Part shown: positions 1 through 41,777 of the stretch, piece by piece | Position numbering within the stretch: the first letter of the stretch is position 1 | How the letters are laid out: each line of letters starts with the position of its first letter | Source: a virus | Strand: one strand, 5' to 3' | Length of the DNA: 41,777 nucleotides | UHGV virus genome: UHGV-0060642 | Position numbers and translations under genes: made by a program | Notes under the pieces: model-generated | Databases searched by the model: none | Told to the model about the DNA's origin: nothing | The model's input: the letters and a program-made list of their open reading frames with translations, nothing else

Positions 1-49
1 TTATCAATTTGTTGCAACGAACAGGTCACTATCAGTCAAAATAAAATCA
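1..49. promoter_or_regulatory. attL: attL P' arm (partial) with Int arm-type binding sites
   Basis: Sequence ...caggtcactatcagtcaaaataaaatcattatttgatttc... matches recalled lambda P' arm with arm-type repeats (aggtcactat, cagtcaaaat); lies immediately 3' of int. Confidence 0.85.
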
Positions 50-1120
50 TTATTTGATTTCAATTTTGTCCCACTCCCTGCCTCTGTCATCACGATACTG
101 TGATGCCATGGTGTCCGACTTATGCCCGAGAAGATGTTGAGCAAACTTATCGCTTATCTGCTTCTCATAGAGTCTTGCAGACAAACTGCGCAACTCGTGA
201 AAGGTAGGCGGATCCCCTTCGAAGGAAAGACCTGATGCTTTTCGTGCGCGCATAAAATACCTTGATACTGTGCCGGATGAAAGCGGTTCACGACGAGTAG
301 ATGCAATTATGGTTTCTCCGCCAAGAATCTCTTTGCATTTATCAAGTGATTCCTTCATTGATATCCCAAGAGCATCAACATGCAATGTTGTTGGGATGGC
401 AATTTTTACGCCGGTTTTGCTTTGCTCGACATAAAGATAGCCATCTACGATATCAGACCACTTCATTTCGCATAAATCCCCAACACGCTGCCCGGTAACA
501 ACAGCCAGTTCCATTGCAAGTCTAAGCCAACATGGTGATGATTCTGCTGCTTGATAAATTTTCAGGTATTCGTCAGCCGTAAGTCTTGATCTCCTTACCT
601 CTGATTTTGCTGCGCGAGTGGCAGTGACCGGGTTTGTTGTTATATGGCCTTCAGCTATTGCCTCTCGGAATGCATCGCTCAGTGTTGATCTGATTAACTT
701 GGCTGACGCCGCCTTGCCCTCGTCTATGTATCCATTGAGCATTGCTGCAATTTCTTTTGTGGTGATGTCTTCAAGTGGAGCATCAGGCAGCCCCCTCCTT
801 ATTGCTTTAATTTTGCTCATGTAATTTATGAGTGTCTTCTGCTTGATTCCTCTGTTGGCGAGGATTTTTTCGTAGCGATCAAGCCATGAATGTAACGTAA
901 CAGAATTATCACTGTTGATTCTCGCTGTCAGAGGCTTGTGTTTGTGTCCTGAAAATAACTCAATGTTGGCCTGTATAGCTTCAGTGATTGCTATCCTCCT
1001 GTCTCGGCCTAATCCAAACTCTTTACCCGTCCTTGGGTCCCTGTAGCAGTAATATCCATTGTTTCTTATATAAAGATTAGGGGGTAAATCCCGGCGCTCA
1101 TGACTTCGCCTTCTTCCCAT
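50..1120 (-). CDS. int: Tyrosine integrase, lambda Int type
   Basis: 356 aa; N-terminus MGRRRSHERRDLPPNLYIRNNGYYCYRDPRTGKEFGLG and C-terminal catalytic region (HELRSLSARLY...HLLGH...Y) match recalled lambda Int almost residue for residue; ATG verified. Confidence 0.97.
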   Translation of the reverse strand: MGRRRSHERRDLPPNLYIRNNGYYCYRDPRTGKEFGLGRDRRIAITEAIQANIELFSGHKHKPLTARINSDNSVTLHSWLDRYEKILANRGIKQKTLINYMSKIKAIRRGLPDAPLEDITTKEIAAMLNGYIDEGKAASAKLIRSTLSDAFREAIAEGHITTNPVTATRAAKSEVRRSRLTADEYLKIYQAAESSPCWLRLAMELAVVTGQRVGDLCEMKWSDIVDGYLYVEQSKTGVKIAIPTTLHVDALGISMKESLDKCKEILGGETIIASTRREPLSSGTVSRYFMRARKASGLSFEGDPPTFHELRSLSARLYEKQISDKFAQHLLGHKSDTMASQYRDDRGREWDKIEIK

Positions 1121-1316
1121 TTTTGATCCTCTTCAAAAGGCTACCTGTTACTGGTCGATTTAAGTCAACCTTTACCGCTGATTCGTGGAACAGATACTCT
1201 CTTCCATCCTTAACCGGAGGAGGGAATATCCTGCACTCGCGTACCCATCGACGAACTGTTTCAAGGCTTCTTGGGCGTCGCTGGCGTGCGTTCCACTCCT
1301 GAAGTGTCAAGTACAT
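1098..1316 (-). CDS. xis: Excisionase Xis
   Basis: 72 aa MYLTLQEWNARQRRPRSLETVRRWVRECRIFPPPVKDGREYLFHESAVKVDLNRP matches recalled lambda Xis; overlaps int start as in lambda. Confidence 0.95.
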   Translation of the reverse strand: MYLTLQEWNARQRRPRSLETVRRWVRECRIFPPPVKDGREYLFHESAVKVDLNRPVTGSLLKRIKNGKKAKS

Positions 1317-1340
1317 CGCAAAGTCTCCGCAATTACACGC

Positions 1341-1364
1341 AAGAAAAAACCGCCATCAGGCGGC
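1341..1364 (-). terminator. Putative rho-independent terminator on the leftward transcript upstream of xis
   Basis: Minus-strand hairpin ccgcc-tgat-ggcgg followed by a run of T (approximate coordinates). Confidence 0.5.
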
Positions 1365-1406
1365 TTGGTGTTCTTTCAGTTCTTCAATTCGAATATTGGT
1401 TACGTC

Positions 1407-1718
1407 TTATTCGATGCGCACTCCTGGTATTTCGCCTTTTGATATTGCGAAGTCATAAATTTGCGCAGCACTATACCCATCTCGCATCCATGAATCTAAT
1501 GCGCGAATAGCCTCGCTACGCTTTTTATCTTCTCTCTCATTTTTGATATCAACGAGGACATCAACGCAATTAAGGCAAATGTGGATTTTGTCCTTACATT
1601 CGATCATGGCGGCTTTACCATGATTTCCGCCACACAGTGAGCATAAATCTTCAGGGTCTGGCTGGTATTTCTGTAACGTTAGATGGTTGAATGTTGAACA
1701 GGCCATAATCATCTCCAT
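1407..1718 (-). CDS. Hypothetical Cys-rich small protein
   Basis: 103-aa ORF with several Met near the N-terminus (likely start at Met5, GGAG upstream); CSLCGG...C...CLNC cysteine pattern suggests a zinc-binding fold; no family recognised. Confidence 0.6.
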   Translation of the reverse strand: MEMIMACSTFNHLTLQKYQPDPEDLCSLCGGNHGKAAMIECKDKIHICLNCVDVLVDIKNEREDKKRSEAIRALDSWMRDGYSAAQIYDFAISKGEIPGVRIE

Positions 1719-1777
1719 AAAACAAAACTCGCCGTAGCGAGTTCAGATAAAAGAAATCCCCGCGAGTTCGAGGATTG

Positions 1778-2062
1778 TTATTCATTGCCGATATTCACCT
1801 TTATCGCGAACACCTTTACCGGTTTATCGCCGAAGTGCGGATGTGTGATTGTCTTGATTTCATATCCGTCATACGGAACATCAATTCTACGGCTGGAATC
1901 GTCGCGCTTCGGATATCCCTTTGTGATAATCAGGCGATCATACTCCCGGAACATAATTCGCTTATTCCAGTAGTCATTACACAGGCGATACTCTTCCGTT
2001 TTCTCTCTGCGAATCATGGCATCGAAGTATTCACCTTTAACGGCAAGTTGTAGGTTAGCCAA
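1778..2062 (-). CDS. DUF3850/ASCH-like domain protein, probable TTG start
   Basis: N-terminal segment LQLAVKGEYFDAMIRREKTEEYR resembles the DUF3850/ASCH N-terminal motif (EYFDA...G.KT.E.R); the track ORF begins with TTG at 2101, but an in-frame TTG at 2062 is preceded by AGGAGG with a 6-nt spacer; first ATG (Met29) would remove the motif. Confidence 0.6.
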   Translation of the reverse strand: MANLQLAVKGEYFDAMIRREKTEEYRLCNDYWNKRIMFREYDRLIITKGYPKRDDSSRRIDVPYDGYEIKTITHPHFGDKPVKVFAIKVNIGNE

Positions 2063-2639
2063 GGTTAACCTCCTGCGGCGGTTCTGCTGCAAAATACGCA
2101 ATACCTTTATCCCAGATGGATTTTATGGTCGTCCATGTGACTGGTACTTTAATTTCAATCCGCCCGCTACCGTCACAGGTATCGCAATCATCATCGCCAA
2201 AGCATTCCGGGCAGCTGATAAACGTAGTTTCTGAAAATTCACCGGATAGCGCACCCTTAGCGCCGTTCTCGGCTGTTAGTCTCTTCGGCACCATGACCCA
2301 ACCATCCGGAGTTACCGGAGAGTTGCCATTTACATCGAAGTTTGGCTCTGCGTCCTGAACCAGGAGGATGTAACCATTCTTGGCTGTATCAAGTTCTAAC
2401 GCCTCGGTGACGGTGCCGAAATAGCGATTACCTAAATCAGCATCACAAGTGCTTACATCAATGGAAACTTCCATGCCCTCGATTAATTCTGGCAAGTTGT
2501 AAGTTTGGCTTACAGGTTCGGCTTCCAGCGATGCCAGTGCGATTTCATAAGCCAGGCGCTCAATATTGTCTCGCACGTCCAGGCTGCCGATTCGCTCTCT
2601 GATTTCTTTAATCAGTTCTTTGTCGGTAAAAGTAGTCAT
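2055..2639 (-). CDS. Hypothetical protein with C-terminal CxxC...CxxCxGxG zinc-ribbon motif
   Basis: 194-aa ORF, ATG verified; motif SCPECFGDDDCDTCDGSGR near the C-terminus; acidic. Confidence 0.7.
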   Translation of the reverse strand: MTTFTDKELIKEIRERIGSLDVRDNIERLAYEIALASLEAEPVSQTYNLPELIEGMEVSIDVSTCDADLGNRYFGTVTEALELDTAKNGYILLVQDAEPNFDVNGNSPVTPDGWVMVPKRLTAENGAKGALSGEFSETTFISCPECFGDDDCDTCDGSGRIEIKVPVTWTTIKSIWDKGIAYFAAEPPQEVNLG

Positions 2640-2642
2640 GTG

Positions 2643-2930
2643 TTAGTCCTCATCCACTTCAACGCCATCTTTCAGCGTGATGCCGTGCCAATCATCAGCC
2701 CAACTGGTTAGCCCTGGCGCATCAATGCTAGGCATATAGACGCTTGCAGTGTGGTAGCCCTTATCGTTATCAATGCTGGCAACGTGCTCGCCGTTGTATG
2801 CGCTCAGCGTGTCCAGGACGCTATAAAACTTTCCTCCGGCTGCCCTGAAATCCTTTACAGCCTTCACAAGGCGATTCCACGCTTTTTCCTGTTCTGGCGT
2901 CAGGTCGATTAATTCCTGCAAAGTTGCCAT
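2643..2930 (-). CDS. Hypothetical protein
   Basis: 95-aa ORF with ATG start, tightly packed in the leftward early operon. Confidence 0.65.
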   Translation of the reverse strand: MATLQELIDLTPEQEKAWNRLVKAVKDFRAAGGKFYSVLDTLSAYNGEHVASIDNDKGYHTASVYMPSIDAPGLTSWADDWHGITLKDGVEVDED

Positions 2931-2931
2931 A

Positions 2932-3375
2932 TCACTCTCCTTTGATGCGAATGCCAGCGGCGCGGATTGCAGCGATGATCTCAGAAACTTTGTATGCCAT
3001 TACCGTTTGGTAATCATCGTGAAAATCTGTTCGATGAAGCATGCTGCTACGTTCCGGGAGCAGTATTTCCCGCGCTTCCAGTTCTGCAATGCGCTTTTTT
3101 GCTGCTTCCAGTTCATCCAGTAATTCCAGCACGGTAGCTGGATTGGCTGCGGTGATGAATTCAGCATTGGCCTGCTGTTCCATTTGGAAATCTTCATCGA
3201 AACCGCTTTCAGGATGCGCTCCTTCAATTCTGCAAATGGGAAGATATCCAACAACGTCACGATGAATTAGCGCATCATCACAATCAAATCGACTCTCTCC
3301 ATATTCGAGCGACCACACCCCACACGTTGCTTTCTCTGCCTTTTCACGCAGTGCCTGATAGTCAATTTCGCTCAC
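2932..3375 (-). CDS. Ead/Ea22-like protein (GTG start)
   Basis: 147 aa; segment ANPATVLELLDELEAAKKRIAELEA is typical of the Ead/Ea22-like family of lambdoid early-left regions; start codon GTG preceded by AAGGAGG. Confidence 0.7.
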   Translation of the reverse strand: MSEIDYQALREKAEKATCGVWSLEYGESRFDCDDALIHRDVVGYLPICRIEGAHPESGFDEDFQMEQQANAEFITAANPATVLELLDELEAAKKRIAELEAREILLPERSSMLHRTDFHDDYQTVMAYKVSEIIAAIRAAGIRIKGE

Positions 3376-3899
3376 TGGTTGCCTCCTTTGCGAAGCTGGG
3401 CGGCGAACTCGTTAAGTGATATGTAGCAATCTCCAAATGTTAACGAACCGCTCGACTGCATATGCTCCATAGCCATCTCTACCCCCTGCGCCCGTACTTC
3501 AGCCAGGAAAGCATCGGTGGCTGGGGTTTCTTCAAGCGCTCGCTTAACCTTTTCCTCAGCTTCGCAAATTGACTGAACCCAGAAGTCAGCGTGAGGTGGC
3601 CTGCCTGCCTTTTTTATCTCCGCACGAAGCTCAATTTGCTGAGTTACCGCAGATTTCAGTCTCACATTCTCCGCAGCCATCGCTGAAAACTTCTCGTGTG
3701 CCAACTTAACAGCTGCATCAGCCTGCTTAATTGACTCAATCGCTTTCTGGTGGTCTTCGGACAGAGCCGAAATCTTGGCCTCCGCTTCAGCAAATTTACG
3801 CACCAGATATTCAGCGTTTGTTTCGTTAACCATTAAATCTCGTGGGATGCATTTACCTTTCAGAAATCCATCCATCTCAATTAGTGACATTTGTTTCAT
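3372..3899 (-). CDS. Hypothetical coiled-coil protein, possibly Ea22 N-terminal-like
   Basis: Track ORF 3372-3917 begins with GTG; the first ATG (Met7, [12 protein letters not shown]) is preceded by a GGAG-like site; stop overlaps the downstream GTG start. Confidence 0.6.
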
Positions 3900-4093
3900 T
3901 TCTTCCCACTCCGCCACATCGCATTCAGATATTTGTTTTGATTTACTGATGGAAAAGAATTTCTCTTAAGTAATTCCTCTCTCGATGGCATTGGCTTTAC
4001 GCGTTGGCGAATAATCATTTCTGCCGGAAGAATGCTAGGATTGTATGCAAGTCCTCTCATGGTAAATTCCTCAGTCATTACTGATAGCGCCAT
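3896..4093 (-). CDS. Possible small ORF (65 aa)
   Basis: ATG ORF overlapping both neighbours by about 22 nt; no clear RBS seen; may be spurious. Confidence 0.3.
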
Positions 4094-4367
4094 AGCGTGA
4101 GCGGTAATTACGCAGGCGCGGGTCGATATATTCAGGGAATTTGTCTATTGTCGCTTTTCGCAACGGTCTCATTGCTGTTTCGTTTGTTCGGTCCTTCTCC
4201 TGTTTTAGCGCGAGTTGTATATCGCGTCGGTACATCCGTTCTGCTTTTGTTTCTGGTGTCATAGCAAGAAACGCGTCGAAATTGTTTTTGATATTTTCCA
4301 GCACCTCCGCCTTGGAGCTACCGGAGCAGTTGCGCGCGTCGTCCGCACCATACAGAGGCGCTGGCAT
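4071..4367 (-). CDS. Hypothetical protein
   Basis: 98-aa ORF with ATG and an AAGG upstream. Confidence 0.6.
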
Positions 4368-4390
4368 AATGGGAGCCTTATTTTCAGTAA

Positions 4391-4978
4391 TCAGAAATGA
4401 GGGTAATCGTTCTGGCTGTAACCATAATCATCTGCATGATTCTGGCTTACGTTTTTAGAGCGATTGTCTTTATCTTTGAGGCTGGCAACCATGTTGGCGA
4501 TAGTTTCTGGTTGCTTGCCTTCCGCCTTTTCTTTAAGGGTTTGACCTGTTTGTGCAATAAACGGGATGCGTATTTCCATCTGGTAACTATCTGCGCCAGT
4601 CTTTTTGTTTGTGGTTAATACTTTCTGGAGCACTAACCCGATTTTCTTTCCATGAAACTCAGGAGCAACAAATTTACTGGCGGAAACCATATGTTGCGTT
4701 AACTGTCCAATCCCGGCACACCCCATCATGGCGTGAACGACATTTGCGCCAAATTTGTTTTCCGTTCCGTCATTTTTCTGAACACAGACGCTAAGATATT
4801 GGATTTTACGTCCGTCGTCGGATTCGCCAGAAAACTCAATAAATTTTGCACCTTTTTCTGATTGCTTGAGTTCTGCTTCAGTAATGGTAATGATATGAGC
4901 GCCAGTTTCATTAATAAAACCACCTTGTCCTGCGGTCAGTGCTGCTTCTTCGTTATAAGTAAAAATTACGTTGCTCAT
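4391..4978 (-). CDS. Putative ssDNA-binding protein, partner of the Sak4-like ATPase
   Basis: 195 aa; translationally coupled downstream of the Sak4-like gene; acidic/aromatic C-terminal tail ...DDYGYSQNDYPHF resembles SSB C-terminal tails; assignment by context. Confidence 0.55.
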   Translation of the reverse strand: MSNVIFTYNEEAALTAGQGGFINETGAHIITITEAELKQSEKGAKFIEFSGESDDGRKIQYLSVCVQKNDGTENKFGANVVHAMMGCAGIGQLTQHMVSASKFVAPEFHGKKIGLVLQKVLTTNKKTGADSYQMEIRIPFIAQTGQTLKEKAEGKQPETIANMVASLKDKDNRSKNVSQNHADDYGYSQNDYPHF

Positions 4979-5655
4979 GCGGCGTTTTCCTTAATTTGAT
5001 GAACATTATTGATGCCGTAGTAATCACAAACAGTGGCATCGACGAAAGAGAGATCGTTATCAATCTCATTGGAATCAAACATTCCCATTGGGGATTTAAC
5101 AGTGTCTGCACCGTTGTTTTTCGTGGTGAAAAAGAACTGGTCATCGCGGGTAAGAGTGCGAAGAACTATAGTAAACATGCCTTCGACAGTGATTTTTTCG
5201 TCCAGCATTTTGCCGATAGTCTTCATTTTCACACGCCCAACAGGGGTTTCTTCGGTATGGGCAAGAAAATAGACTCTCAGGTCATCAGGCGCATCCTGTG
5301 CAGCCTTAATGACCTCCCATGCGTGACGGCCTATCTCAGTGAATTTATCAAACGATTTTTCTTCTGAGCGGCGCATAAACTCATTACTCATCACATACTG
5401 GAAGTCATCAACAATAACGATTCTTTTCCCGTATTCGTGAGCACGCTTAATTACGGCAACTATTACGTCCCATTTGTCAGTGGTAACTACGGTTCCTTTT
5501 TTTGCTCTAGCATCCCATGCAAGCCAGTCTTTTGATTTAAATGGTAGCGGCTTGCCTATTGGTTTTATAAGTATTGCTTCCTCTGGATTGATATTTCTCA
5601 TGCTGGTTGATTTTCCGGTGCCAGACTCACCGAGTATTAATGTCGCAGTTCCCAT
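4975..5655 (-). CDS. Sak4-like RecA-fold ATPase (phage recombination protein)
   Basis: 226 aa; Walker A GESGTGKST at the N-terminus, Walker B RIVIVDDF; size and motifs typical of Sak4-family annealing ATPases that replace Red or Erf. Confidence 0.7.
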   Translation of the reverse strand: MGTATLILGESGTGKSTSMRNINPEEAILIKPIGKPLPFKSKDWLAWDARAKKGTVVTTDKWDVIVAVIKRAHEYGKRIVIVDDFQYVMSNEFMRRSEEKSFDKFTEIGRHAWEVIKAAQDAPDDLRVYFLAHTEETPVGRVKMKTIGKMLDEKITVEGMFTIVLRTLTRDDQFFFTTKNNGADTVKSPMGMFDSNEIDNDLSFVDATVCDYYGINNVHQIKENAA

Positions 5656-5663
5656 AATTTGCC

Positions 5664-5864
5664 TCAGAATGGTAATTCGGATGGGGAGGAAAGAAACTCG
5701 CGCTCATTCATGCGCTCTCTTTGCGCCTGCCATAAACAAAGTTGTTTCTTTGATTTATCTCCCGCTTTACGCCAGTAACGAGCCTCAGCAATGTGATATT
5801 CTCTTTTTAATCGACTTAACTCTGGAGTTTTCGCCAGTTCTACCGGAATCATTTTGACCTCCAT
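5664..5864 (-). CDS. Hypothetical protein
   Basis: 66-aa ORF, ATG start, overlaps the kil end by 16 nt. Confidence 0.5.
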   Translation of the reverse strand: MEVKMIPVELAKTPELSRLKREYHIAEARYWRKAGDKSKKQLCLWQAQRERMNEREFLSSPSELPF

Positions 5865-5962
5865 TTCCTGTAGGCTTCTACGGCCTCACGAAACATCTTT
5901 TCATCGCCAATAAAAGTGGCGATAGTGAATTTAGTCTGGATAGCCATAATTGTTTGATCCAT
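5849..5962 (-). CDS. kil: Host cell-division inhibitor Kil-like peptide
   Basis: MDQTIMAIQTKFTIATFIGDEKMFREAVEAYRKW matches the recalled lambda Kil N-terminus; overlaps the cIII 3' end as in lambda; start set at the internal Met of the track ORF. Confidence 0.65.
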   Translation of the reverse strand: MDQTIMAIQTKFTIATFIGDEKMFREAVEAYRKWRSK

Positions 5963-6095
5963 TTTTTGGGACTCCTGGCTGATTAAGTATGTCGATAAGG
6001 CGTTTCCATCCGTCACGTAATTTACGGGTGATTCGTTCAAGTAAAGATTCGGAAGGGCAGCCAGCAACAGGCCACCCTGCAATGGCATATTGCAT
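5931..6095 (-). CDS. cIII: CIII (protects CII from FtsH)
   Basis: MQYAIAGWPVAGCPSESLLERITRKLRDGWKRLIDILNQPGVPKNGSNNYGYPD matches recalled lambda CIII (54 aa); ATG at 6095 preceded by AAGGAG. Confidence 0.9.
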   Translation of the reverse strand: MQYAIAGWPVAGCPSESLLERITRKLRDGWKRLIDILNQPGVPKNGSNNYGYPD

Positions 6096-6154
6096 GGTGT
6101 GCTCCTTATTTATACATAACGAAAACGCCTCGAGTGAAGCGTTATTGGTATGCA

Positions 6155-6181
6155 TATAAAAAGGCCCTCACACTGGAGGGC
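6155..6181 (-). terminator. Rho-independent terminator in the leftward operon (tL-like)
   Basis: Minus-strand hairpin GCCCTC-cagtgt-GAGGGC followed by TTTTT. Confidence 0.6.
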
Positions 6182-6274
6182 AAAGAAGATTTCCAATAAT
6201 CAGAACAAGTCGGCTCCTGTTTAGTTACGAGCGACATTGCTCACATAGCAGACTCGTAAATCTGCTATAGGCGC

Positions 6275-6433
6275 TTATTCGCATCGCATGACAACATCAA
6301 ATTTTTCGAGATTACTTTGTCGCAACAATCCTTCTTCTACGCGGTCAGCTTTTCTATAATTATCAAATTCGAAATGTTTAATTACTTCTTTTGTTCCTCG
6401 CTCTATAACTTCAACAATGTATTTCTTATTCAT
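6275..6433 (-). CDS. Small ORF (52 aa) translationally coupled to the upstream gene
   Basis: Not in the ORF track (below its length cutoff); its ATG overlaps the upstream stop as TGATG; translation MNKKYIVEVIERGTKEVIKHFEFDNYRKADRVEEGLLRQSNLEKFDVVMRCE read directly from the sequence. Confidence 0.4.
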   Translation of the reverse strand: MNKKYIVEVIERGTKEVIKHFEFDNYRKADRVEEGLLRQSNLEKFDVVMRCE

Positions 6434-6729
6434 CATTCTTCACCAAGAGCTTTTCTGATTGCTGCAAGACCTTTATTAACAGCTCCATACCATTCTGGAT
6501 ATGTTGTCGTTGTTCTATTTTTGGTTTGCTTAAGTAATAACTGAAGTGCTTCGAGAAGGTCAGGTGCTGCCGCTATTAGATTGGCATCTTCAATGCATTG
6601 AACTTCCTCACAGATTGCAATATACGAACGCCAGCCTGCGCCATTTTCAAGTGAGTCAGCCTGGATGATTTTAATCTCATCGCCATCCATCATTATTTCC
6701 CACTTACCTTCAGTACCTTTAAATTCCAT
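6433..6729 (-). CDS. Hypothetical protein
   Basis: 98-aa ORF with ATG, in the position of lambda ea10; no family recognised. Confidence 0.65.
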   Translation of the reverse strand: MEFKGTEGKWEIMMDGDEIKIIQADSLENGAGWRSYIAICEEVQCIEDANLIAAAPDLLEALQLLLKQTKNRTTTTYPEWYGAVNKGLAAIRKALGEE

Positions 6730-6768
6730 GTTAGCCTCTGTTATTTATGACAAAAATAAAGGCTACCA

Positions 6769-6969
6769 TCAGGAAGCCTTGTTGTTCTGTTTACCAATTT
6801 CTCTGGCAATCATTGCCGTCGTTCGTATTGCCCATTTATCGACATATTTCCCATCCTCCATTACAGGAAGCATTTCTTCAGGCTTAACCATGCATTCCGA
6901 TTGCAGCTTGCATCCATTGCATCGCTTGAATTGTCCACACCATTGATTTTTATTAATAGTCGTAGTCAT
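6769..6969 (-). CDS. ral: Restriction alleviation protein Ral
   Basis: 66 aa MTTTINKNQWCGQFKRCNGCKLQSECMVKPEEM...DKWAIRTTAMIAREIGKQNNKAS closely matches recalled lambda Ral. Confidence 0.85.
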   Translation of the reverse strand: MTTTINKNQWCGQFKRCNGCKLQSECMVKPEEMLPVMEDGKYVDKWAIRTTAMIAREIGKQNNKAS

Positions 6970-7039
6970 AAGGATAGTCCTGGTATTGTTCCATCACATC
7001 CTGCGGATGCTCTTCGAACTCTTCAAATTCCTCTTCCAT
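6953..7039 (-). CDS. Small acidic peptide ORF (28 aa), lambda orf28-like position
   Basis: MEEEFEEFEEHPQDVMEQYQDYPYDYDY read from the sequence; ATG preceded by GAGGTGA; lies between N and ral; below the track cutoff. Confidence 0.4.
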   Translation of the reverse strand: MEEEFEEFEEHPQDVMEQYQDYPYDYDY

Positions 7040-7047
7040 ATCTCACC

Positions 7048-7347
7048 TCAAATAAGTGGTTTGCTGCCTAATTTCATTTTCTGGCGACCAACACAAGTCA
7101 CACCCATTTCACTGCGTGGCTTGCGGTAGTAAATACGATTCTGTTTACTCTCGACTTCTTCTGCCTTCTTGCAGCGAAGGCTTCCGAGTGATGCTGCTTT
7201 ATCTGCTCTGACGCAACCAGAGAGCTTTAGCGCAATTTTTCGCGCCAGTCGCTGCTCTTGCATTGCCTGTTCACGTTGAGCCTGTCTGCGTGCTCTGCGG
7301 CGATTTCTGGCGTTATCATCAGCCAGATATGTAATGACTACTGTCAT
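7048..7347 (-). CDS. N: N-family transcription antiterminator
   Basis: C-terminus ...GVTCVGRQKMKLGSKPLI resembles the lambda N C-terminus; arginine-rich motif NARNRRRARRQAQREQ near the N-terminus; start at internal ATG (7347) preceded by GGAGG. Confidence 0.8.
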   Translation of the reverse strand: MTVVITYLADDNARNRRRARRQAQREQAMQEQRLARKIALKLSGCVRADKAASLGSLRCKKAEEVESKQNRIYYRKPRSEMGVTCVGRQKMKLGSKPLI

Positions 7348-7658
7348 GTTGACCTCCGATGAAACAACTTTGGAATTGATAGTGATTGCAAAGTGGTTTC
7401 TGGCCCCTCGAACTGAGGGGCAGAAAGAGCATCTCGCCACCTAATAGGTCGATGCTCGGATCGAGAGATTTAATTAACCTCGGTTTTGAAGTTATGCATT
7501 CACATAAATCCTCCTGTTGCATGTGCAGCATTGGCTGTGTTTGGCGGCTGCATTTCGCCCATGGAATTGACTTTGGCGGTGACGCGCCGGATGCTTATCT
7601 TCCGGTTGCCGTCGTGCAGCTGCACTTCACGTCACCCCAAAGCCAACTACTCTTTGGT

Positions 7659-7699
7659 TCCCGCATTTCGGCGGGACAATCCCATCAATGTTAAAGAGC
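7659..7699 (-). promoter_or_regulatory. nutL: nutL (boxA plus boxB hairpin)
   Basis: Minus strand reads GCTCTTTAACA (boxA-like) then hairpin TCCCGC-cgaaat-GCGGGA; the same boxA and boxB occur in nutR. Confidence 0.7.
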
Positions 7700-7744
7700 C
7701 TGCCAATCTGTTCCGTTTGGCTACCAGCGTCCTGCTGATGGCTT

Positions 7745-7830
7745 AAATTTAAGATCTCTTTAATTAATGGTCAAGGGTATTTTTGAAGAAAACTTAAATT
7801 TTCTTTCGTAACTTAAGTTTGGCTTTGATT
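7745..7830 (-). promoter_or_regulatory. OL/PL region with three P22-type 18-bp operators
   Basis: ATTTAAGATCTCTTTAAT, ACTTAAATTTTCTTTCGT and ACTTAAGTTTGGCTTTGA fit the same half-site pattern as the OR operators (approximate coordinates). Confidence 0.6.
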
Positions 7831-7840
7831 TTTAAAGGAA

Positions 7841-7864
7841 ATAAAAAAAGGGGCGAATGCCCCC
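7841..7864 (-). terminator. Terminator directly after the c2 repressor gene
   Basis: Minus-strand hairpin GGGGC-attc-GCCCC followed by a long T run, next to the c2 stop codon. Confidence 0.6.
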
Positions 7865-8515
7865 TTATGGAAGGTTTGCTAGTTTTGCATCGACAACTAC
7901 GCCGATGATTTTGCAGTTTCCGTTGATCTCGATCATCGGATATTGTGGGTTAAGTGGTTTTAGAAACTTCCTGCCTGCATCAATAACTAACTTCTTGAAA
8001 GTTGCCTCGTTTTCTCCTTCGAGCTTTGCAACTACCAGTTTCCCGTTACGCGGCTCTACTTCAGGATCGACGAGTATTATCATTCCTTCAGGGATACTGA
8101 GACCGGCTGGAGCCGTCATTGAGTCTCCCTTCACGTCCAACCAAAACGAATCTTCTGAACAGTCTACGGTTGTATCGTACCAGTTATCTATTGCACGCTT
8201 ATGATATGGTTCTACAGCTTCCATCCAGCATCCTGCGCTCACCCAGCTAATCAGAGGGAATGACCCTCTTGGATTATGCCTACTGTGATAGGCAATGTTT
8301 GAAAGACTTTCCTCTCCTTTCATCAGATAGTCAGGGGAACACTTCAACGCATTAGCCAGGGCGAGAAGATTCTCTCCATTTGGCTCTGTCTCAGAGCGTT
8401 CCCACTGAGATATGGCAACATTAGACACGCCGACCATCTTTCCAAGTGCGGCCTGCCTGATCTTGAGTTCTTTTCTCCGAGCGCGAATGCGCTCTCCCAT
8501 CAATTGAGTTTTCAT
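7865..8515 (-). CDS. c2: CI-type repressor, P22 C2-like (HTH plus LexA-like autocleavage domain)
   Basis: 216 aa; MKTQLMGERIRARRKELKIRQAALGKMVGVSNVAISQWERSETEPNGENLLAL... matches recalled P22 C2; S24 peptidase-like C-terminal domain (GDSM...K). Confidence 0.95.
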   Translation of the reverse strand: MKTQLMGERIRARRKELKIRQAALGKMVGVSNVAISQWERSETEPNGENLLALANALKCSPDYLMKGEESLSNIAYHSRHNPRGSFPLISWVSAGCWMEAVEPYHKRAIDNWYDTTVDCSEDSFWLDVKGDSMTAPAGLSIPEGMIILVDPEVEPRNGKLVVAKLEGENEATFKKLVIDAGRKFLKPLNPQYPMIEINGNCKIIGVVVDAKLANLP

Positions 8516-8595
8516 AGTTAAGACATCTTAAATAAACTTGACTTAAGATTCCTTTAGTGGATAATTTAAGTGTTCTTTAATTTCGGAGCGAGTCT
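8516..8595. promoter_or_regulatory. OR/PR/PRM region with P22-type operators
   Basis: Operators ATTTAAGTGTTCTTTAAT and ACTTAAGATTCCTTTAGT plus a third weaker copy between the divergent c2 and cro starts. Confidence 0.8.
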
Positions 8596-8781
8596 ATGTA
8601 CAAGAAAGATGTTATCGACCACTTCGGAACCCAGCGTGCTGTAGCTAAAGCGTTAGGCATTAGCGACGCAGCAGTCTCTCAGTGGAAGGAAGTCATCCCA
8701 GAGAAAGACGCCTATCGACTGGAAGTCGTTACAGCTGGCGCCCTGAAGTATCAAGAAAGCGCTTACCGCAAAGCGGCATAA
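8596..8781 (+). CDS. cro: Cro repressor (P22 type)
   Basis: 61 aa MYKKDVIDHFGTQRAVAKALGISDAAVSQWKEVIPEKDAYRLEVVTAGALKYQE matches recalled P22 Cro. Confidence 0.93.
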   Translation: MYKKDVIDHFGTQRAVAKALGISDAAVSQWKEVIPEKDAYRLEVVTAGALKYQESAYRKAA

Positions 8782-8787
8782 GCAAAT

Positions 8788-8831
8788 TGCTCTTTAACAG
8801 TCATGGTCCTCATTCCCGCCGAAATGCGGGA
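8788..8831 (+). promoter_or_regulatory. nutR: nutR (boxA plus boxB hairpin)
   Basis: TGCTCTTTAACA followed 14 nt later by hairpin TCCCGC-cgaaat-GCGGGA, between cro and c1. Confidence 0.7.
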
Positions 8832-8889
8832 ATACAACGCGCATAAGTTGATGCGCATAACTTCTTATTTGTTAAGGAAATACTTACAT

Positions 8890-9183
8890 ATGGTTCGTGC
8901 AAACAAACGCAACGAGGCTCTACGAATCGAGAGTGCGTTGCTTAACAAAATCGCAATGCTTGGAACTGAGAAGACAGCGGAAGCTGTGGGCGTTGATAAG
9001 TCGCAGATCAGCAGGTGGAAGAGGGACTGGATTCCAAAGTTCTCAATGCTGCTTGCTGTTCTTGAATGGGGTGTCGTTGACGACGACATGGCTCGATTGG
9101 CACGACAAGTTGCTTCGATTCTCACCAATAAAAAACGCCCGGCGGCAACCGAGCGTTCTGATCAAATACAAATGGAATTTTAA
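8890..9183 (+). CDS. c1: CII-type lysogeny activator (P22 C1-like)
   Basis: MVRANKRNEALRIESALLNKIAMLGTEKTAEAVGVDKSQISRWKRDWIPKF... matches recalled P22 C1; start set at the internal ATG of the longer track ORF. Confidence 0.9.
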   Translation: MVRANKRNEALRIESALLNKIAMLGTEKTAEAVGVDKSQISRWKRDWIPKFSMLLAVLEWGVVDDDMARLARQVASILTNKKRPAATERSDQIQMEF

Positions 9184-9205
9184 CAACATCCAACGAGGTA
9201 ATTAT

Positions 9206-9478
9206 ATGCGAAACAAAGGCTTTAATCCACCTGATACACACAAAGAAGCTAAGCGTTTGCGCTTCCTTCGTTCCATTGATGAAAGAACTCAAATCTCTTT
9301 TGTGAAAGTTGCCAGAACTGAGCTTCTGAAGGCTGAGGCGAGGGCGTTGCTCCCGTCTCTACCAAAAGAGGAGGGATATACGTTCATTCCAAACGCATTT
9401 CTGGAAAAGCTTCTCAAAGAAGACATATCCGTAAGTCAGTTTAACGATGTTCTTAAGGTCTTTCGTCAAGGCAGGTAG
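9206..9478 (+). CDS. Hypothetical protein
   Basis: 90 aa starting MRNKGFNPPDTH at the internal ATG of track ORF 8897-9478; GAGG upstream. Confidence 0.6.
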   Translation: MRNKGFNPPDTHKEAKRLRFLRSIDERTQISFVKVARTELLKAEARALLPSLPKEEGYTFIPNAFLEKLLKEDISVSQFNDVLKVFRQGR

Positions 9479-9480
9479 TT

Positions 9481-10428
9481 ATGAGCAATACAGCAAAAAT
9501 CTACGATTTCAGCGCCGCACACGAGCGCAGGAGCAACAGGATGGAGAACCAGAAAACTGGTTACATTCCGTTGTACCGGAGCATTCTGAAACAGTCATGG
9601 GCGAAAGATGTTTATCTTCGCACCCTGTGGGAAAACCTTCTCCTGAATGCCGCCAGAAAGCCATACAAAGCGAATTTCAAAGGTCATGAATGGCATCTGC
9701 AACCCGGTCAACTGGTTGTGACAGCAGCTGATTTAGGTCTTCAGTTATGCGACAGGCATGGCAAGCCAGCAAGCCGCGATCAGGTTGAGCGGATGCTTCG
9801 GGTTTTTGTGAAAGAGGGGATGATCTCCATTGATGGAGAGAAGCAAAAAGGTCGTGTGATAACCATCACAAATTACCATGAATACGCTCAAAAAATGGAC
9901 AATTCACCCGCACATGAAGCCGCACAAACAACCGCACATCATGCCGCACATGACGAAGCCAGCAATGGCGCGGCTTTCAGAGTACATGCCGCACATGAAA
10001 GCGCACATGAAGCCGCACAAACAACCGCACATCATGAACAAGAAGGTATTAACAAGAATATAAATAATACCCCCCTACCCCCCAATGGGGGAGGCGATGG
10101 GCAGGTTAAACCTGAACGTCGCAAGGCAGAACGAATCGACTACGAATCCTTCCTGAACGCCTACAACACCGAAGTCGGTGACAGACTGCCACACGCTGTT
10201 GCGGTCAACGAGAAACGCAAACGCCGCCTGAAGAAAATCATTCCGCAACTGAAAACGCCAAACGTGGACGGTTTCAGAGCGTATGTCAGGGCGTTTGTGC
10301 ATCAGGCCAAGCCGTTTTACTTCGGAGACAACGACACTGGCTGGACGGCAGATTTTGATTACCTGCTGAGGGAAGATTCGTTAACGGGAGTTCGGGAAGG
10401 GAAGTTTGCAGACAGGGGGATTGCATGA
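9481..10428 (+). CDS. Replication initiation protein (lambda O / P22 gp18 analogue) with internal origin
   Basis: 315 aa; position directly upstream of the helicase; central His/Ala-rich repeats ([10 protein letters not shown] twice) encoded by DNA iterons; assignment by position and architecture. Confidence 0.75.
9906..10070. repeat. Putative replication origin: iterons plus AT-rich tract inside the initiator gene
   Basis: At least four copies of (g)ccgcacatga, a roughly 30-bp direct repeat catgaagccgcacaaacaaccgcacatcatg present twice, followed by AT-rich aagaaggtattaacaagaatataaataatac. Confidence 0.65.
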
Positions 10429-11801
10429 GACAGGATATCGAAGCGAGCGTTATCGGTGGCCTGCTGATTGGTGGATTAACACCAACCGCCAGTGACGTTC
10501 TGGCAACACTGGAGCCGGAAGCGTTTTCAATTCCGCTCTACCGGAAAGCCTTCGAGGTTATCCGCAAGCAGGCGAGAAACAGAAACCTAATCGATGCGCT
10601 GATGGTTGCCGAGGCGTGCGGAGAGGAGAATTTCACGTCAATCCTGATGACCAGCAAAAACTGTCCGAGTGCCGCAAACCTGAAGGGATATGCCGGAATG
10701 GTCGCGGATAACTATCACCGCCGTCTGGTGCTGGAAATCATGGATGAAATGCGTGAACCAATTCAGAGCGGAACCATCGATACATCGAGTCAGGCGATGG
10801 ACGAGCTTGTAAAGCGTCTTTCAGCTATCAGAAAGCCCCGTGACGAGGTTAAACCTGTACGGTTAGGGGAAATCATCACTGACTACACTGACACGCTTGA
10901 CAGGCGTCTGAGGAACGGAGAAGAGTCCGATACCCTGAAGACCGGAATCGAAGAACTTGATGCCATCACCGGAGGGATGAACGCAGAAGACCTGGTGATA
11001 ATCGCTGCTCGTCCTGGTATGGGGAAAACCGAACTGGCGCTGAAGATTGCCGAAGGCGTTGCAAGCCGCGTTATTCCTGGTTCTGACGTCCGGCGCGGGG
11101 TATTGATTTTCTCAATGGAAATGAGCGCATTGCAGATTGCAGAGCGAAGCATTGCCAACGCCGGGAGGATGTCGGTTAGCGTACTGCGAAATCCTGCATC
11201 GATGGATGACGAAGGCTGGGCGCGTGTTGCTAACGGCATGAGTCAGCTTGCAGATTTGGATGTATGGGTAGTCGATGCCTCGCGGTTATCGGTCGAAGAA
11301 ATACGCTCAATCGCAGAACGGCATAAACAGGAAAATCCAAACCTGTCTCTAATCATGGCGGATTATCTTGGCCTGATTGAGAAGCCGAAAGCAGACCGCA
11401 ACGACCTCGCAATTGCTTACATCTCCGGAAGCCTGAAGGCGATGGCGAAAGACCTGAAAACGCCCGTTATCTCCCTGAGTCAGCTTTCGCGCGATGTTGA
11501 GAAGCGACCAAACAAACGCCCGACAAACGCAGATTTGCGTGATTCAGGAAGCATTGAACAGGACGCAGACTCAATCATCATGCTCTATCGGGAAGCTGTA
11601 TATGACGAGAACAGTAGCGCCGCGCCATTTGCTGAAATCATTGTGACGAAAAACCGTTTTGGCTCACTTGGTACGGTTTACCAGCGGTTCTGCAACGGAC
11701 ACTTTGTTGCATGTGACCAGGATGAAGCCAGACAGATTTGCACAGCATCAAATGCACCTGCTGCGCGTGGCAGACGATATGCACAAGGGGCGGACGTATG
11801 A
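10425..11801 (+). CDS. Replicative DNA helicase, DnaB family
   Basis: 458 aa; Walker [15 protein letters not shown], DnaB-like C-terminal RecA-fold motifs; ATGA overlap with the initiator gene. Confidence 0.92.
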
Positions 11802-11873
11802 CCATCTACATCACTGAGCTAATAACAGGCTTGCTGGTAATCGCAGGCCTTTTTATTTGGGGGAGAGTAAATC

Positions 11874-12080
11874 GTGGCTGAGTTTATGCTCGTCGCATTC
11901 AAATGCGTTGGCGTTGGATGGATTCTTCTGACGTTTTTTATTGTTCTGCATAGCTACATTCGTCTTGTGAATGACGGTAAAGACCCATGGTATACGTTGT
12001 TTGGCGCTGCATTTGTCTGGGTGATTATCGGTGTTATGCCTGTCGCTGTAGCAAAAATGGCGTGGCGTTTTGTGAGTTGA
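11874..12080 (+). CDS. Hypothetical small membrane protein
   Basis: 68 aa with two hydrophobic helices; GTG at 11874 or ATG a few codons downstream. Confidence 0.5.
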   Translation: MAEFMLVAFKCVGVGWILLTFFIVLHSYIRLVNDGKDPWYTLFGAAFVWVIIGVMPVAVAKMAWRFVS

Positions 12081-12097
12081 ACTGAGGGTAAGTATCG

Positions 12098-12454
12098 ATG
12101 GACGAATCAAGAAAGCAGTTTGAGGAATACGTTGCCAAAAAATTGAGATTACCATTCGAGATGATAACCGAGGCAAGAAATGGTGATAGGTACTTCGCAT
12201 TTTCAAGCATGGATATTCGTCACTCCTTAAATGAGTGGTGGACTTTATGGCAGGCATCGCGAGCAGCTATTGCACTGGATATCGACTGGCCCGAATCGAA
12301 TGACGACTTTTGGAAAGATGGTGAAGAAGGTGCTTATGCGATGGGTTATGAGGATGGGCGTGACAAAACGGTAATTGCAGTAATGAAAGCTATCAGAGCC
12401 GCTGGAATTAAAGAGAAGAATTTCGATGAAGCAAACAATCTTCCTCCGAAGTAA
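12098..12454 (+). CDS. Hypothetical protein
   Basis: 118-aa ORF, ATG preceded by GAGGGT. Confidence 0.65.
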   Translation: MDESRKQFEEYVAKKLRLPFEMITEARNGDRYFAFSSMDIRHSLNEWWTLWQASRAAIALDIDWPESNDDFWKDGEEGAYAMGYEDGRDKTVIAVMKAIRAAGIKEKNFDEANNLPPK

Positions 12455-12836
12455 GCAACAACAGCAAGCCGCAATCAACGCCATCCTCGCAACACCACTC
12501 GATAAAGACAAGCCAGTCACCATCCGCATTACTGACTACAAGCGAAATCTTGACCAGAACGCAAAATTTCACGCGATGCTGGCGGATATCGCACGTCAGG
12601 TTCAATGGTGCGATAAATGGTTAAAACCAGAACAATGGAAGGTTTTGTTGATAAGCGGTCATGCAGTGGCAACAAAACAGGAAGCTGATGTTTTGCCCGG
12701 GCTTGAAGGCGAATACGTCAACATTCGCGAAAGTAGCGCGCAGATGAGTGTGAAGCGTATGGCAAGTCTGATTGAGTACACGACAGCATGGGCTATTGGT
12801 CAGGGTGTCAGATTTACCGACAGGAGGTACGAATGA
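12426..12836 (+). CDS. ninB: NinB-like recombination protein
   Basis: 136 aa; pattern ...[22 protein letters not shown]...W... resembles lambda NinB; position at the start of the nin region. Confidence 0.75.
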
Positions 12837-13009
12837 GACGACAGCGACGAAGTATCACCGACATCATCTGCGAAAACTGCAAATACCTTCCAACGAAACG
12901 CTCCAGAAATAAACGCAAGCCAATCCCAAAAGAATCTGACGTAAAAACCTTCAACTACACGGCTCACCTGTGGGATATCCGGTGGCTAAGACATCGTGCG
13001 AGGAAATGA
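12833..13009 (+). CDS. ninD: NinD-like zinc-finger protein
   Basis: [52 protein letters not shown] matches recalled lambda NinD; ATGA overlap with ninB. Confidence 0.8.
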
Positions 13010-13956
13010 CGATGACTGCGTATTACAACGAAATAGATCCGTATGCAGCGCAATGGCTGCGTAACTTAATTGACGCTGGAGAAATTGCCCCCGGTTATGT
13101 AGATGAAAGGAGTATTGAAGATGTCACACCAGGTGATTTGCGAGGATTTACCCAGCACCACTTTTTTGCAGGAATCGGAGTTTGGAGCTATGCACTTAGA
13201 AAAGCAGGATGGCCAGACAACAAGAGTATCTGGACAGGAAGTTGCCCATGCCAACCTTTCAGCTCGGCAGGCAAAGGAAAAGGGGTTGATGACGAGCGGC
13301 ACTTATGGCCGGCATTCTTCTGGCTTATTGAAAAATGCAATCCTGGCATCGTTATTGGCGAACAGGTTGCAAGCGCAGACGGTCTCGCTTGGCTCGACCT
13401 TGTACAAACTGACTTGGAAGGTGCGAACTACACCTCTGCAGGTACCGATATTTGCGCTGCGGGCTTCGGTTCTCCGCACATCAGGCAGCGATTGTATTGG
13501 GTGGCCTACTCCAACGACAAATATCAACTTTCAGCCAGAGACGCGCAGGGGAATTCAGAACCTATCTGGATGCGTGAGACTAGCGGGATGGCAAACTCCT
13601 TTAGCGAACGATGCAACAGGTTCAACGCATTGCTACAGCGGAAAAGACAAGAGCGGAACCCCAAGAATCTGCTTGAAACTTCCCGGGACGGTGAAGCTAT
13701 GTACCCATTACCGGTTAACGGCTTCTGGAGAGATGCAGACTGGCTTTACTGTAGAGATGAAAAATATCGTCCAGTTAGACCCGGCTCATTCCCGATGGTT
13801 AATGGCATTGCCAAAAGCTTGGGACGAGGCAAGTCCACACTGGGAAGAATGGCAAAGCGCAATCAAGATCAGCGAATTATTGGATATGGAAACGCAATCA
13901 ATGCAGAAGTAGCAACGGCATTCGTGAAAGTTTGTATGGAGGTTGTTAATGCTTAG
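13006..13956 (+). CDS. DNA cytosine-5 methyltransferase (apparent orphan)
   Basis: Motif I-like FFAGIG, motif IV PCQPFS, motif VI-like GEQV, motif [13 protein letters not shown], motif [15 protein letters not shown], all in this frame; no adjacent restriction endonuclease gene evident. Confidence 0.85.
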
Positions 13957-14125
13957 CCCATCCCAATCCATTCAATACCAGAAAGAAAGCGTCGAGCGAG
14001 CTTTAACGTGCGCTAACTGCGGTCAGAAGCTGCATGTACTGGAAGTTCACGTGTGTGAGCACTGCTGCGCAGAACTGATGAGCGATCCGAATAGCTCAAT
14101 GTACGAGGAAGAAGACGATGAGTGA
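13943..14125 (+). CDS. ninF: NinF-like protein
   Basis: [57 protein letters not shown] matches recalled lambda NinF. Confidence 0.75.
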   Translation: MLMLSPSQSIQYQKESVERALTCANCGQKLHVLEVHVCEHCCAELMSDPNSSMYEEEDDE

Positions 14126-14330
14126 TTACCTGAAATGGTATCTCTGCCACCGCTGGTTAATTAAGTTTGCTGTAAAAGACTGGATGACAGCGGATGCCAA
14201 CAAGCTTAAGCAAAGAAAAGACTATTACTACGCCAGAATGAAGGAAAACTACTGCTCAATTCGCACTCGCATATTTATTAAAAAAGACCTTCAGTCAATT
14301 CTTCAATTGCGAGGGAAGGTAAATGGCTAA
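14118..14330 (+). CDS. Hypothetical protein
   Basis: 70-aa ORF in the nin region. Confidence 0.5.
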   Translation: MSDYLKWYLCHRWLIKFAVKDWMTADANKLKQRKDYYYARMKENYCSIRTRIFIKKDLQSILQLRGKVNG

Positions 14331-14613
14331 CCTACGCAAAGAAGCGCGCGGCAGAGAATGCCAGGTACGTATTTACGGCGTATGCAATGGCAATCCTGAA
14401 ACTACAGTTCTGGCACATTACCGGATGGCTGGAATTTGCGGAACGGGAATGAAGCCTGACGACCTGATCGGCGCATGGGCTTGTAGCGCGTGTCACGATG
14501 AAATCGACCGACGCACCCATAATCTCGACAACAAAGACGCCAGACTTTACCACCTCGAAGGCGTGATCAGGACGCAGGCGATACTGCTGAAGGAGGGGAA
14601 GATTAAGTCATGA
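14323..14613 (+). CDS. YbcO-like (DUF1364) putative nuclease
   Basis: 96 aa; RGRECQVRIYGVCNGNPETTVLAHYR...CSACHDEIDRRTH resembles recalled DLP12 YbcO. Confidence 0.75.
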   Translation: MANLRKEARGRECQVRIYGVCNGNPETTVLAHYRMAGICGTGMKPDDLIGAWACSACHDEIDRRTHNLDNKDARLYHLEGVIRTQAILLKEGKIKS

Positions 14614-14972
14614 ACGAATATCAGTTTGTGCTCCCATACCCGCCGTCGGTGAATACCTACTGGCGAAGACGGGGAAGCCAATATTACATAAGCGACAAAG
14701 GCCAGAAATACCGAAAAGACGTTCAGCAAATCATCCGCCAACTCAAGTTAGACATTTTCACCAAATCACGACTCCGTATCAAAGTCATCGCAGACGTTCC
14801 GGACTCCCGCCGTCGCGACCTCGACAACATCCTGAAAGGTTTACTCGACTCCCTTATCCACGCCGGATTTGCGGAAGACGACGAGCAATTCGATGACATT
14901 CGCGTAATTCGTGGCGTGAAAGTACCAGGCGGAAGGCTTGGAATAAAAATCACCGAACTGGAGAACGCATGA
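14610..14972 (+). CDS. rusA: Holliday junction resolvase RusA
   Basis: 120 aa; PPSVNTYWRRR...DVPDSRRRDLDNILKGLLDSL...GGRLGIKITEL matches the RusA family. Confidence 0.9.
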   Translation: MNEYQFVLPYPPSVNTYWRRRGSQYYISDKGQKYRKDVQQIIRQLKLDIFTKSRLRIKVIADVPDSRRRDLDNILKGLLDSLIHAGFAEDDEQFDDIRVIRGVKVPGGRLGIKITELENA

Positions 14973-15157
14973 ACGCCACAATTCAAACGATACCAGAGCT
15001 TCTTATCCAGACACGAGGCAATCAGACCGAAGTGGCAAGGATGCTTTCCTGCGCAAGAGGAACAGTGCTCAAGTACAACCGAGACAGCAAAGGCGAGCGT
15101 CACGTAATAGTTAACGGCGTCCTGATGGTCAAACAGGGCAAAAGGGGAAGGCCATGA
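14969..15157 (+). CDS. ninH: NinH-like protein
   Basis: 62 aa; TIPELLIQTRGNQTEVARMLSCARGTVLKY resembles lambda NinH. Confidence 0.8.
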   Translation: MNATIQTIPELLIQTRGNQTEVARMLSCARGTVLKYNRDSKGERHVIVNGVLMVKQGKRGRP

Positions 15158-15777
15158 GACTCGAAAGCGTAGCTAAATTTCATTCGCCAAAAAGCCCAAT
15201 GATGAGTGACTCACCACGGGCTACGGCTTCTGACTCTCTTTCCGGTACTGATGTGATGGCTGCTATGGGGATGGCGCAATCACAAGCCGGATTCGGTATG
15301 GCTGCATTCTGCGGCAAGCACGAACTCAGCCAGAATGACAAACAAAAGGCTATCAACTATCTGATGCAATTTGCACACAAGGTATCGGGGAAATATCGTG
15401 GTGTGGCAAAGCTCGAAGGAAATACTAAGGCAAAGGTACTGCAAGTGCTCGCAACATTCGCTTATGCGGATTATTGCCGTAGTGCCGCGACGCCGGGCGC
15501 AAGATGCAGAGATTGCCACGGTACAGGCCGTGCGGTTGATATTGCCAAAACAGAGCAGTGGGGGAGAGTTGTTGAGAAAGAGTGTGGAAGATGCAAAGGC
15601 GTCGGCTATTCAAGGATGCCAGCAAGCGCCGCATATCGCGCTGTAACGATGCTAATCCCCAACCTTACCCAACCCACATGGTCACGCACTGTTAAGCCGC
15701 TGTATGACGCTCTGGTGGTGCAATGCCACAAAGAAGAGTCAATCGCAGACAACATTTTGAATGCGGTCACACGTTAG
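15154..15777 (+). CDS. Q: Late gene antiterminator Q (lambda type)
   Basis: 207 aa, essentially identical to recalled lambda Q (MRLESVAKFHSPKSPMMSDSPRATASDSLSGTDVMAAMGMAQSQAGFGMAAF...). Confidence 0.97.
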   Translation: MRLESVAKFHSPKSPMMSDSPRATASDSLSGTDVMAAMGMAQSQAGFGMAAFCGKHELSQNDKQKAINYLMQFAHKVSGKYRGVAKLEGNTKAKVLQVLATFAYADYCRSAATPGARCRDCHGTGRAVDIAKTEQWGRVVEKECGRCKGVGYSRMPASAAYRAVTMLIPNLTQPTWSRTVKPLYDALVVQCHKEESIADNILNAVTR

Positions 15778-15819
15778 CAGCATGATTGCCACGGATGGCA
15801 ACATATTAACGGCATGATA

Positions 15820-15860
15820 TTGACTTTTTGAATAAAGTTGGGTAAATTTGACCCAACAAT
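15820..15860 (+). promoter_or_regulatory. Late promoter pR' with qut site
   Basis: TTGACT, 17-bp spacer, TAAATT, then the start ATGGGTTAATTCGCTCG as in lambda pR' (approximate coordinates). Confidence 0.8.
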
Positions 15861-16048
15861 GGGTTAATTCGCTCGTTGTGGTAGTGAGATGAAAAGAGGC
15901 GGCGCTTACTACCGATTCCGCCTAGTTGGTCACTTCGACGTATCGTCTGGAACTCCAACCATCGCAGGCTGAGAGGTCTGCAAAATGCAATCCCGAAACA
16001 GTTCGCAGGTAATAGTTAGAGCCTGCATAACGGTTTCGGGATTTTTTA
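15859..16048 (+). ncRNA. 6S late leader RNA (pR' to tR')
   Basis: Region between the pR' start and the tR' terminator matches the lambda arrangement. Confidence 0.65.
15989..16048 (+). terminator. tR' rho-independent terminator
   Basis: AATCCCGAAAC ... GTTTCGGGATT followed by TTTTTT, as in lambda tR'. Confidence 0.85.
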
Positions 16049-16445
16049 TATCTGTGCAACAGGTAAGAGCATTCTCCCTTATGGGGCTTGGCTTAAATGC
16101 ACCGAGTGCTCTTTCCGTTGTGCTGAATTAAGCGAATACCGGAAGCAGAACCGGATCAACAAATGCGTACAGGCGTCATCGCCGCCCAGCAACAGCACAA
16201 CCCAAACTGAGCCGTAGCCACTGGCTATCCTGAATTCATCAGTGATAGTTACGCTGCGGCCTTCTACACATGACCTTCGTGAAAGCGGGTGGCAAGAGGC
16301 TGCGCTAACAACCTCCTGCCGTTTTGCCCGTGCATATCGGTCACGAACAAATCTGATTACTAAACACAGTAGCCTGGATTTGTTCTATCAGTAATCGACC
16401 TTATTCCTAATTAAATAGAGCAAATCCCCTTATTGGGGGTAAGAC

Positions 16446-16769
16446 ATGAAGATGCCAGAAAAACATGACCTGTTAGCCGCCATTCTCGCGGCAAAGGAAC
16501 AAGGCATCGGGGCAATCCTTGCGTTTGCAATGGCGTACCTTCGCGGCAGATATAATGGCGGTGCGTTTACAAAAACAGTAATCGACGCAACGATGTGCGC
16601 CATTATCGCCTGGTTCATTCGTGACCTTCTCGACTTCGCCGGACTAAGTAGCAATCTCGCTTATATAACGAGCGTGTTCATCGGCTACATCGGTACTGAC
16701 TCGATTGGTTCGCTTATCAAACGCTTCGCTGCTAAAAAAGCCGGAGTAGAAGATGGTGGAAATCAATAA
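16446..16769 (+). CDS. S: Holin/antiholin S (lambda S107/S105 dual start)
   Basis: 107 aa beginning [41 protein letters not shown], matching recalled lambda S. Confidence 0.97.
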
Positions 16770-17229
16770 TCAACGTAAGGCGTTCCTCGATATGCTGGCG
16801 TGGTCAGAGGGGACTGATAACGGACGACAGAAAACCAGAAATCATGGTTATGACGTCATTGTTGGCGGAGAGCTATTCACTGATTACTCCGATCACCCTC
16901 GCAAACTTGTCACGCTAAACCCAAAACTCAAATCAACAGCCGCAGGACGTTACCAGCTTCTTTCCCGTTGGTGGGATGCCTATCGTAAGCAGCTTGGCTT
17001 GAAAGATTTCTCTCCGAAAAGCCAGGACGCAGTTGCACTGCAGCAGATTAAGGAGCGTGGCGCTTTACCGATGATTGACCACGGTGATATTCGTCAGGCA
17101 ATCGACCGTTGCAGTAATATCTGGGCTTCACTTCCGGGGGCTGGTTATGGTCAGTTCGAGCATAAGGCTGACCGCCTGATTGCAAAATTCAAAGAAGCAG
17201 GCGGAACGGTCAGAGAGATTGAGGCATGA
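16753..17229 (+). CDS. R: Endolysin R (lytic transglycosylase)
   Basis: 158 aa matching recalled lambda R ([42 protein letters not shown]...). Confidence 0.97.
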
Positions 17230-17693
17230 GCAGAGTCACCGCGATTATCTCCGCTCTGGTTATCTGCGTCATCGTCTGCCTGTCATGGGCTGTTAATCAT
17301 TACCGTGATAACGCCATCGCCTACAAAGAACAGCGCGATAAAAAAGTCAGTGAGCTGAAGCAGGCGACCGCCACCATTACTGACATGCAGCAGCGCCAGC
17401 GTGATGCTGATGCACTTGATGCTAAATACACGAAGGAGTTAGCTGATGCGAAAGCTGAAAATGATGCTCTTCGGCGGAAGCTTGATAATGGTGGCAGGGT
17501 GCTCGTCAAAGGAAAATGCCCTGTGCCATCCTCAGACGAAACCTCCAGCGCCTCCGGCATGGGCAATGATGCCACCGTCGAACTCTCTCCAGTTGCTGGA
17601 CGAAACGTTCTCGGTATCCGGGACGGAATTATCCGCGACCAAACAGCACTGAGAACGCTTCAGGAATACATCAGGACGCAATGCCTTCGATGA
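17226..17693 (+). CDS. Rz: i-spanin Rz
   Basis: N-terminal 85 aa ([14 protein letters not shown]...[14 protein letters not shown]) match lambda Rz; C-terminal third diverges. Confidence 0.9.
17446..17652 (+). CDS. Rz1: o-spanin Rz1 (lipoprotein) embedded in Rz in the +1 frame
   Basis: [19 protein letters not shown] lipobox-type signal followed by a Pro-rich segment KPPAPPAW; fully nested in Rz as in lambda. Confidence 0.8.
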
Positions 17694-17867
17694 TAGCGAT
17701 AATTTTACTCATCATCCTTCACATCTGGCTCTGTAGACAGGGTGGTGATCGCTTCTGGAGTGAATCCAGATTAAACATCTCATTGCTGATGCTTGATATT
17801 GAGCATCTGGCGCGCAGTAAGGGGTTGCGTTGAGATAAGAGCCAGATCATTACAAATACCAGGATTT

Positions 17868-17893
17868 AGCCTCGCATTCGCGGGGCTTTTTTA
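17868..17893 (+). terminator. Putative rho-independent terminator downstream of Rz
   Basis: Hairpin GCCTCGC-attc-GCGGGGC followed by TTTTTT. Confidence 0.55.
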
Positions 17894-18036
17894 TATCTGA
17901 ATTTCACAGCGTATCTCACGCGCATATAAACGAGAGCCTTTCAGTAAGCGAGCCTGAGAAATGCCGTTATAGGTGGCGACCTCTCTCGGGCGGCTTTTCT
18001 GTGAGACAGGCTCACTTTCTAAAAGGTAAAGACGCC

Positions 18037-18561
18037 ATGAATAATCATTCAGTTATTCCAGCCTTCGACTTCCGAGAAATGGTGCAAGCCAAAAACGGAG
18101 AGGTCGTTACCACATCCAGAAAAATTGCCAAGTACTTCGGCAAGCGACACGGTGATGTTCTCAGGAAAATCGAGCAGGTTAAGGCTGATTGCTCGTGTGA
18201 GTTTAGCCAACGCAATTTTGCGTCGGCTGATTATATCGATGAGCAGGGCAAGGTTCGCCCGATGTACAGCCTGACGAAAGATGGCTGGATCATGGTTGTG
18301 ATGGGGTTCACCGGGAAAGCTGCTGCGGCAATCAAGGAGAGCTATATCGCGGCATTCAACTGGATGGCAGAGCAACTGAGCCGCCGCATGGCAATTGGCG
18401 AAGAAATGCAGCACCGCTACGCCATCAAAGAAACACGCTCAAAGCTGAAAGGTACGATCGGCAGTCGGTTAATGAACGAACGGAAGAAAGAGAAGCGTGT
18501 CCTGGCTGTCGAGCATGAATACATCTTGCAGGTGACGCAGCCCGAATTGCTGATTAATTGA
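18037..18561 (+). CDS. rha: Rha-family phage regulatory protein
   Basis: VVTTSRKIAKYFGKRHGDVLRKIEQ... N-terminal region typical of Rha (pRha domain); start set at the internal ATG. Confidence 0.75.
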   Translation: MNNHSVIPAFDFREMVQAKNGEVVTTSRKIAKYFGKRHGDVLRKIEQVKADCSCEFSQRNFASADYIDEQGKVRPMYSLTKDGWIMVVMGFTGKAAAAIKESYIAAFNWMAEQLSRRMAIGEEMQHRYAIKETRSKLKGTIGSRLMNERKKEKRVLAVEHEYILQVTQPELLIN

Positions 18562-18860
18562 AGATGCCATCACAAAGCCCATCTACGGGTGGGCTTGATA
18601 ATGAAACCGGAATTTATTCTAGGTCACCAGTTACGGCAGTACAGCGAAACAACCCAAGCCAGTAAGTGGGGAAATAACACTGGCAGCCACTGAAAGATGA
18701 ACCTCCTGCCTTATGGCAAAAAAGATTCTTTGTGGTGGCGGACTGATGGAAAGACATCGGTTATTGCAGAGGCCATTCAATGAATGGTCTCGACAATGGC
18801 TTATACCCTACACGGGATAACTTAACTGATATCCCTTTTAACGGATAAACGGAGCCAACA

Positions 18861-19103
18861 ATGGCAGAGATTATTCCCATGACTGAAGAACAGAAATTCC
18901 AGTTAGAGATTTACAAACTGGTCATGAACCAGAACGCAGCCGCAGAAGAAGCATTTCAATTCATTGGCACTGACGAGCTGAAGCTTGAGCTATTCAAAAT
19001 TCACTTCCAGTCAGGCGGCGCTAATTCAGATATCACGACCCGCACTATCGAAGCGGTACGTAAATCGAAGGAAGCGTTAGACCTGTTCACTACCGGAGCA
19101 TAA
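18861..19103 (+). CDS. Hypothetical protein upstream of terS
   Basis: 80-aa ORF ending 2 nt before terS. Confidence 0.55.
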   Translation: MAEIIPMTEEQKFQLEIYKLVMNQNAAAEEAFQFIGTDELKLELFKIHFQSGGANSDITTRTIEAVRKSKEALDLFTTGA

Positions 19104-19105
19104 AC

Positions 19106-19546
19106 ATGGCGCGCCCAACAAAGTATCAAGAGGCGTATGCCGAACAGGCACGCAAACTGTGCTTGCTGGGCTACACCGATGCAGAACTTGCTGATTTCTT
19201 TGAAGTCAGTGAGTCAACTATTAACAAGTGGAAGCTTGATTATCCTAAGTTTTCGGAGTCCATAAAAAAGGGTAAGGCCGTCGCTGATGCAGAAGTTAGT
19301 GATCGTCTTTATCAACGCGCTATGGGCTTCGTGGCTCCAGACATCGATATTCGTGTTATTGAAAACAGAATTGTCGAAACTCCGCTTGAGAAGTATTACC
19401 CGCCTGATACAACCGCTGCCATCTTCTGGCTTAAGAATCGACAGAAGGATAAATGGCGCGACAAGGTTGATCACGAGCTAACAGGCAAAGACGGCGGCGC
19501 AATCCAGATTGAAACATCACCGATGAGCACTCTATTCGGAAAATGA
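19106..19546 (+). CDS. Terminase small subunit
   Basis: 146 aa; N-terminal HTH-like MARPTKYQEAYAEQARKLCLLGYTDAELADFFEVSESTINKWK and ...IFWLKNRQ typical of a small-terminase family; directly upstream of terL. Confidence 0.8.
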   Translation: MARPTKYQEAYAEQARKLCLLGYTDAELADFFEVSESTINKWKLDYPKFSESIKKGKAVADAEVSDRLYQRAMGFVAPDIDIRVIENRIVETPLEKYYPPDTTAAIFWLKNRQKDKWRDKVDHELTGKDGGAIQIETSPMSTLFGK

Positions 19547-20958
19547 CCTCGATTAATCCTATCTTTGAACCGTTCATTGAGGCGCATCGCTACAAAGTCG
19601 CCAAAGGCGGTCGAGGTAGCGGTAAATCATGGGCAATTGCGAGGCTGCTTGTTGAGGCGGCACGTCGGCAGCCTGTGCGTATTCTTTGCGCTCGTGAACT
19701 GCAAAACAGTATCAGCGATTCGGTAATCCGGTTGCTTGAAGACACCATCGAGCGGGAAGGGTATTCGGCTGAGTTTGAAATTCAGCGCTCCATGATTCGT
19801 CATCTCGGAACGAATGCTGAATTCATGTTCTACGGCATAAAAAACAACCCGACGAAGATTAAATCGCTCGAAGGCATTGATATCTGCTGGGTGGAAGAAG
19901 CGGAAGCGGTAACGAAGGAATCATGGGATATCCTGATTCCAACCATCCGCAAGCCATTTTCCGAAATATGGGTGAGCTTCAACCCGAAAAACATCCTCGA
20001 CGATACCTATCAGCGATTCGTCGTAAACCCTCCCGATGATATTTGTCTGCTGACGGTGAACTACACCGACAACCCGCACTTTCCTGAAGTTCTCCGTCTA
20101 GAGATGGAAGAGTGCAAACGCAGAAATCCGACACTGTATCGTCACATCTGGCTGGGTGAGCCGGTAAGCGCAAGTGATATGGCAATCATCAAACGTGAAT
20201 GGCTTGAAGCCGCAACCGATGCGCACAAGAAACTCGGATGGAAAGCGAAAGGCGCTGTTGTCTCTGCGCATGACCCGTCAGATACAGGGCCGGATGCTAA
20301 AGGTTATGCATCGCGTCACGGTTCGGTTGTTAAGCGCATTGCCGAAGGTCTGCTGATGGACATCAACGAGGGCGCTGACTGGGCTACTTCGCTGGCGATT
20401 GAAGACGGCGCTGACCATTACCTGTGGGATGGTGATGGTGTTGGTGCCGGGCTACGCAGACAGACAACGGAAGCGTTCTCCGGCAAGAAAATCACCGCCA
20501 CGATGTTCAAAGGCAGCGAATCGCCATTCGATGAAGATGCGCCGTATCAGGCCGGAGCATGGGCTGATGAAGTCGTACAGGGTGACAACGTTCGCACTAT
20601 TGGCGATGTGTTTCGCAATAAGCGAGCGCAATTCTATTACGCGCTGGCTGACAGGCTGTATCTGACATATCGGGCGGTTGTTTACGGTGAGTATGCAGAC
20701 CCCGACGACATGCTGAGTTTCGACAAAGAAGCGATAGGCGAGAATATGCTGGAGAAGCTGTTTGCAGAACTGACGCAGATTCAGCGCAAATTCAATAACA
20801 ACGGGAAGCTGGAGCTTATGACTAAGGTCGAAATGAAGCAGAAGCTCGGTATTCCATCTCCTAACCTGGCTGATGCGCTGATGATGTGTATGCATTGCCC
20901 GGAGTCGGCTGCGCAACCCGACTATTCCAGTTACTCAATTCCTTGTGGTGTAGGTTGA
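19543..20958 (+). CDS. Terminase large subunit
   Basis: 471 aa; Walker A KGGRGSGKSW near the N-terminus, nuclease-like C-terminal half; ATGA overlap with terS. Confidence 0.92.
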   Translation: MTSINPIFEPFIEAHRYKVAKGGRGSGKSWAIARLLVEAARRQPVRILCARELQNSISDSVIRLLEDTIEREGYSAEFEIQRSMIRHLGTNAEFMFYGIKNNPTKIKSLEGIDICWVEEAEAVTKESWDILIPTIRKPFSEIWVSFNPKNILDDTYQRFVVNPPDDICLLTVNYTDNPHFPEVLRLEMEECKRRNPTLYRHIWLGEPVSASDMAIIKREWLEAATDAHKKLGWKAKGAVVSAHDPSDTGPDAKGYASRHGSVVKRIAEGLLMDINEGADWATSLAIEDGADHYLWDGDGVGAGLRRQTTEAFSGKKITATMFKGSESPFDEDAPYQAGAWADEVVQGDNVRTIGDVFRNKRAQFYYALADRLYLTYRAVVYGEYADPDDMLSFDKEAIGENMLEKLFAELTQIQRKFNNNGKLELMTKVEMKQKLGIPSPNLADALMMCMHCPESAAQPDYSSYSIPCGVG

Positions 20959-20959
20959 T

Positions 20960-23158
20960 ATGGCAGAAAAAAAGATGACTGACTGGCATCGCAAGGTGCT
21001 GTGCAACTTTGATAATGCCTGGTCAGCAACGCAGGATATGCGTGAGCAGATTATTGAGGCTCAACGTTTCGTCCGGGTATCCGGCGCACAGTGGGAAGGC
21101 AGCACAAACGCTGGTTACTCATTTGATGAAGGCAGGTTTGAGCATTACCCGCGCTTTGAACTGAATAAGATTGCCCGTGAATGTGATCGCATCATTGGCG
21201 AGTATCGACAGAATCGCATCAGCGTTAAATTCAGGCCGAAGGACGATAAGGCATCGGAAGCGTTAGCCGAAAAGATGAATGGTAAATTCCGCGCTGACTA
21301 TCAGGAAACATCCGGTGGCGAAGCGTGTGATAACGCATTTGATGATGCCGTAACGGGTGGATTCGGTTGTTTCCGCATGTGTGCCGATTACGAAGATGAA
21401 ATGGATCCGAGTAACGAGCAGCGCCGTATAAGCCTTCTCCCGGTTTACGACCCAGCGACATGCGTTTTCTTCGATCAGGACAGCAAGCAATATGACCGCT
21501 CTGATGCTATGTGGGCTATGGAAATGTTCTCCATGACGCCTAAAGCGTTCGAGGCTGAATACCCTGATTCCATCGCTGCAAGTCTTTCTCGTGATGAGAC
21601 TGGCACTCAGTATGACTGGTCAACGCCTGATGCCATCTATGTTGGACGCTACTACGAAGTTCGCATAGAGAAGGTGAAGCTCACGGCGTGGCGCAACCCT
21701 GTTAGCGGAGAAACGGCAATTTATGATGAAGAGCAAATCAAAGATATTGTCGACGAGCTGACCGATGGTGCATTCGAACTGATTGGCGAGCGAACGGTGA
21801 AGAAGCGCCGCGTTTATTGCGGTCTTCTGTCTGGCGCTGAATGGCTGGAAGAACCGAAGCGTATTCCGGGCGAACATATTCCTCTCATCCCGGTATATGG
21901 GCGTCGATCATTTGTTGATAATCAGGAGCGAATCGAAGGTCACGCAGCAAAAGCGATGGATGCACAGCGTCTTGAGAACCTGATGGTTTCCATGATTGTA
22001 GATAACGCTACTCAGGCTGGCGGTGATGGCATTCCTGTAGTTGATGTTGACATGATTCCTGGTCCTCTCGCCACTCATTGGGCGGAGCGCAACAAAAAGC
22101 GCCCGGCGTTCCTGCCGATGGTCAGTCTGAAAAACAAAAACGGAGATATTACTGCGCAGGCTCAGGTCAGCAGTTATACGCCTCCGACACAAATGCCTCC
22201 AGCTCTTGCCGGGCTATTGCAGTACACCGGAACGGCTATTCAGCAAATTACAGGTGCGTCGCAGATTGAGAACATGCCGAGCAACGTCGCCACCGATACC
22301 GTTGATAGCATCTTTAACCGGATGGATACGCAGTCCTATATCTACATGGACAACATGGCTAAATCCATGCGTCGCGCTGGCGTTGTGTGGCTTTCTATGG
22401 CGCGTGAGGTCTATGGCAGTGATACGCCGATGCGTATCGTTAATGAGGACGGCAGCGATGACGTGGCGCTGATGACTGGTGAAGTGGTTGACCGTCAGAC
22501 AGGGCAGGTTATCGCGCTTAACGACCTTTCGCAGGGTAACTATGAAGTGACTGTCGATGTCGGTCAGTCGTTCGCTACTCGCCGTGATGCAACGGTTAAG
22601 TCGTTACTTTCCATGCTAGCACTTATCCCGCCCGGAACGCCGAAACACGACCTTGTATCGTCGATGATTCTCGACAATATGGACGGCGAAGGGATGGACG
22701 ACCTTAAAGAATACAACCGCAATCAGTTGCTTCTGTCTGGCGTTATCAAGCCGAGAACGCCTGAAGAACAGCAGATGGTTGAACAGGCGAAACAACAACA
22801 GGCCAGTCAGCCAGATCCGGCTATGGTTGCTGCGCAAGGTCAGCTTCTTGCTGGTCAGGCTGAATTGCAGAAAGCGCAGAACGAGCAGGAAGCCATTCAG
22901 GTTAAAGCATTCCAGGCACAGACTGATGCTCAGGTTGCAGCGGCAAACGTTGTGAAAATCCTCGCATCTGCTGATAGCCAGCAGAAATCTGATATCCGCG
23001 AGGCTCTGAAACTGCTCGGACAGTTCCAGCAACAGCAAGGAGACAATGCCCGTGCTGATGCAGAGCTTGTCCTGAAAAGTCAGGCACAGGGCCATGCGCA
23101 GCGCATGGACATCAGCAGCATCCTGCAAAAATCAACTCAGCAACAACCACAGCAGTAA
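20960..23158 (+). CDS. Portal protein (P22 gp1-like)
   Basis: 732 aa; conserved blocks (...KRRRVYCGLLSG...GEHIPLIPVYG...) and Gln-rich C-terminal barrel region (PEEQQMVEQAKQQQASQPDPAMVAAQGQLLAGQAELQKAQN) resemble recalled P22 portal. Confidence 0.92.
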   Translation: MAEKKMTDWHRKVLCNFDNAWSATQDMREQIIEAQRFVRVSGAQWEGSTNAGYSFDEGRFEHYPRFELNKIARECDRIIGEYRQNRISVKFRPKDDKASEALAEKMNGKFRADYQETSGGEACDNAFDDAVTGGFGCFRMCADYEDEMDPSNEQRRISLLPVYDPATCVFFDQDSKQYDRSDAMWAMEMFSMTPKAFEAEYPDSIAASLSRDETGTQYDWSTPDAIYVGRYYEVRIEKVKLTAWRNPVSGETAIYDEEQIKDIVDELTDGAFELIGERTVKKRRVYCGLLSGAEWLEEPKRIPGEHIPLIPVYGRRSFVDNQERIEGHAAKAMDAQRLENLMVSMIVDNATQAGGDGIPVVDVDMIPGPLATHWAERNKKRPAFLPMVSLKNKNGDITAQAQVSSYTPPTQMPPALAGLLQYTGTAIQQITGASQIENMPSNVATDTVDSIFNRMDTQSYIYMDNMAKSMRRAGVVWLSMAREVYGSDTPMRIVNEDGSDDVALMTGEVVDRQTGQVIALNDLSQGNYEVTVDVGQSFATRRDATVKSLLSMLALIPPGTPKHDLVSSMILDNMDGEGMDDLKEYNRNQLLLSGVIKPRTPEEQQMVEQAKQQQASQPDPAMVAAQGQLLAGQAELQKAQNEQEAIQVKAFQAQTDAQVAAANVVKILASADSQQKSDIREALKLLGQFQQQQGDNARADAELVLKSQAQGHAQRMDISSILQKSTQQQPQQ

Positions 23159-23248
23159 TTAACCCATAACGTGCAATGGCTGTCTTTATGAGGCCTGGCA
23201 CCCTATTGCCTTCCGATGGGCTGAACATCGAGTAAACAGGGGTAACAA

Positions 23249-24142
23249 ATGGACCAGATGGCAGAAAACACACCAGAAGTTGAAATCGAAACCGACGCGT
23301 CAGAGCAGATTCCTGATGATGTCGAACTGGCTGAAGAAGTCGAAACAGAAGATGGCAGTGAGTCCTCCGGCAATGATGCAGAGGAAGCTACTGAAACTGA
23401 TGACGACGAATCAGAGCAGGAATTCTACTTTGGTGACGAAAAGCTGGATTCGCCAACCAGCGAAGATGGCGCAGAGCATGGACTGGTAAAACACCTGCGC
23501 AAGACGATTAAAGAGAAAGACCGCGAGCTGAAAGAGCTGATGCGTCAGTCTCAGAAACCCGTCGAGCAGCAGCCGGTAATCACTCAACCACCGCGAATGC
23601 CAAAACTGGATGATGAGGACATCGGTTTCGATGAAGAAATCTACCAGCAACGCATGGCTAAGTGGGCAGAGGATAACGGCAAGTACCAGCAACAGGAGAT
23701 GGCTCGCAAGCAGAAGGAGCAGGAGCTTCAGGCTGCCTATTCAGAGCGATTATCCAAATATCAGCAACGTGTTAAGGCTCTCAAAGTTCCTGGCTATCAG
23801 GAAGCTGAGCAGGCCGTACTCGAGGAAATCCCCATCGAGACACAAAACGCGATCCTGTTTGAGTCAGAGAAGCCGGAAATCGTTGTTCTGGCACTCGGTC
23901 GCAACGCTGAACTGCGCAAGCAACTGGCAGAAGCTACCAACCCCGTAGCAATTGGTCGTCTGCTGGAACGTATCGAATCGAAGGCCAGAATCATGCCAAA
24001 AGCAAAAACCACGGCAGCCACAACCCCGACAGTTAAGGGGAGCAACGGCGCAGTAATCAACAACCTCGACAAACTGAAAGCCAAGGCGCTGGAAACTGGT
24101 GACTGGACGCCGTATTTCGCCGCTAAAAAGGCAAAAAAATAA
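23249..24142 (+). CDS. Scaffolding protein
   Basis: 297 aa, highly acidic N-terminus, coiled-coil-rich, between portal and coat as P22 gp8. Confidence 0.8.
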   Translation: MDQMAENTPEVEIETDASEQIPDDVELAEEVETEDGSESSGNDAEEATETDDDESEQEFYFGDEKLDSPTSEDGAEHGLVKHLRKTIKEKDRELKELMRQSQKPVEQQPVITQPPRMPKLDDEDIGFDEEIYQQRMAKWAEDNGKYQQQEMARKQKEQELQAAYSERLSKYQQRVKALKVPGYQEAEQAVLEEIPIETQNAILFESEKPEIVVLALGRNAELRKQLAEATNPVAIGRLLERIESKARIMPKAKTTAATTPTVKGSNGAVINNLDKLKAKALETGDWTPYFAAKKAKK

Positions 24143-24160
24143 CCTATCGGAGCATTAAGC

Positions 24161-25414
24161 ATGGCTAACCAATTAGCAAAAGACCTTGAAATCATGTTCG
24201 AAAACTACGTTGAAGGCTTTGAGGCCGCCTGCGTAGTTTCCCGTAACGCTAAAAAATTCCGTCCCGGTGATACCGCAATGCAGCGAGCAGGTGATGTTCT
24301 GTATCGTCCGCAGCATTACCACATGAACATTGAAGAAGGCCTCGATCTCAGCGGCAAAACGCCTACAGCACTGGTTCAGCGCCTTGTTCCTTCTGTGTTC
24401 AAGGAGCCGAAAAACATTCTGTACACTCTGGATGCGCGTGAAATGCGTGACCCGGAACATAAAACTGAAGCTGGTCGAGCCGCAGGTATGCGCCTTGCTG
24501 CACAGATTGACTCTGACCTGATTTCCATGGTCACGCAGCGTGCTACTAACGTGATCACGATGGCTGACTCAACCACAGGTTCACAGGGCCGTGATTTGTG
24601 GAACTGTGCGGCAGGTATTGATGCCACCATGACGGCGATTGGTGTACCTCAGGGTATCAATCGTCGCTCTTTCTGGAACCCCTTCAACTACAAAGACCTT
24701 GCTGGCGAGCTTGGTCACCGTGCCTACGCTCAGGGCGCAACCCTGACAGCATACGAAAAAGCGCAGATCCCTCCGGTTGCTTCCTTTGATAGCTACAAGA
24801 CCGATATTTCTGGTCGATTACCGAAAGGAAGCGCTGAATCCTTGACAGTATCAGGCCAACCTGAACACAAGGTTGAAGCGAAAGATTCAAATGGTATGCC
24901 AGTTGATAACCGACAGGGGACTATTACGGTATCTGCATCTGGCTTGCAGGTTGGTGATGCGTTCACCATTGCCGGTGTGAATTCCGTACACCAGATCACA
25001 AAAGATACCACCGGGCAACCGCAGGTATTCCGTGTTCTGGCTGTTAGCGGAACTACCGTAACAATCTCTCCAAAGATTCTCCCTGTTGAAAATACCGATG
25101 TTGCGAGTCGTCCATATGCAAACGTCGATGCCAAACCGGCAGAATCAGCAGCAATCACCATTCTCAACAAGAACGCAGCACCTGCTAACCTGTTCTGGGC
25201 TGATGGTTCTGTTGAGCTGATGTACGGCAAACTAGCGTTCCCGACTGGTCAGGGTCCACAGGTAATGACAGCAACCACCGAGCAGGGCGCTACGCTGATC
25301 ATGTCTTACGCCTTCGACCACATCAAAGGCGTAACCACTGCTCGTTTCACCACTCTGTACGGTTGCTCTGTACTTGTTCCTGAATATACGGGCATCGTTA
25401 TTGCCGGGCAGTAA
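24161..25414 (+). CDS. Major capsid (coat) protein, P22 gp5-like
   Basis: 417 aa; position after scaffold; segments ...RPYANVDAKPAESAAITILN...NLFWADGSVEL... resemble P22 coat; followed by a strong terminator. Confidence 0.88.
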   Translation: MANQLAKDLEIMFENYVEGFEAACVVSRNAKKFRPGDTAMQRAGDVLYRPQHYHMNIEEGLDLSGKTPTALVQRLVPSVFKEPKNILYTLDAREMRDPEHKTEAGRAAGMRLAAQIDSDLISMVTQRATNVITMADSTTGSQGRDLWNCAAGIDATMTAIGVPQGINRRSFWNPFNYKDLAGELGHRAYAQGATLTAYEKAQIPPVASFDSYKTDISGRLPKGSAESLTVSGQPEHKVEAKDSNGMPVDNRQGTITVSASGLQVGDAFTIAGVNSVHQITKDTTGQPQVFRVLAVSGTTVTISPKILPVENTDVASRPYANVDAKPAESAAITILNKNAAPANLFWADGSVELMYGKLAFPTGQGPQVMTATTEQGATLIMSYAFDHIKGVTTARFTTLYGCSVLVPEYTGIVIAGQ

Positions 25415-25420
25415 TTTTGG

Positions 25421-25443
25421 TGGGGCTTCGGCCCCATTTTTAT
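25421..25443 (+). terminator. Rho-independent terminator after the coat gene
   Basis: TGGGGC-ttcg-GCCCCA hairpin (UUCG tetraloop) followed by TTTTTATT. Confidence 0.75.
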
Positions 25444-25455
25444 TGGGAGAAGACA

Positions 25456-25644
25456 ATGGCACGAACAATGCTCTATAAGCCTGGCAACATGATCACCTGT
25501 GGTCAGTTTGCTGTCGATTACATCATTGTTGATGACGAAGAAGTTAAATCTCACCTGAAAAAAGGTTGGGTAAAAACTCCTGAAGAAACCGCAACGAAGC
25601 AAAAAGTGGCTAAGGCGGAAGAAGATGGCGAAAACGAAGGGTGA
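25456..25644 (+). CDS. Hypothetical small protein
   Basis: 62 aa MARTMLYKPGNMITCGQF...; ATG preceded by GGGAGAAG; start set at the internal ATG of the track ORF. Confidence 0.55.
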   Translation: MARTMLYKPGNMITCGQFAVDYIIVDDEEVKSHLKKGWVKTPEETATKQKVAKAEEDGENEG

Positions 25645-26086
25645 TCTCGTTCTAAAGGCTTTACGAAAAGCCGGGCTGTATTCCAATGCCACGTTGACAG
25701 ATGCTGACCCTCAGGCAATTGAAGATGCCATTAATGACCTCGAAGACATGATGGCAGCATGGCAGGCGAAAGGTATCGAGCTTGGGTATCAGTTTGCTGA
25801 TACAGAAAACGGCATCATGCCGTTACCTGACGATGATTCAGGTATCCCTGCATGGGCAAATGATGGCGTCGCTTTGAAACTCGCTGTGCAAGTGTGCATG
25901 GATAACGTCATTCAGCCGTCAGACGCTCTCCTTACCGCTGCTGACAGTGCATATCAAACAATCTGTATCGCTTTAACCAAAATACCACCACTTGAGCGGC
26001 GAAATGACATGCCTCGCGGTAGTGGTAACAAAAGCGCGTTTACGTGGAATCGGTTTTACATCGAGAAAGATGATCCGAGTACGTGA
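25625..26086 (+). CDS. Head-tail adaptor, P22 gp4-like
   Basis: 153 aa; MAKTKGDLVLKALRKAG...TLTDADPQAIEDAINDLEDMMAAW resembles the P22 gp4 N-terminus; synteny. Confidence 0.8.
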   Translation: MAKTKGDLVLKALRKAGLYSNATLTDADPQAIEDAINDLEDMMAAWQAKGIELGYQFADTENGIMPLPDDDSGIPAWANDGVALKLAVQVCMDNVIQPSDALLTAADSAYQTICIALTKIPPLERRNDMPRGSGNKSAFTWNRFYIEKDDPST

Positions 26087-26095
26087 GGTGAATAA

Positions 26096-27514
26096 ATGCC
26101 GATTCAGCAACTTCCGCTTATGAAAGGTGTCGGCAAAGACTTCCGAAACGCCGACTATATCGACTATCTGCCAGTGAATATGTTGGCTACACCCAAAGAA
26201 ATCCTCAACAGCAGCGGATATCTTCGCTCATTCCCGGGCATTGCCAAACGCTCTGATGTAAACGGCGTATCGCGCGGCGTCGAGTACAACATGGCGCAGA
26301 ATGCTGTTTATCGTGTGTGTGGCGGCAAGCTCTACAAAGGCGAAAGCGAAGTCGGTGATGTCGCCGGAAGTGGTCGTGTATCAATGGCGCATGGTCGGAC
26401 ATCTCAGGCGGTAGGCGTTAATGGTCAACTGGTCGAGTATCGCTATGATGGCACGGTTAAAACAGTCTCAAACTGGCCTACAGACAGCGGATTCACGCAG
26501 TATGAGTTAGGTTCGGTTCGTGACATTACTCGCTTACGTGGCCGTTATGCGTGGTCAAAAGACGGCACTGATTCATGGTTTATCACTGACCTTGGAGACG
26601 AATCGCATCCTGACCGCTACAGCGCACAATATCGCGCAGAATCGCAGCCGGACGGAATCATCGGCATCGGAACATGGCGAGACTTCATCGTATGCTTTGG
26701 TTCATCAACGATTGAATATTTCTCCCTGACTGGTGCAACCACCGTTGGTGCTGCTTTGTATGTCGCACAGCCATCGCTGATGGTGCAGAAAGGCATTGCC
26801 GGGACTTACTGCAAAACGCCATTCGCTGATTCTTATGCGTTCATCAGCAATCCGGCAACTGGTGCGCCGTCTGTGTATATCATCGGCTCCGGTCAGGTAT
26901 CACCAATCGCCAGCGCGAGCATTGAGAAAATTCTCCGCTCCTACACTGCTGATGAACTGGCTGATGGCGTGATGGAATCGCTGCGATTTGATGCGCATGA
27001 GTTGCTGATTATCCACCTTCCGCGCCATGTTCTAGTATACGACGCATCTTCAAGCGCCAATGGTCCGCAATGGTGTGTACTGAAAACAGGCCTGTATGAC
27101 GATGTGTACCGCGCTATCGACTTCATTTACGAAGGCAACCAAATTACGTGCGGCGATAAGCTTGAATCGATGACAGGGAAATTGCAGTTCGATATCAGCA
27201 GCCAGTACGACAAGCAACAGGAACACCTGCTGTTTACTCCGTTGTTCAAAGCGGATAACGCCAGAGTTTTCGACCTTGAAGTTGAATCGTCAACTGGCGT
27301 TGCGCAGTACGCTGACCGCCTGTTCCTCTCTGCAACCACTGACGGCATAAATTACGGTCGTGAGCAGATGATTGAGCAGAATGAACCGTTCGTTTACGAC
27401 AAACGCGTTTTGTGGAAGCGGGTCGGACGCATCAGGAAAAATGTCGGATTCAAATTGCGCGTTATCACGAAGTCACCTGTCACTCTTTCTGGCTGCCAGA
27501 TAAGGATTGAGTAA
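26096..27514 (+). CDS. Tail hub protein, P22 gp10-like
   Basis: 472 aa; [49 protein letters not shown] closely matches recalled P22 gp10. Confidence 0.9.
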
Positions 27515-28362
27515 TGGCGGATTCATCACTGAATAATCCTGTCGCGGTTCAGGCTACGCGCCTTGATGCTTCAATTTTGCCACGCAATATATTCAGCCAG
27601 TCTTACCTGCTGTATGTCATAAATCAGGGTGCTGATGTTGGTAACGTGGCTAACAAGGCCAACGAGGCCGGACAGGGCGCTTATGATGCACAGGTCAGGA
27701 ACGATGAGCAGGATGTGATTCTCGCTGACCATGAGCAGCGAATTTCTGCTGCGGAAGCAACGCTTGTTAATCATGAGGAGCGAATCAGCCAGGCAGAATC
27801 AACTCTTCAGGAACATGAAACACGAATAGCTCAGAATGAAAGCGATATTGCGTCGCTTGATACCAGAGTTCAGTCGCTGGAATCGCAGGTTTCAGACCAT
27901 GAAACGCGCATCGATGCTCTGGAGTATGCCACTACTCGCAAGAAGTCAGAGGTTGTTTACTCTGGCGTATCTGTAACCATCCCGACAGCGCCGACCAACC
28001 TTGTTAGCCTGCTGAAAACGCTAACGCCGTCATCCGGCACGTTGGCACCATTCTTCGACACCGTTAACAACAAGATGGTTGTGTTCAACGAGAACAAAAC
28101 CTTGTTCTTCAAGCTGTCGATCGTCGGGACGTGGCCCAGCGGAACCGCCAACAGGTCAATGCAGCTAACCTTTTCCGGCTCTGTTCCTGACACACTTGTG
28201 AGCAGTCGTAATGCGGCGACAACAACCGATAACATCCTGTTAGCTACGTTCTTCAGCGTGGATAAAGACGGCTTTCTTGCCACAAATGGCAGCACGTTAA
28301 CCATTCAGTCGAATGGTGCGTCGTTTACTGCCACAACCATCAAAATCATTGCGGAGCAGTGA
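27514..28362 (+). CDS. Tail needle, P22 gp26-like, with extended C-terminal knob domain
   Basis: N-terminal 60 aa ([36 protein letters not shown]...) match P22 gp26; heptad coiled coil; about 120-aa C-terminal extension not present in P22. Confidence 0.85.
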
Positions 28363-28841
28363 TGGAAATAAAGCTCATCGATAATCCAGTGAAGCTTGCA
28401 GAATTCCTCAACAACCCGGCAAACACAGGAAATATCGTAGACAGTGGAGATAAATACTACATCAAGCCTGATGCGGTATACCTCGGCATCTACGAAGGAT
28501 TAGTGCTGGCTGGCGTTCATGAAGTGCGTAACTTCTGGCATAGCGTTGTTGAATGCCATGCGGTGTATGACCCCGGATTCCGTGGTGAATATGCACTGCA
28601 AGGGCATCGATTATTCTGCAAATGGCTTCTCGAAAACTCACCATTCCTTAACAGCATCACCATGGTTCCTGACACAACGAAATACGGACGGTCAATTATC
28701 CGTTTGCTTGGCGCTACCCGTGTTGGTCACCTTGATGATGCTTATACCAGCAATGGAAAGCCTGTGGGCATCACGATTTATCAGTTACCGCGCTCAAAAT
28801 ACGAGGAGCTAACGAATGTTAATTTTCCAGATTGCCAATAA
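28362..28841 (+). CDS. gp14-like protein (position of P22 gene 14)
   Basis: 159 aa from ATG at 28362 (GTG at 28359 in the track); synteny between the tail needle and ejection genes. Confidence 0.6.
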   Translation: MEIKLIDNPVKLAEFLNNPANTGNIVDSGDKYYIKPDAVYLGIYEGLVLAGVHEVRNFWHSVVECHAVYDPGFRGEYALQGHRLFCKWLLENSPFLNSITMVPDTTKYGRSIIRLLGATRVGHLDDAYTSNGKPVGITIYQLPRSKYEELTNVNFPDCQ

Positions 28842-29490
28842 GCACCTCAGCAAAGCTGTTTACTGCAAAGGTGGCAGTGATGGCGGTTCAAAGGCACAGG
28901 CTCGCGCAACTGAAAAGGGCATCGAACTGCAGCGTGAAATGTGGCAGACGAACATGCAAAACCTTGCACCGTTCACGCCACTCGCTCAGCAGTACGTATC
29001 ACAGTTGCAGAATCTTTCCTCTCTTCAGGGGCAAGGTCAGGCACTTAACCAGTATTACAACTCTCAGCAGTATAAAGACCTTGCAGGGCAGGCTCGCTAT
29101 CAGAGTCTGGCAGCAGCAGAGGCAACGGGTGGATTAGGCTCTACAGCAACAGGAAACCAGTTAGCAGCAATCGCACCTACACTCGGTCAAAACTGGCTGT
29201 CAGGTCAGATGAACAACTACAACAATCTGGCAAATATCGGCCTTGGTGCTCTTACAGGTCAGGCAAATGCCGGACAGAACTACGCTAACAACGTCAGCCA
29301 GTTGTACCAACAGCAGGCGGCAGCAGCGGCAGCAAATGCGAATAAGCCTTCAGGCCTACAGAGTTTTGCTACAGGTGCCATTGGTGGGGCCGCATCAGGT
29401 GCAATGATTGGTAGTGCAGTTCCTGTTATTGGGACTGGTATTGGTGCCCTTGCTGGCGGTGTTATCGGTGGTCTTGGATCATTGTTTTAA
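28816..29490 (+). CDS. Ejection/internal virion protein, gp7-like
   Basis: 224 aa, Gln/Asn/Gly/Ala-rich with hydrophobic Gly-rich C-terminus; GAGGAG RBS; assignment mainly by synteny. Confidence 0.7.
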   Translation: MLIFQIANKHLSKAVYCKGGSDGGSKAQARATEKGIELQREMWQTNMQNLAPFTPLAQQYVSQLQNLSSLQGQGQALNQYYNSQQYKDLAGQARYQSLAAAEATGGLGSTATGNQLAAIAPTLGQNWLSGQMNNYNNLANIGLGALTGQANAGQNYANNVSQLYQQQAAAAAANANKPSGLQSFATGAIGGAASGAMIGSAVPVIGTGIGALAGGVIGGLGSLF

Positions 29491-29499
29491 GGTGGGAAT

Positions 29500-30831
29500 A
29501 TGGCTACTTGGCAACAAGGAATCAACTCAGGCGGCTTTCTTGCTGGTATCGGTGGGCAAAACTCAAATGCGCCAAAGGCAAGTGATGTAAGTGAGGCGTT
29601 GGCCTATATTCGCCAGAACAACGAAATGGAGCGCTCAGGTCGCAATAACATCGGCCTTCAGGCGTTGCAGGGGCTTGGTAGTGTCGCTCAAACATATCAA
29701 GCCGCAAAGCAACAGGAAGCGGATGCTGCATTCCAAAAAGAATATGCGGCAGCCATCCAGTCAGGTGATCGACAGCAGGTTCGAGATCTGATGACCAAAT
29801 ATCCTGGTCAATTAGAGAAGATTCAGTCTGGTATGAAGTGGGCAGACGAAGACCAGCGTGATGAAATTGGCAATCTAGCGGCAGGCGGTCAAATTGCCTC
29901 CATGATGGGTGGTGATGCATTTAGCAAGTGGATTGGCAACAATGCAACCAGATTGTCTAATCAGGGGGTAGACCCACAACAACTCCTCAGTATGTATCAA
30001 AAAGACCCACAAGCAACATCACAACTTATCGGACAATATGGTCAGTTTGCATTAGGCCATGAAAAGTATTGGGATTTGCAGGACAAGATGGTTGGTCGCC
30101 AACTTGAGAAAGGGCGATTGGATGAAAGCATCCGTCAGGCTGATATGGAGAATGCGAGAGGATGGGCAAATATCCAAAACGCTCAACTAGACAGGGCTCA
30201 GCGGGCACAAATGCATAATGATAACGTAGCCCTGAAGTTGCAGGAATTAGGGATGAAACAACAGGAAAGCGGAAAGATTGACCCAAAACTTGTTCGAGAT
30301 CTGAATAGTGATATTAATGGGTTCTCAAAGAATTATTCTGCAATGCGCAGTGCTTCTGACAACCTACAAGCCCTTGGAAAGCGCAACACTCCAGCCGCGC
30401 AGTTGGGAATGATTTTCAACTATATGAAATCGCTGGATCCGCAATCTGTGGTACGCGAAGGTGAGCAAGTGCAGGTAAAACGCACTGATGGAATATTCGG
30501 CACACTTGGTAACTATGTTAGCCAATTATCTAACGGCAAGATGCTGAATAATGAGCAAGTCCAGGACTTAATCAACACCTCAAAACTGATGGCAAATACT
30601 GAAGGCGAAAAGTTTAACCAGCAAATGGATGATTATCTTTCAACGTATGGAGATTCTCTCCCCAGCGGACTAACTAAGCAATTGCAATCCAGAAAAGCCA
30701 AGCTGTATGAAGATATTCAGCAGCCTGCGCAACAACAGAGCAATAACCAACAACCGACAAATACCCAACAGCAGCAGAGTCAATCCGGATCATATACCTC
30801 AAAATCAGGCATTCAATTTACGGTGGAATGA
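29500..30831 (+). CDS. Ejection protein, gp20-like
   Basis: 443 aa, Gln-rich; assignment by synteny and composition. Confidence 0.7.
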
Positions 30832-32963
30832 TGAAAGTAACTGCAAACGGAAAGACATTTACCTTCCCTGATGGTACGAGCACGGAAGATATTGGCACCG
30901 CCATTGATGAGTATTTTGCTGGTCAGGCTGTTCAGCAACAAACAGTTAATCAGGCCAATAATGAACCAGCACGTGAAGAACCATCATTGATGCAACAAGC
31001 TGGCGATTGGCTCACTGGTGGTCAAAGTGCAGGGCAAATTGCAGAACAGGCTGGTCGTGGTCTGGTAAACATACCATTTGACGTATTGCAGGGTGGCGCA
31101 AGTCTGATTAATGCAATCAGTCAGGGGCTTGGTGGGCCAAAAGTATTGGATGATGTCTATCGTCCAGTAGACAGACCGACAGACCCCTACGCTCAAGCTG
31201 GAGAAACAATTGGTGGGTATCTCCTGCCAATTGGCACAGCGGCAAAAGCTGCTGGAGCGCCAGCAAAGCTCGCTGAAGATATCGGTTCCGCAGGAAACAT
31301 GATTGCAGGTTCTCTTGCTGATGCTGCAAATCAGGAGGGCGACTTTGCACAAAATGCTGCCATTAACGGTGGTATCAATATTGGTGCTCAAGGCGTTCTT
31401 TCAGGTGTCGGGCGCGTTATTGCGCCAAGGGTTTCACAGGCTCTTGGTGGTGCAGCACTGAATTCTGCTAATGATGTTTCGAAAATGGCAAAGTCTGGTA
31501 CAGGAAGAGAGATTATTGCCAGACAGTCAGCTAACGTGTCAGACGAAATAGCAAAAGCAGCAGATACTGCTGGAATAGATATCAACGCATTAACTCCTGG
31601 CATGAGATCAGGTAGTCGTGGTCTTGCTCAGGCGGAGGGGATTCTGGCGTCAAAGCCCGGAATTACACAGGATGCACACACCAAAGCATTCAGTGAAATA
31701 GAGTCGAAATTTAACTCAGCATTGGATGAGTTTGGGGCTGAAGCAGGAACTGCATCAGAAAAAAGTGCAGCCATAAAACAGAGGGTTTTGGCAAGCATTG
31801 ATAAAATGAAAAATTCAGAAAAGGCCGCATGGGATAGCGTCCGCTCCACGATGCCTGACGCAAAGGCCAGAATGTCAAACCTGAACGCTACAATTCAGGG
31901 TGATATTTTGGCTGGCATGCCGCTAACTCCTGAGATGAAACAATTCGCATCTGCTTATGCTAAAACTGGTAAAAAAGGAATCACGTTTGATGCCATGAAG
32001 GCATGGCGAAGTAAACTTGCTGACGCAGAGCAGAAGTATATAAGGTCTGGTGAGGCAAATACGGCAAGGCGCATGGCTGAGCTTCGTGATGCAGCAACGG
32101 AAGATATGCGCATAATGGCTCAAAATGGCGGTTTTCTTGATGACTGGCAAAAAGCTAATGACCTGTCAAAGGCAAGATTTACAGCACAAGAACAGGCTGA
32201 AGCAGCGTTTGGCAGAGACCTTGCAACTGATCAGTTGGTAAATAATGGCTCTAAGGCGTTACAGGGCTCAGCAAAAAGTGGAACAGGTCAGTTCCATAAA
32301 ATAATAAGCGCCCTACCTGAGTCGGAACGCGCGCCAGCAATTGCATCAATATTACAAGATGCAATGTCGCAAGGGGTACGCGGAGGTAAGTCTGAAGAGG
32401 CTGGAATTAAGCATATCGCGACTATTCTTACCCCACAAAACGTGAAGGCAATTAGTCGATATTCTCCAGAACTTGGCAGGATTACAAGTTCATACGGAGA
32501 ACTTGCAAGAGCAGCAACAAAGCCACTTCGATATGTTGAACAGACAGGGCGATCTATGCCAGCCATTAGCACTCTTGAGAATGGCCTTCATCCAGTTTTA
32601 GAGAGCGCATTGTCTGGCGCTTTTAGAACTACTGGCACTATCGCAGGGTTCTCTGGAGGAGGCGTTATTGGAGCAATAGCGGGTGGCGCTGCAGGTGGAG
32701 CAATTGATGCAATGGCAAAAGGAGCGATAGCGAAATTATCCGCAACTAGAAGCGGTCGTTACGCTATTGAAAAGGCTGTTCAAGAGGCAACAAAGGCAGT
32801 TAAGGTTGGGGCAAGTGATGGTGCATTAGCGGCGGCGGAACGCAGATTTATGGCAAATAAGGCCGCCGTAAAAGCAATACGCGAGGCACTAGGAAACGAA
32901 GAGTTCCAGCGTTTAGCAAGGGCTGGAATTGTGGCATCGCTAAGCGGAATGGCACAGGAGTAA
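30828..32963 (+). CDS. Ejection/DNA transfer protein, gp16-like
   Basis: 711 aa, Ala/Gly-rich with hydrophobic C-terminal segments; last gene of the rightward virion operon; by synteny. Confidence 0.7.
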
Positions 32964-33293
32964 TTAGTCATCCATGGATGGATTGAGCTTATCTCGTGTT
33001 GATGTGGCAATTTTCCCAACATTTTTCAACCAAGATTTTAAGAAGGATATGTCGTCCTTAATATCATGAATATCCTCATTCTTTATACGATCAACCTTAT
33101 CCTCTAGGCTCTCTATAGAACGCTCAATGCTAGACAGAGAGATTTTTAAGTCTCCTTGATCACGTTCCAGTGAGGATTTGAGAGCACAATATTCGTTTTC
33201 TAGAATTCCTATTTTTTTTGTTAGAGAGTGCATTCGATACTCATACACCAAACCAGAAACGACTAATGCAGCCAACAGAAACCATTCAAGCAC
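32964..33293 (-). CDS. Uncharacterized single-pass membrane protein with coiled coil (cassette gene C)
   Basis: 109 aa; GTG start preceded by AAGGGGG with about 5-nt spacing; N-terminal hydrophobic helix LEWFLLAALVVSGLVY, remainder predicted coiled coil. Confidence 0.65.
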   Translation of the reverse strand: MLEWFLLAALVVSGLVYEYRMHSLTKKIGILENEYCALKSSLERDQGDLKISLSSIERSIESLEDKVDRIKNEDIHDIKDDISFLKSWLKNVGKIATSTRDKLNPSMDD

Positions 33294-33315
33294 ACTAACC
33301 CCCTTAGTTGATATT

Positions 33316-33735
33316 TTATTTGTATGAAATCAACGAGTTAAGCTCCCTCTCATTTAGAGATTGGAATCTTTTTTCAGTTATATCAATGATGGCTGGCAAT
33401 AGTTTTTTTACCTTCTCATGACCATCAGGTTTAATGATAGCAATGATCTGGATATGAATTGGATATGTGTTGTGTACCGCAAATATCAAAAAGTTATCGC
33501 TAACTCTACGATGTATTGGCGTTGTTTTTAACCAAGGATCATCTACTCCAGGGATCCTGATGTGCGACTTGTAAATTCCCGATAAGACGGCGTGATGGTT
33601 TCTCTCAAACCCACCAATCTTACCAAGATAAGCTGAAACGGTGCCTCTGTTTTTGTAGTTTGCAAGAGCCTTCGCAAAGTATTGTTCTAATGGTCCAGCC
33701 GCTGCATCTACAACAATGCTTATGCGGTTTTCCAT
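33316..33735 (-). CDS. Uncharacterized protein, possibly YafO-like toxin fold (cassette gene B)
   Basis: 139 aa, ATG; segment SDNFLIFAVHNTYPIHIQIIAIIKPDGHEK resembles the recalled YafO C-terminal region (...HLVYCQG...LLIAILKPEPHK); weak and unverified. Confidence 0.65.
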   Translation of the reverse strand: MENRISIVVDAAAGPLEQYFAKALANYKNRGTVSAYLGKIGGFERNHHAVLSGIYKSHIRIPGVDDPWLKTTPIHRRVSDNFLIFAVHNTYPIHIQIIAIIKPDGHEKVKKLLPAIIDITEKRFQSLNERELNSLISYK

Positions 33736-34319
33736 TTTGGTGCTTCCATGCCAAATCTTTTATGTGAATCTTCAACTGATTTCTTGAATGAAGCCAACTC
33801 TTCTTCAGTGAACTCTTCAGGTTCAGCATATGATAGTGGTATGTGCTGCATTGCTAGCGTCACAAGCCCCATAGTTAGCCTTTTGTATTCTATAAAAGTA
33901 TTTATTGAGTGGTTTTTCATTGTTGTAAGAGTTGACATATGGGGCTTCCACGCATCGCTGTTCTCAGCGATGAAGAAGGTATACAACAGTTTCGCGATAC
34001 CATAATCAAGCTTAGATATTTGATCGTTCAACATATCTACATCGTCATGTTGAATATCAAGTGAGGAAATATCTTCTTCCGTACCATTACTTAATAGGTC
34101 AATGAATGTAATGTACTTTTTGCAAACTTCCTCTACAGGTGACATAACGCAGTAGATCTTGCTAAGAGCTTCAGAAGCCTGTTTTTTAGACAAAGAGCCG
34201 CTATGACTGCGATCAAAGTCTGAAATTGAACGCTCGATAGATGTTGATATGTCAGAAAAAACGTTTTCAATTTTTCCTGGCTCTTGATTCAGGATGGCCA
34301 TAACGCCTATCTCAATCAC
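33720..34319 (-). CDS. Uncharacterized acidic protein (cassette gene A)
   Basis: 199 aa from GTG at 34319 (AAGGT upstream) or 193 aa from ATG at 34301; overlaps gene B by 16 nt; about 42 bp downstream of mnt on the same strand. Confidence 0.6.
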   Translation of the reverse strand: MIEIGVMAILNQEPGKIENVFSDISTSIERSISDFDRSHSGSLSKKQASEALSKIYCVMSPVEEVCKKYITFIDLLSNGTEEDISSLDIQHDDVDMLNDQISKLDYGIAKLLYTFFIAENSDAWKPHMSTLTTMKNHSINTFIEYKRLTMGLVTLAMQHIPLSYAEPEEFTEEELASFKKSVEDSHKRFGMEAPKWKTA

Positions 34320-34361
34320 AATGTATACCTTGTTATTTTATATCAACGAACAAACATTGAC

Positions 34362-34610
34362 CTATCTGGTCTCGTACATTTTTTTCAGGGTTTCAAACAC
34401 CATCTTCTTAACAATTTCTGCTTGCTGATCAGCCAAGCGTTCAGCTTCGTCTCGATAGCCTGCAATCGGTGATGGCTTTGAGAGAGCATCCTGAACGATT
34501 TGTAATAACTCAGAGTTCATTGACCTTCCGTTAGCCTCTGCTCTTAATTTCAATTTTTCTCTTACTTCCAAAGGCATACGGAAGTTAAAGTGCGGATCGT
34601 CTCTAGCCAT
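34362..34610 (-). CDS. mnt: Mnt repressor (ribbon-helix-helix)
   Basis: MARDDPHFNFRMPLEVREKLKLRAEANGRSMNSELLQIVQDALSKPSP... matches recalled P22 Mnt. Confidence 0.93.
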   Translation of the reverse strand: MARDDPHFNFRMPLEVREKLKLRAEANGRSMNSELLQIVQDALSKPSPIAGYRDEAERLADQQAEIVKKMVFETLKKMYETR

Positions 34611-34700
34611 GCCATCACCCCAAGTTAGTGTATTGACATGATAGAAGCACTCTACTATATTCTCAATAGGTCCACGGTGGACCTATATTGTGAGGTGAAT
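34611..34700. promoter_or_regulatory. Divergent Pant/Pmnt region with Oarc and Omnt operators
   Basis: TTGACA, 17 bp, TATATT; Oarc-like ATGATAGAAGCACTCTACTAT; palindromic Omnt-like AGGTCCACGGTGGACCT (approximate coordinates). Confidence 0.85.
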
Positions 34701-34859
34701 ATGAAAGGAATGAGCAAAATGCCGCAGTTCAATTTGCGGTGGCCTAAAGAAGTATTGGATTTGGTGCGTAAGGTGGCGGAAGAGAACGGGCGATCTGTTA
34801 ACTCTGAGATTTACAAGCGAGTGATGGACAGCCTGAAGAGAGAGGGGATTACGGTATGA
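34701..34859 (+). CDS. arc: Arc repressor
   Basis: MKGMSKMPQFNLRWPKEVLDLVRKVAEENGRSVNSEIYKRVMDSLKREG matches recalled P22 Arc; GAGGTGA RBS. Confidence 0.93.
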   Translation: MKGMSKMPQFNLRWPKEVLDLVRKVAEENGRSVNSEIYKRVMDSLKREGITV

Positions 34860-35125
34860 AGGTGTCATTGCTTGATCGTTCTTTACAATTTTTGTCTGGC
34901 GCAATCATTGTAGTTTGCTTGCTCGTGATTTTTACATCGTTAATCAATATGTATCAATCAGGGGAACGATTGACAAAGACGATAGAGGAAAAAAAATCAG
35001 TCTCAAATTACGAAGTATCACATGCACATAACGATTTAGTAGAAAGCCTTGACCGTATTAACAAGAGGCTTGACGAGACAAATATGCTACTTAAGCAAAT
35101 TCAAAATGAAGTGGAAAAACGTTGA
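34856..35125 (+). CDS. Uncharacterized single-pass membrane/coiled-coil protein coupled to arc
   Basis: 89 aa; ATGA overlap with the arc stop; hydrophobic helix GAIIVVCLLVIFTSLINMY then coiled coil; not present between arc and ant in P22 as recalled. Confidence 0.65.
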   Translation: MKVSLLDRSLQFLSGAIIVVCLLVIFTSLINMYQSGERLTKTIEEKKSVSNYEVSHAHNDLVESLDRINKRLDETNMLLKQIQNEVEKR

Positions 35126-35155
35126 AGCCCCAACTGCTGTAACAGTCAGGGCTTC
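35112..35155 (-). terminator. Possible terminator of a sar-like antisense RNA (opposite the ant 5' region)
   Basis: Extended hairpin GAAGCCCcaACTG...CAGTcaGGGCTTC; on the minus strand it is followed by AACGTTTTT (approximate coordinates). Confidence 0.4.
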
Positions 35156-35187
35156 GGTATCAACAAAACTTACGAGGTATTATTGAT

Positions 35188-36078
35188 ATGTCAAGCTTAG
35201 CAAAGTCAACTGTAAATTGCACTAATAGCATCATCATTTCTGACGTCAAGATTCATATGGATTCAGAGGGGCGTTACTCGCTTAATGACCTTCATGTAGC
35301 GTCTGGAAAGGAGGAAAAACATCAGCCAGCTTTCTTCATGCGTAGAAATGAAACTATTGAATTGATTAATGAAATTTTTAATTCTGCGGATATGCAGAAT
35401 AAGAATCCCGTCCTTTCTAAGAAAGGTAGATATGGTGGAACCTACGTGTGCAAGGAGCTTGTTTACTCCTACGCCATGTGGATTAGCGCAGCCTTTGCGC
35501 TGAAGGTTATCCGTGCATATGACGCAATGGTTACTACCACACAAGAAAGGAGGGCTATTGGCGGTAAAACTTCAGTAGCTGAACGCACACCGCTACGCGA
35601 TGCAGTAAACATGCTGGTAGGAAAGAAAGGACTTCGCTATGACGATGCATACAATATGGTTCATCAGCGTTTTGGTATTGACAGCATTGATGAACTTTCA
35701 ATTGAACAAATCCCGCTGGCCGTAGAGTACATCCACAGGGTAGTGCTTGAAGGCGAGTTCATCGGCAAACAAGAGAAGAAAGCAAACGAGCTTTCTGCAA
35801 AAGAAGCAAACAGCCTTGTATGGTTATGGGATTATGCCAACCGCTCACAGGCATTATTCCGCGAACTGTATCCGGCGCTAAAACAAATTCAATCGAACTA
35901 TTCCGGCAGATGCTACGACTACGGTCATGAATTCTCGTATGTTATCGGAATGGCGAGAGACGTTTTAATCAATCACACACGAGATGTTGATATCAATGAG
36001 CCAGACGGACCAACGAATCTTTCCGCATGGATGAGACTTAAGAATAAAGAATTGCCTCCTTCAGTACATAACTACTGA
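35188..36078 (+). CDS. ant: Antirepressor Ant (KilA-N domain)
   Basis: 296 aa; N-terminal KilA-N-like region ([31 protein letters not shown]); position after arc as in P22 immI. Confidence 0.85.
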
Positions 36079-36095
36079 CAGATAACCAACGCAAC

Positions 36096-36121
36096 GACCC
36101 GGCTTCGGCTGGGTTTTTTTA
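36096..36121 (+). terminator. Rho-independent terminator after ant
   Basis: CCCGGC-ttcg-GCTGGG hairpin followed by TTTTTTT. Confidence 0.75.
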
Positions 36122-36188
36122 TGCCCAAAATTCACCGTAGCCATGCTGCGGCGATTCCTTGTATCTGGAGCAAATTAAATGACAGACA

Positions 36189-36689
36189 TTACCTACTCAA
36201 CAGATGGTCAGCAACCATGTTTGCTGCCTTATAAGCTATAGCCGCTTCATCAATGGTGTTGAATCTCCCAAGGGTTATGTTTTTACCTGAGACATTTATC
36301 TGAGCTTGCCATTGATTTCTGGCTTGACAGAAAGTTACCCCCTTGATTCCAGCATTGCTATTTCGAGGTCCGACATTTAATGCATTTACGACTCTGCTAA
36401 CATCCCTAAGGTTTGAGATTGCGTTATTTCTTCTGTTTCTATCAATGTGGTCAATCTCTTGTTTGGGCCATTCGCCATATACATACAGCCAGGCAAGTCT
36501 ATGTGCAAAATATCTTACGCCATCAATATTAATTGCGTTATATCCATAAGAAATTGTGCCAGCAACTTTCCCAACAGCACCTCTGGCGCTTAATTTCTTT
36601 TTCCAAGTGAAAATTCCTGTTTCTTTATTGTAATCGAGAACCTCCATAAGGCGCTCCCGAGTTACTACCTCGTGACGTCTCTTACTCAT
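36189..36689 (-). CDS. HNH endonuclease with AP2-type DNA-binding domain (homing-endonuclease-like)
   Basis: HNH signature [26 protein letters not shown]2-like [40 protein letters not shown]; start at internal ATG 36689 preceded by GGAG. Confidence 0.8.
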
Positions 36690-36702
36690 TATTTTCTCCG
36701 GA

Positions 36703-39417
36703 ATGTTTATTATGCCAGAACAATTATACAACGTAGTTGTTTCACAACCAAGTCAGTTATTTACTTTAGCTCGCTCGTTTAAAGCAAATGCCAATGGCAA
36801 AATTTATATCGGTAAAATTGACACTGACCCGGTAAATCCTGAAAACCAGATTCAAGTTTATGTAGAGAACGAAGATGGCTCTCACGTTCCTGTTGCACAG
36901 CCAATCGTCATCAATGCCGCTGGGTATCCAGTATATAACGGACAGATTGCCAAATTCGTAACCGTGCAAGGCCATTCTATGGCTGTTTACGATGCTTATG
37001 GCACTCAGCAGTTTTATTTTCCAAATGTATTAAAATACGATCCAGATCAGTTTGGCCCAGACTTCAAAGAGCAGTTATCTCAATCAGGAGCATACATTAA
37101 TGATGATTCAAAAGGTGATGCATTAATTGGGGTAAGGCAGCCATTTACCGGGGCTGTAACTATAACTCAGCATGAAAACAATGCTCTTTTCTTAAATGTA
37201 AAACAATTCGGAGCAATTGGGGATGGGAAATATCATCCATTATCTGAGAGGTTTTCTTCAATTTCTGAAGCAAAATCCTTATATCCTTTTGTTGACTCAT
37301 TATCTCAGTCAATAGACTGGGCCGCGTGGCAAGCTGCCCTTAACACAGGAAAGGTTATTTATGGTACTGATAATGCGTATGTAATAACGGATACGTTAAC
37401 ACCTGTTTCTGGTGGTGGGATAATTGGTCTTGGTGTGGGCAAATGGGTCTCCGGATATACTGCAACATTTGCTCCTGATATTACCACAGGGACCACATTC
37501 CTGATGTACGGGGTAGGAAATAAAAAATATACTGTAGATTGTGTTTCTAATATGGATGTTAGTGGTGGTGTGGTTTCTAATCCATCTTCCGAAGACCCGT
37601 ATACAACAACAGCACCTGCGTCATCATATGATTTATTGGATTTTACTAACGGTGATGCTAATGGGACTACAAGAGCCACGCTTAAACCATTCTCTGCCGC
37701 AATATTGATGCCTGAGACAGGATGTGTTCGCCTTGAGAACTTTCGTGTTGTTCCATATTTCAATGGGCTGGATGGTTATAAAGACATTGCAAATACCGGT
37801 CTTGGCGATGAGTGGGATGTAGGTATTTGGTCACGTGCGTCTTTTGGCAATGAATACCGCAATTTGCAGGTGGTTGGATACTGGCGCAAGACGGCACTTT
37901 TAAAAACGAACATTCCTGTATCTGGCACGCTGGCTGCTCAGGGCGAGGATGAAAACTATTATCACTGTAGATTCCAGGGATTCAAGGGTGTTTCGATCCG
38001 CGCCAATGATGTATTCCGAATTACAGCGGTAACGTCCAGCACTATCGAAATCCCATGGTCAGCAAGCCACACCTTCGAAACGTCCGGAGTTTTAAGATCT
38101 GGAGGCAGGAATTTCACTTATTCAGGATTATCCGTATCCGGTGATAAGTTAGTATTTACTGGAGTGTCTAACGCTTCTGAGGCAACAGTAGGTTCTACTA
38201 TACGGCGAAATGACATAGATAACTTTGGTATGGCGGGAACGCAATTTTTCGATTGCTACATTACCAGCCTGTATCACCACACACATCTGCTTGCCACATC
38301 GCAATACCTGTCTCAACCATTCAGCCGACCATCAGAGTGTATGGAGGTTTCAGGGGAACCAGTTCGCGGTGTACAGGTACATGCAGGAACCATTCAGGGA
38401 TGGGATGATGTTCTTATTCATCTGCATGACTGTGGAAATATGAACTTTTACAGTACATATTTCGAAAGCCAGCAAGCATATGTAACTATAAATGGTGGTA
38501 ATGCTATTGGTTATGGAGCACGTATGATAGCTTCCCGGCAATCAACAAGCTCATTACCATATGCAGCAGGGAATACACGAGTGCTTAGAATGGTCGGGTG
38601 CTCTGAAGGCAATGGCGTTGACTGGGGTCCTGTATTTAACAACTATACAGGAGGAAGATATAATTCTGGAGACGGTGTATTTAACCCCCGCGATGCATTT
38701 ATAGACCATAAATCTCTTCCTGAGCAGTCAGGAGGTGAGTCAAGACTCGTATCACAAAAAGGAAATGCCAGAGTAGTATGTGGTGTTGGTAAAACTGTAC
38801 TGCTTGGACCAACGTCAGGAGATTGTAATTTACAGAGTAATACCGGAAGTTTAAATATTAGAAGTGGGATAAGAGTAAGAGTCGGTCACGCTGATGGAAC
38901 AGACTGGTGGTTGGCAGATGCTAATAAAATAGCTCCTGTTGATGATAATGTTAAAGCTATTGGACAGCCATCAAACAGATGCTCTGTTATCTATGCAGGA
39001 ACCGGGTCAATCAATACATCAGATGAAACTCTTAAAACAAGATATGATATTCTTAATGCAGAGCGTGATGCCGCTATTGAAATAAAGTCAGTCATCTATA
39101 AATTTAAATTTAATGACTCAATTAATCACAAAGGAATTGAGTCGTCCAGGTATCATTTTGGCGTTGGCGCTCAAACTGTAGGGGATATTCTTAGAAAGCA
39201 TGGTTTAAATCCTGAGCAATATGCTTTTTGGTGTTACGATGAATGGCCTGACGTATGGGATGAAGAGGTGATAACTGAAGAGAGCACAGATCCTGATACA
39301 GGTGAGAAAATTTATTCTCAATATAAAACAGGAGATATGATTCTTGTAAAAAAAGCAGGAGGACGCTACGGAATTCGTTATGACGAATTGGCTATGTTTA
39401 TATTAATGGCAATGTAG
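36703..39417 (+). CDS. Tailspike: P22-type head-binding domain, central beta-helix domain, C-terminal intramolecular-chaperone (S74-like) domain
   Basis: N-terminus ...[49 protein letters not shown]...[15 protein letters not shown]...NVLKYDPDQ matches the P22 gp9 head-binding domain; C-terminus ...[11 protein letters not shown]...[23 protein letters not shown] resembles auto-cleaving chaperone domains of T5 pb1 and K1F endosialidase; alternative ATG at 36712. Confidence 0.88.
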
Positions 39418-39435
39418 TTGCAATAAATGCAGTAT

Positions 39436-39465
39436 ATCCCGCATAAAAATGCGGGATTGTTTTTA
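39436..39465 (+). terminator. Rho-independent terminator after the tailspike
   Basis: ATCCCGC-ataaaaat-GCGGGAT followed by TGTTTTT. Confidence 0.75.
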
Positions 39466-39725
39466 TCTGGTGTATTTATGAATTTTAAGTAAATTTTAGT
39501 ATTGATTACTGCATCGCAGTTAAAGCCTCATTACCTATGAGGCAAAACTGAGACACACAAGGCTTTGCACTGGATTGCAAGGCTTTGTGCTATCTGAGAT
39601 ATAGCAATGTTGGTTGCTCCACCTTTTCATCAAGCCAGTCCGCCCACCACTGCATCATTTCTCTGCGCTTATCGAGATACTGAGCATGGTTGTAAATTCA
39701 ACTAACCCAGTGAGTTGACAAAAAA

Positions 39726-39760
39726 TTAGCGCAAGAAGAAAAAAAATCACCTTGCGCTAA
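39726..39760 (-). promoter_or_regulatory. sib: sib/tI-like retroregulatory hairpin
   Basis: 10-bp stem TTAGCGCAAG ... CTTGCGCTAA around an A-rich loop, just left of the P arm as in lambda. Confidence 0.55.
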
Positions 39761-39930
39761 TGCTCTGTTACAGGTCACTAATACCATCTAAGTAGTTGAT
39801 TCATAGTGACTGCACATGCTGTGTTTTGCAGTATTATGTAGTCTATTATTTAGATCAAAACCATCATAACACATTGATATTGATGATTTTTCTTGTTTCT
39901 CATTCAGCTTTTTTATACTAACTTGAGCGA
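39761..39930. promoter_or_regulatory. attR: attR (lambda P arm, core GCTTTTTTATACTAA near 39907-39921, host B' arm)
   Basis: ctgttacaggtcactaataccatctaagtagttgattcatagtgactgca... matches recalled lambda attP P arm; core followed by CTTGAGCGAAACGGGAAGGTAAAAAG, recalled as E. coli attB right-side sequence. Confidence 0.9.
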
Positions 39931-40011
39931 AACGGGAAGGTAAAAAGACAAAAAGTTGTTTTTAATACCTTTAAGTGATACCAGATGGCATTGCGCCATC
40001 TGGCAGAGTGA

Positions 40012-40488
40012 TTAACTAAACATCGCAGTAATCGAGGCACTCGCCAGAGAGTGAAAATGAACGTTAAACCCGACCATCGCGCCGCTGGCACCTTCATCGA
40101 CATCAATACGTTCTACATCCAGCGCGTGAACGGTAAAAATGTAGCGATGGGTTTCGCCTTTCGGCGGCGCTGCGCCATCGTACCCGGTTTTACCAAAGTC
40201 GGTACGCGTCTGCAAAACGCCGTCTGGCATAGCTACCAGACCAGAGCCAAACCCTTGCGGTAATACGCGGGTATCAGCGGGTAAATTAACAACTACCCAG
40301 TGCCACCAGCCGGAGCCGGTTGGCGCATCCGGGTCATAGCAGGTGACAACAAAACTTTTCGTTCCCACAGGAACATCATCCCACGCCAGATGCGGTGAAA
40401 TATTATCGCCATCGTAACCCATGCCGTTAAAGACATGACGATGCGGCAGCTTATCGCCATCGCGCAGATCGTTACTGATGAGTTTCAT
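40012..40488 (-). CDS. ybhB: Host YbhB (PEBP/RKIP-family protein)
   Basis: 158 aa MKLISNDLRDGDKLPHRHVFNGMGYDGDNISPHLAWDDVP...; PEBP-family motifs; located next to attB-lambda in E. coli. Confidence 0.9.
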   Translation of the reverse strand: MKLISNDLRDGDKLPHRHVFNGMGYDGDNISPHLAWDDVPVGTKSFVVTCYDPDAPTGSGWWHWVVVNLPADTRVLPQGFGSGLVAMPDGVLQTRTDFGKTGYDGAAPPKGETHRYIFTVHALDVERIDVDEGASGAMVGFNVHFHSLASASITAMFS

Positions 40489-40499
40489 TAGAATGCCTC

Positions 40500-41777
40500 C
40501 GGGAAACCTCGGCCTTCAGACCGGGGAGGAAAGGAGGCGGTTTTCCGACTAACTGTACTTTGCATAATCACATTTTCCTCTTTAGTATGTGAACACATGA
40601 AACGCGCATATAAATACCGGTTTTACCCGACAACTGAGCAGGCTGAGCTTTTAGCTCAGACGTTTGGCTGTGTGCGCTTCGTCTACAATTCCATCCTTCG
40701 TTGGCGTACCGATGCGTACTACGAGCGAAAAGAAAAGATCGGTTATCTACAGGCCAACGCTCGCCTTACGGCGCTCAAAAAAGAGCCTGAATACATATGG
40801 CTGAATGATGTTTCCTGCGTTCCCCTCCAGCAGTCGTTGCGCCACCAACAAGCCGCCTTTGCTAACTTCTTTGCCGGACGAGCTGCATATCCGGCTTTCA
40901 AAAGCAAACGGCACAAACAGGTGGCTGAGTTCACTGCCAGCGCGTTTAAACACCGTGACGGCGAGTTGTATATAGCAAAGAGCAAGTCGCCGCTGGATGT
41001 TCGCTGGAGTCGAGAATTACCATCTGCGCCGTCAACCGTTACCATTTCCAGAGATAGCGCTGGCAGGTACTTTGTTTCCTGCCTGTGTGAGTTTGAACCT
41101 GTATCAATGCCTGTTACCGCTAAAACGGTCGGCATTGATGTGGGCTTAAAAGATTTATTCGTCACCGATACCGGATTCAAAACCGACAATCCCCGCCACA
41201 CCGCTAAATATGCGAAGCGATTAACGCTGCTACAGCGACGTTTAAGCAGGAAGCAAAAAGGCTCAAGAAACCGTATTAAAGCCCGCTTAAAGGTCGCCCG
41301 ACTCCACGCGAAAATCGCCGATTGCCGGATGGACAATCTGCACAAGTTGTCCCGCAAACTGATTAACGAAAACCAAGTTGTTTGCGTCGAATCCCTCAAG
41401 GTGAAAAACATGATCCGCAACCCGAAGCTGTCTAAAGCAATAGCTGACGCAGGCTGGAGCGAACTTGTTCGCCAGCTCCAGTACAAAGGCAAATGGGCCG
41501 GGCGGTCAGTGGTCGCCATTGACCAGTATTTACCGTCCTCAAAATGCTGTAGTTGCTGCGGTTTCACCATGCAAAAAATGCCTCTTAATGTTCGTAAATG
41601 GCACTGCCCTGAATGCGGCGCAGACCATGATCGCGACATTAACGCGGCACGTAATATTAAAGCTGCCGGGCTGGCAGTGTTAGCCCACGGAGAGCCTGTA
41701 AACCCTGAATCGCAGCACGCGGCTTAGGTTCGGCTCGTTGAAGTGGGAATCCCCGTCATTCAGGGCGGGGAGCCGTC
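40500..41777 (+). mobile_element. Probable TnpB-only IS200/IS605-type element (ends not defined; may extend beyond the window)
   Basis: tnpB inserted upstream of ybhB; hairpin-capable sequence after the tnpB stop (tccccg...cgggga) could belong to the right end/omega-RNA region; no tnpA present. Confidence 0.45.
40597..41727 (+). CDS. tnpB: IS200/IS605-family TnpB (OrfB) RNA-guided-nuclease-like protein
   Basis: 376 aa; N-terminal hallmark KRAYKYRFYPTTEQ; C-terminal zinc finger CCSCCG...CPECG; RuvC-like segments (GIDVGL..., ...DRDINAARNI). Confidence 0.85.
   Translation: MKRAYKYRFYPTTEQAELLAQTFGCVRFVYNSILRWRTDAYYERKEKIGYLQANARLTALKKEPEYIWLNDVSCVPLQQSLRHQQAAFANFFAGRAAYPAFKSKRHKQVAEFTASAFKHRDGELYIAKSKSPLDVRWSRELPSAPSTVTISRDSAGRYFVSCLCEFEPVSMPVTAKTVGIDVGLKDLFVTDTGFKTDNPRHTAKYAKRLTLLQRRLSRKQKGSRNRIKARLKVARLHAKIADCRMDNLHKLSRKLINENQVVCVESLKVKNMIRNPKLSKAIADAGWSELVRQLQYKGKWAGRSVVAIDQYLPSSKCCSCCGFTMQKMPLNVRKWHCPECGADHDRDINAARNIKAAGLAVLAHGEPVNPESQHAA

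Follow-up and report, generated by a model that had tools for sequence, protein, structure and literature searches.

Which functions are encoded by the three small genes that lie between the repressor gene mnt and the ejection gene 16 in the virus genome UHGV-0060642, and do these genes belong together? The stretch of 41,777 nucleotides that was analyzed, referred to here as the window, carries at this position three tightly packed minus-strand ORFs (A, B and C). The initial annotation, made from the letters alone, had described them as an uncharacterized three-gene cassette in the place where P22 harbors sieA, and had suggested a toxin-based abortive-infection or exclusion module. The layout itself proved accurate, as all three ORFs and every coordinate hold (Table 1). 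The overlap of 16 nt between A and B and the gap of 42 nt between mnt and A on the same strand are as described, and a further gap of 22 nt separates B from C, whose stop codon abuts that of the convergent gene 16. In CUS-3 as well as in E. coli genomes, the latter carries the annotation DNA transfer protein. The GC content drops to 37-41% across A, B and C, compared with 45-51% for the structural genes. Chance ORFs can be dismissed, since each of the three has a full-length match to a PHROG family and A and B are intact in 44 E. coli genomes. The immunity-I region around them lacks no component: arc, ant, the sar RNA (Rfam RF00262, 63.6 bits) and promoter-like sites that fit divergent Pmnt and Pant are all present. 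In an Rfam search, sar was the sole match near the region, with none inside A-C.

Table 1. Features at the mnt-gene 16 locus (positions within the window; arrow, direction of reading).
Feature	Position	Strand	Remarks
mnt (Arc/Mnt-type repressor)	34362-34610	-	Pfam Arc 96 bits, Repressor_Mnt 55 bits; leading gene of the leftward transcript expressed in the lysogen
Promoter-like site before mnt	34666->34638	-	TTGAGA-17-TATCAT
mnt-A spacer	34320-34361	-	42 nt, terminator-free; right-hand boundary of the A-B insertion
-10-like element in mnt-A spacer	34335-34342	-	TATAAAAT
Shine-Dalgarno in mnt-A spacer	34328-34331	-	AAGG
Gene A	33720-34319	-	candidate antitoxin; 199 aa, pI 4.9, all-helical
Gene B	33316-33735	-	YafO-family toxin, RelE/ParE-type fold; 139 aa, pI 9.6
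19-nt junction	33291-33309	-	AACTAAGGGGGTTAGTGTG; Shine-Dalgarno and start codon of C; left-hand boundary of the A-B insertion
Gene C (hkcB)	32964-33293	-	109 aa, GTG start after AAGGGGG; accessory gene, sieA slot
Gene 16 (ejection/DNA transfer protein)	30828-32963	+	convergent neighbor bounding the region

The region is part of an E. coli K1 prophage of the P22 type that resembles CUS-3. With coliphage CUS-3 it shares 96.5% identity across 85% of its length, and with prophages of extra-intestinal E. coli K1 strains from birds and humans 99.9%. Of 5426 complete E. coli genomes, 44 carry the A-B stretch, which is in every case chromosomal, single-copy, full-length, intact and at least 99% identical, although the intactness of these copies says little about selection, since they are nearly clonal. 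Among 50,697 phage records CUS-3 alone carries the stretch, and it is absent from all 72,556 plasmids scanned. In RefSeq, PGAP has already given B the name "type II toxin-antitoxin system YafO family toxin", so that the label "uncharacterized" does not apply to this gene, while A and C are listed there as hypothetical proteins.

For B, the assignment could be put on a firm footing. A short segment had been noticed to resemble YafO-type mRNA interferases, and the full protein indeed matches Pfam YafO_toxin (PF13957) with 45.1 bits (cut-off 25; E 1.1e-11) over profile positions 2-98 of 101. K-12 YafO is a ribosome-associated mRNA interferase, reported to bind to the 50S subunit, and the toxin of the type II system YafN-YafO. 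Given a pairwise identity of 19% to this protein and a score of 14.2 bits against the NCBIfam equivalog NF007377 (YafO), far below its cut-off of 153, B is a member of the YafO family, but not the same protein as K-12 YafO. Its AlphaFold model is confident (pLDDT 93.2) and the top PDB fold matches include HigB2, HigB1, HigB and YafQ, with RelE further down, so the predicted structure has a RelE/ParE-type (BECR) fold; no sequence similarity to any PDB chain was detectable. An alignment of ten sequences that includes K-12 YafO revealed F43, E44, R45, H58, R77, L83, P103, H106, E121 and F124 as invariant, so that B retains E44, R45, H58, R77 and H106 of K-12 YafO. Taken together, these data make basic B a toxin of the YafO family, folded like RelE/ParE toxins and presumably acting as an RNase. 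It differs from HigB, YafQ and RelE by a long additional C-terminal helix (residues 105-125), and the antitoxins of these toxins (HigA, DinJ and RelB) are unrelated to A. In the same way, B shares PF13957 and the invariant F-E-R, H58, R77 and H106 with K-12 YafO, whereas its neighbor does not correspond to YafN: the latter is a 97-aa protein of the Phd/YefM type encoded in the dinB operon, while the partner of B is an unrelated helical protein of 199 aa encoded in a prophage immunity region.

The toxin is tightly linked to this partner. A comes first and B second, as in K-12 and in agreement with the order reported for YafO-family loci, in which the antitoxin gene precedes the toxin gene (PMC11980606). 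This arrangement, including the same 16-nt overlap, is kept in E. coli, Salmonella, Pectobacterium and Xenorhabdus. In a P22-like prophage of Salmonella, A-B lies downstream of mnt without hkcB, in Pectobacterium it stands alone in the chromosome between an ABC-transporter operon and gcvP, and in Xenorhabdus it stands alone at two different chromosomal sites. Overall, the pair occurs in more than 10 distinct contexts, stand-alone chromosomal sites among them. Sampled YafO relatives of 136-139 aa (35-81% identical to B) have an A-family gene directly upstream in every locus. The distant ones (35-47% identical) are preceded by a gene of 187-202 aa in every sampled locus, and their locations include a cI-type immunity region, a lambdoid nin region, the tail region of a Pantoea prophage and Rac-like prophages of Salmonella. 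The upstream genes of these distant loci were either found by a profile search with the A family or score against an A-family HMM, from whose construction the tested genes had been excluded (E 2e-18 and 2e-7). In IMG/VR, YafO is immediately downstream in 7/7 A-family loci; this locus scan was run with narrower A alignments, the broad one being too divergent. One locus has a YafO gene shortened to 78 aa beside an intact A; should A protect against B, the toxin gene would be expected to decay first, as seen here. A and B are hence adjacent, overlapping, bicistronic genes whose pairing is conserved across unrelated contexts, as is characteristic of type II modules.

The third gene has a different history. 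C, for which length, GTG start and the preceding AAGGGGG had been read correctly, is the same gene in the same position as hkcB of HK620 and gp14 of epsilon34, with 97% identity to the HK620 version and 49% to those of CUS-3 and epsilon34. It belongs to phrog_5962, a family of unknown function, and hkcB has been placed, without an assigned function, in the "ant moron" region (PMC2629481). From the HK620 gene, C does not differ in kind, yet its allele is of the HK620 type beside A, B and mnt of the CUS-3 type. With A 98.5% identical to the CUS-3 protein versus an HK620-type hkcB, a recombination joint can be placed between B and C. Homology to HK620 reaches as far as 33309, immediately below the stop codon of B; this position is one end of a 19-nt junction (AACTAAGGRGGTTRGTRTG) that opens not only hkcB of HK620, epsilon34 and CUS-3, but also sieA of P22. 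The same junction precedes an ORF for a hydrophobic/membrane protein of 41 aa in a Salmonella prophage and two genes of E. coli STEC383; it occurs once in the window, but never in 100 shuffled versions.

The comparison with sieA therefore has to be narrowed. P22 indeed holds sieA between gene 16 and mnt, as had been stated, but the junction at the start of C implies that the positional analogy is true of C alone, which occupies the slot proper, and that A-B is an insertion between mnt and this slot. SieA of P22 is an inner-membrane superinfection exclusion protein that is encoded by 22 of 66 P22-like phages only; CUS-3 has no sieA and is itself excluded by P22 SieA (PMC10883804). C resembles it in its place (convergent with gene 16 and downstream of mnt), in the identical 19-nt start junction and in a hydrophobic N-terminus. 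In contrast, SieA has 164 aa and several TM helices predicted by TMHMM (PMC10883804), while C with its 109 aa features a single weak segment. Of the earlier description of C as one N-terminal transmembrane helix followed by a coiled coil, the single hydrophobic segment stood, if as a borderline case (mean Kyte-Doolittle value over 19 residues 1.5-1.6), and the coiled coil was reduced to a charged helical region with weak heptad periodicity. BLASTP gave no alignment of C with P22 SieA, and the SieA motif FxRYPxEAxxFNK is missing from the C sequence. A sieA gene split into pieces was considered and rejected, as neither A nor C resembles SieA. An 89-aa ORF between arc and ant has an architecture like that of C, without sequence similarity to it.

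Could A, B and C nevertheless form a single exclusion or abortive-infection system, for example one in which a membrane-bound C senses the phage and releases B? The tight packing on one strand, the 16-nt overlap, the 22-nt gap and the lack of a terminator between the genes would suit such a system, as would the small gene with a hydrophobic N-terminus that always follows B in P22-like prophages. However, the three genes do not travel together. Pectobacterium and Xenorhabdus have A-B without any third gene, HK620 and epsilon34 have hkcB without A-B, and STEC383 encodes identical A and B proteins followed not by C but by one or more unrelated genes. Moreover, CUS-3-type A-B stands beside HK620-type hkcB in the window, and the 19-nt junction precedes sieA in P22, where A-B is lacking. 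With this distribution and the mosaic alleles, the three-gene cassette has to be given up: A-B occurs without C in Salmonella, STEC383, Pectobacterium and Xenorhabdus, and hkcB without A-B as above. We regard the three-gene system as highly improbable. C is a separate accessory gene that, judging from these comparisons, is exchanged independently of A-B, and the best explanation for the whole is that A-B probably constitutes a self-contained, mobile two-gene module that was inserted between mnt and the sieA slot.

If B is the toxin, A is the natural candidate for its antitoxin, albeit an unusual one. Its description as an acidic, helical protein of about 199 aa agrees with the computed pI and with the all-helical structure model, in which the first 20 residues are of low confidence. 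The 199 aa are counted from a GTG; an in-frame, conserved ATG at 34301, the second Met seven codons in, would give 193 aa and is used by some gene callers. A is about twice the size of typical antitoxins. As had been remarked, it is not YafN-like and lacks a known family: there is no alignment with YafN, Pfam has no domain in A or 16 relatives, and domain and fold searches detected no HTH, RHH or other DNA-binding domain and no known antitoxin fold. A DNA-binding domain for autoregulation is common in type II antitoxins, but not universal. The A family is very rare, and no description of a partner of about 200 aa for YafO-like toxins was found in the literature.

A clue to the function of A comes from its C-terminus (...SHKRFGMEAPKWKTA). 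A-family proteins possess two types of C-terminal tail, each with its own family of downstream toxin, on a body that is conserved across both partner families. The type 1 tail, F..SV..SHK(R).G...P.W, is located at the C-terminus or a few residues from it, and the next gene is always of the YafO family. The type 2 tail, P-E-W-V-x-S-G-D-D-F-V-K-W-I, is always followed by a gene for a 125-130-aa protein of the phrog_5954 family, which has no match in Pfam or NCBIfam. By eye, this partner of the distant A homologues had appeared YafO-like; with a profile-profile probability of 0.1% and no Pfam or NCBIfam hit, this assignment was discarded and the partner is treated as belonging to another toxin family. 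When viral contigs were scanned for the phrog_5954-type family, 18 loci emerged. A type-2 A-family gene is upstream in six of them, and at the remaining ones this position is taken by a gene for a SocA_Panacea antitoxin (PF13274, 70 bits), by a gene for an 89-aa protein or by a 52-aa ORF. All these alternative upstream proteins bear a recognizable version of the type-2 tail, including the antitoxins with PF13274 at loci L045-L052.

Panacea is an experimentally validated antitoxin domain (PMC8832971), and modular antitoxins with exchangeable terminal elements that neutralize the toxin have been described under the term "linear neutralisation" (PMC10440598), a concept matched by the sharing of the type-2 tail across different antitoxin bodies. 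The simplest reading is that phrog_5954 proteins are toxins and the shared tail is the neutralizing element. By analogy, the type-1 tail of A may neutralize B. Hence, A is most likely a modular type II antitoxin that acts through its tail, and most likely represents a rare, previously undescribed antitoxin family with exchangeable tails. With the Panacea (PanA/SocA) or NetFlax antitoxins it would have in common one antitoxin body with exchangeable toxin-specific ends, and even the type-2 tail itself is common to A-family and Panacea-domain antitoxins facing the same toxin family. In contrast to these, neither A nor its relatives contain the SocA_Panacea domain PF13274, so that A resembles PanA in its apparent working, not in family. 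Furthermore, two partner families were seen for the A family, compared with dozens for Panacea. YafO is not mentioned in the main text of PMC8832971 or PMC10440598.

The same features of A also invite the opposite view, namely that it is not an antitoxin at all. B would then be a non-toxic or self-limited protein of RelE fold, and A would be a helical protein that is unrelated to it in function and simply co-transcribed, for instance a regulator, a scaffold or a phage-targeting effector; or A would be the active component and B its modulator. The large size of A and the lack of a recognizable antitoxin or DNA-binding fold are in line with this, and a body conserved over two partner families could well carry the main function. 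Yet, gene order, overlap, charge complementarity and strict pairing are typical of type II modules, and the alternative partner family is also found with a bona fide Panacea antitoxin, which is likewise encoded upstream and carries the same tail. In addition, the toxin was the first gene to decay at the one locus with a truncated YafO gene, and the putative active-site residues of B are conserved family-wide, K-12 YafO included. That A is no antitoxin therefore appears improbable to us.

Expression of the pair in the lysogen can be approached via the spacer between mnt and A. No terminator-like site was found in it, and its RNA folds no better than shuffled sequence (z = 0.15), without a stable hairpin, unlike in epsilon34, for which a terminator is annotated after mnt. 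This makes read-through from Pmnt into A-B in the lysogen plausible, and the proposed co-transcription with mnt retains its basis. The stand-alone copies, on the other hand, must have a promoter of their own, and the TATAAAAT..AAGG element of the spacer is also present in those of Pectobacterium and Xenorhabdus. The spacing of TATAAAAT to the Shine-Dalgarno sequence is odd.

We therefore consider it likely, on the whole, that A-B is a bicistronic type II toxin-antitoxin module in which the YafO-family mRNA interferase B is held in check by the tail-acting cognate antitoxin A, and which reached its position as a mobile insertion; in this narrower form, the notion of a toxin-based module finds support for the A-B pair. 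The computed basis consists of the family and fold of B, the strict linkage of A and B, the mobility of the pair, the covariation of tail and partner, and the terminator-free spacer, from which we infer RNase activity, direct neutralization, the instability of A and a biological role. Free B would cut mRNA and stop translation. A would consist of a helical body of about 160 aa and the short C-terminal tail F..SV..SHKR.G...P.W, which may bind B and neutralize it. Both proteins would be made in the lysogen, for which read-through of the Pmnt transcript and a small promoter belonging to the module are the probable sources. If A is lost faster than B, be it that an infecting phage shuts off host transcription or that the prophage is lost, B would be freed and could either abort the infection or kill prophage-cured cells. 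C would stand outside this module as an alternative occupant of the P22 sieA slot.

As to the role of the pair, prophage stabilization or selfish persistence is an alternative as ordinary as defense. Stabilization of plasmids and prophages is a classical role of type II modules. A-B could accordingly be a real toxin-antitoxin pair that is purely selfish or stabilizing, through killing after loss or as a mobile addiction element, and confers no protection against phages. Its mobility and its presence at chromosomal sites without phage context agree with this, and so does the outcome of a search of PADLOC-DB 2.0, which gave noise-level matches for A and C (E 0.002-0.006), none for B and none for the relatives, and thus leaves a defense role of A-B unsupported. 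On the other hand, pairs of this kind are found repeatedly directly behind prophage repressor genes (mnt, cI-type and RacR-type), where phages typically place genes that benefit the lysogen, and the absence from all plasmids scanned also speaks against a purely selfish pair. Furthermore, a Salmonella prophage with a yafO-like gene gives resistance to typing phages, the responsible gene being unmapped (PMC9836087). A purely selfish pair is thus a possible reading, if on the unlikely side.

A bolder extension of the module reading would regard the A family as a second portable antitoxin body next to Panacea. The conserved helical body of about 160 aa would then be more than packing, namely a sensor or a domain of regulated stability that reacts to an infecting phage or to how the prophage switch is set. 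The tail would plug whichever toxin is attached (YafO-type or phrog_5954-type), and the pairs, captured repeatedly behind lysogeny repressor genes (mnt, cI-type, RacR-type), would be wired to the lysogenic transcript. We put this forward as speculative and rather doubtful. Conceivably, if it were true, a shut-off of the lysogenic transcript or a phage trigger would arm the toxin against superinfecting phages, and this could be a general design.

For the family as a whole, the reading of A-B as a toxin-antitoxin module would assign a cognate partner to an entire branch of YafO-family proteins that are publicly annotated as lone toxins beside a "hypothetical protein". It would add a new antitoxin family with exchangeable, toxin-specific tails, and the tail shared with Panacea antitoxins would lend independent support, at the level of sequence, to "linear neutralisation". 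In P22-like phages, what defines the "sieA slot" is a conserved 19-nt junction followed by exchangeable small genes, so that a SieA-like role of hkcB becomes a testable possibility. Finally, A-B provides a candidate for a lysogen-expressed function in the CUS-3-type prophages of E. coli K1, including neonatal-meningitis, urinary-tract and avian pathogenic strains.

Toxin–antitoxin-like pairs from the A–B (candidate antitoxin and YafO-family toxin) and phrog_5954 families repeatedly lie close behind the lysogeny repressor gene of a prophage and on the same strand, as in the window and the comparison loci L007, L008, L016, L022-L024, L036, L043 and L045. The upstream repressors comprise Mnt, cI/S24-type, RacR-like HTH and CI-HTH proteins. 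The toxin-like family phrog_5954 has four upstream partners, i.e. relatives of A (A-family), SocA_Panacea proteins, an 89-aa protein and a 52-aa ORF, all of which carry a related terminal tail (...[DE][DE]-[FL]-x-x-W-[ILMV]), with the fuller version P-E-W-V-x-S-G-D-D-F-V-K-W common to the A-family and 89-aa partners. In the case of the A-family protein P0038, the downstream YafO gene is intact in one genome (139 aa) and truncated in another (78 aa); judged from these sequences, the toxin has been lost there and the putative antitoxin retained.

At the sieA slot of P22-like phages, the occupant begins with a conserved 19-nt junction, AACTAAGGRGGTTRGTRTG, comprising Shine-Dalgarno sequence and start codon, whichever gene follows. 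Behind it stand sieA, hkcB in two allelic forms, a membrane ORF of 41 aa and further genes. The junction has the look of a "boundary sequence" at which recombination exchanges sieA-slot genes.

The immunity-I region itself is mosaic among A–B carriers; a second Mnt/Arc-family gene beside mnt is present in CUS-3 and UTI89 and absent from the window and from avian pathogenic Escherichia coli (APEC) E19035. The arc–ant interval, which is devoid of a gene in P22, harbors in the window an 89-aa ORF (phrog_27312, function unknown) with a strong N-terminal transmembrane segment, whose start overlaps the arc stop and whose end abuts the sar RNA. This ORF has no sequence similarity to C, the hkcB product in the sieA slot, although the two are alike in architecture.

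The interval from ant to the tailspike gene contains an ORF that carries HNH_3 and AP2 domains, resembles a homing endonuclease and overlaps the tailspike start; at this position the prophage of APEC E19035, elsewhere almost identical, has just a 179-nt gap. The tailspike combines a P22-type head-binding N-terminus with a C-terminal end that has matches to two endosialidase domains in Pfam: the chaperone domain (Peptidase_S74), with a score at that family's cut-off, and the catalytic domain (End_tail_spike), with a score slightly below its own. This would fit a host bearing a K1-type capsule.

Coordinates of the features in the window and in comparison loci
Feature	Locus	Position	Strand
19-nt junction	window	33291-33309	-
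19-nt junction, P22 sieA start	L026	1304-1322	
19-nt junction, HK620	L027	2485-2503	
19-nt junction, epsilon34	L003	2386-2404	
19-nt junction, further locus	L008	6017-6035	
19-nt junction, two copies	L025	1694-1712; 3476-3494	
89-aa ORF between arc and ant	window	34856-35125	+
sar RNA	window	35120-35186	-
HNH_3/AP2 ORF	window	36189-36731	-
Tailspike gene	window	36703-39417	+
Second Mnt/Arc-family gene, CUS-3	L001	4729-4986	
Second Mnt/Arc-family gene, UTI89	L013	3229-3486	
P0038 and downstream YafO gene, two genomes	L017; L018	3001-4009; 632-1479	
phrog_5954 pairs	L045-L052	about 2446-3345	
phrog_5954 pairs	L041/L042	about 2727-3375	
phrog_5954 pairs	L043/L044

Follow-up and report, generated by a model that had tools for sequence, protein, structure and literature searches.

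The window, by which we mean the whole 41,777-nt stretch of viral DNA analysed here (UHGV-0060642), comes from a P22-like E. coli phage. At positions 34362-36115 it contains an immunity-I module of the P22 type, in which mnt is followed by Pant-arc-ant and sar is present, plus one extra gene, orf89, which lies between arc and ant. The genes and signals of this module, with those of sar given further below, are as follows:

34362-34610, minus strand: mnt, 82 aa (Pfam Arc 1.1e-27, Repressor_Mnt 5.5e-15; megablast match to the mnt genes of P22 and epsilon34)
34633-34661, plus strand: Pant promoter, TTGACA-17-TATATT (promoter scan, 11/12)
34633-34690, plus strand: Pant together with the overlapping arc operator and the mnt operator (alignment to P22)
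34701-34859, plus strand: arc, 52 aa, with a variant C-terminus ...DSLKREGITV (Pfam Arc 1.7e-27)
34842-34847, plus strand: Shine-Dalgarno-like GAGGGG within the arc coding sequence, 8 nt 5' of the orf89 ATG (read from the sequence)
34856-35125, plus strand: orf89, 89 aa, a predicted single-pass membrane protein and the cassette in the arc-sar slot (ATG start, ORF list)
34989-34996, plus strand: A8 homopolymer within orf89, codons E45-K47 (read from the sequence)
35188-36078, plus strand: ant, 296 aa, with a KilA-N N-terminal allele and the P22 antirepressor C-terminal domain (Pfam P22_AR_C 3.5e-29, KilA-N 4.4e-19)
36096-36115, plus strand: intrinsic terminator 3' of ant, an 8-bp stem followed by TTTTTTT (terminator scan)

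As expected of an immunity-I module, Arc-fold repressors flank divergent, overlapping promoters and an antirepressor lies downstream (Pfam Arc, Repressor_Mnt, P22_AR_C); mnt represses Pant in the lysogen. Across Pant and the arc and mnt operators, alignment columns 1-82 hold two differences from the P22 stretch that carries the annotated elements, and the aligned stretch that contains ant is 96.7% identical to phage Emek (megablast). Terminators are annotated in P22 and Emek at the position equivalent to 36096-36115. The module is ordinary, as is its sar, a member of an established family; since both are textbook examples, finding them again adds nothing in itself.

The extra gene begins inside arc. 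Its ATG and the arc TGA overlap as ATGA at 34856-34859, as the preliminary description had stated for this 89-aa gene, and the final arc codons carry both that junction and the GAGGGG, which is also present in Emek, EC.P3 and L131. We read orf89 as translationally coupled to arc. At the other end, its TGA is fused to the stem of the sar terminator and its final codons, GAA AAA CGT TGA, encode the U-run of that terminator. Because orf89 ends at, and feeds, the sar terminator, the insertion has left intact the sar that covers the ant ribosome-binding site. The distance from the arc stop to the hairpin is 4 nt in P22 and 264 nt in the window; P22 does indeed have only an intercistronic region here, an arc-ant spacer of 68 nt that holds sar.

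No promoter of its own was found for orf89 by the promoter scan between the Pant region and its ATG, and the only nearby plus-strand promoter-like match starts inside the gene. This internal site, at 34970-34997, was set aside because a synonymous change in a divergent homologue removes its -35 hexamer. The sole terminator near orf89 is that of sar, on the opposite strand. The A8 homopolymer is the frameshift site of 60-aa variants in other assemblies, and P0005, P0007 and P0008 lose the orf89 frame at residues 46-47. The existence of such variants in other strains means that full-length orf89 is dispensable, at least in prophages.

The antisense RNA at the end of orf89

The preliminary description had placed a minus-strand antisense RNA locus around 35110-35220, a range that does bracket an Rfam match to sar (35120-35186). 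It had called the terminator "sar-like", which was right as to type and understated, since the terminator is orthologous to that of P22 sar and the full RF00262 model is matched. The features on which this rests are:

35120-35186, minus strand: sar antisense RNA (Rfam RF00262, 63.6 bits against a cut-off of 43, E = 3.1e-12, model positions 1-68 of 68)
35174-35177, plus strand: ant Shine-Dalgarno GAGG, complementary to CCUC (anti-Shine-Dalgarno) in the loop of sar stem-loop I (sequence and cmscan alignment)
35114-35155, minus strand: sar intrinsic terminator (stem-loop II), a 14-bp stem at 35124-35155 with a 4-nt loop, then AACGTTTTTC at 35114-35123 (terminator scan, folding)
35194-35222, minus strand: candidate Psar, with -35 GTGCAA (35217-35222), a 17-nt spacer, TGc (35200-35202) and -10 TAAGCT (35194-35199) (positional homology to the annotated P22 Psar)

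The match exceeds the gathering threshold across the full RF00262 model, and no non-standard pairs are flagged in the alignment. The 5' end of sar, at 35186, is 2 nt before the ant ATG (35188), and its 3' end falls within the last two orf89 codons. Stem-loop I pairs fully though its sequence departs from the family consensus, and the RNA is antisense to the ant ribosome-binding site. RF00262 also recovers the annotated P22 sar (97.8 bits) and the equivalents in Emek, EC.P3 and two metagenomic relatives.

The long hairpin past the orf89 stop and the T-run following it on the minus strand, both noted at the outset, take the form of an intrinsic terminator in which the 14-bp stem is followed by AACGUUUUU on the minus strand. 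For RNA of that strand the computed fold has an uninterrupted stem and an energy of -23.5 kcal/mol, compared with -18.0 kcal/mol and an internal loop for the plus strand; the plus-strand fold is weaker by 5.5 kcal/mol because two G.U pairs become A.C mismatches. The P22 sar terminator has the same strand bias, and the bias fits function on the minus strand. Relative to shuffled sequences, the z-score of the minus-strand hairpin is -5.35, and it differs from the annotated P22 terminator at two loop positions only. By sequence, the hairpin and the P22 sar terminator are orthologues, and the locus has sar in its full length.

The candidate Psar lies in ant codons 3-4, where the consensus promoter scan made no call. 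Its -10, TAAGCT, matches the consensus at 3/6 positions and retains A2, T6 and the extended TGn; the -10 of other ant 5' allele classes reads TATACT, TACACT or TATAAT. The -35 is GTGCAA in the window and GTGTTA in P22. We consider that sar is probably made here, perhaps weakly, since its presumed -10 is degenerate and was missed by the consensus scan.

Small genes between arc and sar

To place orf89 among related loci, we scanned IMG/VR with the exact hairpin pattern, which returned at least 120 loci, of which 115 (including the window) were usable. Among the matches listed, the slot between arc and sar was empty in 62/115 usable loci, and in the other 53 it held one of at least eight ORF families or a deleted remnant of one. 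The resulting occupancy of 46% is a sample estimate among the matches listed, and the exact pattern misses divergent hairpins (e.g., L131). With domain assignments from Pfam and PHROG, the cassettes and their counts among the matches listed were:

67-aa CxxC...CxxC protein: 18 loci
57-aa GTG-started ORF: 9 loci, plus 4 deleted remnants
89-aa orf89: 8 loci
Emek-type orf73: 7 loci
80-aa ORF: 2 loci
74-aa CxxC...CxxC zinc-ribbon-like ORF: 2 loci
60-aa stand-alone ClpX C4 zinc finger (PF06689, 43 bits against a cut-off of 27): 2 loci
63-aa CxxC...CxxC zinc-ribbon-like ORF: 1 locus

These families (57-89 aa) have no evident mutual sequence similarity on informal comparison, and what they share is their junctions. 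Among the matches listed, wherever the arc C-terminus of an occupied slot was read, it was ...SLK(R/K)EG-x-x-(V/I)* with a 4-nt ATGA or GTGA overlap, and an arc with this ending supplies the Shine-Dalgarno for the cassette. At empty slots, P22-type arcs end ...SFKKEGRIGA*, and other arc families end differently. At the far side, each cassette among the matches listed ends in A-rich codons and a TGA fused to the first base of the hairpin stem, so that the terminator U-run is retained (e.g., AACGTTTTT, CTGTTTTT, AACTTTTT, AAATTTT). Between them, the cassettes are paired with three or more arc families and five or more ant 5' alleles, and orf89 itself with two arc families and four ant alleles. 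These varied pairings indicate that cassettes are exchanged by recombination in the short conserved flanks. One site varies among otherwise syntenic relatives, as is the case for morons. Cassettes are commonly present, absent or replaced by others at this exact slot, and orf89 is one of the alleles there, not a peculiarity of the genome in the window.

The orf89 family is itself tiny and a near-orphan. Of 5,426 complete E. coli genomes, 14 carry the gene, and at every match an Arc-family gene is annotated at the same place or next to it; two phage records also have it. A word search of 5.8 billion proteins gave 8 clusters at 84% identity or more, those with a name being from E. coli, and the IMG/VR scan gave 13 contigs with near-identical copies. 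One IMG/VR match (L145) was discarded as a false positive, a helicase with the common peptide ERLTKTIEE. No relatives were found among one genome per bacterial species, and a HMMER search of 1.84 billion representatives recovered near-identical E. coli alleles and one distant homologue. This protein (P0009; 83 aa, 46-48% identical to orf89) occupies the same slot in a divergent P22-like phage. It differs by an in-frame 7-residue gap and keeps the membrane helix and the SGERLT-x-TIE motif, and its locus has the ATGA coupling and the TGA-hairpin fusion of orf89, with the Shine-Dalgarno spacing conserved at 8 nt.

Substitution patterns suggest that the protein is maintained. We estimated a dN/dS of 0.52 between orf89 and this distant homologue and a pN/pS of 0.038/0.123 against the P0003 allele (91% identical), and close alleles differ by 9 silent and 2 replacement changes. 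In each of the four annotated E. coli or phage contexts examined, the gene lies directly 3' of arc, and the same holds for all loci of the slot survey in which it occurs. orf89 looks like a real gene, and the comparisons point to selection on its protein.

The predicted protein and its possible roles

The proposal of one membrane helix plus a coiled coil agrees with our predictions, which draw on Kyte-Doolittle hydrophobicity, a heptad count and an AlphaFold2 model. The Kyte-Doolittle 19-residue maximum is 2.79 (residues 12-30), and AlphaFold2 returns a single continuous helix over residues 5-88 with a mean pLDDT of 83. The tail (residues 31-89, 59 residues) is 36% charged and has a moderate heptad pattern, with 47% of a/d positions hydrophobic compared with 25% overall. 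We infer that orf89 is a single-pass inner-membrane protein. The flanking charges (2+/1- on the N side, 2+/3- on the C side) give a weak positive-inside signal, and they weakly suggest an N-in/C-out topology with the charged helical tail (about 57-59 residues) in the periplasm; this orientation is clearer from the charges that flank the helix in P0009. It had also been stated that the architecture of orf89 mirrors that of gene C (32964-33293, 109 aa). In layout the likeness holds, as gene C combines a charged helical tail with a hydrophobic segment near its N-terminus (Kyte-Doolittle 1.48, below the value for orf89), but it does not extend to sequence similarity (BLASTP E = 2.7).

Database searches placed orf89 in PHROG 27312 (6.5e-61), a family without an assigned function, and GenBank and RefSeq annotate the protein as hypothetical. 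Pfam, NCBIfam, PADLOC, PHROGs (its own family apart) and PDB yielded no homologue with known function, the PDB profile search giving coiled-coil noise only (E >= 0.03), and no PADLOC, Pfam or NCBIfam family match linked orf89 to described superinfection-exclusion or defence proteins. The literature searched gave no description of the orf89 protein or of ORFs between arc and ant; in a Salmonella prophage transcriptomics paper, arc, sar, immI and mnt were absent as whole words. The topology and the envelope role considered below are accordingly read from composition.

The position of the gene says more about when it would be expressed. In P22, Pant fires at DNA entry and is then shut off by Arc, Mnt holds Pant off in the lysogen, and late transcripts are thought to read through the region towards the tailspike gene (PMC2629481). 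By analogy, orf89 would be transcribed from Pant along with arc and ant, in a short burst right after DNA entry that would end when Arc represses Pant, and possibly again when late transcription reads on towards the tailspike gene. In the lysogen, Mnt repression should keep it off, because it lies behind Pant with its conserved Mnt operator and the scan gave no other promoter positioned to serve it. For this reason phage exclusion, for which assays had been suggested, fits poorly as a role in lysogens, and a lysogen-protective role is less likely. As in P22, sar would pair with the ant leader and block translation of Ant, and the placement of the cassette would preserve this control.

We therefore separate the parts of our interpretation by the confidence we place in them. 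The anatomy of the module, the cassette and the regulatory reading we hold with high confidence. Overall, we consider it probable, by a moderate degree, that orf89 is an in-operon accessory cassette with an envelope-level role during infection. It may act at the envelope of the infected cell, either by hindering the DNA entry of competing phages or by changing an inner-membrane or periplasmic process; any such specific envelope-level function is a guess, and a tentative one. A broader and rather speculative proposal, to which we give about one chance in a few, is that the arc-sar junction serves as a docking site for interchangeable immediate-early mini-effectors, with membrane proteins like orf89, stand-alone ClpX zinc-finger decoys and further proteins of 57-89 aa among them. 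By analogy with anti-CRISPR/Aca systems, Pant would then drive a burst-then-shut-off weapons operon, and swaps would take place by recombination between two short conserved boundaries, the sar terminator and the arc tail with its Shine-Dalgarno and ATGA. In this scheme orf89 would itself be a new effector, directed at the envelope or at defence.

The main rival to an envelope-level role is that the slot holds immediate-early counter-defence or host-takeover effectors, in an anti-CRISPR/Aca-like operon with Arc as autorepressor and with orf89 membrane-anchored and its helical tail in the cytoplasm. In such an operon a very strong promoter would fire at DNA entry, the small effectors would be made, and Arc would then close the promoter down. 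This would be consistent with the recurrence of at least eight dissimilar small ORF families (57-89 aa) between conserved junctions, all of them behind Pant and Arc, and the weak topology prediction for orf89 would allow a cytoplasmic tail. It would also suit other occupants of the slot, notably the ClpX zinc-finger mini-proteins, as the stand-alone ClpX C4 zinc finger and three CxxC...CxxC mini-proteins are plausible decoys for the adaptor site of a host protease. However, none of the six slot or neighbouring proteins scanned with PADLOC matched a known defence or anti-defence family, and the acr/aca analogy is one of resemblance. We regard the proposal as unlikely.

Another possibility is that orf89 has an accessory part in lysis timing or acts like a spanin, as an inner-membrane protein with a coiled coil in the periplasm that is made late by read-through and modulates the holin, the spanin or envelope disruption. 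In Rz-type i-spanins and small single-pass phage envelope proteins such as T4 Sp and RI, a membrane helix at the N-terminus leads into a short, charged helical domain, and orf89 resembles them in this layout and in its predicted N-in/C-out topology. It has no significant sequence similarity to them, and its weak PHROG matches to Rz-like spanin families (phrog_214, E = 0.048) are far from significance and typical of compositional coiled-coil matches. orf89 is also shorter than Rz, lies outside the lysis cassette, is missing from most relatives, and has no apparent lipoprotein-like partner among the ORFs that overlap or adjoin it. We rejected it as the spanin of this phage because the lysis cassette is already complete at 16446-17693, with holin, endolysin and an Rz-like spanin (Rz, 17226-17693; phrog_13, 2.8e-75), and an accessory role in lysis we consider improbable.

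It is still less probable that orf89 is a membrane-toxic protein for which sar doubles as the antisense regulator of a type I toxin-antitoxin pair. The protein is small and hydrophobic and adjoins an antisense RNA, and the recurrent A8 frameshift truncations might mean that a toxic product is selected against. A type I toxin is typically shorter than 60 aa, with the antisense RNA covering the 5' leader or the whole ORF. By contrast, sar overlaps only the last 6 nt of orf89 (35120-35125), the ant ribosome-binding site that is its conserved target lies 330 nt away from where orf89 starts, and it also adjoins at least seven unrelated, mostly non-hydrophobic cassettes as well as empty slots. That orf89 is a non-functional leftover of recombination, an open frame without a useful protein, is equally hard to credit: the AT-rich region has many chance ORFs of 60-95 aa, the family is nearly clonal and truncated variants exist, but silent changes exceed replacement changes, and the distant homologue retains the frame along with the helix, motif, junctions and Shine-Dalgarno spacing.

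Whichever role orf89 has, we see the anatomy of the slot as the useful part of this analysis. Nearly half of the sampled P22-like contigs with the sar hairpin carry an extra small gene (among the matches listed), in each case coupled to arc in translation and with the sar terminator preserved, and the slot yields a short, defined list of small proteins that includes orf89 and the stand-alone ClpX zinc fingers. By analogy with P22, their synthesis would fall in the first minutes after infection and would depend on a promoter that is among the best studied in phages. The genetics are tractable, and slot proteins would be cheap to test for exclusion, anti-defence and host-takeover activity.

Relation to P22, its relatives and phage morons

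The sar of the window resembles that of P22 (Liao et al. 1987, Wu et al. 1987, Schaefer & McClure 1997, as cited in PMC2629481) in being a minus-strand RNA of ~67 nt across the ant ribosome-binding site, with two stem-loops, the anti-Shine-Dalgarno in loop I, a 5' end just before the ant ATG and a terminator stem-loop that departs from that of P22 in its loop only. The two differ in stem-loop I, the sequence of which is wholly different in the window yet pairs, in the -10 of the presumed promoter (TAAGCT in the window, TATACT in P22) and in the 3' U-run, which lies inside the end of the extra gene in the window and just after the arc stop in P22. The immunity-I module as a whole shares with that of P22 its mnt-arc-ant order, its promoter and operators (with the two differences given above) and its site between the gene 16 homologue and the tailspike gene.

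Closer relatives differ in how the slot is filled. Salmonella phage vB_SemP_Emek has the same arc C-terminal variant, ATGA junction and sar as the window, but an unrelated 73-aa ORF in the slot (orf73, AFM54340.1), annotated as hypothetical. Escherichia phage EC.P3 encodes an identical 89-aa protein (XOD30081.1), also annotated as hypothetical, but pairs the gene with another arc family and another ant allele.

For P22-like phages, Villafane et al. (2008, PMC2629481) described the "ant moron" as a hot spot of gene flux that occurs in ten types across sixteen genomes. That description concerns whole-gene variation around immI and not a defined arc-sar slot, whereas the slot of the window has fixed junctions and coupling to arc; we could not find a prior description of such a cassette slot in the literature searched. 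Like classical phage morons (Hendrix et al. 2000, as cited in PMC2629481), orf89 is an extra gene that is present or absent at one site in close relatives and is dispensable for the core life cycle. Classical morons usually have their own promoter and terminator and are expressed from the prophage (PMC2629481). In contrast, orf89 has neither signal of its own, borrows Pant and the ribosomes of arc, and should be off in the lysogen. It is an accessory gene in a known region of flux, and is unusual in being an in-operon, arc-coupled cassette and not a self-contained moron.

Variation and a promoter-like site within orf89

Two sites within orf89 (34856-35125, +), the predicted single-pass membrane protein gene coupled to arc, concern us here:

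34970-34997, + strand, promoter-like site TTGACA-16-AAAAAT (10/12), directed towards ant
34989-34996, A8 run

Three related protein entries from other E. coli assemblies (P0005, P0007 and P0008) are 60-aa products in which the orf89 frame is lost at the A8 run. In one further variant, the 94-aa P0004, an acidic N-terminus replaces the membrane helix. Taken together, these products indicate that orf89 is recurrently inactivated or variable. With regard to the promoter-like site, it is probably fortuitous, given that a synonymous TTG-to-CTG change removes its -35 hexamer in the divergent homologue of locus L131.

Other occupants of the arc-sar slot

In two loci (L049 and L076), the slot between the arc 3' end and the sar terminator hairpin holds a 60-aa ORF whose 3' end lies at the hairpin. 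Its product is a stand-alone zinc finger of the ClpX C4 type (PF06689; 43 bits vs. a cut-off of 27). Three further slot mini-proteins carry a CxxC...CxxC arrangement: 67 aa (L023/L038), 63 aa (L028), and 74 aa (L043/L053). The zinc-finger and CxxC...CxxC proteins could act as decoys for the ClpX adaptor/substrate docking site.

Slot cassettes also decay in place, as shown by four loci (L027, L056, L109, and L120) where a GTG-started 57-aa slot ORF is reduced to an 11-codon remnant, VIRLDAAKKSKQ*, apparently through a deletion that joined the two ends of the ORF.

Elements elsewhere in the window

The ant terminator is separated from the tailspike gene by one ORF, which overlaps the tailspike start at 36703:

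36189-36731, - strand, HNH endonuclease ORF (phrog_99, 1.2e-63)

It looks like a homing-endonuclease insertion, and no HNH ORF was present at this position in the contexts viewed for P22, Emek, and APEC O2-211. A second Rha/Ant-like regulator ORF (phrog_518, 7.3e-78) lies immediately 3' of the lysis cassette at 18001-18561 (+). We also note a match to the lambda cIII thermoregulator element at 6050-6108 (-; Rfam RF01804, 88.5 bits, E = 2e-20).

Genes at the sieA position

Three minus-strand genes occupy 32964-34319:

first of the trio, - strand, 109-aa ORF with hydrophobic N-terminus and helical tail (phrog_5962)
33316-33735, - strand, YafO-family toxin homologue (PF13957, 1.1e-11)
33720-34319, - strand, 199-aa ORF (phrog_18235), upstream of and overlapping the toxin homologue

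The 199-aa ORF may be the partner of the toxin homologue. The trio, or a pair of these genes, was absent from L004 and L005 and was also found in L006 and L128. In P22, by contrast, this site carries sieA.

Follow-up and report, generated by a model that had tools for sequence, protein, structure and literature searches.

The tailspike gene of a P22-like Escherichia coli prophage: modular layout, predicted self-processing and a putative depolymerase body

What does the tailspike of a P22-like prophage recognize on its host, and from which parts is it assembled? This question is raised by an open reading frame (ORF) on the plus strand of a 41,777-nucleotide stretch of viral DNA (UHGV virus genome UHGV-0060642), which was analyzed as a whole and is called the window below. 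A preliminary description, made from the sequence alone, had delimited the gene as positions 36,703–39,417, encoding 904 aa. The ORF list confirms that this is a real reading frame, but the true start codon is probably the ATG at 36,712 (Met4), which yields a protein of 901 aa. This start is favored because PGAP uses the position corresponding to 36,712 for the same 5′ sequence in strain MP1, and because the 901-aa form is the one found at NCBI, where the exact protein is already present on 14 contigs under the label "phage tailspike protein"; the 904-aa form is absent from the NCBI protein collection. Residue numbers throughout nevertheless follow the 904-aa numbering, and the coordinates of all features are compiled in Table 1.

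Upstream of the gene, the window contains a complete P22-like virion module, with PHROG matches for portal, coat, tail needle, and ejection proteins. It also encodes a gp4-like adaptor (PHROG adaptor Ad3, E = 6e-70) and a gp10-like hub of 472 aa (PHROG head closure Hc3, E = 7e-229). The Mnt/Arc/Ant genes adjoin the tailspike region, and the interval between the tailspike and attR contains no genes. The protein is thus very probably the tailspike, both receptor-binding and receptor-destroying, of a P22-like E. coli prophage that resides at the lambda attachment site, and it would carry a chaperone that removes itself.

Table 1. Features of the tailspike locus (window positions; residues in the 904-aa numbering).
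Feature	Position	Strand	Evidence
Leftover of the ancestral start of the tailspike gene (ATGACAGACATTAC), on the upstream side of the endonuclease insertion	36179..36192	+	UPEC_U013 alignment, BLAST breakpoints
Endonuclease gene (HNH_3 + AP2), an insertion at the tailspike 5′ end; longest ORF to 36731	36189..36647	-	Pfam, PGAP
Tailspike gene, likeliest extent, 901 aa + stop	36712..39417	+	ORF list, PGAP start in MP1, NCBI
Tailspike 5′ stretch with recoded codons	36712..36789	+	Codon comparison, alignment
Head-binding (virion attachment) domain, residues 4–116	36712..37050	+	PF09008, identity to P22 gp9 and CUS-3
Neck/linker with the module junction, residues 117–165	37051..37197	+	Alignments including Sf6 gp14
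Right-handed parallel β-helix, presumed depolymerase body, residues ~166–669	37198..38709	+	
C-terminal stalk up to the predicted scissile bond, residues 670–772; D748 and R759	38710..39018	+	
Predicted auto-cleavage site T772|S773 with K778 (TSDETLK)	39016..39036	+	3gw6/4uw8 alignment, T5 precedent
Intramolecular chaperone/Peptidase S74, residues 773–904, 15.3 kDa	39019..39414	+	Pfam, sequence, fold
Terminator-like hairpin and T-run, 19 nt past the stop codon	39436..39467	+	Consensus scan only

Attachment domain, exchangeable cassette, and chaperone end

The first approximately 110 residues had been likened to the capsid-binding domain of P22 gp9, and the comparison with known domains bears this out. 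Pfam Head_binding (PF09008) matches over its full profile (positions 1–113; score 213 bits, cutoff 24; E = 8e-64), and 79 of the 112 residues between positions 9 and 120 are identical to P22 gp9. This domain is common to P22, Sf6, and CUS-3, and homologues of the P22-type tail hub proteins gp4, gp10, and gp26 are co-encoded with it upstream in the window, as identified by PHROG matches. Among solved structures, Sf6 gp14 is the nearest relative; its alignment covers residues 7–187 (E = 1e-82) and includes the KGDAMIGVKQP motif. Within the neck, K136-G137-D138 (KGDALIGV, from nucleotide 37,108) forms the module junction, from which the sequence is shared with proteins that have other N-termini.

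From this junction onwards, residues ~136–904 constitute a receptor cassette that is found on four different virion-attachment N-termini. It is 97% identical behind the unrelated N-terminus of a 991-aa relative in other E. coli prophages, 72.5% identical in Kayfunavirus YZ1, where it follows the N-terminus of a T7 tail fibre, and ~40% identical in Vectrevirus phages. The earlier proposal of a chimeric protein shaped by receptor-module swapping is borne out by this recurrence, and a distinct host surface target is a plausible property of the cassette.

The C-terminal end of the cassette, the last ~120 residues of which had been compared to the S74-like chaperones of T5 and K1F, passes the Pfam threshold for Peptidase_S74 (PF13884) marginally (residues 773–835; score 23 bits, cutoff 22). 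Its direct sequence matches to solved chaperones are strong: Klebsiella phage Kp7 gp51 (7y5s, E = 6e-23), the K1F endosialidase (3gw6, 2e-14), T5 pb1 (4uw8, 6e-12), and GA-1 (3gud, 2e-9). A family profile derived from 61 relatives matches 7y5s, 9vvr, 3gw6, and 4uw8 at E-values from 6e-37 to 1e-23. Structure prediction yields the S74 fold: residues 780–904 are modeled with pLDDT >90 as three helices, long hairpins, and a C-terminal helix, and Foldseek assigns a probability of 1.0 to 3gw6, 4uw8, and 3gud. The Ser/Lys dyad, which the preliminary description had singled out for inspection, is present too. S773 lines up with the position mutated from Ser to Ala in 3gw6 and 4uw8, and K778 with the Lys of both structures.

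In T5 pb1, cleavage takes place between Thr1263 and Ser1264, with Lys1269 (PMC4690869). The whole set of D748, R759, T772, S773, and K778 lines up with the T5 pb1 residues described there, D748 and R759 of the stalk being the equivalents of D1239 and R1250, and it is invariant in relatives down to 42% overall identity. The stalk itself is modeled with pLDDT 50–70 in the monomer. The C-terminal end of Pfam End_tail_spike aligns to residues 738–772 at 22.8 bits, under the cutoff of 25, and the mature endosialidase 1v0e aligns weakly just upstream of the serine (E = 0.5). On the basis of the conserved residues, S74 auto-cleavage is predicted at T772|S773, with release of a 15-kDa fragment.

A β-helix body and its possible glycan

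The body of the protein is a right-handed parallel β-helix, as had been proposed for a centre described as rich in Gly, Ser, and Thr; over residues 206–730, these amount to 12.4, 9.1, and 8.8%, respectively. The body is probably a polysaccharide-cleaving depolymerase, and its best matches are mostly tailspike depolymerases. Conservation was evaluated in 89 diverse relatives at 25–50% identity. R433 and E588 are invariant (89/89), and D372 and H525 (87/89 each), E548 and R555 (86/89 each), and D436 (83/89) are nearly so. Their roughly rung-like spacing is expected for a conserved active groove, and the residues, compatible with an active site, are candidates for catalysis. Together with the processing site, the protein thus offers predictions at the level of single residues: T772|S773, K778, R759, and D748 for maturation, and D372, E588, and others for catalysis.

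The body belongs to PHROG 33794, which is labelled "unknown function" and spans ~340 clusters (50% identity) in a set of 1.84 billion proteins. The pectate-lyase-type Pfam families PF12708 and PF13229 have no match in the tailspike even at E-values up to 1; in the relatives Combat2C1 and KMB14, PF12708 passes for the N-terminal cap only. A search of PDB sequences with the 61-sequence family profile retrieved relatives of the N-terminal cap and of the S74 domain at the other end, and nothing for residues ~250–730. The full-length AlphaFold2 model, calculated from an alignment of 30 sequences, reached a mean pLDDT of 52.5; it was discarded and left out of the fold searches.

Two known enzyme types were considered for the body and rejected. 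Similarity to P22 gp9 ends at residue 124, and the body shows neither sequence similarity nor close structural similarity to gp9 residues 125–666, so the simple P22-type endorhamnosidase centre, which the preliminary description had named as the case that would speak against it, did not materialize. An endosialidase of family GH58 was discarded as well: the body has neither the β-propeller (PF12217) nor the β-barrel (PF12195), and apart from the S74 domain, only the final 35 positions of the stalk profile find a match. PF12217 scores 775 bits in the CUS-3 protein and has no match here. In one database entry, the 991-aa relative bears the name "putative endo-N-acetylneuraminidase".

As to the glycan, no experiment on this tailspike or its close relatives was found in the literature, nor a published receptor for YZ1, KMB14, or LF31P3. 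Lysogen typing in published papers allowed two strains to be placed, YDC107 (O102:H6) and DLL7555 (ST73), which carry near-identical receptor modules. Furthermore, prophage relatives of the YZ1 protein occur in strains of serogroups O102, O6, O1, and O153, for which a receptor other than the O-antigen has been suggested (PMC10408124). We therefore tentatively propose that the β-helix body represents an uncharacterised depolymerase family whose E. coli members target a glycan not tied to a single O serogroup, for example a K capsule or a shared exopolysaccharide. Such independence from the O serogroup would explain the distribution of the modules over the O102:H6 and ST73 lysogens as well as that of the YZ1 relatives.

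A different specificity, which would still be compatible with the main reading of the protein, is also possible: the body might be an O-antigen endoglycosidase for one E. coli O serogroup. The best-studied P22-like tailspikes, those of P22, Sf6, and HK620, are directed against the O-antigen, and the N-terminal 187 residues of the protein are nearest to the O-antigen endorhamnosidase of Sf6. However, the occurrence of nearly identical modules in backgrounds as different as YDC107 and DLL7555 argues against a serogroup-specific enzyme, as do the serogroups of the YZ1 relatives and the receptor suggested for them, and CUS-3 demonstrates that a P22-like phage is able to target a capsule. It is unlikely that the β-helix is an adhesin only, that is, a fibre-like receptor binder that holds a surface glycan and leaves it uncut. 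Against this stand the conservation of D372, R433, D436, H525, E548, R555, and E588 across the 89 relatives and their rung-like arrangement, the prevalence of tailspike depolymerases among the best matches, and the treatment of the P22, Sf6, HK620, and CUS-3 tailspikes as enzymes in the literature consulted.

If the reading of a glycan beyond one O serogroup is true, the cassette would supply an enzyme of new specificity, for a capsule or another glycan, and a new factor setting host range in lineages of extra-intestinal pathogenic E. coli. The protein also draws attention to prophages of clinically relevant E. coli lineages (an O102:H6 and an ST73 strain) as carriers of an uncharacterised depolymerase family. 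Knowledge of its substrate could help in predicting phage host range and in enzyme-based typing of capsules or O-antigens.

Combining these elements, the following course of events can be envisaged. Three chains would co-fold, and the chaperone (residues 773–904) would nucleate trimerization of stalk and β-helix, as in its homologues. With the stalk properly assembled, K778 may activate S773 to cut the T772–S773 bond, and D748, together with R759 from a neighbouring chain, would complete the cleavage site, roles suggested by the conservation of these residues. This would produce a free 15-kDa fragment and a mature chain of 83 kDa. Through its head-binding domain, the trimer would then dock on the prophage's own gp4/gp10-type hub, to the P22 counterparts of which homology is evident. 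The β-helix would bind and probably cleave the host surface polysaccharide, the removal of which may let the short tail reach the outer membrane. β-helix, stalk, and chaperone travel as a single exchangeable cassette among unrelated phage chassis.

The endonuclease gene at the 5′ end

The minus-strand gene preceding the tailspike encodes an endonuclease with an HNH_3 domain (Pfam, E = 2.5e-16) and an AP2 match under the cutoff (E = 5e-6); its extent was taken from the PGAP annotation in MP1 and Combat2C1. An otherwise 98–99.5% identical prophage, UPEC_U013, lacks the endonuclease gene. Compared with this endonuclease-free allele, 22 of the first 26 tailspike codons differ, 14 of them synonymously, whereas codons 27–40 are identical and the remainder of the gene is 99.5% identical. 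The HNH-AP2 endonuclease gene lies inside the ancestral tailspike 5′ end and adjoins the recoded stretch.

That the insertion destroyed the original start and left a dead remnant in place of a functional tailspike gene is very improbable. In its favor, 14 nt with the ancestral start codon lie stranded at 36,179–36,192, no strong Shine-Dalgarno sequence precedes 36,703 or 36,712, and a terminator-like hairpin follows ant (36,096–36,115). Against it, the frame is intact over 901 codons, and 15 complete E. coli genomes carry the endonuclease gene and the new 5′ end at 99–99.8% identity. The deposited genome of phage vB_EcoP_Kapi1 encodes the same first 117 residues at 96.6% identity, its host MP1 has the endonuclease gene with the new 5′ end at 99.8%, and the new N-terminus MPEQLYN equals MTDITAN in length, the recoded codons being mostly synonymous.

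Comparison with known tailspikes

The design of the protein is well known and the exact sequence is already in public databases; the feature is therefore an ordinary one. A head-binding domain, an exchangeable depolymerase, and a self-cleaving chaperone make up the textbook modular tailspike, with a precedent in CUS-3 from the same phage group. The experimentally characterised endosialidase tailspike of this E. coli K1 prophage (Lederbergvirus; ABQ88383.1) has the same end-domain layout, in the order Head_binding (1–113), catalytic centre, endosialidase-type stalk end, and Peptidase_S74. The two proteins share 82% identity in the head-binding domain (across the first ~121 residues), 36% in the stalk end and chaperone, and the cleavage motif TSD..LKT, and both genes adjoin ant and the prophage end. 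The centres differ: in CUS-3 it is a GH58 β-propeller with a β-barrel, specific for polysialic acid, whereas here it is a β-helix with no detectable similarity to it. Moreover, CUS-3 carries the capsule-modifying neuO beside its tailspike gene, in contrast to the gene-free interval before attR here.

The tailspikes of P22 (gp9), Sf6 (gp14), and HK620 share the general trimeric β-helix fold, and their genes likewise follow the immI region. Identity in the head-binding domain is 70% to P22 and ~71% to Sf6 over residues 4–190. As the preliminary description had noted, the protein is far longer than the P22 tailspike; it exceeds gp9 by ~235 residues and, unlike gp9, has an S74 domain and a predicted cleavage site. 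In sequence comparison, none of the P22, Sf6, and HK620 tailspikes matched the S74 region, and they are not known to have such a domain or to be auto-processed.

The solved chaperones 3gw6, 4uw8, 3gud, and 7y5s, all homologous in sequence (E = 2e-9 to 6e-23), share with the tailspike the fold, the Ser, the Lys at +5, and the upstream Arg and Asp. Here, however, a P22-type N-terminus and another kind of receptor-binding body precede the chaperone, the cleavage of which is predicted.

A parallel for the cassette outside P22-like phages is the receptor-binding protein of YZ1 (YP_009798557.1), classified as subtype X28, with no serogroup, in a Virology Journal survey (PMC10408124). Its identity to the tailspike extends over residues 134–904 and rises to 80% in the β-helix body, but its N-terminus consists of a T7 tail-fibre domain and Tail_spike_N, for a T7-like virion. 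The tailspike thereby provides a clean case of one receptor cassette distributed across four phage chassis.

Tailspike gene and its 5' end

The preliminary description had assigned the tailspike to a 904-aa ORF at 36703-39417. This ORF is present on the plus strand in the ORF list of the window, but the start probably has to be moved from 36703 to 36712: in E. coli strain MP1, which has an identical 5' sequence, PGAP starts the gene at the equivalent ATG, and the exact 901-aa product is found in NCBI on 14 contigs under the name "phage tailspike protein". An exact-protein look-up retrieved no 904-aa form from the NCBI protein collection. Residues are numbered here according to the 904-aa form, in which the likely start is Met4. 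All elements of the earlier observation on this protein are confirmed as real, far beyond chance, and its interpretation is supported. The tailspike itself is ordinary: it belongs to a known kind and has been deposited before.

At its 5' end, window positions 36193-36759 stand in place of 34 bp of UPEC_U013, an endonuclease-free prophage that is 98-99.5% identical to the window on both flanks of the replaced stretch. The replacement provides the new tailspike start. Of the first 26 tailspike codons, 22 are not those of the UPEC_U013 allele, 14 of these changes being synonymous; there is no difference over codons 27-40, and identity is 99.5% across whatever else the two share. The endonuclease gene (Table) and the new 5' end recur at no less than 99% identity in 15 complete E. 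coli genomes including MP1, and the deposited genome of Kapi1, a phage hosted by MP1, encodes an N-terminus that is 96.6% identical over the first 117 residues. Judged from this comparison, 36179-36789 resembles what a homing endonuclease would leave behind, with a recoded target adjacent to it.

Prophage setting

The tailspike is the final gene of a P22-like prophage. Upstream of it are genes for terminase, portal, coat, a gp4-like adaptor, a 472-aa gp10-like hub, a tail needle whose match to the 'tail needle knob' family implies a C-terminal knob, and three ejection proteins; the Mnt/Arc/antirepressor region lies between the virion genes and the tailspike, which is followed by a gene-free stretch of about 490 bp. 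Because the P22-like virion genes occur alongside a lambda-type integrase and GCTTTTTTATACTAA, which we take to be the lambda att core, the prophage is mosaic, combining P22-type morphogenesis with lambda-type integration. It occupies the lambda attachment site; in the near-identical UPEC_U013 locus, ybhB and the TnpB gene are followed by bioA and bioB. The TnpB gene has the same position in UPEC_U013. Relatives with the same tailspike ends carry IntS or other integrases and reside at other sites. The 199-aa ORF had no Pfam match.

Features in and around the prophage (window positions)
Feature	Position	Strand	Remarks
Integrase	50-1120	-	lambda arm-binding domain
Tail needle gene	27514-28362	+	282 aa
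139-aa ORF	33316-33735	-	between ejection genes and mnt
199-aa ORF	33720-34319	-	between ejection genes and mnt
Stranded ancestral start, ATGACAGACATTAC	36179-36192		start codon and 11 nt; from UPEC_U013 comparison
HNH_3 and AP2 endonuclease gene	36189-36647	-	longest ORF to 36731; within ancestral tailspike 5' end
Terminator-like hairpin	39436-39457		downstream of tailspike
GCTTTTTTATACTAA	39907-39921		just before ybhB
ybhB	40012-40488	-	beyond att core
TnpB / IS605 OrfB-type RNA-guided endonuclease gene	40597-41727	+	376 aa; outside prophage, between ybhB and bioA

Beta-helix body and cassette exchange

The proposed match of the N-terminus to the P22 gp9 capsid-binding domain is borne out by Pfam PF09008, which covers residues 4-116 (E 8e-64). 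In sequence searches against solved structures, Sf6 gp14 aligns with residues 7-187 (E 1e-82) and P22 gp9 with residues 9-124, the latter with 79 of 112 residues identical over positions 9-120. The centre, described as rich in Gly, Ser and Thr, indeed contains 30% of these residues (206-730), and a search of 1.84 billion representative proteins yielded 337 relatives of it. Residues 140-904 were modelled with AlphaFold2 from an alignment of 88 of these relatives and other homologues (mean pLDDT 89.8, pTM 0.77). The pLDDT exceeds 90 for residues 140-669 and 780-904 and is 50-70 for residues 670-779, values to be expected when a stalk in which three chains intertwine is modelled from one chain alone. 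Searched against PDB sequences, the family profile found relatives only for the N-terminal helix cap and the S74 end, and no solved sequence relative of the beta-helix body. Across 89 family sequences, R433 and E588 are invariant, and D372, H525, E548, R555 and D436 are conserved in 83-87; these residues recur at about the interval of helix rungs, which would point to a groove conserved in the family. The body is rare among sequenced phages: of 50,697 phage records, 8 contain it, and these are all uncharacterised and come from Escherichia.

Receptor-module swapping had also been proposed, and residues from about 136 to 904, beginning at the motif KGDALIGV, do recur as a cassette behind N-termini of several kinds: at 97% identity in an unrelated 991-aa protein of other E. 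coli prophages (e.g. YDC107), at 72.5% behind the T7-tail-fibre N-terminus of the Kayfunavirus YZ1, and at about 40% in the Vectrevirus phages KMB14 and LF31P3. The reverse pattern occurs in a second P22-like tailspike, from E. coli Combat2C1 (L007:1510-3984), which is 42% identical overall to window 36712-39417; it shares the head-binding domain, and its chaperone domain is almost unchanged, but its beta-helix, which belongs to the same family and retains the motifs LGDxWDVG, VGYWR and E..G.PVR, has diverged much further. Exchange therefore affects both the ends and the centre, and the centre alone can be swapped between conserved ends. Four different N-termini converge at the short motif at residue 136 (window 37108 onward), with the counterparts KGDAMIGVKQP in the Sf6 tailspike and KGDSLYTVKQP in YZ1. 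This motif may be a recombination joint for receptor cassettes.

Chaperone end, target and known relatives

The C-terminus, likened earlier to S74-like chaperones, matches Pfam Peptidase_S74 at residues 773-835 (23 bits, cutoff 22); the endosialidase stalk profile matches residues 738-772 with its final 35 positions, below cutoff (22.8 bits, cutoff 25). Solved structures matching the final 170 residues include Klebsiella phage Kp7 gp51 (E 6e-23), the K1F endosialidase chaperone 3gw6 (E 2e-14), T5 pb1 4uw8 (E 6e-12) and GA-1 3gud (E 2e-9). T5 pb1 is cut at the Thr1263-Ser1264 bond; Lys1269 activates Ser1264, and the site is completed by Asp1239 and by Arg1250 of a neighbouring chain, so that cleavage requires correct trimer folding (PMC4690869). 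In the alignment these residues correspond to T772, S773, K778, R759 and D748, all of which are present in the tailspike and do not vary among relatives as distant as 42% identity. The anticipated Ser/Lys dyad is thus found as S773/K778, and in both 3gw6 and 4uw8 the position aligned with S773 is the Ser that was changed to Ala. From the conserved residues and folds we infer the mechanism with good confidence: cleavage between T772 and S773 would leave an 83-kDa mature chain (M4-T772) and release a 15.3-kDa fragment.

The YZ1 protein was classified as subtype X28 with no serogroup given, its close prophage relatives occur in O102, O6, O1 and O153 strains, and a receptor other than O-antigen was suggested (PMC10408124). 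Two lysogens with the module could be typed from papers, YDC107 (O102:H6) and DLL7555 (ST73). This evidence, although thin, fits a receptor not confined to one O type.

The tailspike of CUS-3 (E. coli K1), an endosialidase that has been characterised by experiment, is composed of Head_binding (1-113), GH58 propeller, barrel, stalk and Peptidase_S74 (818-878). Its identity to the window tailspike is 82% over the head-binding domain and 36% over the stalk end and chaperone; for the stretch that separates these regions, sequence comparison detected no similarity. CUS-3 also encodes two hypothetical proteins (600-bp and 420-bp genes) at the same position and of the same sizes as the 199-aa and 139-aa ORFs. 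Together with HK620, Sf6 and P22, it already serves in reviews as the standard illustration of how catalytic modules are swapped behind an N-terminus that stays conserved (PMC5380687). Given these precedents, the architecture is of a known kind; the window tailspike belongs to it but differs in its body and is itself uncharacterised.

What the first reader, a model, noticed from the sequence alone, without database searches (positions are those of the whole stretch)
39726..39921. sib-like hairpin kept beside the attR P arm
A 10-bp-stem hairpin lies just left of the P arm, as lambda sib/tI does. In the prophage it is separated from int, consistent with lambda-style retroregulation that limits Int expression only from the unintegrated genome.
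Basis: partly seen in the sequence, partly recalled or inferred. Interest (0 to 1): 0.2.

Follow-up and report, generated by a model that had tools for sequence, protein, structure and literature searches.

The report
Lambda sib/tI hairpin at prophage attR
The hairpin is the well-known lambda "sib/tI" element, which destabilises integrase mRNA only in unintegrated phage DNA, carried here almost unchanged by a P22-like E. coli prophage, so the finding is real but ordinary.

Summary

- **The hairpin.** A perfect 11-bp inverted repeat lies at 39725-39761. It becomes 12 pairs as minus-strand RNA through one G-U pair. It is flanked by a weaker lower helix (39718-39723 with 39763-39768).
- **Match to lambda.** The extended hairpin equals lambda 27536-27585 at 49 of 51 positions. 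Both differences are in the apical loop. It directly abuts the Int arm-type site P1, and the attR core GCTTTTTTATACTAA is at 39907-39921.
- **The rest of the circuit.** At the far end of the prophage lie Int (98% identical to lambda Int), Xis and a pI/CII box. N-like, CII and CIII genes are also present.
- **Strand.** On the int-sense (minus) strand the hairpin is followed by UUUUUUGU, which makes it the tI terminator. Only read-through RNA is predicted to add the lower helix, giving an RNase III-sized duplex.
- **Rival excluded.** On the plus strand no U-run follows the hairpin, and the tailspike gene has its own terminator at 39436-39457. A bidirectional tailspike terminator is therefore not supported.
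- **Conservation.** Across the 70 hairpin-bearing sequences compared (67 viral contigs, lambda, 434 and this window) the stem is essentially invariant, although seven unrelated left flanks abut it.

The element is already known. Function in this phage is inferred, not tested.

The parts
39725..39761 (-). Upper sib/tI hairpin. The stem is ATTAGCGCAAG / CTTGCGCTAAT: 11 bp in DNA and 12 pairs as minus-strand RNA with one G-U. The loop is 15 nt.
   Evidence: Both stems are 11/11 identical to lambda 27543-27578. The loop differs by C->A and one extra A. The right arm is invariant, and the left arm differs in one of the 58 distinct 295-nt alleles and one of the 40 distinct hairpin alleles.
39718..39724 (-). 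U-tract (UUUUUGU on the minus-strand RNA) that follows the hairpin. It is the release site of the tI terminator and also the 3' arm of the lower helix.
   Evidence: It is invariant from 39719 to 39725 in 58 alleles.
39763..39768 (-). 5' arm (ACAGAG) of the lower helix. It pairs with UUUUGU only in RNA that reads through tI, extending the duplex to about 20 bp.
   Evidence: Folds. RNA ending at 39720 shows only the upper hairpin, whereas read-through RNA adds this helix. In 40 alleles 99.5% of cells are paired, and the one-sided changes are mostly G-U compatible on this strand.
39762..39906 (.). Lambda-type P arm of attR. The Int arm-type sites P1 (39766-39785) and P2 (39798-39817) map here from the lambda annotation.
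   Evidence: P1 is 20/20 identical to lambda, P2 is 19/20, and the arm overall (counted over 39769-39906) is 118/141.
39907..39921 (.). attR core GCTTTTTTATACTAA (the common core of lambda att). Host DNA follows.
   Evidence: unique, 0 expected by chance; 15/15 identical to lambda; ybhB flank in E. coli genomes.
1..49 (.). P' arm of attL. The window starts 24 nt after the core, which is therefore outside the window.
   Evidence: the first 30 nt of the window equal the lambda sequence that begins 24 nt after the core.
50..1120 (-). int, the gene that the hairpin regulates when the phage DNA is not integrated.
   Evidence: 350/356 residues identical to lambda Int.
1098..1316 (-). xis
   Evidence: phrog_629 excisionase, E = 8e-23.
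1329..1342 (-). CII box TTGCGTGTAATTGC of the pI promoter, just upstream of the xis start codon (1316).
   Evidence: It is identical to the stretch annotated as the CII-controlled pI promoter in phage 434.
7048..7347 (-). N-like antiterminator, needed for pL transcripts to read through tI.
   Evidence: phrog_271, E = 1e-36. The boxA-like GCTCTTTAAC at 7690-7699 and a boxB-like hairpin at 7659-7676 were seen by eye only.
8890..9183 (+). cII, the activator of pI.
   Evidence: phrog_191, E = 8.5e-42. The pRE box lies at 8899-8912 on the minus strand.
39436..39457 (+). The tailspike gene's own intrinsic terminator. It is context for the rival explanation and not part of sib.
   Evidence: 9-bp stem followed by TGTTTTTATC, 19 nt after the tailspike stop codon at 39417.

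Best explanation
The hairpin at 39718-39768, read on the minus strand, is the orthologue of bacteriophage lambda's sib/tI element. It travels as the left edge of a portable lambda-type sib-attP-int-xis cassette that now sits in a P22-like (Lederbergvirus) prophage at the E. coli lambda attachment site.

**Mechanism, inferred from lambda.** In circular or linear unintegrated DNA the order on the int-sense strand is xis-int-attP-sib.
1. CII-activated pI transcripts stop at the hairpin plus U-tract (tI). They end in a compact 12-bp hairpin, are stable, and give Int without Xis for integration.
2. pL transcripts modified by the N-like antiterminator read through.
3. The U-tract and the next bases then pair with ACAGAG upstream, lengthening the duplex to about 20 bp.
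4. Host RNase III cuts this duplex, and 3'->5' exonucleases degrade the int message, so little Int is made during lytic growth.

**Effect of integration.** Integration splits attP, leaving sib at attR, 38.6 kb from int at attL. After induction, pL transcripts of the prophage lack sib, so both Int and Xis are made for excision.

**Shown here:** the anatomy, the orthology, the strand asymmetry, the predicted alternative folds, the presence of all partner genes, and strong conservation.

**Inferred:** termination, RNase III cleavage and the effect on Int.
For: **Orthology.**
- 49/51 identity to lambda 27536-27585. Both stem arms are 11/11, and both differences are in the loop.
- The homologous hairpin is annotated as a terminator in phage 434 and as 'Transcription terminator tI' in lambda-derivative O276.

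**Position.**
- It abuts Int site P1.
- It lies 233 nt past the int stop in the reconstructed attP, against 232 nt in lambda.

**Strand.**
- The minus-strand RNA has three invariant G-U pairs and folds at -22.8 kcal/mol, z = -6.2. The plus strand folds at -19.5 kcal/mol with no lower ACAGAG/UUUUGU helix.
- UUUUUUGU follows the hairpin only on the minus strand.

**Two-state fold.** RNA ending at 39720 shows only the upper hairpin (-18.1 kcal/mol). Read-through RNA adds the lower helix (-22.8 kcal/mol).

**Partners.** Int is 98% identical to lambda Int. The pI/CII box is present, as are Xis, CII, CIII and N-like proteins.

**Conservation.**
- 70 sequences carry the hairpin: 67 of the 120 viral contigs sharing the P1 anchor, plus lambda, 434 and this window.
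- In 58 distinct 295-nt alleles the right arm is invariant and the left arm differs in one, while the 75 nt to the left average 64% identity with no invariant column.
- Seven unrelated left flanks abut the hairpin.
- In 40 distinct hairpin alleles 99.5% of structure cells are paired. Ten one-sided changes keep pairing through G-U on the minus strand, and four cells are unpaired.

**Mechanism in lambda.** A sib site distal to int makes Int expression differ between pI and N-antiterminated pL transcripts (PMC2951348). PMC5300877 reports lower int than xis mRNA early in infection because of retroregulation by sib. The RNase III step and the tI read-through model come from my own knowledge of Guarneros et al. 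1982 and Schmeissner et al. 1984, which I could not read here.
Against: - There is no experimental evidence for this phage.
- The stems never vary on both sides, so covariation neither supports nor tests the fold. No pair changes on both sides, and the shuffles are indistinguishable from the observed values.
- The window carries a minority loop allele. The window plus three viral contigs have it. It shortens the apical mini-helix from three pairs in lambda to two, with unknown effect.
- nutL was identified by eye only.
- I could not retrieve the positions of the classical sib/hef mutations or the RNase III cuts, so their conservation is argued only from overall identity.
- The attL core is outside the window, so attP was reconstructed with 24 nt borrowed from lambda.
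Confidence: 0.88

Rival explanations
1. The hairpin acts only as a leftward intrinsic terminator, with no RNase III-dependent retroregulation in this phage. It would end pI transcripts in free phage DNA. In the lysogen it would block read-through from host ybhB into the antisense strand of the tail genes.
For: A hairpin plus U-tract lies on the minus strand. ybhB (40012-40488, minus strand) is transcribed towards attR and the hairpin. The minority loop allele differs from lambda. The lower helix is weak: six pairs, two of them G-U.
Against: Every base of both helices is identical to lambda, where retroregulation is established. The lower-helix bases and the U-tract partner are conserved across unrelated flanks. 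The N-like antiterminator needed for read-through is present. A terminator role is part of the sib/tI model rather than an alternative to it.
Confidence: 0.06
2. The hairpin is a bidirectional terminator that ends the rightward tailspike operon.
For: The stem also forms on the plus-strand RNA (-19.5 kcal/mol, z = -4.9). It lies downstream of the tailspike gene, and an A-run precedes it on the plus strand.
Against: On the plus strand the hairpin is followed by GCUCUGUUACAGG, with no U-tract. The tailspike gene has its own canonical terminator at 39436-39457 plus a T-run, 19 nt after its stop codon. About 270 nt of relic integrase/attP sequence separate the two. The same hairpin occurs next to seven unrelated left flanks, including lambda's, which has no tailspike.
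Confidence: 0.02
3. The hairpin is a passive passenger. It is conserved only because it is physically contiguous with the P1 arm of attP and was acquired recently. It has no role in the P22-like genetic background.
For: The lower helix overlaps the edge of Int site P1 (39766-39785). All sequences are close relatives, so conservation could reflect recent shared ancestry. No compensatory changes were found.
Against: The P arm diverges much more than the hairpin over the same sequences: 118/141 against 49/51 versus lambda, with many variable P-arm columns. The recombination breakpoints with seven different left flanks all fall just outside the lower helix and never inside it. The pI, CII and N partners are intact.
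Confidence: 0.04

Closest known systems
Bacteriophage lambda sib / tI (retroregulator of int; lambda 27536-27585, NC_001416)
   Same: The sequence matches at 49/51, with all helix bases identical. Position relative to attP P1, the core and int is the same, as are the strand, the U-tract and the predicted short (tI) and extended (read-through) folds. The partner set is also the same: Int 98% identical, Xis, pI/CII box, CII, CIII and an N-like protein.
   Different: The apical loop has C->A and one extra A, leaving a two-pair rather than three-pair apical mini-helix. The left flank is not lambda's b region but a relic of an Sf6/HK633-type integrase and attP. The host genome is a P22-like podovirus rather than a lambda siphovirus.
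The same element in phage 434 (OL657226, annotated 'terminator') and in the P22-like phage JEP4 (MT740315)
   Same: They share the hairpin, the P arm and the left flank containing the integrase-3' relic. JEP4 is also a Lederbergvirus with tailspike -> sib -> attP -> int order.
   Different: Their loop alleles are lambda-like (GAC kept) with variable A-run length. JEP4 also has changes in the lower-helix region, reading GCCCTGTCT.
Phage 21 downstream-of-int stem-loop described by A. Campbell (PMC3530522)
   Same: It is a stem-loop downstream of int likened to lambda sib, with CII-type recognition sequences nearby. The window also has a TTGC-N6-TTGC box, 160 nt left of the hairpin.
   Different: Phage 21 lacks a CII box upstream of int, whereas this prophage has the lambda pI box. 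No phage 21 sequence was compared here.

Membership tests
lambda sib/tI retroregulatory element | Lies distal to int, beyond attP on the P-arm side, so that integration separates it from int | tested here: met
   The hairpin abuts P1 and lies 145 nt left of the core. In the reconstructed attP it is 233 nt past the int stop, against 232 nt in lambda. In the prophage it is at attR while int is at attL.
lambda sib/tI retroregulatory element | Sequence homology to the lambda sib region | tested here: met
   49/51 identity to lambda 27536-27585, with the stems 22/22.
lambda sib/tI retroregulatory element | G+C-containing hairpin followed by a U-tract on the int-sense strand (intrinsic terminator tI for pI transcripts) | tested here: met
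   A 12-pair hairpin followed by UUUUUUGU on the minus strand, with no U-tract on the plus strand. The generic terminator scan missed it because its loop limit is 8 nt. Termination itself was not measured.
lambda sib/tI retroregulatory element | Read-through (pL) RNA forms a longer duplex that the terminated (pI) RNA cannot form | tested here: met
   ViennaRNA folds of RNA ending at 39720 against RNA extended to 39712, 39690 or 39640. This is an in silico test only.
lambda sib/tI retroregulatory element | Wild-type bases at the positions of the sib1/2/3 and hef13 mutations and at the RNase III cut sites | tested here: inconclusive
   The original papers are not held, so the positions are not known to me. 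All helix bases equal lambda wild type and only two loop positions differ.
lambda sib/tI retroregulatory element | Cleavage by host RNase III followed by 3'->5' decay of int mRNA | not testable with these tools
   This needs an in vitro RNase III assay or an rnc+/rnc- comparison.
lambda sib/tI retroregulatory element | Dual transcription of int: a CII-dependent pI next to the xis start, and an N-antiterminated pL | tested here: met
   The pI box TTGCGTGTAATTGC at 1329-1342 is identical to the annotated 434 pI. CII and N-like proteins are present. The nutL boxA/boxB were seen by eye only.
Rfam-curated RNA family | Match to any Rfam 15 covariance model at its gathering score | tested here: not met
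   Only two sub-threshold chance hits were found: 22 bits against a 54-bit cutoff and 20 bits against 86. None of the 4227 Rfam 15 models reached its gathering score here. This does not bear on membership of the lambda element.

The most novel reading that the evidence does not exclude
A conserved block left of the hairpin carries a CII-type box, TTGCACTGGATTGC, at 39565-39578 on the plus strand. The block lies about 61 nt from sib in lambda-type flanks and about 150-167 nt in 434-type flanks. The phage 434 record annotates it as a CII site.

The novel reading is that this box drives CII-dependent rightward transcription across sib, antisense to the int 3' UTR. That would modulate retroregulation during the lysogeny decision, which is the kind of downstream CII control that Campbell suspected for phage 21.

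My evidence leans against it:
- The block is a relic of the region between int and attP of an Sf6/HK633-type module.
- The -10 region is poor.
- About half of the hairpin-bearing sequences lack the box.
- TTGC-N6-TTGC is not enriched in the window.

None of this excludes the reading.
Probability: 0.04. Interest if true: 0.45.

Novelty: already known. Interest (0 to 1): 0.08.

Why it matters
It matters little beyond correct annotation, because sib/tI retroregulation of int is a textbook lambda mechanism and this copy is nearly identical to lambda's.

The modest added value is comparative. The hairpin is the conserved left edge of a portable sib-attP-int-xis cassette. That cassette has been grafted onto at least seven unrelated genomic contexts, including P22-like podoviruses. 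This is consistent with selection to keep the distal regulator with the gene it controls.

The hairpin also gives annotators a marker for the true left boundary of lambda-type attP. The host junction together with this prophage's 434-type left flank is present in 392 of 5426 complete E. coli genomes.

Tried and rejected
1. **Rfam scan of 39300-40100.** It returned only two sub-threshold chance hits.
2. **Covariation test on 40 distinct alleles.** The stems are essentially invariant. No pair changes on both sides, and the shuffles are indistinguishable from the observed values, so the test is uninformative.
3. **Retrieval of the primary sib papers and the Casjens & Hendrix lambda review.** Neither Guarneros 1982 nor Schindler & Echols 1981 is held. 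Further literature searches gave only brief secondary descriptions. 'Sib' hits in the RNase III transcriptome papers refer to the unrelated Ibs/Sib toxin-antitoxin sRNAs.
4. **Generic terminator scan.** It did not flag the hairpin because its loop limit is 8 nt. The strand asymmetry was therefore read directly from the sequence and the folds.
5. **Bidirectional tailspike terminator.** Rejected: there is no U-tract on the plus strand, and the tailspike has its own terminator at 39436-39457.
6. **The TTGC-N6-TTGC box at 39565-39578 as a CII-dependent promoter.**
   - The count in the window is not above chance: 5 against 3.7 expected.
   - The box is absent from about half of the hairpin-bearing sequences.
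   - It lies in a relic of an Sf6/HK633-type int-attP region.
   - It is kept only as a low-probability lead.
7. **The 32-codon plus-strand ORF at 39608-39706.** Its homologue in phage 434 is annotated as a hypothetical protein. I regard it as spurious, because the conserved reading frame there is the minus-strand integrase relic.

Full report
**What the window is**

The window holds a complete P22-like prophage. Its virion genes resemble those of CUS-3, Kapi1, HK620 and JEP4. The 904-aa tailspike (36703-39417) has the P22 head-binding domain.

The window starts inside a lambda-type P' arm. Its first 30 nt equal the lambda sequence that begins 24 nt after the att core. The rest of the lambda-type regulatory set follows:
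- int at 50-1120 (minus strand), 350/356 identical to lambda Int
- xis at 1098-1316
- the pI CII box TTGCGTGTAATTGC at 1329-1342, identical to the stretch annotated as the CII-controlled pI in phage 434
- CIII, an N-like antiterminator, and CII, with ORFs of cI-repressor and cro size and position between them, identified by eye only

The right end carries the core GCTTTTTTATACTAA at 39907-39921, unique in the window. Host ybhB follows. The prophage therefore sits at the E. coli lambda attachment site, and 39762-39921 is attR. The closest genome is UPEC_U013, at 99.8% identity. In all, 392 of 5426 complete E. coli genomes cover at least 80% of the 621-nt query (39480-40100), which spans this prophage's left flank, the hairpin, the P arm and the host junction.

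**The observation**

A perfect 11-bp inverted repeat, ATTAGCGCAAG / CTTGCGCTAAT, lies at 39725-39735 and 39751-39761 with a 15-nt loop. It extends imperfectly to 39718-39768.

It is the only perfect inverted repeat of at least 11 bp with a 3-20 nt loop in the window; random sequences give 0.31 on average. The minus-strand RNA folds at -22.8 kcal/mol, z = -6.2.

**What it is**

Alignment with lambda, 434 and JEP4 shows that the hairpin and P arm are homologous throughout.
- Base by base, 39718-39768 equals lambda 27536-27585 at 49 of 51 positions. Both stem arms are 11/11, and the two differences (C->A and one extra A) are in the loop.
- Lambda's annotated Int-binding site 1 maps to 39766-39785 at 20/20, so it overlaps the edge of the lower helix. 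Site 2 maps to 39798-39817 at 19/20.
- The homologous hairpin is annotated as a terminator in phage 434 and as "Transcription terminator tI" in the lambda derivative O276.
- No Rfam model reaches its gathering score here.

**Which strand acts**

On the minus (int-sense) strand the hairpin is followed by UUUUUUGU. On the plus strand it is followed by GCUCUGUUACAGG, with no U-tract.

Three pairs of the structure are G-U in every allele. They exist only in the minus-strand RNA and would be A-C mismatches on the plus strand.

The tailspike gene has its own canonical terminator at 39436-39457, 19 nt after its stop codon.

**The two-state fold**

I rebuilt attP from the attR left part, 24 nt borrowed from lambda, and the attL right part.
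- The hairpin begins 233 nt after the int stop codon, against 232 nt in lambda.
- RNA ending in the U-tract at 39720 is predicted to carry only the 12-pair hairpin.
- RNA that continues leftward adds a six-pair lower helix, ACAGAG/UUUUGU, plus two more pairs. This gives an interrupted duplex of about 20 bp.

This matches the classical picture. pI transcripts end at tI and are stable, whereas N-antiterminated pL transcripts read through and create an RNase III substrate. The papers I could read state that a sib site distal to int makes Int expression differ between pI and pL transcripts, and that sib lowers int mRNA relative to xis early in infection (PMC2951348; PMC5300877). The RNase III step and the exonucleolytic decay come from my own knowledge of Guarneros et al. 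1982 and Schmeissner et al. 1984, which the library does not hold.

**Conservation**

Seventy sequences carry the same hairpin: 67 of the 120 viral contigs that share the P1 anchor CAGGTCACTAATAC, plus lambda, 434 and this window.
- In 58 distinct 295-nt alleles the right stem arm is invariant and the left arm differs in one. Variation is confined to the loop.
- The 75 nt to the left average only 64% column identity, with no invariant column.
- The left flanks fall into seven unrelated classes that all join within a few bases of the lower helix.
- Counting the proposed structure on 40 distinct hairpin alleles gives 99.5% paired cells. Ten cells carry a one-sided change that keeps pairing through G-U, and four cells are unpaired. 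No pair changes on both sides.

The data therefore show strong conservation and a sharp module boundary, but no covariation evidence. The window's loop allele (A8, without the C) is shared with three viral contigs. It shortens the apical mini-helix from three pairs to two, with unknown effect.

**What lies to the left**

The stretch 39593-39697 on the minus strand encodes about 35 codons of the C-terminus of an Sf6/HK620/HK633-type integrase. It matches HK633 int at 97% and is preceded by a stop codon. The next 65 nt or so match the stretch between int and the annotated attP of HK633.

The ancestor thus had the integration module usual for these P22-like phages, and a lambda-type sib-attP-int-xis cassette replaced it, with the joint immediately left of sib. 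Phages 434 and JEP4 share this relic. Lambda keeps about 45 nt of it.

The relic contains TTGCACTGGATTGC at 39565-39578, which the 434 record annotates as a CII site. Several observations weaken that reading:
- Such boxes are not enriched in the window: 5 found against 3.7 expected. Three of the five are the pI and pRE boxes and a box inside the 207-aa ORF at 15154-15777, where lambda's paQ would lie (not checked).
- About half of the hairpin-bearing sequences lack the box.

Campbell's remark about CII-type boxes near a sib-like stem-loop downstream of phage 21 int (PMC3530522) keeps this as a low-probability lead.

**Verdict**

The element is lambda sib/tI itself, already known, carried in a mosaic P22-like prophage. 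Its mechanism here is inferred from near-identity and an intact partner set, not tested. Interest is low.

Noticed in passing
window 39540-39697 (minus strand): This is a relic of an Sf6/HK620/HK633-type integration module. About 35 C-terminal integrase codons (IYNHAQYLDKRREMMQWWADWLDEKVEQ...) are followed by about 65 nt that in HK633 lie between int and attP. The same relic occurs in phages 434 and JEP4, and lambda keeps about 45 nt of it. It marks the joint where the lambda-type cassette replaced the older module.
   Followed up: yes
window 39565-39578 (plus strand); phage 434 locus L002 1527-1550: A CII-type box, TTGCACTGGATTGC, lies 160 nt left of the hairpin. The phage 434 GenBank record annotates it as a CII binding site. 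It is present at about -61 or about -160 from sib in roughly half of the 70 hairpin-bearing sequences. It is not enriched over chance in the window and lies inside the relic attP arm. Campbell described similar boxes near a sib-like stem-loop in phage 21.
   Followed up: partly
70 hairpin-bearing sequences: 67 viral-contig loci (L004-L122), lambda L001, 434 L002 and the window: Seven unrelated classes of left flank abut the same hairpin within a few bases of the lower helix. sib is therefore the recurrent left breakpoint of the portable lambda-type integration cassette.
   Followed up: partly
window 36189-36731 (minus strand): A 180-aa ORF with HNH_3 and AP2 domains, resembling a homing endonuclease, lies antisense to and overlaps the start of the tailspike gene.
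   Followed up: no
window 33316-33735 (minus strand): A 139-aa ORF matches the YafO type II toxin family. The neighbouring minus-strand ORFs at 32964-33293 and 33720-34319 have no Pfam match. This may be a toxin-antitoxin or defence cargo in the late region.
   Followed up: no
window 36703-39417: The tailspike combines the P22 head-binding N-terminus with a weak endosialidase-type C-terminal intramolecular chaperone domain (Peptidase_S74). Its receptor-binding middle part has no Pfam match.
   Followed up: no
window 39981-40003 and 40012-40488 (minus strand): Host ybhB is transcribed towards attR. A 9-bp perfect hairpin (CCAGATGGC/GCCATCTGG) without a U-tract follows it. In the lysogen the sib/tI hairpin would be the first canonical terminator met by any ybhB read-through into the prophage.
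   Followed up: no
window 7659-7699 (minus strand): A boxA-like GCTCTTTAAC and a boxB-like hairpin (UCCCGC-CGAAAU-GCGGGA) lie between the presumed pL and the N-like gene. This is a putative nutL, seen by eye only.
   Followed up: no

Follow-up and report, generated by a model that had tools for sequence, protein, structure and literature searches.

A probable TnpB-only element of the IS200/IS605 family, corresponding to E. coli gipA, at the start codon of ybhB

At the right-hand edge of UHGV virus genome UHGV-0060642 (the window, meaning here the whole stretch of 41,777 nucleotides that was analysed), a gene for a TnpB protein stands next to the bacterial gene ybhB, with a prophage attachment site close by. 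To what kind of element does this gene belong, did it come with the prophage, and what might it do at this position? The best explanation of the locus as a whole, to which we give a probability of roughly 0.87, is a non-autonomous, TnpB-only (IS1341-like) element of the IS200/IS605 family with an intact tnpB, a hairpin in the left end (LE) and a guide-RNA scaffold, its tnpB being what has been called E. coli gipA. The element itself is already known, and is of an ordinary-looking, intact TnpB-only type. Its features, in window coordinates, are the following:

39907-39921: core of a lambda-type att site, GCTTTTTTATACTAA
40012..40488, minus strand: ybhB, PEBP/kinase-inhibitor family (ORF; Pfam PBP; NCBIfam PRK10257, 343 bits; RefSeq annotation)
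40484..40488, plus strand: transposon-adjacent motif (TAM) TTCAT, from empty sites and relatives; read on the minus strand, the CAT at 40486-40488 is the start codon ATG of ybhB
40489..40596, plus strand: LE of 108 bp, between the insertion boundary and the start codon of tnpB, from alignments with K-12 and relatives
40495..40538, plus strand: two-tier subterminal hairpin of the LE, outer stem GCCTCC/GGAGGC, inner stem within the repeat at 40501-40528
40496..40500, minus strand: Shine-Dalgarno sequence GGAGG (putative role) that the LE contributes, reading outward and placed 7 nt ahead of the ATG of ybhB
40564..40593, minus strand: weak sigma-70-like site facing ybhB, TTCACA-18-GATTAT (TG-extended)
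40597..41727, plus strand: tnpB (E. coli gipA), 376 aa, from the ORF, Pfam, NCBIfam and alignment with ISDra2
41662..41777, plus strand: five-helix scaffold of the guide RNA (omega RNA), which shares ~65 nt with the end of tnpB and continues to 41779
41750..41771, plus strand: subterminal hairpin of the right end (RE), CCCCGTCA..GGGCGGGG, coinciding with helix 5 of the RNA model, with a role in DNA, in RNA or in both
41776..41777, plus strand: start of TCAA, the terminal cleavage motif of the RE, of which only two bases fall in the window; the last base of the element is 41779

The original prediction had described a 376-aa TnpB of the IS200/IS605 type, with an N-terminal hallmark, RuvC-like segments and a zinc finger but no accompanying tnpA, and the domain searches bear this out. 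The protein, which begins MKRAYKYRFYPT, matched HTH_OrfB_IS605 (PF12323), OrfB_IS605 (PF01385) and Cas12f1-like_TNB (PF07282) above the Pfam cut-offs; these cover the N-terminal HTH, the RuvC-like domain and the C-terminal zinc ribbon. The NCBIfam model guided_TnpB (NF040570) gave 369.5 bits against a cut-off of 100. The exception-level model IS200_TnpB (NF038281) gave 400 bits, just below its cut-off of 425, which leaves the broader guided_TnpB as the protein's name. An IS607-type TnpB was considered and rejected, as the model for it scored 169.8 bits where 350 are needed and a recombinase gene is absent between ybhB and bioA. With phmmer, residues 3-369 matched the PDB entries of ISDra2 TnpB (8bf8/8exa/8h1j) at E=9e-75. 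The RuvC triad is intact, with D181 (GIDVG), E265 (CVESL) and D347 (HDRDIN) aligning with GvDvG, tEhLk and hDRDeNAA of ISDra2, and a CxxC..CxxC zinc finger is formed by C317-C321/C337-C340. By analogy, TnpB is probably an active nuclease; the NCBI pipeline already annotates the gene product as an RNA-guided endonuclease. Compared with relatives, tnpB has a dN/dS of 0.07-0.13, that is, purifying selection at the level of the family. The E. coli copies are 99.8-100% identical, hence the intactness of the ORF within the species says little about selection. Pseudogenes of tnpB occur among the relatives (L011, L021 and JX21CE8). No Y1 (HUH) tnpA was found inside the element, where tnpB is the only gene in 1,291 bp, or between tnpB and bioA in UPEC_U013, a 100% identical copy in which bioA is the next gene, 110 nt past the tnpB stop.

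Alignment with other genomic copies had been proposed as a way to define the ends of the element. E. coli has no further copies for this purpose (each genome has one, and P1-like plasmids have a copy that is 81% identical), and empty sites and the copies in other species were used to place the ends. Comparison with K-12, UTI89 and ~25 relatives gave a span of 40489-41779, or 1,291 bp, the last 2 nt of which lie beyond the window. The span proposed originally, 40489-41777, coincided with the exact left boundary, if by chance, and fell short of the right one. In K-12 and UTI89 the bioA-ybhB sites are empty and read TTTCAT|GAACCC, compared with TTTCAT[..GTCAA]GAGCCC in the occupied site. The insertion thus lies 3' of TTCAT, within the 58-bp host spacer between bioA and ybhB, and has no target-site duplication. 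The left boundary at 40489 follows from the K-12 alignment and from the relatives, where TCAT stands directly left of the conserved left end; on the right, conservation stops in all relatives after ..GTCAA, a junction that could also be read in UPEC_U013. Both TCAT and GTCAA are conserved across the relatives. It had been anticipated that an ancestral gene lacking element ends, or damage to the catalytic residues, would speak against a TnpB element here. The ends were identifiable on both sides, and the residues are undamaged.

Terminal inverted repeats are absent, and both ends carry imperfect subterminal hairpins on the same strand that are conserved in the relatives. A direct repeat of 28 nt (D1) is present in the same orientation at 40501-40528 in the LE and at 41745-41772 in the RE, the two being 79% identical. 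The inner stem of the LE hairpin was predicted on 21 relatives, and for both stems together 81.8% of positions were paired, compared with 73.8% in shuffles (0/500). Single-sequence DNA folds of the LE and RE hairpins were no better than shuffles. Within the clade, the hairpins read CCYCGNCC..GGNCGGGG.

A guide RNA had been expected at the right end of the element, possibly running off the window, and a prediction of its structure 3' of tnpB had been proposed as a check. The scaffold indeed continues to 41779, and 2 nt of it, together with the guide of ~16 nt that directly follows the element end (GAGCCCTCCTTTCTTG), fall outside. RNAalifold on 26 relatives yielded the five helices with 29 pairs, 21 of which show compensatory changes. 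Of the scaffold cells 94.5% were paired. Shuffled controls gave 79.3% (0/500) and slid ones 38-57%, and dS is depressed in tnpB codons 341-376, where gene and RNA overlap. The single-sequence fold of the guide RNA was no better than shuffles (z = -1.46), and the case for structure therefore rests on covariation. Rfam returned no match at gathering level, only a chance snoRNA and a sub-threshold match to RAGATH-18 (RF03064) at 41684-41749, with 29 bits and E=0.006 against a gathering score of 44.9. By analogy with other TnpB systems, the flank would be used as the guide. Position 3 of the guide is G, where every empty E. coli site examined has A, so naturally empty alleles would probably not be cut. 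A 71-nt piece on plasmid p21AR0133C is similar to the scaffold; it was considered as a gene-less mini-element and is instead a truncated relic of the RNA scaffold.

A working model can be built on the framework of excision-joint targeting and retention (Meers et al., preprint 10.1101/2023.03.14.532601). Homology with ISDra2 and ISGst suggests that tnpB and the guide RNA are transcribed from the left end, that TnpB binds the scaffold, and that the 16 nt of flank after ..GTCAA serve as the guide. The complex would cut TTCAT-GAGCCCTCCTTTCTTG, the scarless joint left by excision, and the element would then be restored from the sister chromosome. After its insertion 3' of TTCAT, the element has probably been passed on in a subset of E. 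coli as one copy, either by vertical descent or through homologous recombination. Since there is no Y1 TnpA in cis and none was identified in trans, it is probably immobile in E. coli at present. Searching with the Y1 TnpA of IS200C by tblastn, we found a Y1 tnpA within 3 kb at only 2 of 79 related loci, L059 and L080; the ends of IS200C have no similarity to those of the element. The L080 locus is rearranged, and its Y1 tnpA lies beside an inverted copy of an Endozoicomonas-type LE hairpin. Nor did a Yersinia plasmid carrying several copies show a partner TnpA within its first 50 kb.

Among 5,426 complete E. coli genomes, 342 carry the element, with ybhB and tnpB contiguous, always between ybhB and bioA and in one copy each, in keeping with the suspicion that the gene is a strain-specific insertion missing from K-12. 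These include CFT073, Nissle 1917, 536, LF82 and E2348/69. There are 346 chromosomal places of the element (median one per genome), and tnpB is intact at ≥99% identity in 333 genomes. Three further E. coli records are 90-95% identical to the element.

The position itself raises a further question. The element is docked on the start codon of ybhB, which is divergent from tnpB as had been noted, and the insertion point falls exactly between the ribosome-binding site of ybhB and its ATG. The element thereby cuts ybhB off from bioA and from the native ribosome-binding site of the gene: the K-12 site, AAGGAGGG, now lies beyond the right end, and its place is taken by the GGAGG of the LE. The same arrangement, CCGGAGGCATTCTG-ATG, is seen in enterobacterial relatives. 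Judging from the sequence, ybhB may be expressed through or out of the element by means of this replacement GGAGG. The sigma-70-like site in the LE was rejected as a real outward promoter, because two consensus sites compare with 1.5 expected in shuffles and the site is not conserved in all relatives. Of 27 independent insertions of the clade, 24 lie on a host start codon, where ~7% would be expected. We lean, somewhat, towards the view that the clade with the TCAT motif (GipA-type) is specialised to dock on translation start sites, antisense between the host Shine-Dalgarno sequence and the ATG, with the enterobacterial LE carrying a replacement. Docking would follow from the TAM, TCAT being the complement of ATGA, and the Shine-Dalgarno sequence brought by the LE would allow even essential genes such as nadK to tolerate an insertion. 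The start-codon preference is strong and unexplained, and the clade brings its own ribosome-binding site; the literature searched holds no description of start-docking as a harm-limiting or host-gene-capturing strategy of IS200/IS605 elements.

By sequence, tnpB of this element and the E. coli gipA of the literature are one gene. Its product is 86.4% identical in amino acids to GipA of the Salmonella prophage Gifsy-1 over all 376 residues, and the published gipA primers (PMC5443141 and PMC7310525) match exactly at 40820-40839, 40983-41002, 40833-40851 and 41013-41032, giving the published product of 200 bp. LF82 holds only one such tnpB copy. The strains in which gipA has been reported (LF82, 536, CFT073 and E2348/69; PMC2941450) agree with the carriers of the element. 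Bile salts and the macrophage environment are reported to induce gipA, which is also said to contribute to the colonisation of Peyer's patches (PMC7279240, PMC7310525, PMC2941450, citing Stanley 2000, Vazeille 2016). A link between gipA and the invasive pathotype could not be reproduced and is considered to reflect phylogeny (PMC7205867; PMC5443141).

Could the element be something other than a selfish TnpB-only insertion? That it is cargo of the adjacent prophage has next to no probability. The element lies ~570 bp from attR in the window, and related elements are frequent in prophages and phage-plasmids, but ybhB sits between attR and the element, bioA is on its other side, and CFT073, Nissle and others have the identical element with no prophage at attB. 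CFT073, where ybhC is directly beside ybhB, rules this reading out. Of the neighbours given in the original prediction, then, ybhB stands, and the adjacency to attR is incidental. An inert fossil, inserted recently and by now without mobility or activity, whose decay is yet to come, is a less remote thought, though we still consider it unlikely. It would account for the absence of tnpA in cis and for the lack of a second copy in any of 391 genomes, and thus of any sign of movement; the dissimilar ends of IS200C, the mismatch of the guide to empty alleles and the three pseudogene relatives fit it as well. Set against this, no damage is seen in the ORF, the catalytic residues, either end or the RNA helices, and immobility does not imply an inactive nuclease.

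The phenotypes of gipA mutants in Salmonella and adherent-invasive E. coli, in Peyer's patches and in macrophages, would be explained if the bacterium had taken GipA/TnpB into its own service, perhaps as a stress factor or a regulator guided by RNA. The reported induction and colonisation role, the single intact copy at one fixed locus and the purifying selection at family level are compatible with such an exapted host or virulence factor. We nevertheless regard it as improbable, as elements of the same type, complete with their transposon ends, behave as mobile elements do and occupy ~30 unrelated loci, the guide is plain flank, the RuvC triad is intact, unlike that of the nuclease-dead TldR regulators, and the pathotype association was not reproduced. 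The same phenotypes could arise as polar effects, in that deleting gipA would change the expression of the docked gene (ybhB, or tail gene U in Gifsy-1) or of bioA. This is less likely than not, and of the alternatives it is the one to which we give most weight. The docked gene has its ribosome-binding site in the element, which also occupies the gene's only upstream region, with the LE starting directly after the ybhB ATG; the geometry at gpU of Gifsy-1 is the same, and the end of bioA is near the tnpB stop. The promoter-like site facing ybhB would add to this, were it better than chance. We know of no ybhB phenotype, which counts against polar effects.

The TnpB-only element favoured here joins two literatures, on gipA and on TnpB, between which we found no cross-citation in the literature searched. 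For Crohn's-associated E. coli, gipA serves as a PCR marker, has even been made into a FISH probe, and is treated as a virulence gene. If the start-docking reading is true, the 25-year-old 'virulence factor' GipA would be an RNA-guided nuclease whose mutant phenotypes need to be re-tested against the docked gene. There is also a practical side for the engineering of Nissle 1917, a strain with an endogenous, presumably active TnpB. The start-codon preference of the clade would also be a testable case of a selfish element limiting the cost of its insertion.

TldR proteins share the TnpB fold and have lost RuvC catalysis; with D181, E265 and D347 all present, the protein does not belong among them. 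They are often phage-borne and linked to host-interaction phenotypes (PMC13418256). The sub-threshold RAGATH-18 match, the only one in Rfam, lies in the central GGAG...UGAA stem motif and spans the whole model. RAGATH-18 co-occurs only with IS607 TnpB and has no overlap with the CDS (Ren et al., PMC11061315), whereas here the protein is of the IS200/IS605 type and the RNA overlaps the CDS.

ISDra2 has a tnpA in cis and the TAM TTGAT, where our element has TCAT and no tnpA. The TnpB of this Deinococcus radiodurans element (408 aa, compared with 376 aa) has the same domain order, RuvC D-E-D and zinc finger, and aligns end to end; its omega RNA likewise has a scaffold that shares sequence with the 3' end of tnpB and stops at the RE. 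The ISGst TnpB/IscB elements of Geobacillus stearothermophilus lack tnpA, use the TAMs TTTAT/TTCAT and have hairpins at LE and RE, and no start-codon preference was described for them (10.1101/2023.03.14.532601). Their guide RNA targets the excision joint, and the retention model is taken over from them here. ISGst is present in ~47 copies per genome and is mobilised by TnpA in trans, in contrast to the one copy per genome and no identified TnpA in E. coli.

The gipA element of Gifsy-1 (AF246666; NC_010392 19746-20876) is also TnpB-only, its LE being 89% and its RE/scaffold 90% identical to ours in DNA, and it shares the TAM TCAT and the RE ..GTCAA. Its LE abuts the start codon of gpU on the opposite strand (CDS 1991..2392 in L087, LE from 2393) with the same GGAGG. 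It lies inside a phage tail operon, whereas the element described here is between chromosomal bioA and ybhB; its guide, CGTGAAAGAT.., differs, and its first LE base is C where ours is T.

The features on the ybhB side of the window are as follows:
39907-39921, prophage att core GCTTTTTTATACTAA (lambda attB core), one copy within the window
40012..40488, - strand, ybhB, divergent from tnpB (ORF listing)
40484-40488, transposon-adjacent motif (TAM) TTCAT, adjoining the left end (LE) of the element
40597..41727, + strand, tnpB, 376 aa, begins MKRAYKYRFYPT (ORF listing)

Over 39900-41777 the window shows 100% identity to the carrier UPEC_U013, in which bioA begins 110 nt past the tnpB stop; the ybhB-bioA spacer of K-12 is only 58 bp. 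When the two were aligned (/ marks a junction), the empty junction in K-12 read ...GAGTTTCAT/GAA CCCTCCTTTC... and the carrier junctions ...GAGTTTCAT/TAGAATGCCTCC...GGGGAGCCGTCAA/GAG CCCTCCTTTC.... The empty site of K-12 is shared by UTI89, a close relative that also lacks the element, and no target duplication was seen when occupied sites were compared with the empty sites of these two strains. Among 79 related loci from other species, conservation on the LE side begins directly after TCAT, replaced in one sub-clade by TTTAT, and on the right-end (RE) side stops directly after ..GTCAA, the terminal motif being TCAA. These limits and the empty-site alignments together place the element at 40489 to 41779, 1,291 bp, bearing out the original suggestion of a strain-specific insertion. 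A 28-nt hairpin-forming direct repeat is common to both ends (40501-40528 and 41745-41772, 79% identical), which is the IS200/IS605 arrangement; the LE hairpin is kept in 21 relatives. A Y1 tnpA lies within 3 kb at just 2 of the 79 loci, in agreement with the ~25% reported for tnpB genes in general (10.1101/2023.03.14.532601). In one Endozoicomonadaceae locus (L080, 2524-2935), a 136-aa Y1 (HUH) tnpA, with that clade's LE hairpin after it in reverse-complement form, abuts a truncated tnpB, a lead to the partner transposase of that clade.

The predicted RuvC-like segments and zinc finger of the protein were confirmed. Pfam places HTH_OrfB_IS605 at residues 1-45, OrfB_IS605 at 172-274 and Cas12f1-like_TNB at 287-354, all far over their cut-offs. 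The NCBIfam models gave 369.5 bits for guided_TnpB (cut-off 100), 400 bits for IS200_TnpB, slightly below its cut-off of 425, and only 170 bits for IS607_TnpB. ISDra2 TnpB (8bf8, 8exa, 8h1j) matches residues 3-369 with E=9e-75 (phmmer against PDB sequences), all three RuvC motifs (D181, E265, D347) and a CxxC...CxxC zinc finger are retained, and family-level dN/dS against relatives is 0.07-0.13. No Shine-Dalgarno sequence precedes tnpB (40577-40599); a -10-like TAGTAT ends 8 nt upstream of its ATG, a spacing kept in relatives, so the mRNA may be leaderless or nearly so.

Three lines of evidence identify this ORF as E. coli gipA. The best match among phage genomes (tblastn) is the Gifsy-1 'Peyer's patch-specific virulence factor GipA', with 86.4% identity across the full 376 residues, and the Gifsy-1 LE and RE are 89% and 90% identical to those here. 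The strains listed with gipA in the LF82 genome paper (LF82, 536, CFT073 and E2348/69; PMC2941450) agree exactly with those we found to carry the element. Published gipA primers also match: those of PMC5443141 exactly, at 40820-40839 (+) and 40983-41002 (-), and those credited to Vazeille et al. 2016 by PMC7310525 at 40833-40851 and 41013-41032, with the 200-bp product that was published. The TnpB-like nature of Gifsy-1 GipA was noted in 2013 by Bao and Jurka (PMC3627910); in the literature searched, we found no paper that connects work on gipA as an E. coli virulence gene with RNA-guided TnpB. Reviews describe induction of gipA by bile salts and inside macrophages, and a contribution to Peyer's-patch colonisation (PMC7279240); the association of gipA with the invasive pathotype could not be reproduced and is regarded as phylogenetic (PMC7205867).

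Contiguous ybhB and tnpB were found in 342 of 5,426 complete E. coli genomes. The element alone occurs in 391 genomes, with a median of one copy each and 346 chromosomal places; 333 are at >=99% identity, and there are 46 further places on ~97 kb plasmids at ~81% identity; the one such plasmid examined, AR_0372, has phage-type genes. A more sensitive search added no closer copies. Carriers include CFT073, Nissle 1917, ABU 83972, 536, LF82, NRG 857C, E2348/69 and ATCC 25922, which we take to be phylogroup B2, and the site is empty in UTI89, S88, APEC O1 and ATCC 11775. Frameshifts or early stops occur in some copies (L005, L011, L021); the first of these is from strain JX21CE8, whose ybhB is likewise broken by an internal stop, and assembly errors are therefore more likely there than decay. 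A 1.5-kb contig assigned to 'uncultured Sutterella sp.' (CAJKAP010000026.1) encodes a 99% identical TnpB and has the E. coli RE junction and flank (...GTCAA/GAGCCCTCCTTTC), and is therefore probably misbinned.

The adjoining prophage end (36703-39921) is P22-like, with a 904-aa tailspike and, in the matching genome, Arc/Ant-type genes, and has the lambda attB core as its integration site. The element had been described as lying immediately beside its attR; since CFT073 carries the element with no prophage at attB, the prophage is irrelevant to it. Nineteen predicted viral contigs from IMG/VR (L167-L185) have their end precisely at the stop codon of tnpB. Prophage callers carry the prophage past ybhB and on into the tnpB of the host, so that such catalogues count gipA as viral.

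A guide RNA running off the window had also been predicted, and the RE supports it: the window stops 2 nt before the RE, the entire guide (GAGCCCTCCTTTCTTG) lies beyond, and a conserved structure overlaps the tnpB stop. RNAalifold, applied to the final 140 nt of the element aligned in 26 relatives, gave five helices with 29 pairs, 21 of them with compensatory changes; helix 4 straddles the tnpB stop codon and helix 5 is the RE hairpin. Paired cells made up 94.5% versus 79.3% in column shuffles (0/500) and 38-57% with partners slid 1-3 columns, and the covariation score was 0.463 versus 0.19 shuffled and <=0.21 slid. A single-sequence fold was not significant (z = -1.46). In most comparisons the synonymous rate falls from 0.7-1.5 (codons 1-340) to 0.17-0.40 (codons 341-376), as expected for an overlapping functional RNA. 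The sole Rfam match, RAGATH-18 (41684-41749, 29 bits, E=0.006), the core of IS607 TnpB guide RNAs (PMC11061315), was below the gathering score of 44.9 and is read as a shared motif rather than family membership. By homology, a guide RNA would be transcribed from the element and, with TnpB, would cleave the excision joint. Directly after the RE all carriers have GAG and every empty E. coli site seen has GAA, so the guide mismatches the natural empty alleles at its position 3 (41782, just outside the window; L085 363). Plasmid p21AR0133C holds, between two HTH genes, an orphan 71-nt piece of related scaffold (L086 3001-3071, 94% identical, cut on both sides), left over from a copy since lost.

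The ybhB start codon coincides with the CAT of the TAM. In carriers, the ybhB ribosome-binding site of K-12 (AAGGAGGG) now lies past the RE, within the guide region, and the first 12 nt of the LE read GGAGGCATTCTA-ATG on the ybhB strand, a predicted consensus Shine-Dalgarno sequence with a 7-nt spacer; by homology, ybhB may be expressed through or out of the element. Such docking, antisense and between the host ribosome-binding site and the ATG, is almost always the orientation in the TCAT clade. After 137 metagenomic and viral loci were added, an automated scan gave 27 distinct evaluable TCAT-type sites, at 24 of which an ORF of at least 94 aa on the opposite strand starts with the CAT; a manual tally gave 31/36. 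Among ATGA sites flanking these same loci, 18% open such an ORF, 5% do so and are also the first in-frame ATG, and 7% of those that would not interrupt an ORF are ORF starts, the share expected for docking (binomial P ~1e-25). Reconstructed empty sites resemble ordinary initiation regions, with a purine-rich block at -7 to -12 and an in-frame stop 1-40 codons upstream, ATGA alone being invariant. Besides the window site (40484-40500), docked loci are L004, L008-L011, L015, L017, L029, L030, L065, L087, L107, L112, L115, L117, L119, L121, L126, L129, L186, L192, L214 and L225. The geometry is the same at Gifsy-1 tail gene U (CDS ends 2392, LE starts 2393), at the head-processing gene of P1-like plasmids and at traX of a Yersinia IncFII plasmid.

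Each docked ORF is a full-length gene, and these genes are mutually unrelated; their products include NAD kinase, heptosyltransferase, carbonic anhydrase, phage minor tail protein L, a GntR regulator, ferredoxin and tyrosine phosphatase. The NAD kinase copy is docked at position 2383 of metagenome contig Ga0308165_1006005 (L126), with Pfam NAD_kinase from residue 8. Since this enzyme is essential in E. coli, the element must leave the docked gene able to be expressed. All enterobacterial LEs place GGAGG 7 nt ahead of the host ATG; LEs of the Zobellella/Pseudomonas sub-clade lack it, yet still sit on start codons, so a donated ribosome-binding site cannot explain everything. The bias may reflect either a choice of target or selection acting once the element has inserted. 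No description of start-codon docking was located in the literature searched, coverage of which was incomplete.

The original interpretation is supported overall. Among TnpB elements this one is of a known kind and ordinary, its gene already annotated and named; two points raise its interest, the link to gipA and the clade-wide docking on start codons.
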